A stretch of 37,330 nucleotides of DNA, from the IMG/VR virus record IMGVR_UViG_3300045988_164629, positions 1 through 37,330 of that record, one strand, 5' to 3'. Position 1 is the first letter of the stretch. Every line of letters starts with the position of its first letter. The stretch is from a virus. Under the pieces are notes generated by a model. The model saw nothing but the letters and a program-made list of their open reading frames with translations. It was not told the DNA's origin and did no database searches. Positions 1 through 37,330 of this stretch are shown piece after piece. Made by a program: the position numbers and the translations under genes.

Positions 1-55
1 AGGGGTAGGGGGTCGGGCTTTATTAATAAATTTGGAAGTTCGCCTAAAAGTATTA
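1..55. repeat. 55-bp terminal overlap identical to 37276-37330 (circular closure of contig)
   Basis: Direct comparison: bases 1-55 equal bases 37276-37330 exactly. Confidence 0.9.
27..34 (+). promoter_or_regulatory. Candidate Bacteroidetes-type -7 promoter element TAaaTTTG about 30 nt upstream of the first late ORF
   Basis: Matches the TAnnTTTG consensus and lies 32 nt upstream of the ATG at 66. The motif also occurs by chance in AT-rich DNA. Confidence 0.25.
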
Positions 56-65
56 TCTTTGTTGT

Positions 66-497
66 ATGGGTACAGCGATAGACATAATCAAGGGGAAAGA
101 AGAGCGGGCGCTACGCAGGCAGGGGATGGAGGAGCGTGGTGAGGTAAAGAAGTACGAAGTAGACGACAAGGTACGTGAAGAGTTCAGGGCTACGTTTGGG
201 AAGACGGTAGCGTTTTTAGACATGATAGGGGTGAGGGAGAAGTTGGAAGAGATATTAGGAGACATAGAAGTAGCGGACAGTCCGGCAACGATAAGCAAGT
301 TAAAGGGGAAGTTAGATGTCATAATGAAGTACGTGAATGTGTTCAAGGCAGCGAGTGACAGTATCAACCGGACAGAGAAGACGATAATCAAGGAGCGGGA
401 AGTAGGGGAAGAAGGAGAAAATAGTATTGGGATAGGGAATATAGAAGTAATAGAGAAGATAGACTATGATACTATTGCCGGAGCGGTTAAACGATAA
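66..497 (+). CDS. Putative terminase small subunit (hypothetical, highly charged)
   Basis: 143-aa ORF directly upstream of and overlapping terL, rich in charged residues. No recognisable motif, so the call is positional only. Confidence 0.3.
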   Translation: MGTAIDIIKGKEERALRRQGMEERGEVKKYEVDDKVREEFRATFGKTVAFLDMIGVREKLEEILGDIEVADSPATISKLKGKLDVIMKYVNVFKAASDSINRTEKTIIKEREVGEEGENSIGIGNIEVIEKIDYDTIAGAVKR

Positions 498-1860
498 GCA
501 GATAGAGTTATACAATTTGTTGAATGAGGACAGATATGTAGAGTATTTGTTTTACGGTTCGAGCAGGGCTGGGAAGACATTTTTGATATTTGCGTGGTTT
601 GTGACTCAGTGTATAAGATACGGAGCGAATTGTTTGATAATACGGAATACGTTTACGTCGTTAAACAATGGAATGTTGATGCAGACAGTACCGGCGGTAT
701 TGAATTCAATGGCGAGGCGTTGGGGTTACAGTGATTACAAGAAGGTGATGATAGGGGGAGAGAGGTTTGCTCGGTATGTAAACAAGGACGACAGTTTGGT
801 ATTCTACAATGGTTCCTACATAAAGTTCGGGAGTTTGCGGGGTAGTTCGGACAGTGAGTCGAAATATGATTCGATATTAAGTACGGAATGGGGGCATATA
901 TTTTTGGATGAGATAAGTGAGATAAGTTGGCAGCCGGTAAGCAAGTTATTGACGCGGTTAGCACAGAAGTTGCCGGTAAAGAACAAGATGTTGTATGCGT
1001 TAAATCCGTGCAGTAAGAATCATTGGAGTTACAAGAGGTTTTTTTTGCAGGAGGATTACGATACAGGGATGAAGTTAGACCCGAGTATACAGGCGATGTT
1101 GTACAAGAAGCATTTCAGTGTAGAGGACAACAAGGAGAACGTATCGGCAAGTTATATGCTTACGATGAAGAGTTTGTCGAAGATAGACAAGCGTAGGTTT
1201 TTGGACGGGGAGTATTACGATGAGATGGAGGGAGAGATATTCCACCATATACCATGGGGGACAATGCCGGAAGAAGAATCGTTTGTACGATATATAATCT
1301 ACGTAGACCCGTCGGCAAAGGAGAGTGTAAAGAACGATTACAAGGCATGCGTATTGTTGGGGTTGACGAAAGACAAGATATGGTTGGTGGACGTATATGC
1401 TGTACAGGGGAGCACTTACGAGATGTTGGAAGGCATATATAGCTTATACGTAAAATGTCCGATAACGCCACGTTTATACATTGAAAAAAAGCAAGTTCCG
1501 TTGGATTTCAACAAAACATTGCTTAACTTTCAGGCGCAAAAGGGGTGGATATGTCCGATAGAGTGGGATACGCGTAATCACGGCAACAAGTTTTACAACA
1601 TTGAGTCCACTTTAGACCCTTTGTTCAAGAATGGGGGGATAATGTTCAACGACAAGATGAAGAACACTCCTATGGGAGAGATTACGGTGCAGCAGTTTTT
1701 GGAGTTTTCGAGGAAAGAGAGTCCGTTAAAGAAAGACGACATACCGGACGCGGTAGCCAAAGGAGTTTCGTTAATGGGGAGGAATCTGAAGATAGTCAAT
1801 CCAGCCCAGAAGAAGACGAAGATGTTTATAGCGATAGGAGGAAAATTAAAGTCCTTATAA
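466..1860 (+). CDS. terL: Terminase large subunit
   Basis: Walker A YGSSRAGKT and Walker B IFLDEISEI in the N-terminal ATPase domain, a nuclease-like C-terminal half, and a position upstream of the portal gene. Confidence 0.85.
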   Translation: MILLPERLNDKQIELYNLLNEDRYVEYLFYGSSRAGKTFLIFAWFVTQCIRYGANCLIIRNTFTSLNNGMLMQTVPAVLNSMARRWGYSDYKKVMIGGERFARYVNKDDSLVFYNGSYIKFGSLRGSSDSESKYDSILSTEWGHIFLDEISEISWQPVSKLLTRLAQKLPVKNKMLYALNPCSKNHWSYKRFFLQEDYDTGMKLDPSIQAMLYKKHFSVEDNKENVSASYMLTMKSLSKIDKRRFLDGEYYDEMEGEIFHHIPWGTMPEEESFVRYIIYVDPSAKESVKNDYKACVLLGLTKDKIWLVDVYAVQGSTYEMLEGIYSLYVKCPITPRLYIEKKQVPLDFNKTLLNFQAQKGWICPIEWDTRNHGNKFYNIESTLDPLFKNGGIMFNDKMKNTPMGEITVQQFLEFSRKESPLKKDDIPDAVAKGVSLMGRNLKIVNPAQKKTKMFIAIGGKLKSL

Positions 1861-1861
1861 T

Positions 1862-2254
1862 ATGATAGAGATAAAAGATTTATATCAATGGATACAGCCT
1901 AACACATGTGATGAGATAATAGGCATGAATCCGACGGCATTGGAAGACGCCTATGTATCCGCTATAGGCTATTTGGCTGGCGAGATAGGGAATATATACG
2001 ATTTGGAGGAGATGTTGCCGGTAATGAAGGATGTCCATCCTGATTTGTTCTTTATGGTAAGGGTATTGACAGCTTCTGCATTCATGGGTTCCACTTTCGC
2101 GTGGAGCACGGTATTTACGAACCAGTACAACAGTGTGATGTCTACTATACACAGGATGAAGTCGGGGACATCCCGCATGACTGGGGCGGTTAACAAGCCT
2201 GAGCCTAACGCGATAGGTAAAATAGTAACGAACATAAATGATTATATAGGCTAA
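1862..2254 (+). CDS. Hypothetical protein
   Basis: 130-aa ORF packed between terL and the portal gene. Confidence 0.45.
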   Translation: MIEIKDLYQWIQPNTCDEIIGMNPTALEDAYVSAIGYLAGEIGNIYDLEEMLPVMKDVHPDLFFMVRVLTASAFMGSTFAWSTVFTNQYNSVMSTIHRMKSGTSRMTGAVNKPEPNAIGKIVTNINDYIG

Positions 2255-2255
2255 T

Positions 2256-3596
2256 ATGACAATCTGGAAAACCCCTGATATAAATCCTTATTACATACCT
2301 AAGTCAGTAGGTACAGGAAAGGTAACGTCGAGATATTTAATCAACTATTATGAGACTCCATATACAGCCAAATATTGGCGTGATGCGATAGACAGAGCTA
2401 TAAATTACAGTGATTTGTATTATTACGGAGTCCTTCAGTCTTGGGCTTTGCAATCCAGCCCGTTTCTTGTGTCTCTATTGGACAAAAGATATGTGCCCGC
2501 TCAGAAAAACTTCTATGCTTTCGCGAAATACGGGGAAATGAGCCGGATAGACGACAAATTCTCCAAATATTTTACGCAGACTAACATTTTCAAGCAGCTT
2601 GTTTGCCGTGCTCCGTTGAACGCGAAGATTCGCGGGGTGGCAGGCAAGCAGATAGACATAGAAAAGGACATTGTAACGGATTTCCCTATGCGGAATATAG
2701 ACATGTTCAACAGGGCTATACGCTATATGACCTTTGACATAGAGAGCGTAGCCAAGTTCGATGATTACGACAATATGTTCTATTTCGAGGCTTCCCCAGA
2801 AGAAGATTACAAGTTGGGGCTTATGCAGGAAATTACAAGGGCAATAATCGAAATAATCAATTCTTACCGGAATTGGGGGATACTTACAGGGAGATATTCA
2901 TATCCACGCTATACGATAGGATATCAGGCGCAGAATGAAGAAGCCCAACAGATAGCCGTCGAATATGCCGGTCTCATCAATGACCCCACTGCAACTCCGG
3001 TAGTTCCCTTTGAAGTGAACGAATTGTCTACTAACAAGGAAAGGAAATACCAAGTGGAGATAAATTCCGTCAATACGGAAGCCCCAAGCGAAGCGTTCAG
3101 GGCGCATAAGGAATTGGTAGACAAATGGGAAAGCGAGCTTATGCAGCTGATAACCGGAAGTACGTTAATCGGGAATACCGAAAAGAACACGAATTCCGAG
3201 CAATTGGCGGAAATTCACATGCAATTGTATAAAAATATCCTTGATGAGGACAATAAGGACATTTTGAGGGTTACAAATACCCAGACAATGCCGAAATTGG
3301 CGAGATTGGTCAAAAACAAGGATTTGACCGATTATCAGGTAGTAATTATCCCTGACAAGAGCATTTCGGTGAAGCATTTTATCAAGATTACGGACACATT
3401 GAGCAAGCAAGGATTGAGGATTTCCGAACAATTCCTGCAAAAAGTGGGGTTGGATGAAGGAGATATCGACAAGAAAGTCACCAACAAGTCATGGATTACC
3501 AACACAGTAGACAAGATAAAGAGCATTTTTACCCCTAAAAGCAAGAAAGATGGCGGATACGATGCAGGATATGATAAACAAGCTAAGGAGTCTTAA
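2256..3596 (+). CDS. Portal protein (putative)
   Basis: 446-aa ORF immediately after terL; size and position are typical of a portal protein. Confidence 0.55.
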   Translation: MTIWKTPDINPYYIPKSVGTGKVTSRYLINYYETPYTAKYWRDAIDRAINYSDLYYYGVLQSWALQSSPFLVSLLDKRYVPAQKNFYAFAKYGEMSRIDDKFSKYFTQTNIFKQLVCRAPLNAKIRGVAGKQIDIEKDIVTDFPMRNIDMFNRAIRYMTFDIESVAKFDDYDNMFYFEASPEEDYKLGLMQEITRAIIEIINSYRNWGILTGRYSYPRYTIGYQAQNEEAQQIAVEYAGLINDPTATPVVPFEVNELSTNKERKYQVEINSVNTEAPSEAFRAHKELVDKWESELMQLITGSTLIGNTEKNTNSEQLAEIHMQLYKNILDEDNKDILRVTNTQTMPKLARLVKNKDLTDYQVVIIPDKSISVKHFIKITDTLSKQGLRISEQFLQKVGLDEGDIDKKVTNKSWITNTVDKIKSIFTPKSKKDGGYDAGYDKQAKES

Positions 3597-4032
3597 AAAA
3601 TGCGTAAGAGATGAGATGCCTAAGGCGATATCGGAAAGCATGTTGAAAGAAACGAAGCAGAATTTCCAGAAAGAGGCATATACTAACGACGGAGGGGCAC
3701 AGAAATGGAAAGAGCGTATGTATGACGTGCACAATACGCCTATCGGTGTAAAGTTGCCTTATCCCAAACTAAGGAGGACAGGGAGGTTATACAATTCTAT
3801 CAAGAAAATAACCAATGTCCCGTACACGGCAGGGTTAAAAACCAGCGTTCCGTACGCACAATTGCAGAATGAAGGAGGAAAGGCGCAAAAAAGGTGGGTT
3901 CAGCCTGCATATAAAATAAACAGGAAACCTCCGCAAATACCAGCCCGCCAATTTATGGGCGTGGGGAACCGGACATATAGGAGGGCATATAAGGCTATTT
4001 TGACGGTTTGGAATAAAAATTTCAATAAATAG
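3550..4032 (+). CDS. Putative head/virion morphogenesis protein (Mu G-like position)
   Basis: 160-aa basic protein after the portal gene; the call is positional. Confidence 0.3.
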   Translation: MADTMQDMINKLRSLKKCVRDEMPKAISESMLKETKQNFQKEAYTNDGGAQKWKERMYDVHNTPIGVKLPYPKLRRTGRLYNSIKKITNVPYTAGLKTSVPYAQLQNEGGKAQKRWVQPAYKINRKPPQIPARQFMGVGNRTYRRAYKAILTVWNKNFNK

Positions 4033-4077
4033 TTGATGATAATAAAAAACTTAATATTTTAGCGAAAAATAGGACAT

Positions 4078-5526
4078 ATGATAGGGTTATTAACTAAGAA
4101 ATTGATTGATTTTTTCAGGCAAACGGATATTGTCACTGAAAATCATATACCCGTTTTAACCTCTAATGTCTCTGACGGAAGGACGGTTGTAAATACCACA
4201 TTGCCGGCTATTGTCATAACCGTAGATTCCGCTCCAAACAATATGGTATATATTGGAGGATTGATAAGAGACAACATAAATATTGACGTGGTTGTAATGG
4301 ACAGGCTTGTAAATTACACTCTTTCAGGAGAGACAGATATTTATGAATGGAGGCGTAATCTTGCCTATAAGCTAAGGACTGAACTTTTCACGGAGCGGGC
4401 ATCCCAATTTTTCAAGGATATACTTCAAGGGAACAATTTCCTGCCTATGTATAGGGGAATGAATAACTTTATCAAGCAGGGATACAAGGAAGACACGGAA
4501 GAAGATATCGAATGCTGGCGGATGAAATTCGAGTGTGTCATGGTGGACAATTCTACCATAGACATAACATATATAAAAGCCAAATCAGGCTCTGTGCAGC
4601 TTATAGACAAGCAGATAAATCCCGTCACCCCTATACATCCCCATTATGGGATAGAAGAGATGATGTGGAAGTATGGCTATGGGCAGTATATACCTGATTT
4701 GTTAGATATGATTGTCACGAGCGGACAGATAACAGACCAGTATAAGGAGGAAGGGAATGTTCAAATACCTAACACCTTATCAGACAAAGTATTATTTTTG
4801 CCAGAGAATTTCCCTGAAAAGACAACTTATTACTACTTATATGGGTTATTAAGTATGAAATACGTCCCGTATAATGAGCGTATGAGAAATTTTAATAATA
4901 ATGTATGTATAAGGGAGATAAATGTAAATACATCCTCATGGATGAGCTTTAATCAAGGCTTTAGGAATTGTTATTTTCTGACTAAAATAAATGAAGGGAA
5001 TATAGTAGATTGTTCAAGTATAAGTAAGGCTGGGAATATTTCAAATACTTTTTATGGATGTTCATCTTTAGAAGAAGTAAGCCTTATAAACATTCCTGAA
5101 AGGGCTATAGATTGTAGTAGTTTATTTTCTTTAGCTCCTAATATTATTCCTGATAAAATGAAGAAAATTACATTTTCCCCTAAAATAAAGGTTACTCGGA
5201 TAACATTAGGATTTAGTGGGAGATATTCATTGCAAACAATTGTCGGGGAATTAGATTTTTCAGAATGTGAACCAACCCAACAACAGAATCCATTTAATGG
5301 ATGTACTTCTCTTATAGAAGTCCGATTTACACCTGAAAGCATAAAACAAAATTTGTCTTTTACACAATCATCTCAATTAAGTGATGAATCCATACAAAGC
5401 ATACTTGACGGATTGGCTAATATTTCGGAAACACATGTATTATACCTAAATTCAGAAGTATATGCAAAATTGACGGAAGAGCAAAAACAGTCGGTAACAG
5501 ATAAAGGTTGGACAATAATTAGTTAA
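4078..5526 (+). CDS. BspA-type leucine-rich repeat (LRR_5-like) domain protein in the head module
   Basis: C-terminal half has repeated motifs FYGCSSLEEVSL and FNGCTSLIEVRF and ends in KGWTI, as in BspA-like LRR proteins. The C-terminal half is AT-rich with A/T-ending codons, unlike its neighbours. Confidence 0.55.
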   Translation: MIGLLTKKLIDFFRQTDIVTENHIPVLTSNVSDGRTVVNTTLPAIVITVDSAPNNMVYIGGLIRDNINIDVVVMDRLVNYTLSGETDIYEWRRNLAYKLRTELFTERASQFFKDILQGNNFLPMYRGMNNFIKQGYKEDTEEDIECWRMKFECVMVDNSTIDITYIKAKSGSVQLIDKQINPVTPIHPHYGIEEMMWKYGYGQYIPDLLDMIVTSGQITDQYKEEGNVQIPNTLSDKVLFLPENFPEKTTYYYLYGLLSMKYVPYNERMRNFNNNVCIREINVNTSSWMSFNQGFRNCYFLTKINEGNIVDCSSISKAGNISNTFYGCSSLEEVSLINIPERAIDCSSLFSLAPNIIPDKMKKITFSPKIKVTRITLGFSGRYSLQTIVGELDFSECEPTQQQNPFNGCTSLIEVRFTPESIKQNLSFTQSSQLSDESIQSILDGLANISETHVLYLNSEVYAKLTEEQKQSVTDKGWTIIS

Positions 5527-5528
5527 TT

Positions 5529-5708
5529 ATGTTAGAGTTAAAAGCAAGAAAAGGTTATGTATATACCGACAAAAACAAAACATTTTTTGCCGATACAATT
5601 GTATTGGGGAAATATGACAAGAAAGAGAATTATCGGCAAATGAAGATAGAAGGGAATGAAGAACTAATAGAAAATTATAAAAATGGTAAGGCAAGTATTA
5701 TCGGATGA
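5529..5708 (+). CDS. Small hypothetical ORF (59 aa) not in the supplied track
   Basis: ATG at 5529 to TGA at 5706-5708; fills the gap before the capsid gene. Confidence 0.2.
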   Translation: MLELKARKGYVYTDKNKTFFADTIVLGKYDKKENYRQMKIEGNEELIENYKNGKASIIG

Positions 5709-7794
5709 ATCCCTAAACGATAGAGGATTTAGGGTAATGAACAAGTCTATAAAATGGGACAGATATTTGAAAAATCCCGTTCTTGTAGAACAGCATATGT
5801 CATGGGAGCCTCCTATCGGCAGGATAGATGATATAAAACTCGAAAATGACGCATGGACAGGAGTATTAGTATTTGCATCTACTGAAAAAGGGAAGATGTA
5901 TGAGAAATTATACAATGAAGGTTGTATAAGAGCCGTATCTATTGGCGGGAATGCAGTAATAGTAGAGAATGAGAGGGGAGAGAAAAAAACAAAGTCTTTT
6001 GATATTTTTGAAGTCTCCTTAGTTACTATTCCTTCAAATGCCAATGCGGTAAAACATGAATTGGGGCATATTCCGGTAGAATATAAATTATATTGTGATA
6101 AAAAGGAATTTATTACTTTAAGTTCTAATTTTGAAGAATTAAATAATATGGAAGAAGAAAAAGAAAAAAAGGAAGAATTGGAGGCTAAGCCCGAAGTTCA
6201 AGAAGTCCAAGAGCCAGAAGCTCCAAAAGAAGAGTTTAAGGCAGAGGAAACAAAAAACACAGTCCTTTCGGCTTTGAAAGATTTGTTAGGTCTGAATTCA
6301 AAGAAGAAATTAGAAGATGATGATGAAGACAAAGACATTAAAGAAGACGAAGAAGAGGACAAGGAGGAAGTAGAGGACACCAAAGCTAAAGACGAAAAGG
6401 AAAAATTGGAGTCTGAGGATTTGAAAAAGAAATTGCCTGAAAAAGTAGCGGAAAGATTGCAGGCAAACCCTGAAGCAAGAATTTTTACAGAAAATACACA
6501 ACAACCTAAAATTATGACAGAATACAAGACTTTACATTCTTATTTATCTTCGGAAGAAGGTAAAAATAAGATGGGTATGATGGCATTAGGCTCTGACCTT
6601 AAGTATGCTCATGAGCACAAGCCTATTCCCGTGCATGATTTGCTGGATTCTTACAAAGAACTGGCATCAGTGTTAAAAAATGACCGTGACTTTATGGCTT
6701 CATTCGGTCAGTTCAATTTATGTTTTGAGGGCAAAGCTCCTATGTCTACCGGTCAATTGCTCGATACTGTTCTTGCAGCAGGAGATAATACCTATGATTT
6801 CCTAAGTACTCCTGATTTGGTGGCTGTACAATGGTTGGCAATGTATTATAGAATGCTTTTCCCTATTAATACATTTGCAGACAGAATCCCGCGTATCAGT
6901 TCGGATTCGGCAGGTACTATTCATCCTGAAATAAACATGAAGCCTAACGTTTATTTTGATACACTTGTTCCGAAAAACAAAGCAGAAGAATATTTGTATG
7001 ATGATAACGCAATTGCTATTCCTACTTACGCATTCTCTCTAAATGCTATTGCTTGGCAGCCAGGCGATGACAACTTATTGAGATACGATAAGAGAGGCAT
7101 AGGTATGTCTGAAGCCTTAAGAGTAGTAGCGAATGCTCAACACAATTATATTATTCAGGTTCTGGCGAATTCAGTAAAAGAGGGTACATTTGTTCCAATG
7201 ACAGGTGCAAATTCTTTTGCATCAGCCGGAATGTTCCCAGCAAATGCTGCAGCTGCAGGAAATTTGAAAGAATTCACAGTAGCTGACTTATTAAGCCTTC
7301 GTATGAAGTTTATTCAGGCTAATTTCAATCTCGATATTGAACGTCCGGAGATAGTAATGGATGCTATTTATGCAAACCAGCTACAATCTAATGATACTTT
7401 TGTAAACGCCCTTAACTTGCCTACTGAAAAAATCGGGCCAATGCAGATGATGGCATACGGTATGAACATTACACAACGTTCTATATGTGGAGTATATGAT
7501 ACAGCTACAAATAAAGTAGTAGACCCGAAATTATATGGTATACCTTTGACTGCCCATAAAATACCAAGTTCTTATACTCCTCCGACATTAGCAGCTACTG
7601 CATATGGATGTATTATAGGTTTCTTGCCTTCTCAATTCCTTATTGGCGTAGGTCGTACAAATGTATTCGTAAAACAAGAACCTACCCTTTGGGCATGGGA
7701 AATGTCTATGGATACTCGTATGGGAGCCGGTGCAGCTCGTAAAGACGGAGTAGGAATCTATGGCGTAGCTCCAGCGGTAGCAGCAGGTGCTTAA
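5683..7794 (+). CDS. Prohead protease - acidic scaffold (delta-like) - major capsid protein fusion
   Basis: N-terminus carries HK97-family prohead protease (S78) motifs EQHMSWEPPIGRI, AVSIGGNA and FEVSLVTIPSNANAV. Residues about 150-290 are an E/K-rich coiled-coil scaffold-like region. The C-terminal ~420 aa sits in the major capsid position. All of it is one uninterrupted 703-aa ORF. The true start may be M at 5737. Confidence 0.55.
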   Translation: MVRQVLSDESLNDRGFRVMNKSIKWDRYLKNPVLVEQHMSWEPPIGRIDDIKLENDAWTGVLVFASTEKGKMYEKLYNEGCIRAVSIGGNAVIVENERGEKKTKSFDIFEVSLVTIPSNANAVKHELGHIPVEYKLYCDKKEFITLSSNFEELNNMEEEKEKKEELEAKPEVQEVQEPEAPKEEFKAEETKNTVLSALKDLLGLNSKKKLEDDDEDKDIKEDEEEDKEEVEDTKAKDEKEKLESEDLKKKLPEKVAERLQANPEARIFTENTQQPKIMTEYKTLHSYLSSEEGKNKMGMMALGSDLKYAHEHKPIPVHDLLDSYKELASVLKNDRDFMASFGQFNLCFEGKAPMSTGQLLDTVLAAGDNTYDFLSTPDLVAVQWLAMYYRMLFPINTFADRIPRISSDSAGTIHPEINMKPNVYFDTLVPKNKAEEYLYDDNAIAIPTYAFSLNAIAWQPGDDNLLRYDKRGIGMSEALRVVANAQHNYIIQVLANSVKEGTFVPMTGANSFASAGMFPANAAAAGNLKEFTVADLLSLRMKFIQANFNLDIERPEIVMDAIYANQLQSNDTFVNALNLPTEKIGPMQMMAYGMNITQRSICGVYDTATNKVVDPKLYGIPLTAHKIPSSYTPPTLAATAYGCIIGFLPSQFLIGVGRTNVFVKQEPTLWAWEMSMDTRMGAGAARKDGVGIYGVAPAVAAGA

Positions 7795-7805
7795 TATAAA
7801 ATAAT

Positions 7806-7830
7806 AAGCAGGGGGCAAAATCCCCTGCTT
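7806..7830 (+). terminator. Hairpin terminator after the capsid gene (9-bp stem aagcagggg/cccctgctt, 7-nt loop)
   Basis: Perfect inverted repeat 12 nt after the capsid stop codon; there is no strong U-tract. Confidence 0.4.
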
Positions 7831-7864
7831 GACTTACCAACACACAAAATAAACAATAAACAAT

Positions 7865-8245
7865 ATGGAACTTACTAATTATAAAGAGTCTTTCTTTCAA
7901 TATTTATATGCTTTAGTAAAAGAACACAAAAAAGCATATGTATGTGAAAACGGAAAAGTGTTTTTAGCTATTCAGGATGCTAAGCATGAAGAATACGATT
8001 ACATGGAAAGAAAGCATTATAAATTGTTATGGGCAGAAGTAAATATAGATAATGTACCTTTAAATAATGAAGAATTGAAAACGCTGCTCGAAGAATTCAA
8101 GCCAGAAGAACAGCCGAAAGAAGGAATCATAAAAAAGAGTACATTAAATGTAGATGAATCTGTTATTAACGAATTTAACGCGTTGAAAGAAGCTCGAAAA
8201 AATCCTGAAAAGAAAACAAAAGGTAGACCACCTAAAGAACAATAA
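7865..8245 (+). CDS. Hypothetical head-tail joining region protein with C-terminal AT-hook-like KTKGRPPKE
   Basis: 126-aa ORF between the capsid and sheath genes; a GRP core flanked by basic residues sits at the C-terminus. Confidence 0.4.
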   Translation: MELTNYKESFFQYLYALVKEHKKAYVCENGKVFLAIQDAKHEEYDYMERKHYKLLWAEVNIDNVPLNNEELKTLLEEFKPEEQPKEGIIKKSTLNVDESVINEFNALKEARKNPEKKTKGRPPKEQ

Positions 8246-8247
8246 TT

Positions 8248-9525
8248 ATGGCAACAACAGGAATACATATTTCATTAAAAGATACGTCTATTGGGAGTAA
8301 CCAAGTAGACGAATCTATTTCTTGTTTGGTTGTTGATGTGGCAGGTGCGGAATCTAATTTGCCTGAAGACTTAGAGTTAAACACCCCTTATATGATAACT
8401 TCGTTATCAGCAGCAGAGGGGTTAGGTATAACTTCAGAATGGGCGGAAGGTAACGGAGCGAAGACTATGCTATACCAACACATCAGCGAGTTTTACGGTG
8501 CAGCTTCAGCAGGGACTAAGTTATGGATTGTCCTCGTTCAAACGACGGCAAGCATAAACTTCTCTACTGCAAGTTTCTATACAGCATTACAGCCGGTAAT
8601 ATTCAAGACTATCTCAGGGAGTTATAAGAACAGACCTCGTGCAATAGGATTCTGCCAATCTAAAGGGACATTGCCCGCTCCTGAATATGGTGAAGGCGTG
8701 AACAATGAGACAGACCAAGAAGCACTCAATCAGATACAGACATTCTTGACTAACATGTTTGAATTGGGCATCAGAATGGTTGGTGTATTTGACGGAGCGT
8801 ATATCAAGCAGGGGACTTTCAGCAGCGCAACAGAGATAGCGAAACTTATGGATTGCTCGGCTATGAGTTATCCGAGTGTAGCATATTGTGTTACCGGTTC
8901 TTCTCCTAACGGATTGTCTTCTGTAGGGCGTGTATTGGGAGTAAGAGCCAGCCGGAGTATAGCTGCATCTATCGGAAACGTATCTTTGGGTTCGGTAGCT
9001 ACAGAAGAATATTTTACTGATAGTGATTTGTCTTCCGTATCCAGCAATCCAAAAACTGGGACACCCGTAAACGGATATGACGTCACTCTCGCGAATCTGG
9101 TAGCCCCATTAGGATATATATTTACCCGTAACAGGTTAGGTATAGAGGGGTTATATTACAACGACGGGGCGACATGCAACGCCACTACTATGGCATTAAA
9201 CAAGATAGAAAGAGTTGCTGTCGGCAATGCAGTTTGCGATGATGCCCAACAGTTCCTTACCTATTATATCAACCAGAATATCCCTTGTGATTCTTCAGGT
9301 CAGATATTACAGGCTTTTAAGAGTTCAGCTATATCACAATTTACAGCCCAATATATCACTCCGAGAATAAACGCTGGGCAAGCTGGGGCGATAGATTTCG
9401 ACTTCAAGGCTAAGGATGATAATTACATACAATCCGAAGCTTTGGAAGTGACTATAAGTATAGTACCGAACCCTGCAATGCGTGAAGCCTTTGTAACAAC
9501 ATTCTTTGTAACTTCAATTTCTTAA
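8248..9525 (+). CDS. Tail sheath protein (putative)
   Basis: 425-aa ORF followed by a 159-aa ORF, the frameshifted chaperones and the tape measure. This is the P2 FI-FII-E/E'-T order. Confidence 0.5.
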   Translation: MATTGIHISLKDTSIGSNQVDESISCLVVDVAGAESNLPEDLELNTPYMITSLSAAEGLGITSEWAEGNGAKTMLYQHISEFYGAASAGTKLWIVLVQTTASINFSTASFYTALQPVIFKTISGSYKNRPRAIGFCQSKGTLPAPEYGEGVNNETDQEALNQIQTFLTNMFELGIRMVGVFDGAYIKQGTFSSATEIAKLMDCSAMSYPSVAYCVTGSSPNGLSSVGRVLGVRASRSIAASIGNVSLGSVATEEYFTDSDLSSVSSNPKTGTPVNGYDVTLANLVAPLGYIFTRNRLGIEGLYYNDGATCNATTMALNKIERVAVGNAVCDDAQQFLTYYINQNIPCDSSGQILQAFKSSAISQFTAQYITPRINAGQAGAIDFDFKAKDDNYIQSEALEVTISIVPNPAMREAFVTTFFVTSIS

Positions 9526-9529
9526 AATT

Positions 9530-10009
9530 ATGGCAGACCAATCGGGACTAATAATATCAAGTGCTGACGTCCAAGTTTGGGTAAACTTAGGAAATGGAGC
9601 AATTATACAATTGTTCACAGCGCAGAATTTTTCGGGAAGTATAGAAAAGTCGGTAAATGAGATTTATGCAATAAGTTCTGAAACTCCTATTTCCGTAAAA
9701 GGTATAAACAAAGCCTATTCAGGTTCTTTTGTTATACAATCAGGAGAATGGAACAGGTTAATAAACAGTTATAACGGGATAGCAACTACGTTGAGACCGT
9801 CATTAACTGATATTCCTGAAGGGCTTACCGTTACTATCATGTTCAGCAACAGGGCGGATTTAACCCCGACTGATACGACTTTGACCTATACAGGAGCACA
9901 ATTTAGCAATGATTCTTTCGAGGTCAATGCTAATGACCCTCAGACTTTAGTAACCTTGAATTTCAGGGCAACAGAACTTACAAGACAAGTTACACCAATA
10001 GCTATTTAA
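9530..10009 (+). CDS. Tail tube protein (putative)
   Basis: 159-aa ORF between the sheath and the chaperone pair. Confidence 0.45.
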   Translation: MADQSGLIISSADVQVWVNLGNGAIIQLFTAQNFSGSIEKSVNEIYAISSETPISVKGINKAYSGSFVIQSGEWNRLINSYNGIATTLRPSLTDIPEGLTVTIMFSNRADLTPTDTTLTYTGAQFSNDSFEVNANDPQTLVTLNFRATELTRQVTPIAI

Positions 10010-10062
10010 TCAGATAGGGGATTATTCCCCTATCTCCTTTTCACATTTAAAACTATCAACAC

Positions 10063-10428
10063 ATGAGCACATTTAAAGTTTCAAATTTCACATTTATAGA
10101 AAAATTACCGGACAAAAAAGGTATATTTGAGGAAATAGAAGTAACAGAAGATGTAGAATTAAGACATGCAGAGCGTACACGTTTGGAAGATTCAATTTTC
10201 ATTACTTCTTTGTTGGATAATTCGGATACGACGACAGAGAGAAAGATAAACGACGCAATAAAATACGTTAATATATTTGTCGTTGACAAGACTTTAGCAA
10301 AAAGGATTTCAAGTGACGGGATTGCATGTCTGTCTCTGTTCTCTTCAGAACAAGTACAGGAGGATTTGATAAATTTTATCAATCGGGCAGGGAAAACCCT
10401 AAATATGCAGATGCCCGAGCAGAAATAG
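10063..10428 (+). CDS. Tail assembly chaperone (G/E-like)
   Basis: 121-aa acidic ORF immediately upstream of the tape measure, overlapped by a -1 frame ORF. Confidence 0.5.
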   Translation: MSTFKVSNFTFIEKLPDKKGIFEEIEVTEDVELRHAERTRLEDSIFITSLLDNSDTTTERKINDAIKYVNIFVVDKTLAKRISSDGIACLSLFSSEQVQEDLINFINRAGKTLNMQMPEQK

Positions 10429-10625
10429 AATATAAATTAACACAATATAGCAAGACAGACCCCCTTTTGATAAAAAAAGCTCTTGTTTCTCATTTTTTCC
10501 ATATTCCGATTAATAAAATTACAAAATCATTAACTTTGGAAGAAATAGAAAAATACCATTGTCTTGCTTTATGGATAATGGATAACGTGAATTTCGCACC
10601 ATTTAAAATTGACAAAAAGAAATAA
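10063..10625 (+). CDS. Tail assembly chaperone -1 frameshift fusion product (GT/E+E'-like)
   Basis: Frame analysis done by hand: ...EDLIN then a -1 slip gives FYQSGRENPKYADAR... to stop at 10625. This is the conserved arrangement before a tape measure gene. Confidence 0.45.
10371..10377 (+). promoter_or_regulatory. Slippery heptamer A_AAT_TTT for programmed -1 ribosomal frameshift
   Basis: X_XXY_YYZ pattern in the zero frame (codons AAT 10372-74, TTT 10375-77). A -1 slip enters the frame of ORF 10326..10625, which stays open to 10625. Confidence 0.5.
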
Positions 10626-10628
10626 TCT

Positions 10629-12515
10629 ATGCCTAATATCTATCAAATAGAGCTTAATCTAAAGGGAGACCTAAATGCCAAACTGGACGATGCTATAAAG
10701 AAAGCCCAGAACTTAAAAAGTATAACAAACAATATAGGCGGTAGGGGAGGTAGCTTTAATAATCCGGCAGGAGGGAGAAGATATAACCCTTATCCACATA
10801 TCCCAGAAGAACGCATGAATTTATGGCGGAGGATGAATTATGCTGCATATCGTTCTCCGTTTGCGAATAATCGCTATTTACTAAGGAATATAGATAGATA
10901 TTATCAGGCAAGACAAAGATTTTCAAATAATTTTATTGCAAATTCATTTACTTACTCAGGTTGGCAAAGGAATTTAGGGAACTTTGCTAACCTGATAGGT
11001 TCTGTAGGTAAAGCTGCATTACAGGCTATTCCGGCATTAAAATCTGTCATTGGGGTGTTAGGTGGAATTGTCGGGTTAAAAGCGGTGTCTATAGCCGGAG
11101 GCGGATTATTGTACCGTTGGGGTAGAAATAATCTCATGAGCGAACAAACCTCACAAGCGATATCAAATGTCTCGCAATATAATATGGCAAGATTAGCACA
11201 AGGGAGCGGATATAATGAGATGTTCCGTAATGCTACAGACATTGTTACGCAAACAGGAGGTTCCAGAGCCGGATTAGTTTCTTTGATGAATACAATGACG
11301 GGATTAACTGTAGGAGATACAAAATTATCGTCAAGAGATGCCCAATGGTTCGGACAATTAGCAGCTAAGATTTCTGCTGTTTCAGGCAGAGATTTACAGA
11401 TAGTCGGGTTGAACTTACAACAATTACTTACTACGTGGCAAGGTATAGACATGAAAGAACTTTTCAAGTCAGTGCCTTTAATCGAGAAGTATGTTTTTGA
11501 CCTTAGAGCGCAATCAAAGAATAAAGGAGAAGATATATATTCATTTATTAGAGAAAATCCCCAAGCTTTAATAAAGGCATTTGAAAAATTTATAGGACAA
11601 TTTGAATTGCCCAGAGCGGGGGTATTGAAAGGGCGTGTTCAATTATCTGAAGAAAATTTAGAGGCTGATAAATTAGAGTATTTAGAAGACTTTTATGAAG
11701 ATATAGCAAACACAAGTATACATATAAACGAATCATTATCTAAGCTGTACAAGATATTCGGTGAGGGGTATGATGGTTCAATATTTCAAAAGGCTATATC
11801 TGCTTTCGATTCCTTTATTTCTGGCATTATAGACGTAGGAAGTAAAATAATAAACTGGATAAATGAACATCCTACTATTAGCTCTTTTATAACAGGATTT
11901 GGTTCAGGCGCATTAGTGGGTTCATCTGCTGGCCCGATAGGGTCTGTTGTAGGTGGGCTTGCATCAGGGACTACGGCTGCATTGTGGTCTAAAGTGCCAG
12001 AATATAATTTGACGAAAGAGCAAGCTATTAATAAGCTAAAAGGCACGATTCTTAGGACGAATTATTTATATAGAGAGCCTTCAGATGATAAATTATATAA
12101 GTCCGGTTATTTAACATCCGCTGTAAAAGATATAAAATTAAGTGCTGATGATATAGAAACCCTTTTCAATAATCTTAATAATTTAGGGACAAAGGAGGCA
12201 AAAGATTTAATAAAGAGATTAAGATATTATACCCCTGATTTGACAGCGTTATCACGGGCATTTGAATTAACTTCAAAAGAGTTTATTCCTGCTCCTACAG
12301 TATCTCCAGTTAAAGATGAGACGGGTCGTATGAAAGATTTATCAAAGGGAAGTAAATCTCTGATTATAAATTTCAACAAGTCCATAGTAGACATGGACAA
12401 CCACATAAATACTACTGACCCGTCAACAATAATGAGGGAAATAGAGGATTATGTGACACAGGCAATAGCGAGAGGTCTAAATATAGCGTTTAACCAAGCA
12501 ACACCGTTAACATGA
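10629..12515 (+). CDS. Tail tape measure protein
   Basis: 628-aa ORF right after the frameshifted chaperones, with a Gly/Ala-rich hydrophobic segment GIVGLKAVSIAGGGLL. Confidence 0.55.
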   Translation: MPNIYQIELNLKGDLNAKLDDAIKKAQNLKSITNNIGGRGGSFNNPAGGRRYNPYPHIPEERMNLWRRMNYAAYRSPFANNRYLLRNIDRYYQARQRFSNNFIANSFTYSGWQRNLGNFANLIGSVGKAALQAIPALKSVIGVLGGIVGLKAVSIAGGGLLYRWGRNNLMSEQTSQAISNVSQYNMARLAQGSGYNEMFRNATDIVTQTGGSRAGLVSLMNTMTGLTVGDTKLSSRDAQWFGQLAAKISAVSGRDLQIVGLNLQQLLTTWQGIDMKELFKSVPLIEKYVFDLRAQSKNKGEDIYSFIRENPQALIKAFEKFIGQFELPRAGVLKGRVQLSEENLEADKLEYLEDFYEDIANTSIHINESLSKLYKIFGEGYDGSIFQKAISAFDSFISGIIDVGSKIINWINEHPTISSFITGFGSGALVGSSAGPIGSVVGGLASGTTAALWSKVPEYNLTKEQAINKLKGTILRTNYLYREPSDDKLYKSGYLTSAVKDIKLSADDIETLFNNLNNLGTKEAKDLIKRLRYYTPDLTALSRAFELTSKEFIPAPTVSPVKDETGRMKDLSKGSKSLIINFNKSIVDMDNHINTTDPSTIMREIEDYVTQAIARGLNIAFNQATPLT

Positions 12516-13294
12516 CAAAAGAGAATGATTATAAAACGAGTTCAGGGTCTGAATTGCAAGATAAGTTCAGAAATACCGTATCTATTCCACAAAACATAAG
12601 GGGAGAACTTGCAAAAGCGGGGGATACGATAAGAGATGCGGAGCAAGCAGCAGCTACAGCATTAGCCCTTACGTTTTCTTCTGTAGGAATCGTAAAATCA
12701 GTGATACCGATATCATCTGAAGGAGGTTATATCAACGGGATAGGAAATAAGGTTAAGAGTTCATTGATAAACCAAAAAACCAGATATTCCGCTTCAAGCG
12801 CGAACGCGAAAGACAATCTTATTTCCGTGACAAATGAGAATGACTATATTTTCAGGATAAGTGATTATTATTTGCCGTTATCTTACAGCTTATCTATAAA
12901 CGCATCAAAAAATATTGTCAAAAGCCAGTTGGTAGACGGGTCGGCGATATATGAAATGACTTCATACAACCCCGCGGAGATAATATTAAGAATAAAACTT
13001 GAAAGGAAGCCTATAACCGACAATGGGAGGTATGACCCTATGTCTTTCCGACAGAATCAAGGCGCAATGGCTGGCGATATAGTCAAATTTGCGACAGTTA
13101 TAAATGATTTGTATAAAAACAAATCGGTATTCGCCATATATAATAATTTCACAAATAAAGAGGTAGGGATACAGTTCGTCGTATTGGCGAGATATGCTAT
13201 AGACCCACAAGAAGGGTCTACAGTTACCAATATTACCCTTAATTTGCTTGAAGTAGATTTAACGCGTCAAACATTATTTGTAGAAAAACAATGA
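12512..13294 (+). CDS. Tail protein (hypothetical)
   Basis: Lies between the tape measure and the baseplate genes. Confidence 0.35.
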   Translation: MTKENDYKTSSGSELQDKFRNTVSIPQNIRGELAKAGDTIRDAEQAAATALALTFSSVGIVKSVIPISSEGGYINGIGNKVKSSLINQKTRYSASSANAKDNLISVTNENDYIFRISDYYLPLSYSLSINASKNIVKSQLVDGSAIYEMTSYNPAEIILRIKLERKPITDNGRYDPMSFRQNQGAMAGDIVKFATVINDLYKNKSVFAIYNNFTNKEVGIQFVVLARYAIDPQEGSTVTNITLNLLEVDLTRQTLFVEKQ

Positions 13295-14409
13295 AATGTT
13301 ATTGTAATTTTTTCAGGTGTGGCAATGAAGTCTGGATAGAAGGGAAAAAGATATTGAACTTTGTTTCTTTCGTATCCGAAAACACCGTTATGAAGCTGGC
13401 GGAAACAGCGGAAATAACGTTGCCTTTTTATTCTATTGCCTATTTGAAAGGAGATGAAATAATTACTGGTTCTAAAATTGATGTAGAAGGGCTTAATATA
13501 AAAATAGGGGCTCATATACAAGTATATGCCTATTACCATAATATCAATTACGGGGAACAGGTAAACATAAATTTCGAGAATGACCCAGAAGCGGGGAAAA
13601 TGCTCGTATTTGACGGGTTTATAAAGAAAATAAAATCAGGGTTCCCGACTACTCTTGTATGTGAGGACAAATGTTTTATTTTGAGATTTGGAGTCGTAAA
13701 TAAGGATTGGACACAAGAGACCTCGATATATGAAGGGTTGAAAGTCTGTTGCGATGTAGGGAATGAGGCATTCAAGAAATACCGTTCGGATAACAATCTT
13801 ACAGGGGATTATGAAGAAATTTCCGTAGCCGATTATACCGCTACTTCGACATTCAACGAAAAATTATGGCAGGGAGTCAGCCCCTTTGAAGCTGCACAGA
13901 TGTTAATGCGTAAATTCGGCATTTATACGGGCATTGACCCAGAAGGGAAATTATTTATGGGAACGGGATTAAAATACACCCAGAAAAAAACCATAAAATT
14001 AGACACTTCTGTAAATGTAATAGAGCGAGATGTATCTCCTAAAAACGGGAAATTCGAGAATTATTATGTTACGGTAAACGGCTATGTAAACGGCAAGCGT
14101 ACGACAATAAATGTAGGGAATAAAGGTAATGGCAGACCTATCCGATTGAATTGCAGTTCTATACAGACACAAGAAGGGTTGGAAGAATTCGCAAATAATG
14201 CGTATCAAGGATTAAAGGGGGAATATAATAGCGGGACAATAACGACGTTGCTATATCCTCGCATAGATTTGTTCGACTATGTAAATTTCACTGACACATT
14301 ATTCCCTGAAAACAGCGCGAATCTGTATGTATTAGGGATAAGAAGAGAATTCAACGAAAACGGATATCATGTTTCATCAAAATTGACAAATGAAGAATGG
14401 ATGTTTTAA
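13291..14409 (+). CDS. Putative tail/baseplate hub protein (P2 gpD / Mu P-like position)
   Basis: 372 aa; positional call only. Start may be the internal Met at about 13390. Confidence 0.3.
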   Translation: MKCYCNFFRCGNEVWIEGKKILNFVSFVSENTVMKLAETAEITLPFYSIAYLKGDEIITGSKIDVEGLNIKIGAHIQVYAYYHNINYGEQVNINFENDPEAGKMLVFDGFIKKIKSGFPTTLVCEDKCFILRFGVVNKDWTQETSIYEGLKVCCDVGNEAFKKYRSDNNLTGDYEEISVADYTATSTFNEKLWQGVSPFEAAQMLMRKFGIYTGIDPEGKLFMGTGLKYTQKKTIKLDTSVNVIERDVSPKNGKFENYYVTVNGYVNGKRTTINVGNKGNGRPIRLNCSSIQTQEGLEEFANNAYQGLKGEYNSGTITTLLYPRIDLFDYVNFTDTLFPENSANLYVLGIRREFNENGYHVSSKLTNEEWMF

Positions 14410-15110
14410 GTTATAGGAAAAGCTCCAAGTTCGATTCTGCAATGCAGGAATTAGGGGACAATTTAAGGAGCGTGTTGAAAAGCTATTCTTCAGTATCTTT
14501 AGTATATGGTGAAGTTACTGGAGTAAATATGGAAGAGCTGACATTTGATGTCGTGTCGGACGATGATAACCAAATGTTCAATATCCCTCTTTCCATTATC
14601 CCCCATGATTCTACTTCCGTGATACAAATTCCGGAAATAGGCAGCAATTGTGTATTGGGGTTCGTACAGGGGGATTCTTCCCTATCTTTCCCTATAAAGT
14701 TCTCTAAAGTCCAGTCCGTATCTGTACAGTTCGAGATGTTAGAAGATAGCCAAAAGCAGCTTCTTACAATGGATAAGGACGGTATAACATATACAAATAC
14801 GACTGACAACGCGAAATTAGATATAAAAGTAGGGGAAACTTCAATAGAGATGCAGGACAAGATAGTCAAGGTAAATGGCGGGGAGAGTCCCATGATATAT
14901 ATCGAGAAGTTGGAAGCGAAGTTGAACGATTTTGTAAAAGCATTCAATAGCCATACTCATACCATACCAACAATAACGACATCTGTTCAGGTGGATACAA
15001 CCTCTGGAAAGGGATTTGGAGAAGCTTCTAATGTAGGAGTACCCGCACCGAGTTCAAAGGCAAAAGATTTCAATCAGGAAGATTTTCAGGATGAAACATT
15101 TACACATTAA
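14397..15110 (+). CDS. Putative baseplate spike/hub protein
   Basis: 237 aa; position after the gpD-like gene. Confidence 0.3.
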   Translation: MDVLSYRKSSKFDSAMQELGDNLRSVLKSYSSVSLVYGEVTGVNMEELTFDVVSDDDNQMFNIPLSIIPHDSTSVIQIPEIGSNCVLGFVQGDSSLSFPIKFSKVQSVSVQFEMLEDSQKQLLTMDKDGITYTNTTDNAKLDIKVGETSIEMQDKIVKVNGGESPMIYIEKLEAKLNDFVKAFNSHTHTIPTITTSVQVDTTSGKGFGEASNVGVPAPSSKAKDFNQEDFQDETFTH

Positions 15111-15148
15111 ATTTTAAATTATTATATTAGTGGTGAAATTTATGTTAT

Positions 15149-15490
15149 ATGCAAGATTTTAAGTTTGACATAGAGAATAATGACATTGTATTTGGTTCAG
15201 ATATGGTTATTATAGACTCATGTAGCGTACAAAACGGTACATTGATATTTATGAAAAGCGTAGCCAGCATAGATAATCCAAGTATCGGGGTAGGTTTCCA
15301 AGAAGTAGCCATAAATGTAAATCAAAATGAAGCGAATGAATTAGCCACAAGAGCGGAGAATCAAATCCTTAACGATGGGGGGCGTATAGCAGAAATTTCA
15401 GTGCAAGAGACAGAGGAATCTGGAGTATATGAGTATGAGTTGCAAGTAGTATATAATTCAGAATACAAGCAATATGGCATACAAAGTTAA
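15149..15490 (+). CDS. Putative small baseplate protein
   Basis: 113 aa; positional call. Confidence 0.3.
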   Translation: MQDFKFDIENNDIVFGSDMVIIDSCSVQNGTLIFMKSVASIDNPSIGVGFQEVAINVNQNEANELATRAENQILNDGGRIAEISVQETEESGVYEYELQVVYNSEYKQYGIQS

Positions 15491-15848
15491 ATATGGAGAT
15501 ACTATTTTTGATGTTTTGTTGAACGTTTGCGGAGATTATTCGCAGATAAACGAAATATTATCCTTAAACGGGCTATTGTCTTATACTCCACAACTGACAG
15601 TAGGACAAGAGTTGGAAGTAGAAGGATTGCAAACTTCAAATAATGCTACTCTGATAAGAGCCTCTGAATTCCCATATAATTCCAATTTATTATCGGAAGA
15701 GGAATTAGATAAACAGATTGAACAAATAATAGATTCTATCGAGGGAGGATATTTCATGGAAGTACAACCGAACTATACTAATGTTCCACAAAACGGAGAT
15801 TCTCAATATATAAATATATATACTAACTCAACTTTTAATGTTTTATAA
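15474..15848 (+). CDS. LysM-like domain tail protein (P2 gpX-like)
   Basis: N-terminal YKVKYGDTIFDVL...INEILSLNGL...LTVGQELEV resembles the LysM consensus. Confidence 0.4.
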   Translation: MAYKVKYGDTIFDVLLNVCGDYSQINEILSLNGLLSYTPQLTVGQELEVEGLQTSNNATLIRASEFPYNSNLLSEEELDKQIEQIIDSIEGGYFMEVQPNYTNVPQNGDSQYINIYTNSTFNVL

Positions 15849-15850
15849 TT

Positions 15851-16483
15851 ATGGCAGTAACAAAAGGGCATGTAATATTAGACCCGTCATCAGGTAGTGG
15901 GGATACCCAATTAACCCTAAAGGCAGAATCGGCTAATGTAGGTAACCGTGAAATAGTAAGTACCGTATTTACGATAAAAGCAGCAGGAGTTACCCCAGAC
16001 AAAACGATAACAGCGAATTTAGCTGCAGCACCAGAGTTTATTACTTTAGGCCAAGCAAGTACAGGAGTAACTCTGCCTGCCACAGCAGGCAGAGTTACAA
16101 TAACTGGAGTATCTAACAGCCCTAAGTTGGAATTCGGAGTAGAAGGAGGGGATATTATCGAAGAAGACTTAGGAGAAAAAAACTACACAGTAGAAGAAGA
16201 TACTAATGCAGTTAATGGTGTTAACATCAATGGAGACCCAGGCGCTGACCATAAGTATGAATTCTCAATAGAGCTTAATTATGTGTTGAATGATACTGTA
16301 GAGTCAAGAACACAGGTGTTTACTATTCAAGGCTCATCAGAATCAACAAAACAGACATTAACGATTACACAGAGTGCAGGTGCTGCAAGATTGGAGGTTA
16401 CTCCAGCTACTATTACCGTACCACAAGACGGTTCTGTTGTAAATGTACAAGTTACAACCAACACTACATTTACTGTATCTTAA
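15851..16483 (+). CDS. Tandem Ig-like/BACON-like domain protein (tail accessory)
   Basis: Two beta-rich repeats with patterns LTLKAES...TVFTIKA and TLTITQSAG...ITVPQDGSVVNVQVTTN. Confidence 0.3.
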   Translation: MAVTKGHVILDPSSGSGDTQLTLKAESANVGNREIVSTVFTIKAAGVTPDKTITANLAAAPEFITLGQASTGVTLPATAGRVTITGVSNSPKLEFGVEGGDIIEEDLGEKNYTVEEDTNAVNGVNINGDPGADHKYEFSIELNYVLNDTVESRTQVFTIQGSSESTKQTLTITQSAGAARLEVTPATITVPQDGSVVNVQVTTNTTFTVS

Positions 16484-16553
16484 AGTTTTATTACCTCTTC
16501 TCTATGATGCAAAAATATGTTAATATGGGGGGGTAATTTAAAAGTTTGTATAT

Positions 16554-16853
16554 ATGGCTATAATTAGAAAACAAAAAAAGTGGTCTGACGGTATAGGATA
16601 TTTATACGTATCATATGACCCTGAAAAAAAATCCCAAAGAGTAGAAATTACTTCGGATATAAATGCTACATTTGAACAAAGAGACCAAAGTGTTATATTT
16701 CAAACTACAATAGGAGAGAAAGAAGATACTTTATATTTGGTGCAAAGAGCAGAAGATTGTAAAGTAGCATATTATCATTCTACTGGAATGGGAGATATAA
16801 GGGCGGTATATAGTATGAACGGGAAAGAGGTATTAGGAGTATTTAAAGTATAA
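16554..16853 (+). CDS. Hypothetical protein
   Basis: 99-aa ORF; a G7 run sits upstream. Confidence 0.4.
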   Translation: MAIIRKQKKWSDGIGYLYVSYDPEKKSQRVEITSDINATFEQRDQSVIFQTTIGEKEDTLYLVQRAEDCKVAYYHSTGMGDIRAVYSMNGKEVLGVFKV

Positions 16854-16857
16854 ATAT

Positions 16858-17709
16858 ATGGCAGTACAATATGTAGATATAACATCATTATCAGAATATA
16901 CAGAGAGCGATTTAAATGGGAATGAGCCTATACAAGTCTCAGCCTCTGCATTTACGACTGTGAATGCTATAAATGAGTTCGGAGAAGCAAAATTCGGGGG
17001 GAGACCTACTATGTTGGAATTGCCTAACTCATTTATAAATCTTAATGATGGTTCTTCTTCAGCAGCTATATCCAATGTAATTAATTCTGTCTCTTCTGGG
17101 TGGAATGATTTTGTATCTAAAGTAAGCTCGGCTAATATTGTATATAGTCGTTCAGGAGTAGCAGCATTAAACAATTACAGGATATTTGTAGCGACAATAA
17201 CGTCCAACTTGACAAATACAGCTAGTTTTGTCGATGTGTCTAATAACACTATTACATTAAGAGTTATTACATATAATTCGTCAAGTAGTACCTATACTTT
17301 CAAATTGACGAGTTATAATGTAAATACTATTAAAAATAGTATACCGACAGGCTCATTTAAATATCAAACCGGTAATGTTTTCGACTATCCAAAGCCAGGC
17401 GATTATATATTAGGAGTTTATTCGGCTACTACGTCCGTAATTAATTTAAGGGCTTCAGATTTTTTGATAGACAATAACCATACATGTAAAATAGCAGTAC
17501 CCTACAATACTACAAAAGTACAAGTTGTGACGAATAACGGGATTCCCCCGTTAATGACAGATTTGGCATTTGAGCCTACTGATTTCGGTGCAAATACCAA
17601 CGATAGGATAGTTTATACTATTACAGCTTTTGCGTCAAATAACAATCCGTCAGCAAGCCAAATTTGGTTTTTTATAGATGCAGAGTTATATAGATTAAGA
17701 ACGAAGTAA
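16858..17709 (+). CDS. Hypothetical tail/baseplate protein
   Basis: 283 aa, Ser/Thr/Asn-rich, with AT3-rich codon usage. Confidence 0.4.
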   Translation: MAVQYVDITSLSEYTESDLNGNEPIQVSASAFTTVNAINEFGEAKFGGRPTMLELPNSFINLNDGSSSAAISNVINSVSSGWNDFVSKVSSANIVYSRSGVAALNNYRIFVATITSNLTNTASFVDVSNNTITLRVITYNSSSSTYTFKLTSYNVNTIKNSIPTGSFKYQTGNVFDYPKPGDYILGVYSATTSVINLRASDFLIDNNHTCKIAVPYNTTKVQVVTNNGIPPLMTDLAFEPTDFGANTNDRIVYTITAFASNNNPSASQIWFFIDAELYRLRTK

Positions 17710-17711
17710 TC

Positions 17712-18497
17712 ATGGAAGATATAAGACAACAAATAATAATAGCTATACAGTCTTTATTCCAGAACGTAAACACTTCTGCTTCTGCTATATGGATGCGTCT
17801 TGTAGACGCTCTTTCTACTATATTCAATATAATATCTAATGAGATACTATTTTCAGAAGATAATATAGCCAATACAGCTCGGAGTTTAAGAGTAACACGT
17901 AAAGATTATTATCTGGATAAGGCTTTATATTTCCAATATGGGGATAATCTGGTAATTTTGGATAATGATACTAAAGAAATGGGGTATAATCCTATAAACG
18001 AGAATAACAGGATTATAAAGCAGGCTACAGTATCTACGTCTGAAGGAGGTATAATATTAAATGTAGCTACTACCGACAATACAGGCAATCTAACTCCTTT
18101 GAGTTCAGACCAGCTTACGGCATTCAAAGATTACTACGAAAATTTTATACCATTGGGATTCAATCTATTTATACAGAGCCGAGAACCGGATATATTGACA
18201 TTCCCTGAAGGTATGACAGTATATTACAGTGCCGGCAATTCTCTTGCTCAGGTGAAAAATGATATAGAATCCATGAAAACGACTATACAACAGAATATAG
18301 TGTTAGGCGCTCCACTGTTCATAAACGATTTAGAAAAATCCTTCCAAGAAGTATCAGGAGTTGAAGCAGCATATATCCCTGACGTTGTTTCTACAAATGG
18401 GTCACTGACATATAATGCGGAAAATGGAAGGATAAAATTAGTATCAGGATATTTTAATTTTGCGGAGGATTTAAATATTAGCTATGTTCCCGTTTAG
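17712..18497 (+). CDS. Putative baseplate protein (J-like position)
   Basis: 261 aa; positional call. Confidence 0.3.
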   Translation: MEDIRQQIIIAIQSLFQNVNTSASAIWMRLVDALSTIFNIISNEILFSEDNIANTARSLRVTRKDYYLDKALYFQYGDNLVILDNDTKEMGYNPINENNRIIKQATVSTSEGGIILNVATTDNTGNLTPLSSDQLTAFKDYYENFIPLGFNLFIQSREPDILTFPEGMTVYYSAGNSLAQVKNDIESMKTTIQQNIVLGAPLFINDLEKSFQEVSGVEAAYIPDVVSTNGSLTYNAENGRIKLVSGYFNFAEDLNISYVPV

Positions 18498-19032
18498 AGA
18501 AATAAATATACCTAAACTTATTTACCAGATAAACAGACCTAATTATATGGTAAATAATGAATACAGGTTGAACAACTTCTATAAGCTGTTGTTATGTTTG
18601 TTATATCCTTTTATCTTACTATGGAACGAATATAATACAAAAAGGCAACGGGCATATAAAATCGCTGCCTGCCAATATGGGAAGCAACAAGTAATAGATA
18701 TTCTTAATGACCTATACGACCCTGACGGGAGGCATATAGAGGCTATAAATATCACTTCAAATAAAGTATATCTATATCCTTCAGATTATGAAGCTGGCGA
18801 AAAAGTATATTGGAGCAATAAAGACTATACGGCTGGGGGAAAGTCATATTTATATACTTCATCTTTGACAACAGGAGTAATTATAAATTACCCGTCTTAT
18901 TTAGAAGAAAATAAAGATACATTTTCAGAATTTACCCAAACTGTAGATTCATTAATAATATGGGGAATAAAATATAAACTAAAATCAGTACAATATGCTC
19001 AAAGACACAATATTATCATATATAAACGATGA
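18484..19032 (+). CDS. Putative baseplate/tail fibre assembly protein
   Basis: 182 aa; positional call. Confidence 0.3.
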   Translation: MFPFREINIPKLIYQINRPNYMVNNEYRLNNFYKLLLCLLYPFILLWNEYNTKRQRAYKIAACQYGKQQVIDILNDLYDPDGRHIEAINITSNKVYLYPSDYEAGEKVYWSNKDYTAGGKSYLYTSSLTTGVIINYPSYLEENKDTFSEFTQTVDSLIIWGIKYKLKSVQYAQRHNIIIYKR

Positions 19033-20158
19033 TGGCAATCTTGTTTATATAAATGACTTAGTAAGCGCATTTGATAACTGGCAAAGCGCATTAGGGATAT
19101 TTTTAGGGGCAAGTAATTACAAATTCATTGATATTAGTATGTCTAATGAGATGGATTCGGCTACTTTTACTTCTGGGACTACCCAGCTTATATTTAAAAC
19201 CTCTTCATCTCTACCGTCATTAGCTACAGGGACTATAATAATTGCGACCTGCAATAAAACATTTACTGTTACAGAACAAAATAGAGCGACTGTATATGTA
19301 TGGTTAAGTGATGTAGAACAACGTTCGTCAGAAACAGGGCAAGAATATACAGCTATAAAAAGAGCATTATTTAGCAATACTCAACCTACAGGAGTATCCG
19401 AAGTCGCTACAATCGACTTAACATGGGCTGTAGGTATGGACGGGTATTCATTCTATCACACGTACGATTGGCGGGCTAATCTGGTATTACCGTCAAGTAT
19501 AGGTTTATCAGACATAGCAAATGGGGCTGTAGGAACCCTAAAGATAGCCGACGGGGCAGTTACTTCAGAAAAGATAGCCGACGGGGCAGTTACTTCAGAA
19601 AAGATAGCCGACGGGACTATTTCAACACCAGATATTGCGAATAATGCGATAACTTCTGCTAAAATAGGGGACTATCAAGTGACAGAAAGAAATATTGGAT
19701 TAAGTTCTGTATCCACTGACGCATTACAAGATAATTCAGTGTCAAACGATAAGATTATAGATTACAGTGTTGATTCTACCAAAATAGCTGCATTAGCTGT
19801 CACAGATGATAAACTTAATCTGACTCCTTATTTCTTAGGCGGATATGCAATATACGCAAATTCATCCCAATTAGAGAGAACTGATAACGAGATAAATAAT
19901 ACAACATTATTTGAAACACCAAATATTCCTAATAGCGGTACATTTGGAGGCTCAAATAATCCACAAATGACTATAAATTTTACTGGAGCAAAAATACAAA
20001 CAGTAATAGTAAGCGCATATAATTTAAATGATAATAATGCCCAAATATTCCCTAAAGTTCAATATAATTATGGGGCTGGTACTGTTACAATTTTTGCAGA
20101 TAGTATATCAAAACCTTATAATGTTATATTTAATGTGATTGTATTTTTAACGAAATAA
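18995..20158 (+). CDS. Tail fibre protein with 10-aa tandem repeats
   Basis: Peptide repeats KIADGAVTSE x2.5, many short Asn/Ser/Thr-rich motifs, and a distal position in the tail module. Confidence 0.5.
   Translation: MLKDTILSYINDDGNLVYINDLVSAFDNWQSALGIFLGASNYKFIDISMSNEMDSATFTSGTTQLIFKTSSSLPSLATGTIIIATCNKTFTVTEQNRATVYVWLSDVEQRSSETGQEYTAIKRALFSNTQPTGVSEVATIDLTWAVGMDGYSFYHTYDWRANLVLPSSIGLSDIANGAVGTLKIADGAVTSEKIADGAVTSEKIADGTISTPDIANNAITSAKIGDYQVTERNIGLSSVSTDALQDNSVSNDKIIDYSVDSTKIAALAVTDDKLNLTPYFLGGYAIYANSSQLERTDNEINNTTLFETPNIPNSGTFGGSNNPQMTINFTGAKIQTVIVSAYNLNDNNAQIFPKVQYNYGAGTVTIFADSISKPYNVIFNVIVFLTK
19541..19615 (+). repeat. Perfect 30-bp tandem repeat x2.5 (aagatagccgacggggcagttacttcagaa)
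   Basis: Copies at 19541-19570 and 19571-19600; a partial copy at 19601-19615. Confidence 0.9.
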
Positions 20159-20162
20159 TATT

Positions 20163-20642
20163 ATGGAGAATCAGGCGGGGGGATTTCAAGGTTTTTTAGG
20201 AAGTTTATTTGCAGTAGTAATAAGCTATATAGCACCTATATATGATTATGTTATAATTATCGCTTATATATTCTTGATAAACTTTATAATAGGATTGATA
20301 GAAGATATCATTGTAAAACATAAAACGTTTAAATGCAAAAAGTTTTATTTCTGCTTATGTGAGATGTTAGTGTTTTATCTCTTAGTAGGGAGCGTTTATT
20401 TTATAGGTAATAAATTCCATAACAAAGCTATGGCATTACAATGTATCTCGGCTATTGTATCCATAGTTACCTATTTTTATTCATTAAACATATTGACAAA
20501 CATAAAATCATTGTTACCGAACAACAGGGCAATATCTTTTATTCATTATATAGTAAGTTTTGAGATAGTAAAGAAAATACCGTATTTTAAAGAGTTTGAA
20601 AGCCATGAAGCATCTGAATCAAATAGGGGAAAAGGGGCTTAA
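20163..20642 (+). CDS. Holin-like membrane protein
   Basis: 3-4 hydrophobic helices; immediately upstream of and overlapping the lysozyme gene. Confidence 0.4.
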   Translation: MENQAGGFQGFLGSLFAVVISYIAPIYDYVIIIAYIFLINFIIGLIEDIIVKHKTFKCKKFYFCLCEMLVFYLLVGSVYFIGNKFHNKAMALQCISAIVSIVTYFYSLNILTNIKSLLPNNRAISFIHYIVSFEIVKKIPYFKEFESHEASESNRGKGA

Positions 20643-21051
20643 CCTTATAAAGGAATTTGAGGGGTTAAGATTAGTTGCTTATAAGTGTCCTGCGGGAGTG
20701 TGGACAATAGGATATGGGCACACTTATAATGTCAAAGAAGGAGACATCATAACCGAGGCACAAGCAACTGAATTTCTAATGGAAGATATTTCTAATGCTG
20801 TTGATATAGTAGCAGGCTCTACTATGGACGTGGAATTAACTCAAAATCAATTTGACGCATTAATTTCTTTTACTTATAACGTTGGCGTAAAGAACTTTTC
20901 TGATTCTACTCTTTTACGTAAAGTGAAATTGAATCCGAATGACCCTACTATCGCTAATGAGTTTAAAAAATGGATACATGCGGGGAAAGAGGTTCTTTCA
21001 GGGCTTGTAAGGAGAAGGAAGGCAGAATCTGAATTATATTTTAGAAAATGA
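20596..21051 (+). CDS. Endolysin, GH24 phage lysozyme family
   Basis: Motif LIKEFEGLRLVAYKCPAGVWTIGYGHT, typical of T4/lambda-type lysozymes, including the catalytic Glu. Confidence 0.8.
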   Translation: MKAMKHLNQIGEKGLNLIKEFEGLRLVAYKCPAGVWTIGYGHTYNVKEGDIITEAQATEFLMEDISNAVDIVAGSTMDVELTQNQFDALISFTYNVGVKNFSDSTLLRKVKLNPNDPTIANEFKKWIHAGKEVLSGLVRRRKAESELYFRK

Positions 21052-21536
21052 AAAAATTTGGGGTGTTATTGGTTATTTCGCTCTTTCTGTCCTTTGCTTG
21101 TGGCTATGTCATAGGCAAACATGCCAATACACCCCAAATAGAGGCTCATACAGACACTTTCGTGATAACGAGGGTAGATACTATCATTGACACGCTTTTG
21201 ATTCCAAAATACATCAAAATAAAGGAGACTATCAGAGACACGTTGTATGTTCCTGAACTTTCTAAGCCGGCAGAAGTAGAAATACCGATATCAGAGTACT
21301 GTTTTAAAGATTCTACATATTCGATATGTATGTCAGGGTATCGTGTAGAGGCTAAAAAGATAGAAGTTTATTCACCGGTGAAGTATTTAACTGTAACGAA
21401 AACAGAGACGCATGTCAAAAAAGAAAAAAGCCACTTCAGCTTAGGATTGCAAGCAGGATTTGGCTATGCTATAGCCTGCAACAAGTTTTCTCCGTATTTT
21501 GGATTTGGGGCGCAATGGAATTTCTTAACATTTTAG
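21048..21536 (+). CDS. Lysis accessory protein, spanin-like (N-terminal signal/anchor, C-terminal FGFGAQWNFLTF)
   Basis: N-terminus MKKFGVLLVISLFLSFACG; last gene of the lysis cassette; C-terminus ends in an aromatic residue as in outer-membrane beta-signals. Confidence 0.3.
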   Translation: MKKFGVLLVISLFLSFACGYVIGKHANTPQIEAHTDTFVITRVDTIIDTLLIPKYIKIKETIRDTLYVPELSKPAEVEIPISEYCFKDSTYSICMSGYRVEAKKIEVYSPVKYLTVTKTETHVKKEKSHFSLGLQAGFGYAIACNKFSPYFGFGAQWNFLTF

Positions 21537-21576
21537 TGTGTTGGTAGTATAGAGGATATATTCTCTTACTATTAAA

Positions 21577-21608
21577 AAAGGCTGGTTCTCTTTTGAGTTC
21601 CAGCCTTT
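21577..21608. terminator. Bidirectional hairpin (9-bp stem aaaggctgg/ccagccttt) between the convergent late and early operons
   Basis: Perfect inverted repeat flanked by an A-run upstream and T/A downstream. On the minus strand it is followed by uuuuuaau. Confidence 0.4.
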
Positions 21609-21639
21609 AAAACATTATTTAATATGAAAAAAATTAGTG

Positions 21640-21845
21640 AGTACCTATTTTCACAAACGAGTACGGGCTACATATGAATAATAATAACACTATGCAAATA
21701 TATAAAATATCCCCAAATTTCACAACTTGGGGATATAGATTGCCATTTTACTTTTCCAAAATGCTGTACTTTGTTGATATGTACAAATATAAAAAATCCC
21801 GTCTATTTTCACAAACAAACGGGGTAAAAATATGAATAATAATGT
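21640..21845. repeat. Non-coding repeat region: two ~45-bp imperfect direct repeats, three TTTCACAAC motifs and an 8-bp-stem hairpin (21709-21735)
   Basis: ctattttcacaaac...atatgaataataat occurs at 21645-21687 and 21803-21843; atccccaa/ttggggat is an inverted repeat with tttcacaac in its loop. Confidence 0.6.
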
Positions 21846-22280
21846 TTAACTAAAACTAAGTTTGTCGGACTGTATTAAAAAGAATAAGTATTTATCTCTT
21901 ATTTTCCTTGTTATTTTAACCATTAAATCTGCCGTGGTATCGTCAAATTGGGCGAAGTTATCATTTATATAATCATATATCTTTTGCAATTCCGATATAG
22001 TATCCTTTATCATCATATCCAAAGAAGGGATAAATTTAATAGGCTCTATAAATGAAAATTTTAAATATTGCTCAAAATTATAAGGCGGTATACCTCCGGT
22101 TACCACAGTACTCTCTGCAATTTCGTCTACAAAATCAATTAGTTTTTCGTTTATTTCGTCAAAATACGGATGATAAGTCATAAAGTCGTGCCCTACCATA
22201 GTCCAGTGACGGGCTTTAATATTCTCAGCGCATATTTTTAATGACGCTTGTATAATATTTAAAATTTCCTCTGTTTCCAT
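21846..22280 (-). CDS. Dps/ferritin-like protein
   Basis: HWTMVGHDFMTYHPYFDEINEKLIDFVDEIAESTVVTGG and FDDTTADLM line up with Dps HWNV.G..F...H......LID..D..AER....GG and DDDTADIL. Confidence 0.6.
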   Translation of the reverse strand: METEEILNIIQASLKICAENIKARHWTMVGHDFMTYHPYFDEINEKLIDFVDEIAESTVVTGGIPPYNFEQYLKFSFIEPIKFIPSLDMMIKDTISELQKIYDYINDNFAQFDDTTADLMVKITRKIRDKYLFFLIQSDKLSFS

Positions 22281-22290
22281 GATTTATATT

Positions 22291-22593
22291 TTAAAAAGGA
22301 CAATCATCATTATTATTATTTCGACTATTATTGTTTTGTTGTGTCTCTGTTTTATTTGTTTTTATCTCAACTCCTTTACCGCAGAATATTTTAGGTTGAT
22401 TTGACAATCTTTCTTCTGCATTTTGATTTATGTAAACTGTAATGTCACTTCCGTAAGGGTCAGGCTGTTTACGTTTACATGCACATAGCTTAACAACATT
22501 GGCTTCATTCCCATTTTTCCGCAGGAAATTTTTTATTTTATCCGAGGGGATTTGGCTCAAATCTATTTCAATAACAATCATTTCCATACACAA
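22291..22593 (-). CDS. Hypothetical protein
   Basis: 100-aa ORF with an Asn-rich C-terminus. Confidence 0.35.
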   Translation of the reverse strand: MCMEMIVIEIDLSQIPSDKIKNFLRKNGNEANVVKLCACKRKQPDPYGSDITVYINQNAEERLSNQPKIFCGKGVEIKTNKTETQQNNNSRNNNNDDCPF

Positions 22594-22605
22594 ATATATT
22601 AAATT

Positions 22606-22959
22606 TTATAATTCAACGTATATTTCTCGTTCATTTTCTTGTTTATCAGAGTTGTATAAATCCGCTAACTCTTTTAAGTTATCAGGACTTATAATAAATA
22701 GACACCCCTTTTTGTTTTTTTCCTTTATAGCTACAAGAGGTATTTTCCCCTCTTTCTTGGCTTTTTTAGAAGTATCATCGAATAATCTCCATATTGAAAA
22801 TGATTCCCTTAGTTTACATTCTATATAAATATCAGGGTGCATAGAGTCAGAGTGTGTATTATGTCCTGAATTGCTACCGGAAAGTGGAACTCTTTTAGTC
22901 CCAAAAAGGGCTGCTACTGCCGCCTCAAATCTTTGCCATGTTCTTTTGCTTGTTGCCAT
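22606..22959 (-). CDS. Putative Holliday junction resolvase, Hjc-like PD-(D/E)xK nuclease
   Basis: Pattern E..VA.L.G.KRVPLSGS.......D.YIECK resembles archaeal Hjc/Hje. Confidence 0.35.
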   Translation of the reverse strand: MATSKRTWQRFEAAVAALFGTKRVPLSGSNSGHNTHSDSMHPDIYIECKLRESFSIWRLFDDTSKKAKKEGKIPLVAIKEKNKKGCLFIISPDNLKELADLYNSDKQENEREIYVEL

Positions 22960-22960
22960 G

Positions 22961-23575
22961 TTATTTTATTTTGAATAAATCTACTCTGTCACATAGAAAT
23001 ACAGTATCATTTCCAATATTTGTATTATCTATGATTTTTTGATAATGTTCTTTATGTTTAGATATATATCTTTGTGGACAAGGAATCCATTTATAGCCTC
23101 TGTAGTTTTTGAAACAGTCCACTATTGCAGGTTGAGGTCTATTGTTGGAATATATATGTTCCCATGAAGATTTTTTTATAAGTTGCCAAATAACATTTTC
23201 GTCATGACGGAAAATAGGTAATATATGTTTTATAAATAAATCGGTAAAATTGTAATCATTTATATGATTATTAAATGTATCATCATACACAAACCTAATA
23301 TAAATTGGTTCTGGTGCTATTTTTGCTGCAAGATAAGTTAAATTATAAACAGTAATCCTTAGCGATTCATAATATTCTACCAATCCATGACAATTTATAA
23401 ACATACCTAATTTTTTATCATATCTTATTCTGAAGTCAAAGTATCTTACTCCATGCTTGAACTGTTCATATATTGTCAACTTCTGGCATTTTGACGTAAA
23501 GTTAATCAGCTTCATCCACCATTTGCGTGGTTCCAGACATGTGTTTGCGTTGTGCGCTCCGAGTATCTTTTTCAT
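22961..23575 (-). CDS. PLC-like phosphodiesterase (PI-PLC X-domain-like) protein
   Basis: ILGAHNA and GVRYFDFRIRYDKKLGMFINCHG resemble the PI-PLC motifs IPGTHDS and ARIFDIRGR....VLHHG. Confidence 0.35.
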   Translation of the reverse strand: MKKILGAHNANTCLEPRKWWMKLINFTSKCQKLTIYEQFKHGVRYFDFRIRYDKKLGMFINCHGLVEYYESLRITVYNLTYLAAKIAPEPIYIRFVYDDTFNNHINDYNFTDLFIKHILPIFRHDENVIWQLIKKSSWEHIYSNNRPQPAIVDCFKNYRGYKWIPCPQRYISKHKEHYQKIIDNTNIGNDTVFLCDRVDLFKIK

Positions 23576-23808
23576 TTGCTTTTGTTTTTTAATATTAGTT
23601 CTTCTTCAAAAGGACAAAATTGGGATTTTTCCCAATATTCGTAGTATTTCCCAATTGGATGTTCTGGTTTATCAGAATTGACTACAGTTCCCTTTAAATA
23701 ATCACCATTTTCTAAGGCTATAATAATAATATTTAAATATGGATTAAACGCTAAAATAGGGAATTCTTCCCAAGAAATATCAGCTCGATTTACTCTTGTC
23801 TGTATCAT
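23572..23808 (-). CDS. Hypothetical protein
   Basis: 78-aa ORF in the early operon. Confidence 0.35.
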   Translation of the reverse strand: MIQTRVNRADISWEEFPILAFNPYLNIIIIALENGDYLKGTVVNSDKPEHPIGKYYEYWEKSQFCPFEEELILKNKSK

Positions 23809-23812
23809 TTTC

Positions 23813-24040
23813 TTATATTTTAATATCCAACATATTTTTAATTTCTTCTATCGTCTCTACTACATTCATCGCCTCGCCATTATCAATCGATACAATACTT
23901 CCAGTTTCAGAATGTAATACAAGTTTTATACTATCTACGTCTATTAGTACAGGGCAAGATGCCTTTGCTGAACATTTGTAATCATTAAAATAATAATGTA
24001 GTTCAATATACTTTTTCATACAATAATTATTTGTTGTCAA
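23813..24040 (-). CDS. Hypothetical protein
   Basis: 75-aa ORF. Confidence 0.35.
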   Translation of the reverse strand: MTTNNYCMKKYIELHYYFNDYKCSAKASCPVLIDVDSIKLVLHSETGSIVSIDNGEAMNVVETIEEIKNMLDIKI

Positions 24041-24353
24041 AAATATTTCCTTCTAATTCATAATCAGATAATCTCAATTCTTCACCTAAAGGAATTCTAC
24101 CTAAAGTCCGACTTCTGAGATATAATAAGCAAAAAGCACCTATTCTCTCATCAAATACCATTTCACACAAGAATACCAAATATCTTATTAAGTCGTGTTC
24201 ATAAATATCATTTCCTTCATGTCTCATTACGAATTGGCATACTGTTTCTGGTATTACTTTGTTATAGAATGTATCTCCGTTACCATCTCCAAATTGCCAG
24301 TATAGCCATTCACCAGTATTTACGTCTTTGCCTCTAAATTTAATCGGTCTCAT
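24027..24353 (-). CDS. YopX family protein
   Basis: Starts MRPIKFRGKD and ends LEGNIFDNK, the hallmark ends of YopX (PF09643). Confidence 0.55.
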   Translation of the reverse strand: MRPIKFRGKDVNTGEWLYWQFGDGNGDTFYNKVIPETVCQFVMRHEGNDIYEHDLIRYLVFLCEMVFDERIGAFCLLYLRSRTLGRIPLGEELRLSDYELEGNIFDNK

Positions 24354-24354
24354 G

Positions 24355-24972
24355 TTATTTTATCAATTTGAATTCATAACCAAATACATATAGGTTTTCC
24401 TCCCATGTACCATTGACGTAGACTTTATCTATGAGAGATGCAAAGGCTTGTCGAGGCTCATTAAAAATAAATTTCTTATTATTATATTCGTACCAATACC
24501 AAGGGAAATCTCTTGTTGCTTCGTTTATCCCCTCTTTTAAACAATCTTCATCTGATATATCTTGCAACTTTTGTATAAAAATATCGGTAATTTGTATTTG
24601 GTGAGGCATTAGTTCAGGTTTTACGAACATTTTATTAAGCCAACCTGCACCAGACGGGAACATACGAGGGTCACATTCATCATTATAAAATGAATGATAA
24701 CACTGTGCTACAGCTACAATTTCACCAATTCGGTATTTAGGGATGTTCCACCCAGTGAAATTGCCTTCCTTATCTCTCCATCCAAACGCTCCGTCTAATT
24801 TAGATGTTATATTACCGTCATTATCATACTCTTCTGGCTCAAAAACTGGAAATACAATTTCATAATTTTCATTTGGTCTGTCATACTTACATATACTTCT
24901 CATCATAGTCTTTTTGCCAGTCAGGACTGCTTCAGTCAATCCAAAATTGTCATTAAAAAATCCCCTTTTCAT
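24355..24972 (-). CDS. ASCH/PUA-like domain protein (putative)
   Basis: LTEAVLTGKKTMMRSI...YRIGEIVAV fits the ASCH N-terminal pattern. Confidence 0.3.
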   Translation of the reverse strand: MKRGFFNDNFGLTEAVLTGKKTMMRSICKYDRPNENYEIVFPVFEPEEYDNDGNITSKLDGAFGWRDKEGNFTGWNIPKYRIGEIVAVAQCYHSFYNDECDPRMFPSGAGWLNKMFVKPELMPHQIQITDIFIQKLQDISDEDCLKEGINEATRDFPWYWYEYNNKKFIFNEPRQAFASLIDKVYVNGTWEENLYVFGYEFKLIK

Positions 24973-25292
24973 AAATCGTATTTTATAGAGTTATTTTCAA
25001 TCCAAACTTCAGAAGCGTTTATCTTTTGCATTATGGCATCATGATAAACTTGATTTTCTTTGGATATTTTATTAAATTCATATTTGAGTTTGTTTAACTC
25101 ACTTTCTAACCGTAAAGCCTTTTGAAAGGATGATTCAGATTGTCTTCCCATAAATCTTGTTATCTCCATTTCTCTCATTGCGTCCAAATGGTCTATAAAG
25201 TCACTTGTTACTTTTTCTATTATTTCTATTGTCGCAGTAATCCCATGCTCTTGAAATATTTCCGCCATAGCGTCAACATCTTCAGCTCTCAT
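24969..25292 (-). CDS. Hypothetical coiled-coil protein
   Basis: 107-aa ORF. Confidence 0.35.
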   Translation of the reverse strand: MRAEDVDAMAEIFQEHGITATIEIIEKVTSDFIDHLDAMREMEITRFMGRQSESSFQKALRLESELNKLKYEFNKISKENQVYHDAIMQKINASEVWIENNSIKYDL

Positions 25293-25310
25293 AATTAATA
25301 TCTTTTATTT

Positions 25311-25766
25311 TTAAATTCCACATAATAAGAAAATAGTTATCATAGATATTATTACAGCATAAGATAATAAGTATGTATTTTTAATCTTTAAGAGTTTGAG
25401 TCTTTCTTCTAAATTAACCACCCGTTTACTTAGTCCGATGCAATTCTTTTCAGTAATATTTTTATCCCTTAATTTTTTTGTGTATAGTCTAAAATTTTCG
25501 TCCATCCATTCTTTTATTTTTGGTTCAATATCATTTAATGCATTATAAATATCTTCTTTTTCTCCACCTCTGATAAATCCAATAGGAGCTGTGAAGTTTT
25601 TTGAATTGGGATATTCGTTAAACTCAATTCTTACAAGAACTCCATTTTCTTTCATAAAAATGCGTTCAGCTTGTTTTTTAATTTCTTCATCTGTCATTCT
25701 TGCTTTTTCTACCAGTTCGTCATAATAAAATCTATCTATTATGACTACATTTTCTATTTCTGCCAT
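25311..25766 (-). CDS. Hypothetical protein with C-terminal transmembrane anchor
   Basis: 151 aa with hydrophobic C-terminus YLLSYAVIISMITIFLLCGI. Confidence 0.4.
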   Translation of the reverse strand: MAEIENVVIIDRFYYDELVEKARMTDEEIKKQAERIFMKENGVLVRIEFNEYPNSKNFTAPIGFIRGGEKEDIYNALNDIEPKIKEWMDENFRLYTKKLRDKNITEKNCIGLSKRVVNLEERLKLLKIKNTYLLSYAVIISMITIFLLCGI

Positions 25767-25904
25767 GTCTATTTATTTTTAAATTTTGCACAATACGGTC
25801 TAATTCCTACAGAACGATATATATTTAAGACACTGCAAAACACCATGAAGTCTTTTGCTTCTCCAGCATTCATACAGTTTCTACAGTCGCACGATTTAGG
25901 AATT

Positions 25905-26117
25905 TCATTCTTTTTCATTTAGTTCTCTGATTTTCTCACAATGTATTTTGTAGGCATAAGCGAACATTTTTAAAGTTATTTCATCAAAGTAAAAATCTCC
26001 TTGAAATCCCCCTTTGGTGACAACGCTAACTGCTAATCCATTATCTACAAAGTTGAGATGTATACTACTGTTATCTGTCCCTCTCATTGAGAGGATTTGA
26101 GTTTGGTCATATTCCAT
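25905..26117 (-). CDS. Hypothetical protein
   Basis: 70-aa ORF. Confidence 0.3.
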   Translation of the reverse strand: MEYDQTQILSMRGTDNSSIHLNFVDNGLAVSVVTKGGFQGDFYFDEITLKMFAYAYKIHCEKIRELNEKE

Positions 26118-26120
26118 AAT

Positions 26121-26342
26121 TCAGTCCTCCAAGTCAGGTATTGGCATCCATAAATCGTTTTCATTTACAGAACAATCAAAAAACATTCCGTCGTCTTCTA
26201 CCCATATCTTATCTCTCTTTCTGTAAAACATTATCCTTGGGCTATAATTATAATTTTTGAGTCTTACTAAAACTTCTTCTCCTTCTGAAGGAAGTTGTTC
26301 ACCAACTCTAATCCAAGGTAATTTTCCTTCTTCCGTTTCCAT
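26121..26342 (-). CDS. DUF551-like protein
   Basis: WIRVGEQLPSEGEEVLV resembles the DUF551 N-terminal motif. Confidence 0.35.
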   Translation of the reverse strand: METEEGKLPWIRVGEQLPSEGEEVLVRLKNYNYSPRIMFYRKRDKIWVEDDGMFFDCSVNENDLWMPIPDLED

Positions 26343-26359
26343 ATCTATTTTTTTATTAA

Positions 26360-26692
26360 TCAGTCATTGAAATTACTAAAATCAGGTTCTTCATGATATA
26401 TCTCTACATTTAGCTTTGGCTTCCTCTTTTTGATATAAGGCTCCATATAAGGTTTTATATCCAGAAAATCCCCAAATTCCACGAGAATATTCTGCAATAT
26501 GAGTTCATTACAAACTTTGTTTACATCAAAATGTGCCGCGAGGATATTCCACGCTTCTCCTTTGCTCATGCTCGGATTAAGTTTAGATGCAGTCTTCCAA
26601 TCCTTAATACCAAGTTTTGCATTTTTCAACATATTAAACACATCATCATTCTTTATAATTTTAGATAAATTCCTTGCTGTCGACTTATTCAT
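26360..26692 (-). CDS. Hypothetical protein
   Basis: 110-aa ORF. Confidence 0.35.
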   Translation of the reverse strand: MNKSTARNLSKIIKNDDVFNMLKNAKLGIKDWKTASKLNPSMSKGEAWNILAAHFDVNKVCNELILQNILVEFGDFLDIKPYMEPYIKKRKPKLNVEIYHEEPDFSNFND

Positions 26693-26925
26693 ACTTTTTG
26701 TAGTTTTTCAATTATTTTATTTTGGTATTCCACTAACTCCTCAAGTTCTTTTATCTCGTTCTTTAAAGCTTTTAAAGCTTCATTGTATTTCTCTTTCTCG
26801 AATTCCGCAAAAGAGTAGCTCTTACATGTACAATCCTCTATATTCCCAGAAACAGCAACCGCCATACATTCAGGAATCAATATCTTCTCTCCCTTTATTT
26901 CGGTATATATGTAATGGCACTTCAT
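26689..26925 (-). CDS. Hypothetical coiled-coil protein
   Basis: 78-aa ORF. Confidence 0.3.
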   Translation of the reverse strand: MKCHYIYTEIKGEKILIPECMAVAVSGNIEDCTCKSYSFAEFEKEKYNEALKALKNEIKELEELVEYQNKIIEKLQKV

Positions 26926-27164
26926 AAATTATCTATATTTTTACTGTGTATTAAATTGTATTTTTCTCTGAATTTCAGGTATAATTTTTCTTGTTTTGCA
27001 GTAAACGGCATAAAAGAATGATTCAACCATCGACATATATAATATACTTTGTCATTTTGATAGTCCTTATTATCCGAGGTAATTATCCAGTCGATTTTGG
27101 CTCCATTTTGTTTTGCTTTTTCTCTTGCATTTATGAAACAATCAATAAGTTTAGGGTATCTCAT
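26922..27164 (-). pseudogene. C-terminal portion of the PAPS-reductase-like gene, separated from the N-terminal part by a frameshift at the A8 run
   Basis: The +1 frame past the A8 run (27221-27228) is open and joins this ORF: MKK/RVGCIVCQKANL...MRYPKLIDCF. Confidence 0.45.
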
Positions 27165-27180
27165 CAGTCCGATATAGTTG

Positions 27181-27837
27181 CTATTTAGGTTTGCTTTTTG
27201 ACATACTATACATCCGACTCTTTTTTTTCATCTTGTACTCTGGATTTATTGGAAGATTATATTTATGTATGTAATCCCAAATATCAGAGTCCGTCCAATC
27301 GATTATCGGTTTTAGTTGTATAATACTTGCAGTTCCTACGGATTGACAATATTCCTCAAAATAATCATCTATAAGGTTCTTATTCTTTTTTAGTAGTGTT
27401 TTGTTCTTTATTTCAAATGCAGTTCGTTCTCTCCTTTTTAAACTTTCATATTTTCTAACTCCGACGATTGAACATTCATCTACATATTTTCTGTTGTGTT
27501 TGTAATCAGTACAACAATACGCTGTTTGAACATCCGGTAATAGTCCCCCATGATTCCGCCAAATATTTTCAATAAATCCGTATTTATAGTCTCTACGCCT
27601 TATCACATCTGGATAATTTTCTTTGATAAACTTTAAAGTGATATTGCTTTCAAAAGAGTGGTTGAAGTAAGATTTGAATTCAATCCCGCTTCGTTTGCAG
27701 AGGTCATAGCATACCTGACTGTCTTTCCCTCCTGAGAATCCTAATCTTACTTCAAATTCCATGGCCTTTGCAATTTTTGAGAACTTCTGTATTCTCTCTA
27801 TTGCCGTTTGCTCTATTTCTTCTGCAAATAAGTTCAT
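27181..27837 (-). CDS. PAPS reductase-like PP-loop ATPase family protein (DndC-like), N-terminal part
   Basis: PP-loop motif GFSGGKDSQV and a CC pair in YCCTDYK. The ORF ends 14 codons after the A8 run. Confidence 0.6.
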   Translation of the reverse strand: MNLFAEEIEQTAIERIQKFSKIAKAMEFEVRLGFSGGKDSQVCYDLCKRSGIEFKSYFNHSFESNITLKFIKENYPDVIRRRDYKYGFIENIWRNHGGLLPDVQTAYCCTDYKHNRKYVDECSIVGVRKYESLKRRERTAFEIKNKTLLKKNKNLIDDYFEEYCQSVGTASIIQLKPIIDWTDSDIWDYIHKYNLPINPEYKMKKKSRMYSMSKSKPK

Positions 27838-28090
27838 TATATAAGTTTTTTATGTTTTAATCTTTTGATTGCGTCTTTCCTTGAATAAGCCATTATTTTA
27901 TGTCCTTTTACATTAAATTCTCTCTCCTCTGTGAGGAATTATTATTTTCTGAACGTCAAAAAATTTCATTCTGACTTTTGGTGTATTAAGCATAAATAAT
28001 GTTTTCATACGAGTTGTTTTATTAAGTTTTTTAATCCTCTACCGTCTTGAATAGATTTCCCCGTTGCCCACCCTGAATAAGGGAAATATT

Positions 28091-28315
28091 TTACATTGAT
28101 TCAAGAATTTTTTTATAGTATGATAATTTATCTTTTATTGTATCAAGTAAAATCGGCTTTAAAACTTCAAAATCTACGGATACCTGACGAAGAGGATTTT
28201 TTATATAAAATTGGCAGTTTGAAAATCCTTTCCTGCTAAATACGTATTCCAACATTTCAAGTTCATTAATTATTCTATCTAATTCCTTTATTTTTTTTAT
28301 TTTTTTTCTGTCCAT
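28091..28315 (-). CDS. Hypothetical protein
   Basis: 74-aa ORF. Confidence 0.35.
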   Translation of the reverse strand: MDRKKIKKIKELDRIINELEMLEYVFSRKGFSNCQFYIKNPLRQVSVDFEVLKPILLDTIKDKLSYYKKILESM

Positions 28316-28319
28316 ATAT

Positions 28320-28745
28320 TTAGTTTTTAGTTTCTATAATTACATATTCATCATCTCCGCAATCTTCAGGGAACATCCCGAATTTTGGGAAATCTTCTGG
28401 ATAGGCTAACCGACAAAGTGGGCAAGAAAACGCATAACATGCACCTTGGAACTTCACTCCGCAGAGGTCTATATATTCTGAAAAAAGTAACCGTCTCGCT
28501 TCCTTAATAAACTTCTTTGAAAGCCTCCTATTACACTTTATATTCCTTTTTGTAAGCCCTTTTGCAACTATTAATTCTGCATCAGAAAGATTAATTTGTT
28601 TCCCATTATAGGTATATACGCCATCATAACAACGAGGATGATTGCACCCATATCCATTGTTTATAATGGTATCAGATGTGAAATATCCACATTTTCTGGA
28701 TAAATCATCTATGCTCAACAACTCTTCCTTAACTCCTTGTCTCAT
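28320..28745 (-). CDS. Cys-rich (10 Cys) putative metal-binding protein
   Basis: CNHPRC and CGVKFQGACYAFSCPLC clusters; start overlaps the methyltransferase stop. Confidence 0.4.
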   Translation of the reverse strand: MRQGVKEELLSIDDLSRKCGYFTSDTIINNGYGCNHPRCYDGVYTYNGKQINLSDAELIVAKGLTKRNIKCNRRLSKKFIKEARRLLFSEYIDLCGVKFQGACYAFSCPLCRLAYPEDFPKFGMFPEDCGDDEYVIIETKN

Positions 28746-28746
28746 T

Positions 28747-29478
28747 TCAGAATAATTTTTGCTGTGTTAATACTCCGTTTTTCGTTTGAATTATTCCCAA
28801 GCATTCGTTTTTAAATCTTTCATTTGCAGGCTCAAAATATTTTTTATCTATTTCGCATCCGTAAAAGTCAAACCCTAACTTATAGGCTGCAATACGACTG
28901 CTCCCAGAGCCTAAGTGTGTATCTAATATTTTATCTCCTTCTTTTGCGAATGTTTTTAATAAATAGGCATATAAATCAACCGGCTTTTGCGTAGGGTGTA
29001 TTTTAAGTTTGTCGTTCGCTCCACCTCTATTCCCAATGCTTATAATTTTGGCTGGATAATCGAAAGAAGTCCATGCTAATTCCACTTGTGAAAAGTTTTT
29101 CCATGTTTGTTTTTTATCCCAAACGACTATACATCTCGTTGGGGGTAATTTAAAATAATTTCCGCCCCAAATGATTTGGTTTTTGCTTACCCTCAATAAT
29201 TCTTTGAAATATCTATGAGAAGGCGTCTTATAGTCCCATTTTATAGGCATTTTCTGTAAGGACATATTTTTTAATTTACCTCCTCCAGAGTTCAGGCGTC
29301 CTTTCCTTAATCTTTCTGATGTACTTATATACCCTCTCCCGCCACCCATGTTCATATTAGGGGCATTTATTCCGTACGGTGGGTCTACTATTGCGAGTTC
29401 AAAATATTTATCAGGAACATTTTTCATGTATTTTAGACAATCAATATTGAATACTTCACTTATTGGCATATTTTTCAA
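28747..29478 (-). CDS. DNA methyltransferase, beta class (N6-adenine/N4-cytosine)
   Basis: Motif IV IVDPPYG lies N-terminal and motif I DTHLGSGSS C-terminal (PF01555-like order). Confidence 0.75.
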   Translation of the reverse strand: MKNMPISEVFNIDCLKYMKNVPDKYFELAIVDPPYGINAPNMNMGGGRGYISTSERLRKGRLNSGGGKLKNMSLQKMPIKWDYKTPSHRYFKELLRVSKNQIIWGGNYFKLPPTRCIVVWDKKQTWKNFSQVELAWTSFDYPAKIISIGNRGGANDKLKIHPTQKPVDLYAYLLKTFAKEGDKILDTHLGSGSSRIAAYKLGFDFYGCEIDKKYFEPANERFKNECLGIIQTKNGVLTQQKLF

Positions 29479-29890
29479 ATAAATTATCTATTTCTAAATT
29501 TACTCTATCTGCAAATTCCCCAAATGATTCTGAAAATTCATCATCATTCAAATCATCTACAATTTTAACTACTCTTTCTGCGTAAAAGCGAGCTTTTGAT
29601 AAGTCTTTCATTAATACCAAATTAGAAGATGAATCTACTTGTTGTATTATGTTCGTAAGCTCAATTGCAGCCTGAGAAAGCAAATCAGCGAAAAGAGGTA
29701 TTTTTTTACAAACATACACCGCTTTTTCTTTCTGTTCCTTGGTCATGTTCCCGAACAAATCCTTAACCGGTATTAATTCGTATTGATTCAACTTATCAAG
29801 TTGTGTTTTTATTTGAGTTACTTTTACATAGTCCTTTTTTTGTAACGCCTTATTCATCTTTTCTAATAGAATATCTTTTTCGCTCTTCAT
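29456..29890 (-). CDS. Hypothetical protein
   Basis: 144-aa ORF. Confidence 0.4.
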   Translation of the reverse strand: MKSEKDILLEKMNKALQKKDYVKVTQIKTQLDKLNQYELIPVKDLFGNMTKEQKEKAVYVCKKIPLFADLLSQAAIELTNIIQQVDSSSNLVLMKDLSKARFYAERVVKIVDDLNDDEFSESFGEFADRVNLEIDNLFEKYANK

Positions 29891-29891
29891 A

Positions 29892-30569
29892 TCATTTAGT
29901 TTTTAGCGTATAATAGTCAGTTAATAATTTTCTGCAAGCATTATATACAATTACAGCTTCTTTTGTAGTGTTGTTAGCCATTATCAGCTTTTGTATTTCG
30001 TTTTTATTTTCGTTTTCTACGGCTATTGTAGCTTCAGAAACATATCTTAAATAGGTATCTGCTCTCACTTTGTTTTTACTTATCAGGTACTTAACCACTG
30101 GCAAACATGGCAACCCAATGGGCAATCTTTTTGTCTGTTTGAATTCATTGAAAGCATTTCTTTCAAAATCCGACAACTGCTCGACTGAAAAATCTTTGGA
30201 ATGTACTTCCAGTTGTTTTACATTCCCGTATTTTTCAATTATCGCTTGTGAACGATTTACGTGCGATTTAAAGGCTTTTAAAAATTGGATGATAGTTTGT
30301 ACCGACATACGATAAAAAACCCCAAATTCGCCAGATAAACCATAAATTATCGCTATATCGCATTCCTTTATTGTTAGCGCTTTGCATTCAGCCTCTAAAA
30401 ATGTTGCGACATCTTTGGTCGTGACCTCTATTAACTCATCGGTTGTTTCTTGATTTACCCTTAAAAACGCCTTTTTTACTATGTCCATCGAAAATAGGAA
30501 CAATTCGTTTTTATTTAATTCGCTTATTTTCGGGTAGTTTTGAGCTTCTTTTATTTGCTGTATGTCCAT
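29892..30569 (-). CDS. Hypothetical protein (possible replication accessory)
   Basis: 225 aa, next to the replication initiator gene. Confidence 0.35.
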   Translation of the reverse strand: MDIQQIKEAQNYPKISELNKNELFLFSMDIVKKAFLRVNQETTDELIEVTTKDVATFLEAECKALTIKECDIAIIYGLSGEFGVFYRMSVQTIIQFLKAFKSHVNRSQAIIEKYGNVKQLEVHSKDFSVEQLSDFERNAFNEFKQTKRLPIGLPCLPVVKYLISKNKVRADTYLRYVSEATIAVENENKNEIQKLIMANNTTKEAVIVYNACRKLLTDYYTLKTK

Positions 30570-30580
30570 GTTTTAACCTC

Positions 30581-31654
30581 CTATTCTTTTTCTTTTTTGT
30601 TAAACATCATTCCAAAAATAGAATCATCTTTTCCCTCTTGGATATCCTGCATAATTTTAAAAGCTACTCTTTGAGTTTGTTCTTGCATCGTTTCTTTTTT
30701 TGCAAATCCGCGCGCCCCCCCTGCTAAATTTTTCGGATAAAAAACGCGATTTGTTTGAATTTTAAGAGCTTTTGCCAATGTTGTTTTCCAGTTTATTTTT
30801 TTTGTTTTTGTTTTTTTCTTGTTTTCCCAACCTTCAGTTGTTCCCCAAAAGTTTTCGATTGCGCATTCAATGGTTTTTATTATGTTCAATTCAGGGGGGT
30901 TGAATTCTTTTTGTTTTTCCATCCATTCCGCGTCACATAGTATTTTATCTACTTCCTCTCTTAATTCAGACAAATAGACATTAAAATCTTTTCTCCAATT
31001 TTTTTCTTTTTCCTCTTCTTTTTTAGAGATAAGAAATATATCGTTATTATCTGTAGAATTATATTTAGATATATTTTTTATCTCTTTTTTCTCAATAATA
31101 TTATTCTGTTTATTATCTGTAGAATTATCTGTAAGAATAATATTATTTTCTTTCTTATTATCATTATCCTTTATATTATCATTATCATTATCGGGTTTTT
31201 TTGGGTTTTTTAAAAACCCAGATTTTCCCACTGGGTTATTTTGGGTTTCTGAAAAACCCACTGGGTTATTTTGGGTTTCTTGGGAAGCAAATGTTTCTTT
31301 TGTTTCCTTTTGCTTAGCAAAATAAGCATTTGCTTTTTTTGCTTTTGTTTGCTTTTCAGGGAAAACATTTGCTTCCTCTATTTTTTTAGGTCTACCCCCA
31401 CTCTTGCCGTTTAATTTATTTCTTTCTACAATAGACAAATATTTTTCATAATCTCTGTCAAATTGTGCTTTAAACGGTTTAAAAGCAACTCTTATCAAAG
31501 TATTATCGATTTCTGATAAATCAAATGTTATACCATCATGTTTTAGACGTTGATACTTAATAATTGTTTTAATCAGTTCCCCAGCTTCCTGACTGTTTAA
31601 ATCATCGAAAACGTCTAAAGAATCTAAATGTAGAATAAATGATTTTTTTTGCAT
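30581..31654 (-). CDS. Putative replication initiation protein with an internal iteron/low-complexity region
   Basis: N-terminal globular domain, then an Asn/Asp/Lys-rich linker encoded by the repeat-rich DNA, then GKSGGRPKK. The arrangement resembles lambda O-type initiators that carry their origin inside the gene. Confidence 0.4.
   Translation of the reverse strand: MQKKSFILHLDSLDVFDDLNSQEAGELIKTIIKYQRLKHDGITFDLSEIDNTLIRVAFKPFKAQFDRDYEKYLSIVERNKLNGKSGGRPKKIEEANVFPEKQTKAKKANAYFAKQKETKETFASQETQNNPVGFSETQNNPVGKSGFLKNPKKPDNDNDNIKDNDNKKENNIILTDNSTDNKQNNIIEKKEIKNISKYNSTDNNDIFLISKKEEEKEKNWRKDFNVYLSELREEVDKILCDAEWMEKQKEFNPPELNIIKTIECAIENFWGTTEGWENKKKTKTKKINWKTTLAKALKIQTNRVFYPKNLAGGARGFAKKETMQEQTQRVAFKIMQDIQEGKDDSIFGMMFNKKEKE
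31040..31290. repeat. Candidate origin of replication: iterons inside the replication initiator gene
   Basis: cccactgggttattttgggtttct occurs at 31229-31252 and 31259-31282; GGGTTT(T) occurs five or more times, AAAAACCC twice, and atctgtagaatta twice. Confidence 0.45.
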
Positions 31655-31661
31655 GGTTGTG

Positions 31662-31712
31662 TAAAAAACAAAAGAGGTTCATTTTAGCTGCTACCCTAAA
31701 ACAAACCTCTTT
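31662..31712 (-). terminator. Strong hairpin plus U-tract ending 7 nt upstream of the replication initiator start codon (terminator/attenuator-like)
   Basis: 9-bp stem aaagaggtt/aacctcttt plus an inner 6-bp stem ttttag/ctaaaa; the minus-strand RNA is followed by uguuuuuuac. Confidence 0.45.
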
Positions 31713-31762
31713 TTACGGTAATATACCGTTAATATCTTCTTTGTTGGTAGCAGTCAACACTA

Positions 31763-31770
31763 CAAATATA
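31763..31770 (-). promoter_or_regulatory. Candidate -7 element TAtaTTTG (minus strand) upstream of the replication initiator leader
   Basis: The plus strand reads caaatata, so the minus strand reads TATATTTG. Confidence 0.25.
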
Positions 31771-31773
31771 CGA

Positions 31774-32055
31774 TTATTTTTTTAATTTATTTATTCTTTT
31801 AAGCCTTTTTCTTGCCAAATCATATTTAGTTACCTCTTTATCTATCTTCTTTAATTTTTCTAATTTCTGTATGTTGTATTGATTGTTTGCTACAGAAAAT
31901 CCAAGTATCAATATTGAGGTTACCGGAAATAACCTATAAAATTTCTTACAAAACCCCACGCCTAAATATGGTACTATATATATTCCTAAGAATAGAACAG
32001 CGAAATATAATAATATTAAAACGACTGAATAAATAATTATTTTTGTTAGTATCAT
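31774..32055 (-). CDS. Small membrane protein
   Basis: Two hydrophobic helices and a basic C-terminus. Confidence 0.4.
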   Translation of the reverse strand: MILTKIIIYSVVLILLYFAVLFLGIYIVPYLGVGFCKKFYRLFPVTSILILGFSVANNQYNIQKLEKLKKIDKEVTKYDLARKRLKRINKLKK

Positions 32056-32996
32056 AATTTTAAGATTTTAAGTGATTTACCCTTTGATTCTTTTTTAACA
32101 GCTTCATATATTGCCGGAAATTCCGATTTTAGTTTTTCTGTATCTACTGTGTTTCTTGTATAGTCTTTTATTTTTGCGACACTTACTCCTTCGCATACTA
32201 TTTCATTACAATTGTCAAAAAGTAATGCTATTTTGTTTTCTAAATCTTCTTTTTCTTTTTCGAGTGTTTTTATTTTGTTTTTTACTTCGTTATAATCCTT
32301 GATTAATTCCATGTATTCAGGAGAAATGTTTAAAGATATTGTTTCAGAGGTATTTGTAATATTAAAAATATCCTCTTTGTTAATTGGAGCGGGCGGAATT
32401 CCTTTAAGTATGTGGTTCTCTGTGAATTCTTTGGCCCCATTTAAAAGATACTCAAATAAATCTTTGTCAAAATCAAACATTCTCCATTTCAGTTGCTTTT
32501 GTCCATCATATACGACTAACATTCCAGCATCATATTCCCCAACCCCCATGTTCCAAACTAATTGCATATACCACGAATTAGGGAAAGTTTTGGGGTCATT
32601 TAAATCTACAGTACGTAATGTGTCCTTTATTTCAACGACAATACGGTTTTTCCTTCGGAATTTAAACAATTCCCTATCCGGTGAAGCAATTATATAAGGC
32701 GGGTAATTATCGTTGCTTAAAACGAAGTATTTTGCGCTCTCTTTTATTACCCTCTCCGTAGACTCTGTTTCAAAAAGAGCGGCTATAGCGTTTTCCATTG
32801 CTTGCCCCCTTTGGGTATTATAATTAATTTCATTTTCCATTGCTTGCCCCCTTTGGTAGTCATTATACCAGTCTAAAGGCGTTTTGTATTCATCATGACC
32901 AGTTATTACCGCTATATCATGTCCGCCAATAAAATAATCACTTTTTCGGTAATTGTGCCACTCTTCGTAATTCCTAAACACTTTTCTATCTATCAT
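32052..32996 (-). CDS. YqaJ-like viral recombinase exonuclease (lambda Exo fold)
   Basis: N-terminal motif IGGHDIAVITGHDEYKTPLDWY matches the YqaJ consensus IGGSD.AAI.G.NPYKTPL.LW; the recT gene is adjacent. Confidence 0.55.
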   Translation of the reverse strand: MIDRKVFRNYEEWHNYRKSDYFIGGHDIAVITGHDEYKTPLDWYNDYQRGQAMENEINYNTQRGQAMENAIAALFETESTERVIKESAKYFVLSNDNYPPYIIASPDRELFKFRRKNRIVVEIKDTLRTVDLNDPKTFPNSWYMQLVWNMGVGEYDAGMLVVYDGQKQLKWRMFDFDKDLFEYLLNGAKEFTENHILKGIPPAPINKEDIFNITNTSETISLNISPEYMELIKDYNEVKNKIKTLEKEKEDLENKIALLFDNCNEIVCEGVSVAKIKDYTRNTVDTEKLKSEFPAIYEAVKKESKGKSLKILKL

Positions 32997-33192
32997 ATTG
33001 CCAAAATTTTACAGTTGAATAATAATATACATTCCCGTCTACTCCGAAAACAAATGGTATGCTTTCCGGATGGAACACCCCTATTTTAACATCTCCACTT
33101 TCTAAAATAATTCTTATCCTTTCATGTGAAGGAGGGAAACCCCTTGAATTCGTCCATTTCATCGAAAAATTTAACCCTTTTCCTTTACTCAT
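32986..33192 (-). CDS. Hypothetical small protein in the gap between recT and the exonuclease gene
   Basis: 68-aa ORF that exactly fills the 190-bp gap. Confidence 0.3.
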   Translation of the reverse strand: MSKGKGLNFSMKWTNSRGFPPSHERIRIILESGDVKIGVFHPESIPFVFGVDGNVYYYSTVKFWQYDR

Positions 33193-33952
33193 TTGTCCCG
33201 TCTAAATATTCTAAATCTGTTAAATTTTCGTTTATTGGTGTCGAAAAATCATATTTAATTGCGTTTTCCATGCTCTCCGTTTTCGGCCCGTATAAATTTA
33301 AAAGGCTTTTTGCTACTGTTTTATTAGCCATCATCTCAAAATCTGTGACCCATAACCCCATTTTTTTTCTATAAGATTGTGAGTATTTTTTAGCGTGTGC
33401 TTTTATCTCCTCGACTGTCATATATTTAAAATATTCACCCCCTGAAAGATATTTTATATATGCGATATTACCAATATAAGCCCGGTTTTTTCTCTCTATA
33501 TAGCCGTTATAGTCATAACTTTTCAATATTATTTCACCTCTGAACGGGTCTATACCTTCGATATCATCCTCGCGAACCTCTGAGACATTTATACGCTCTA
33601 ATTTTTGCGTCCTATTAGCTAATTCAATGAATCCACGATACATTATTTGTGCTTGTGCGTTGTCATTGTAAGGGACGATACATGATTGTCCAAGAGCGGG
33701 AACTAATGACAAACCAGTCGTTGCAATAGCTAATCCGCATAAAATTACGCTGTTCGGGTTGCAAAATTTCAACTTAGAATTGTACGAAGCTTGCAAAATG
33801 TTTTCTACGAACGCCCGCCCCTTTGATTCTCCTAAAATTTGGCAAAAACGCTCTAAATTATTGGAATTAAGGGCTAATTTCTTTATGTCTTTGTAGTAGT
33901 TCACTGTCTGTACAGTCGCTACGTTGTTTTTTATTTGCTTATTTATGTCCAT
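33185..33952 (-). CDS. recT: RecT family single-strand annealing protein
   Basis: GQSCIVPYNDNAQAQIMYRGFIELANRTQKL matches the RecT core a.lIPY....qlqiGYrGl..LA.RsG. Confidence 0.55.
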   Translation of the reverse strand: MDINKQIKNNVATVQTVNYYKDIKKLALNSNNLERFCQILGESKGRAFVENILQASYNSKLKFCNPNSVILCGLAIATTGLSLVPALGQSCIVPYNDNAQAQIMYRGFIELANRTQKLERINVSEVREDDIEGIDPFRGEIILKSYDYNGYIERKNRAYIGNIAYIKYLSGGEYFKYMTVEEIKAHAKKYSQSYRKKMGLWVTDFEMMANKTVAKSLLNLYGPKTESMENAIKYDFSTPINENLTDLEYLDGTNE

Positions 33953-33958
33953 AATTAC

Positions 33959-34189
33959 TTAATTAAATATTACTATACTATCATTTAAAAATACCTCCAC
34001 AGTATCGGGGCAATTAGTAATTTCTTTTGTTTTTTGCTCCTCCAGTATTTGCGTATCCAGCATTCCTCCAATTAGAATTAGCAGAAATAATATAAGCCCG
34101 CAAATTGCGTTTAATTTGTCTTTTTTAGTTGTCATAGTAATATCCTTTTGAATAAATATTGTAATTGTCTTTTTCTGATAAAAAATCAT
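33959..34189 (-). CDS. Small signal-anchored protein (start probably the internal Met at 34135)
   Basis: Hydrophobic segment LNAICGLILFLLILIGG. Confidence 0.35.
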   Translation of the reverse strand: MIFYQKKTITIFIQKDITMTTKKDKLNAICGLILFLLILIGGMLDTQILEEQKTKEITNCPDTVEVFLNDSIVIFN

Positions 34190-34460
34190 TTATCATTTTC
34201 AACGCTATTTTTTTAGCCTCTTCATTATCACCCATATATTTTACCGTAAATTCCCACGTTTTTAGCCAGCAGTTAATGTCTGTAGCCTTGTTATTCTCTA
34301 TTTGTATTTCCGAATAGAAATCACATATTTTGTCTAAAATAATTATCTCATCTTTCAAAATAACATTCTCGTTTTCGCCTACTTCAAAATTGAAGTAATT
34401 AAAAATAAAATAAGAAGCTATTTGTTTATAAAATAATTCTACGTTTATTAGTCCTATCAT
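34125..34460 (-). CDS. Hypothetical protein
   Basis: 111-aa ORF. Confidence 0.4.
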   Translation of the reverse strand: MIGLINVELFYKQIASYFIFNYFNFEVGENENVILKDEIIILDKICDFYSEIQIENNKATDINCWLKTWEFTVKYMGDNEEAKKIALKMINDFLSEKDNYNIYSKGYYYDN

Positions 34461-34741
34461 TTTATTGTCTTATTTAGTGTTTTATACCCTATTATTTCGT
34501 TTTTCATCTCATCTACTCTTTTATCATAGTCTCTTTCCCCTGAATTAGCAGAAACGTATTTAATTATTTTGTCCTCCTCTTTTATTAGTAGTGTTAAGTA
34601 TGGATATATATACATATTATTTGTCACTCTTTTAATAGTATTATTTATTTCAAAAATGAAACAATACATGTCATTTTCTGAAGCATTTGGCAACATTTCT
34701 AATATTCCCTTTGCATCTTTGAGAATATCTTTTTTTTTCAT
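34457..34741 (-). CDS. Hypothetical protein
   Basis: 94-aa ORF. Confidence 0.4.
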   Translation of the reverse strand: MKKKDILKDAKGILEMLPNASENDMYCFIFEINNTIKRVTNNMYIYPYLTLLIKEEDKIIKYVSANSGERDYDKRVDEMKNEIIGYKTLNKTIK

Positions 34742-35307
34742 ATTATATCGAATTTAAAAATAACCTCCTGACCAGCATATAAATAGTCCTTAATTTCAAA
34801 AGGATATGAGTTCCCGTGACTATCCTTTACTATGAAACATGTATAAGTATTGCCATTTTTATCATAAAAATCTGTCAAATAAACCTTTTTTGACATTAAA
34901 AACGGATGATATGTACCTATATTTAGTTCATATTCACAAAAAATGAAATTCAATATTTCTTTTTCAAGAGATTGACTTAACCGTATTTGCCGACCTTTCA
35001 AATGTCCTACTTTATTCGGGTTAATATGCGTTAACCGTATGTCTGTCAAGTCTACAAAAAAATCAGAATCCTTTTCCCCGTTTCTAATTATGTCCCTTTT
35101 TACATAAGCAATATCATCTCCTTTTTTGGATACATCTATTATTTTATACTTGCCAGTTTGTTTATTCTTACATGTAATAATACGGTGAACATATTTTTCG
35201 ATTAAATTAACGTCATTTAAAAAGCCAATTATTTTGTAAATGTCACCTTTATATTTAAATGAAGAAAACAAATCATTTAGTTCTTTTATTTTTATTTTCT
35301 GTATCAT
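34738..35307 (-). CDS. Hypothetical protein
   Basis: 189-aa ORF. Confidence 0.4.
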   Translation of the reverse strand: MIQKIKIKELNDLFSSFKYKGDIYKIIGFLNDVNLIEKYVHRIITCKNKQTGKYKIIDVSKKGDDIAYVKRDIIRNGEKDSDFFVDLTDIRLTHINPNKVGHLKGRQIRLSQSLEKEILNFIFCEYELNIGTYHPFLMSKKVYLTDFYDKNGNTYTCFIVKDSHGNSYPFEIKDYLYAGQEVIFKFDII

Positions 35308-35533
35308 ATCTATTTCCTTTTTTCACTAATTTATTTTCAAATGATAATTCTTTTACATCTATTCCATTACTAACACAATAAGTAATAATTGTTTCTAAGT
35401 TATATGAGCTATATTCAAACGACCTTTCTTCGTTTTCTACTTTCAATAAAGTAAAATGCATATAATCAGGGAAATTTGAATGTTCTATGCTTATCTCTAC
35501 TGTATACATAATGTTTTTATTTAGAAGTTCCAA
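35273..35533 (-). CDS. Hypothetical protein
   Basis: 86-aa ORF. Confidence 0.35.
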   Translation of the reverse strand: MELLNKNIMYTVEISIEHSNFPDYMHFTLLKVENEERSFEYSSYNLETIITYCVSNGIDVKELSFENKLVKKGNRYDTENKNKRTK

Positions 35534-35692
35534 TAAATTAAATATTCTCCGCCCCTTGTTCCTATGTGTGTGTGCTCAAGTCTATTTCTTTTCTTATTCC
35601 AATACAATTCGCCTTGTACCCAATACTTTTTACCGTTTACTTCATACTCAAAGTAATTATTGTCTCGATAAGTGCCTTTTATTGTCTTCATA
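35521..35692 (-). CDS. Small hypothetical ORF (57 aa) not in the supplied track
   Basis: Minus-strand ATG (plus-strand cat 35690-92) to stop (plus-strand tta 35521-23); fills the gap upstream of ardA. Confidence 0.2.
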
Positions 35693-35702
35693 GCTGTATT
35701 TT

Positions 35703-36239
35703 TTATTGTTTAAATATATGTCCGCCTATTTCCCAAAAATCATACATTAGGTTTCTTTCGTATAAAGAGTAGTCTATATAATACTTAATGTCGGGCGGGC
35801 AATCAGGGTATTGTGCATCAAACATCTCCTCTACAAAATCATCTATATTTTCATAATACCCCATATATGCATCTTTAGCCCTATTTATTAAGTCTAATAT
35901 GTCAGACCCTAATAATTTGTAGTGATAATTATCCAGCCAGTAGAAAAAGGCTTCTTTGAAATCTTCGTCGTATTCTTTTGTACAAAAGTAGTTACACAAA
36001 TCTATGAGTTCATTTGGCAATTTGTCTGTTAATTGTAGTTCCTCCGGAATGTCTTCAAATTCTACTATCTCGTAATAATCCGCTCCGGTTGCCTTTAATA
36101 ATTCAACCATTTCTTTCTCGAATTCGTTAGGGTGGAAGTATGATAGTACTTCAACCCACTCGCTTTTTATTACTTCGTTCGTCTCGTTTTTGCGGAATTC
36201 TACGCGGATTCTCGCGTCTTCTATGTTTATTCTTTCCAT
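35703..36239 (-). CDS. ardA: ArdA-like antirestriction protein
   Basis: Highly acidic 178-aa protein. The C-terminal YYIDYSLYERNLMYDFWEIGGHIFKQ resembles the ArdA YIDYQAYGRDL...HGIFE motif, and IPEELQL resembles LPEELQ. Confidence 0.55.
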   Translation of the reverse strand: MERINIEDARIRVEFRKNETNEVIKSEWVEVLSYFHPNEFEKEMVELLKATGADYYEIVEFEDIPEELQLTDKLPNELIDLCNYFCTKEYDEDFKEAFFYWLDNYHYKLLGSDILDLINRAKDAYMGYYENIDDFVEEMFDAQYPDCPPDIKYYIDYSLYERNLMYDFWEIGGHIFKQ

Positions 36240-36270
36240 ATTGATAATGTTTTAGAGTTTAATATATTGT

Positions 36271-36288
36271 GCAGGGCTTTCGCCCTGC
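36271..36288 (-). terminator. Hairpin gcagggc-tttc-gccctgc between the first early gene and ardA
   Basis: 7-bp perfect stem with a 4-nt loop; no clear U-tract. Confidence 0.3.
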
Positions 36289-36297
36289 TGGTTAACT

Positions 36298-36513
36298 TTA
36301 ATAAATGCGTCCGGATGAACCGTATACGCCTCCGTTATAAATCCTTGAAAGTTTCCCGAAATACCCGTATTTCCTATAATTTACGGTATCCGCCTTAAAT
36401 AATTTCATTGCCTCCGCTTTGTTGCTTGCATAGTATCTCTCATCTGTTAATCGACCCATACAATCATATATTGCATAAGTATTGACTTGTTTCTTTGATT
36501 CTGTTGCTTCCAT
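36298..36513 (-). CDS. Hypothetical protein, first gene of the leftward early operon
   Basis: 71-aa ORF about 45 nt downstream of the candidate promoter. Confidence 0.4.
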   Translation of the reverse strand: MEATESKKQVNTYAIYDCMGRLTDERYYASNKAEAMKLFKADTVNYRKYGYFGKLSRIYNGGVYGSSGRIY

Positions 36514-36568
36514 AATGGTAAGTGTTTGTGTTTAATATTTCGTTTTCTTTATTTCCTTTTCTGTATTA

Positions 36569-36576
36569 CAAATATA
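36569..36576 (-). promoter_or_regulatory. Candidate early promoter -7 element TAtaTTTG (minus strand)
   Basis: The plus strand reads caaatata; the motif lies about 55 nt upstream of the first early ORF start at 36513. Confidence 0.3.
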
Positions 36577-36840
36577 CAAAACATTTTGAAATCACACAAC
36601 ATTTTTTCTGAGAAAATGTATTATATCTCATATGTTTTAACTATATATTAACATATTGAATACTATGTTTACATATTGCGCTGTCATTATAGCGAGTCGC
36701 CTTTTTACTCCTTCGTTTTCCATAGTGCCCTAACATGATAACCCGACCTATTGCGGTTATATATTACCCCATTTATTGTAAACATAACTTGGAGTTTTCT
36801 TTAGAAAAAAAAAGAAAGGAAATAACTACATGCAGAGGCT

Positions 36841-36895
36841 ATATATTATATATATTATTACTATATATGAATTGTATATATATACATAAAGGAGA
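36841..36895. repeat. (TA)n-rich tract, a potential DNA-unwinding element
   Basis: atatattatatatattattactatatatgaattgtatatatatacata. Confidence 0.6.
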
Positions 36896-36905
36896 TACAT
36901 TCATA

Positions 36906-36928
36906 ACGTGCGTGTGTGTGCGCGCGCA
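36906..36928. repeat. 23-nt perfectly alternating purine-pyrimidine tract acgtgcgtgtgtgtgcgcgcgca (Z-DNA-prone)
   Basis: Perfect purine-pyrimidine alternation over 23 nt with high GC, set in an AT-rich genome. Confidence 0.7.
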
Positions 36929-37019
36929 GTTCTGCGAGCTAAGGCAATGAAACACAAAGCGTTACAGAGGTGAAAATGTTAATATCTCATTTGGAATTAA
37001 GTTAAAACAATACGGAAAT

Positions 37020-37275
37020 GTTAACGGGATTGTTTCACATGAAACAGAGAGGAGAGCGGGGCGAATGATGGAGGAGAAGGGATAACGGAATCGGAAGCCA
37101 GACGAGAGAAAGCAAAGCGAGGATGAAGCAAAAAAGATGATGCGGGAAGGAAGCGGGGAATCTCTTTGGGAATCGGAATCACATAAGGGGTTGCATTGGT
37201 TAGCTCCGAAGCGAGGGGCACAGCCCCGAGCGAGGTTATCACTTCCTTTGTTTTGTTTTTGAGTCAGGGGTAAAC
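37020..37275 (+). other. Purine-rich (GA) non-coding block with repeated ggaatcggaa and gcgggg motifs; candidate packaging (pac/cos) or regulatory region upstream of the terminase genes
   Basis: Strong purine excess on the + strand and no ORF longer than a few codons; the motif occurs at 37087-96 and 37169-78. Confidence 0.35.
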
Positions 37276-37330
37276 AGGGGTAGGGGGTCGGGCTTTATTA
37301 ATAAATTTGGAAGTTCGCCTAAAAGTATTA
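37276..37330. repeat. 55-bp terminal overlap, second copy
   Basis: Identical to 1-55. Confidence 0.9.

Follow-up and report, generated by a model that had tools for sequence, protein, structure and literature searches.

A divergent Dps-family mini-ferritin gene at the end of a recombination gene array in a tailed-phage genome

Introduction

What could a tailed phage gain from encoding a Dps protein? The question is raised by a minus-strand open reading frame (ORF) that runs from ATG to stop at positions 21846..22280 of IMG/VR virus record IMGVR_UViG_3300045988_164629, a stretch of 37,330 nucleotides that was analysed as a whole and is referred to here as the window. An initial annotation, made by eye and giving no strand, had read the 144-aa product of this ORF as a Dps/ferritin-like protein, an unusual cargo for a phage, that could protect replicating DNA from oxidative damage or manipulate host iron. 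E. coli-type Dps binds DNA through a flexible, Lys-rich N-terminal tail, and the tail-less Dps proteins of Listeria and Agrobacterium tumefaciens protect DNA without binding it. For the A. tumefaciens protein, protection of DNA without binding is stated in the title of PDB entry 1o9r. The identity of the phage product, its likely chemistry, its genomic setting and its relatives are discussed in turn here.

Results and discussion

Assignment to the Dps family

The product of 21846..22280 (-; 144 aa plus stop) is a Dps-family mini-ferritin, belonging to the Dps branch of the ferritin-like superfamily, as profile and PDB matches, structure prediction with AF2 and Foldseek, and the dN/dS analysis given below all indicate. 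As the initial annotation had anticipated, residues 6-126 matched the Pfam Ferritin family PF00210 above its gathering score (30.1 against 24.5 bits, E 5.3e-7). A full-length match was obtained to PHROG 3636, a Dps-like family labelled 'DNA binding protein' (E 1.2e-21, 78.4 bits), with residues 2-137 aligned to positions 7-145 of the 149-position profile. When all PDB chains were searched with phmmer, 73 matches were returned at E<=10 and, among those listed, all were Dps-family proteins or Dps-based fusion constructs. The top match was Listeria innocua Dps (6sev, 1qgh; E 2e-12), which aligned over residues 2-133. Likeness to Dps along the length of the product was thus borne out, and both motifs from which it had been noticed, RHWTMVGHDFMTYHPYFDEINEKLIDFVDEIAESTVVTGG (residues 24-63) and DDTTADLM (residues 113-120), are present in the ORF translation. 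Against NF006975, the NCBI equivalog for E. coli-type Dps, the protein scored 48.9 bits, below the cut-off of 114, and it must therefore be regarded as a divergent member of the family. A chance ORF was considered and rejected, given a similarity to Dps far beyond chance and the purifying selection acting on the gene.

The fold was predicted with AF2 from an alignment of 50 sequences, taken as the best homologues from an exhaustive phmmer search (monomer; pLDDT 95.1, pTM 0.90). A single-sequence prediction was unusable (pLDDT 46), and the alignment-based model was the one used. Its helices span residues 3-27, 33-60, 69-75 (BC), 87-107 and 114-142; the short BC helix sits in a long loop, and a fifth, C-terminal helix is absent. 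Such a short BC helix sets Dps apart from classical ferritins, and the phage protein has it in the predicted model. Foldseek comparison with the PDB gave Dps proteins for all of the top 50 matches (TM 0.76-0.91, rmsd down to 1.0 Å), including those of Listeria, P. aeruginosa (PA0962), Nostoc (Dps4), E. coli and S. aureus as well as HP-NAP, and superposition of the model on Dps crystal structures gave TM values of 0.87-0.91. The ferritin-fold match on which the initial annotation had staked its reading was therefore found. A classical ferritin or bacterioferritin, which would form a 24-mer from subunits of about 160-180 aa, each with its di-iron centre mid-bundle, was rejected: no E helix is present in the model, the ligands are of the inter-subunit Dps type, and no such protein occurred among the top 50 structural matches. 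Because the model is a monomer, we infer dodecamer assembly and the geometry of the inter-subunit sites only by analogy with Dps proteins of solved structure.

Ferroxidase centre, pore residues and surface charge

HMMER alignment to Listeria Dps (1qgh) placed H25, H37, D41, D52 and E56 of the phage protein on Listeria H31, H43, D47, D58 and E62, which make up the canonical inter-subunit ferroxidase centre as defined previously (PMC6675082). W26, the Trp beside the first ferroxidase His, fell on Listeria W32. The corresponding codons lie at 22113..22208 on the minus strand, from H25 (22206-22208) to E56 (22113-22115). All five canonical residues are hence present, and their 12-4-11-4 spacing is exactly that of E. 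coli H51/H63/D67/D78/E82; the ferroxidase-site His, Asp and Glu picked out by eye survive proper alignment. Within the 50-sequence alignment H25, G30, H37 and D52 were invariant, and W26, F33, A55, E56 and D113 were conserved in at least 90% of sequences. The least constrained ligand was D41, with G or N in its place in several phage-context relatives, and the second iron site may for this reason be dispensable or altered in the phage-side clade. Two of the Listeria pore aspartates, D126 and D130, align with phage D114 and D118, and the third, D121, falls in a 4-residue deletion of the phage protein.

Listeria innocua Dps (Flp; 1qgh, 6sev, 6hui) offers the closest comparison among solved structures (about 25% identity, TM 0.87-0.89, rmsd 1.2-1.6 Å), sharing the five ligands, the Trp and the two pore aspartates, and both proteins are compact, tail-less and acidic. 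The phage protein differs in being 12 residues shorter, in the deletion, which precedes helix D, and in being encoded by a phage rather than a cell. E. coli Dps (1dps, 1f30) has the same fold (TM 0.87, rmsd 1.6 Å) and identical ligand spacing, whereas the phage protein, acidic overall and below the equivalog cut-off, is devoid of the ~20-residue Lys-rich N-terminal tail with which the E. coli protein binds DNA.

A basic N- or C-terminal tail was sought in the phage sequence and in the AF2 model, and none was seen: helix A begins at residue 3, residues 1-12 contain no K/R and three D/E, the pI is 4.63 and the net charge is about -10. Nucleoid protection by DNA binding, which had been brought up as the role of Dps in the host, finds for these reasons no support in the phage protein. 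A DNA-binding or condensing protein that shields phage DNA (for instance from host nucleases) or compacts the host nucleoid, with ferroxidase activity secondary, is nevertheless a reading with some arguments in its favour. The family takes its name from DNA binding, homologues are labelled 'DNA binding protein' in PHROG 3636 and in phage records, the gene lies among DNA-metabolism genes, and helix D carries five K/R within residues 125-144. Moreover, some Dps proteins bind DNA in the absence of a tail, through a positive surface (HP-NAP) or through cation bridges. Against this stand the acidic character and missing tail of the phage protein, its closest solved relative being Listeria Dps, which is not known to bind DNA, and the conservation of a full ferroxidase set, which would be needless for a purely architectural role. 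On balance we regard DNA condensation as an unlikely primary function.

Position in the phage genome

The window is a ~37-kb tailed-phage genome of myovirus-like type. Its plus strand carries the large terminase (466-1860), portal, tail sheath, baseplate hub, tail fibre and endolysin (20596-21051) genes. A minus-strand array running from 36239 to 21846 encodes ArdA-like, RecT, YqaJ exonuclease, DUF6291, N6/N4 DNA methylase, PAPS-reductase-family and resolvase-like proteins, and then Dps. With such genes on both strands, the description of the Dps as phage-encoded is upheld. PHROGs of both the head-maturation protease and the major head protein, among them phrog_4523 'major head and protease protein', were matched by the 703-aa product of 5683-7794 (+), apparently encoded by a fusion of protease and capsid genes. 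Within the array, the first gene of any size, at 35703-36239 (-), is the ArdA-like (antirestriction) one, which scored 25.6 bits, just below the gathering score of 27.

Dps is the 3'-most gene of the array. Immediately upstream lies a 100-aa ORF (22291..22593, -), which ends 10 nt before the Dps start codon and is presumed to be co-transcribed with it. This ORF had no family match in profile scans, and its C-terminus is Asn-rich (QQNNNSRNNNNDD). Two genes upstream of Dps is a 117-aa Holliday-junction resolvase-like gene (22606..22959, -; phrog_2002, E 4.1e-11). Ahead of it comes a gene for a 204-aa protein (22961-23575, -) that matched no PHROG and scored 16 bits for PI-PLC-X (E 0.009), a weak result below the gathering score of 23.1. 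In the homologous loci L001 and L002 a 101-aa gene is called at the position of the 100-aa ORF, a match by position only, and a 201-aa gene is called where the window has the 204-aa gene.

Downstream of Dps, the 310-nt convergent intergenic region holds two terminator-like hairpins on the minus strand, both found by a terminator scan. The first (21798..21823) begins 23 nt after the Dps stop codon and is followed by AUUUUUUAUA (RNA fold -14.7 kcal/mol, z -3.4); the second (21707..21736) has a 13 bp stem and is followed by UUUUAUAUAUUU (-19.5 kcal/mol, z -3.5). Of the two-part claim that Dps is the last gene of an early operon, the position is well founded, Dps being 3'-most, 10 nt from the upstream ORF and followed by two terminators; that the operon is early was read from gene content alone. 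A further terminator-like element at 23636..23619, which as an operon boundary would split off a four-gene unit, was rejected because it lies inside a 78-aa ORF (23572..23808) with a counterpart in L001. The tandem hairpins (21690-21830, -) have a GUGAAA loop motif in common, and each is followed by UAUAUUUG, which fits the Bacteroidota -7 promoter motif TAnnTTTG. This motif was not enriched in the window (59 occurrences, 49.7 expected), and a sigma-70 promoter scan did no better than on shuffled sequences (22 found, 17.3 expected), so that we propose no promoter here. A 53-aa plus-strand ORF at 21674-21835 overlaps both hairpins and is probably spurious.

The array also bears on the suggestion that the phage manipulates host iron. 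It includes a PAPS-reductase-family gene at 27181-27837 (-; PF01507, E 9.5e-13; phrog_424), as does the Dps array of L001. A Dps cage might starve host functions or defences of iron, or might buffer or supply iron enzymes such as this PAPS-reductase-family protein, and the intact ferroxidase centre and acidic pore residues would suit either task. Yet Dps and PAPS reductase do not co-vary: loci L003, L032, L033, L039 and L121 carry Dps with no PAPS_reduct gene called nearby. Storage and detoxification are, in addition, the same chemistry, so that this reading is hard to separate from an antioxidant one. Iron manipulation as the main role seems to us improbable.

Probable host

The host of the phage is probably a member of the gut Bacteroidota. 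Few SD-like motifs upstream of genes are typical of Bacteroidota, and in the window such a motif (GGAG, GAGG or AGGA within 22 nt upstream) precedes 4 of the 45 predicted genes, as would suit a Bacteroidota-type host relying on few Shine-Dalgarno sites. The A+T content of upstream regions is 79%, and the GC content of the window is 34.9%. Further host clues are the DUF6808 and DUF6291 genes of the window and its relatives. The nearest deposited relative, the unannotated record MT835567, comes from human faeces (TerL 51% and Dps 31% identical). A profile scan of genome contigs from 185,579 species-representative genomes revealed no prophage copy of the Dps gene, the only hit being a 28%-identical Dps from a Flavobacterium MAG.

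Selection on the gene

The Dps gene was present in 26 IMG/VR contigs at 96-100% protein identity and, at 79%, in two ENA contigs of ~38.4 kb. Differences from the window allele, counted over 23 distinct nucleotide alleles, were mostly synonymous, and five allele pairs showed 7-18 synonymous and no nonsynonymous differences. Comparison of the window allele with 21 allele groups by the Nei-Gojobori method gave dN/dS values of 0-0.08 in all pairs; for the window and L001, dS was saturated and this pair has no dN/dS value. The gene is under strong purifying selection; it is real and probably functional.

These data bear directly on whether the gene could be a neutral or decaying passenger, recently captured from a host and without a phage role. 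Dps is overwhelmingly a cellular protein, and the GC content of the gene differs slightly from that of the window (30.8% against 34.9%), as might be expected of a recent capture. On the other side are the strong purifying selection, the retention of Dps across phages with TerL identity as low as 51%, the phage-borne nature of the nearest homologues and the lack of any close copy in the 185,579 species genomes. The selection data, together with the neighbour-joining (NJ) tree described below, already largely refute this explanation, which we find barely credible.

Homologues and their genomic contexts

Megablast of 25 kb of the window against a phage collection gave no match, and a word-indexed protein search found three close relatives of the Dps protein; the distant ones were reached by exhaustive phmmer against 1.84 billion representative proteins, which yielded 427 homologues, 14 of them matching below 1e-10. 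Outside its own cluster of at least 79% identity, the next-best homologues are 30-37% identical to the window protein, and the best cellular matches about 28-31%.

In most phage-context homologues Dps stands at the end of a RecT/YqaJ or replication module. In P0006 (L003/L004), RecT, YqaJ and DnaB genes are followed by Dps and then by convergent late genes; in P0016 (L033/L034), methylase genes precede a Dps that is convergent with DUF6808; and in P0025 (L039), YqaJ, RecT and RtcB genes lead to a Dps overlapping DUF6808. Dps likewise follows DNA polymerase A, VapE and ssDNA-binding protein genes in P0044 (L121), and HP1-like and YopX genes in P0021 (L122). A mid-module position was seen in P0020 (L032), whose 39-kb contig also bears genes for terminase, a Mu-like portal, YqaJ, RecT and RusA. 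Cellular contexts were found for P0014, where an AhpC peroxiredoxin gene adjoins Dps among housekeeping genes, and for L037, on a 1.5-Mb Flavobacterium contig. For P0018, on a 2.5-kb contig, an adjoining response regulator gene is merely suggestive of a cellular context.

An NJ tree, which is rough, lacks support values and is only indicative, separated every sequence of phage context from the three cellular ones. On its phage side, 10 of 10 contexts were phage-like, and two of the three on the cellular side were clearly cellular, P0018 being the third. Taken together, these observations raise the possibility, which we put forward tentatively, of a distinct and anciently phage-resident lineage of tail-less Dps proteins (134-154 aa). 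Inheritance would be largely vertical, with the gene kept at the 3' end of the replication/recombination module and often beside a DUF6808 lysis gene, in several groups of gut Bacteroidota phages, and the role would be specific to phage replication and recombination in anaerobes rather than that of a generic borrowed stress gene. Such a role might be the shielding of single-stranded RecT/exonuclease intermediates from Fenton chemistry, or the countering of a host response based on reactive oxygen species (ROS) or iron.

In an endolysin-anchored survey, Dps was found in 18 of 19 loci with a 92-98% identical endolysin, the nineteenth (L043) ending about 300 nt past the endolysin, and in none of 61 loci with 45-59% identical endolysins; as endolysins move between phages, these counts say little about the distribution of Dps across the lineage.

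A gene matching phrog_26448 adjoins Dps in the window (21048-21536, +), and its counterpart in L001/L002 is called as DUF6808. Adjacency of Dps to a DUF6808 (PF20647) or phrog_26448 lysis-region gene recurs in L001 (10761-11246), L033 (5420-5893) and L039 (8459-9016). The two genes are convergent in the window, in L001/L002 and in L033/L034, where a 121-aa gene lies between them; they are co-directional in L039, with a 4-nt overlap. This recurrent adjacency may reflect shared genome architecture only.

Proposed function

The explanation that we favour, and hold to be reasonably probable, is that the window encodes a selectively maintained phage Dps, a predicted ferroxidase cage that detoxifies Fe2+ and H2O2 without condensing DNA and in this way protects replicating phage DNA. 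By analogy with its solved relatives, the protein would form a hollow dodecamer of 23 symmetry, in which the two-fold interfaces house the ferroxidase sites, each site being shared between H25, H37 and D41 of one subunit and D52 and E56 of its partner. Fe2+ would enter through acidic three-fold pores, for which D114 and D118 are conserved, would undergo oxidation with H2O2 as the preferred oxidant, and would be kept inside as a ferric core, with both Fenton reagents being removed. A preference of Dps for H2O2 has been described (PMC10536872). The acidic nature of the phage protein (pI 4.6) and the absence of a Lys-rich tail lead us to expect a chemical role rather than DNA condensation, as for the Dps proteins of Listeria and Agrobacterium. 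Presumably transcribed together with the RecT, YqaJ exonuclease, resolvase and methylase genes, Dps would shield the replicating and recombining phage DNA, and the machinery of the infected cell, from hydroxyl radicals in an oxygen-sensitive host. Infection could then stay productive under exposure to oxygen or peroxide.

If the protein is active, its gene would be an auxiliary one that lets a gut phage adjust how far its anaerobic host tolerates oxygen, peroxide and iron during infection. Phage fitness would be tied to gradients of oxygen and iron in the gut, an idea already published for other gut phages. General knowledge of Dps and of phages is left unchanged by the finding. A small, strongly conserved, tail-less phage Dps with many natural alleles is nonetheless a convenient candidate for a first experimental test, and it could serve as a compact cage scaffold.

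Dps in other phages

Dps-like genes have been reported in phages before. Benler et al. 2021 (PMC8008677) described DPS-like enzymes of 'Gratiaviridae', together with others from seven Lactobacillus phages and 36 further gut phage genomes, and proposed that those of 'Gratiaviridae' help infection to tolerate oxidative damage. In L. plantarum phages, Kyrkou et al. 2019 (PMC6669764) noted Dps beside DNA-metabolism genes and proposed a role close to the antioxidant one considered here. No experimental study of a phage Dps was found in the literature searched. By tblastn (E<=0.05) we detected Dps in 94 of 50,697 phage records, 59 of them from Streptomyces phages and 18 from Lactobacillus phages; most of the others were from phages of Clostridium, Enterococcus, Synechococcus, Staphylococcus, Listeria and Salmonella, with one from Bacteroides. 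The epithet 'unusual cargo' is hence apt as regards frequency and not as regards novelty, given both earlier reports and the existence of PHROG 3636 for the protein's own family. Dps genes turn up in phages seldom yet repeatedly and have been described before; the window protein is a divergent further case. What is added here is an intact canonical centre, a tail-less acidic character, strong purifying selection and a recurrent position in a probable phage-specific clade.

With the DPS-like enzymes of the gut 'Gratiaviridae' and 'Flandersviridae', the window protein has in common its family, the type of carrier (human-gut phages of anaerobic Bacteroidota) and the proposed role in oxidative tolerance. 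The window phage is a different one, its ~37-kb genome being myovirus-like and equipped with a RecT/YqaJ module. Of the window proteins that were scanned, none was recognised as a manganese catalase. The protein termed 'DNA-binding ferritin-like' in the L. plantarum myophages Semele, Bacchae, Iacchus, Dionysus, Bromius and LpeD, which corresponds to PHROG 3636, is 26-31% identical to the window protein over about 90% of its length. In those phages too Dps lies beside DNA metabolism, replication and recombination genes (PMC6669764), but their genomes are ~140 kb, their hosts are Gram-positive and aerotolerant, and the sequence relationship is distant.

Foldseek against BFVD returned many phage Dps-like models, including those of Bacillus phage G gp346 and E. 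coli phage SU10. Dps-like domains (TM 0.71-0.88) also occur inside the longer BFVD proteins A0A6J7XDU5 (333 aa), A0A6J7WIS1 (432 aa), A0A6J7WPK9 (763 aa) and A0A6J5N5R9 (679 aa), several of which are named 'Prohead protease'. By analogy with encapsulins, which load ferritin-like cargo, this suggests that some phages may target a Dps-like domain into the capsid. Fusions of this kind, found in uncultured phages, raise the question of whether the window Dps is itself virion cargo, its cage or subunits being packaged in the capsid and either delivered with the DNA or protecting it inside the particle. The window gene is, however, a stand-alone 144-aa ORF in a replication and recombination array; the head genes lie on the opposite strand, the protease-capsid gene is about 14 kb away, and the Dps product has no extension able to act as a targeting peptide. 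Packaging of the window protein is accordingly very improbable in our estimation.

In the 59 Streptomyces phages, whose genomes measure about 130 kb, the Dps-like ORF is a distant one of 24-28% identity, found for example at 4779-5153 in NC_048728 and at 15374-15754 in MH576964. For most of these ORFs the GenBank label is 'hypothetical protein' and the RefSeq label 'DNA binding protein'.
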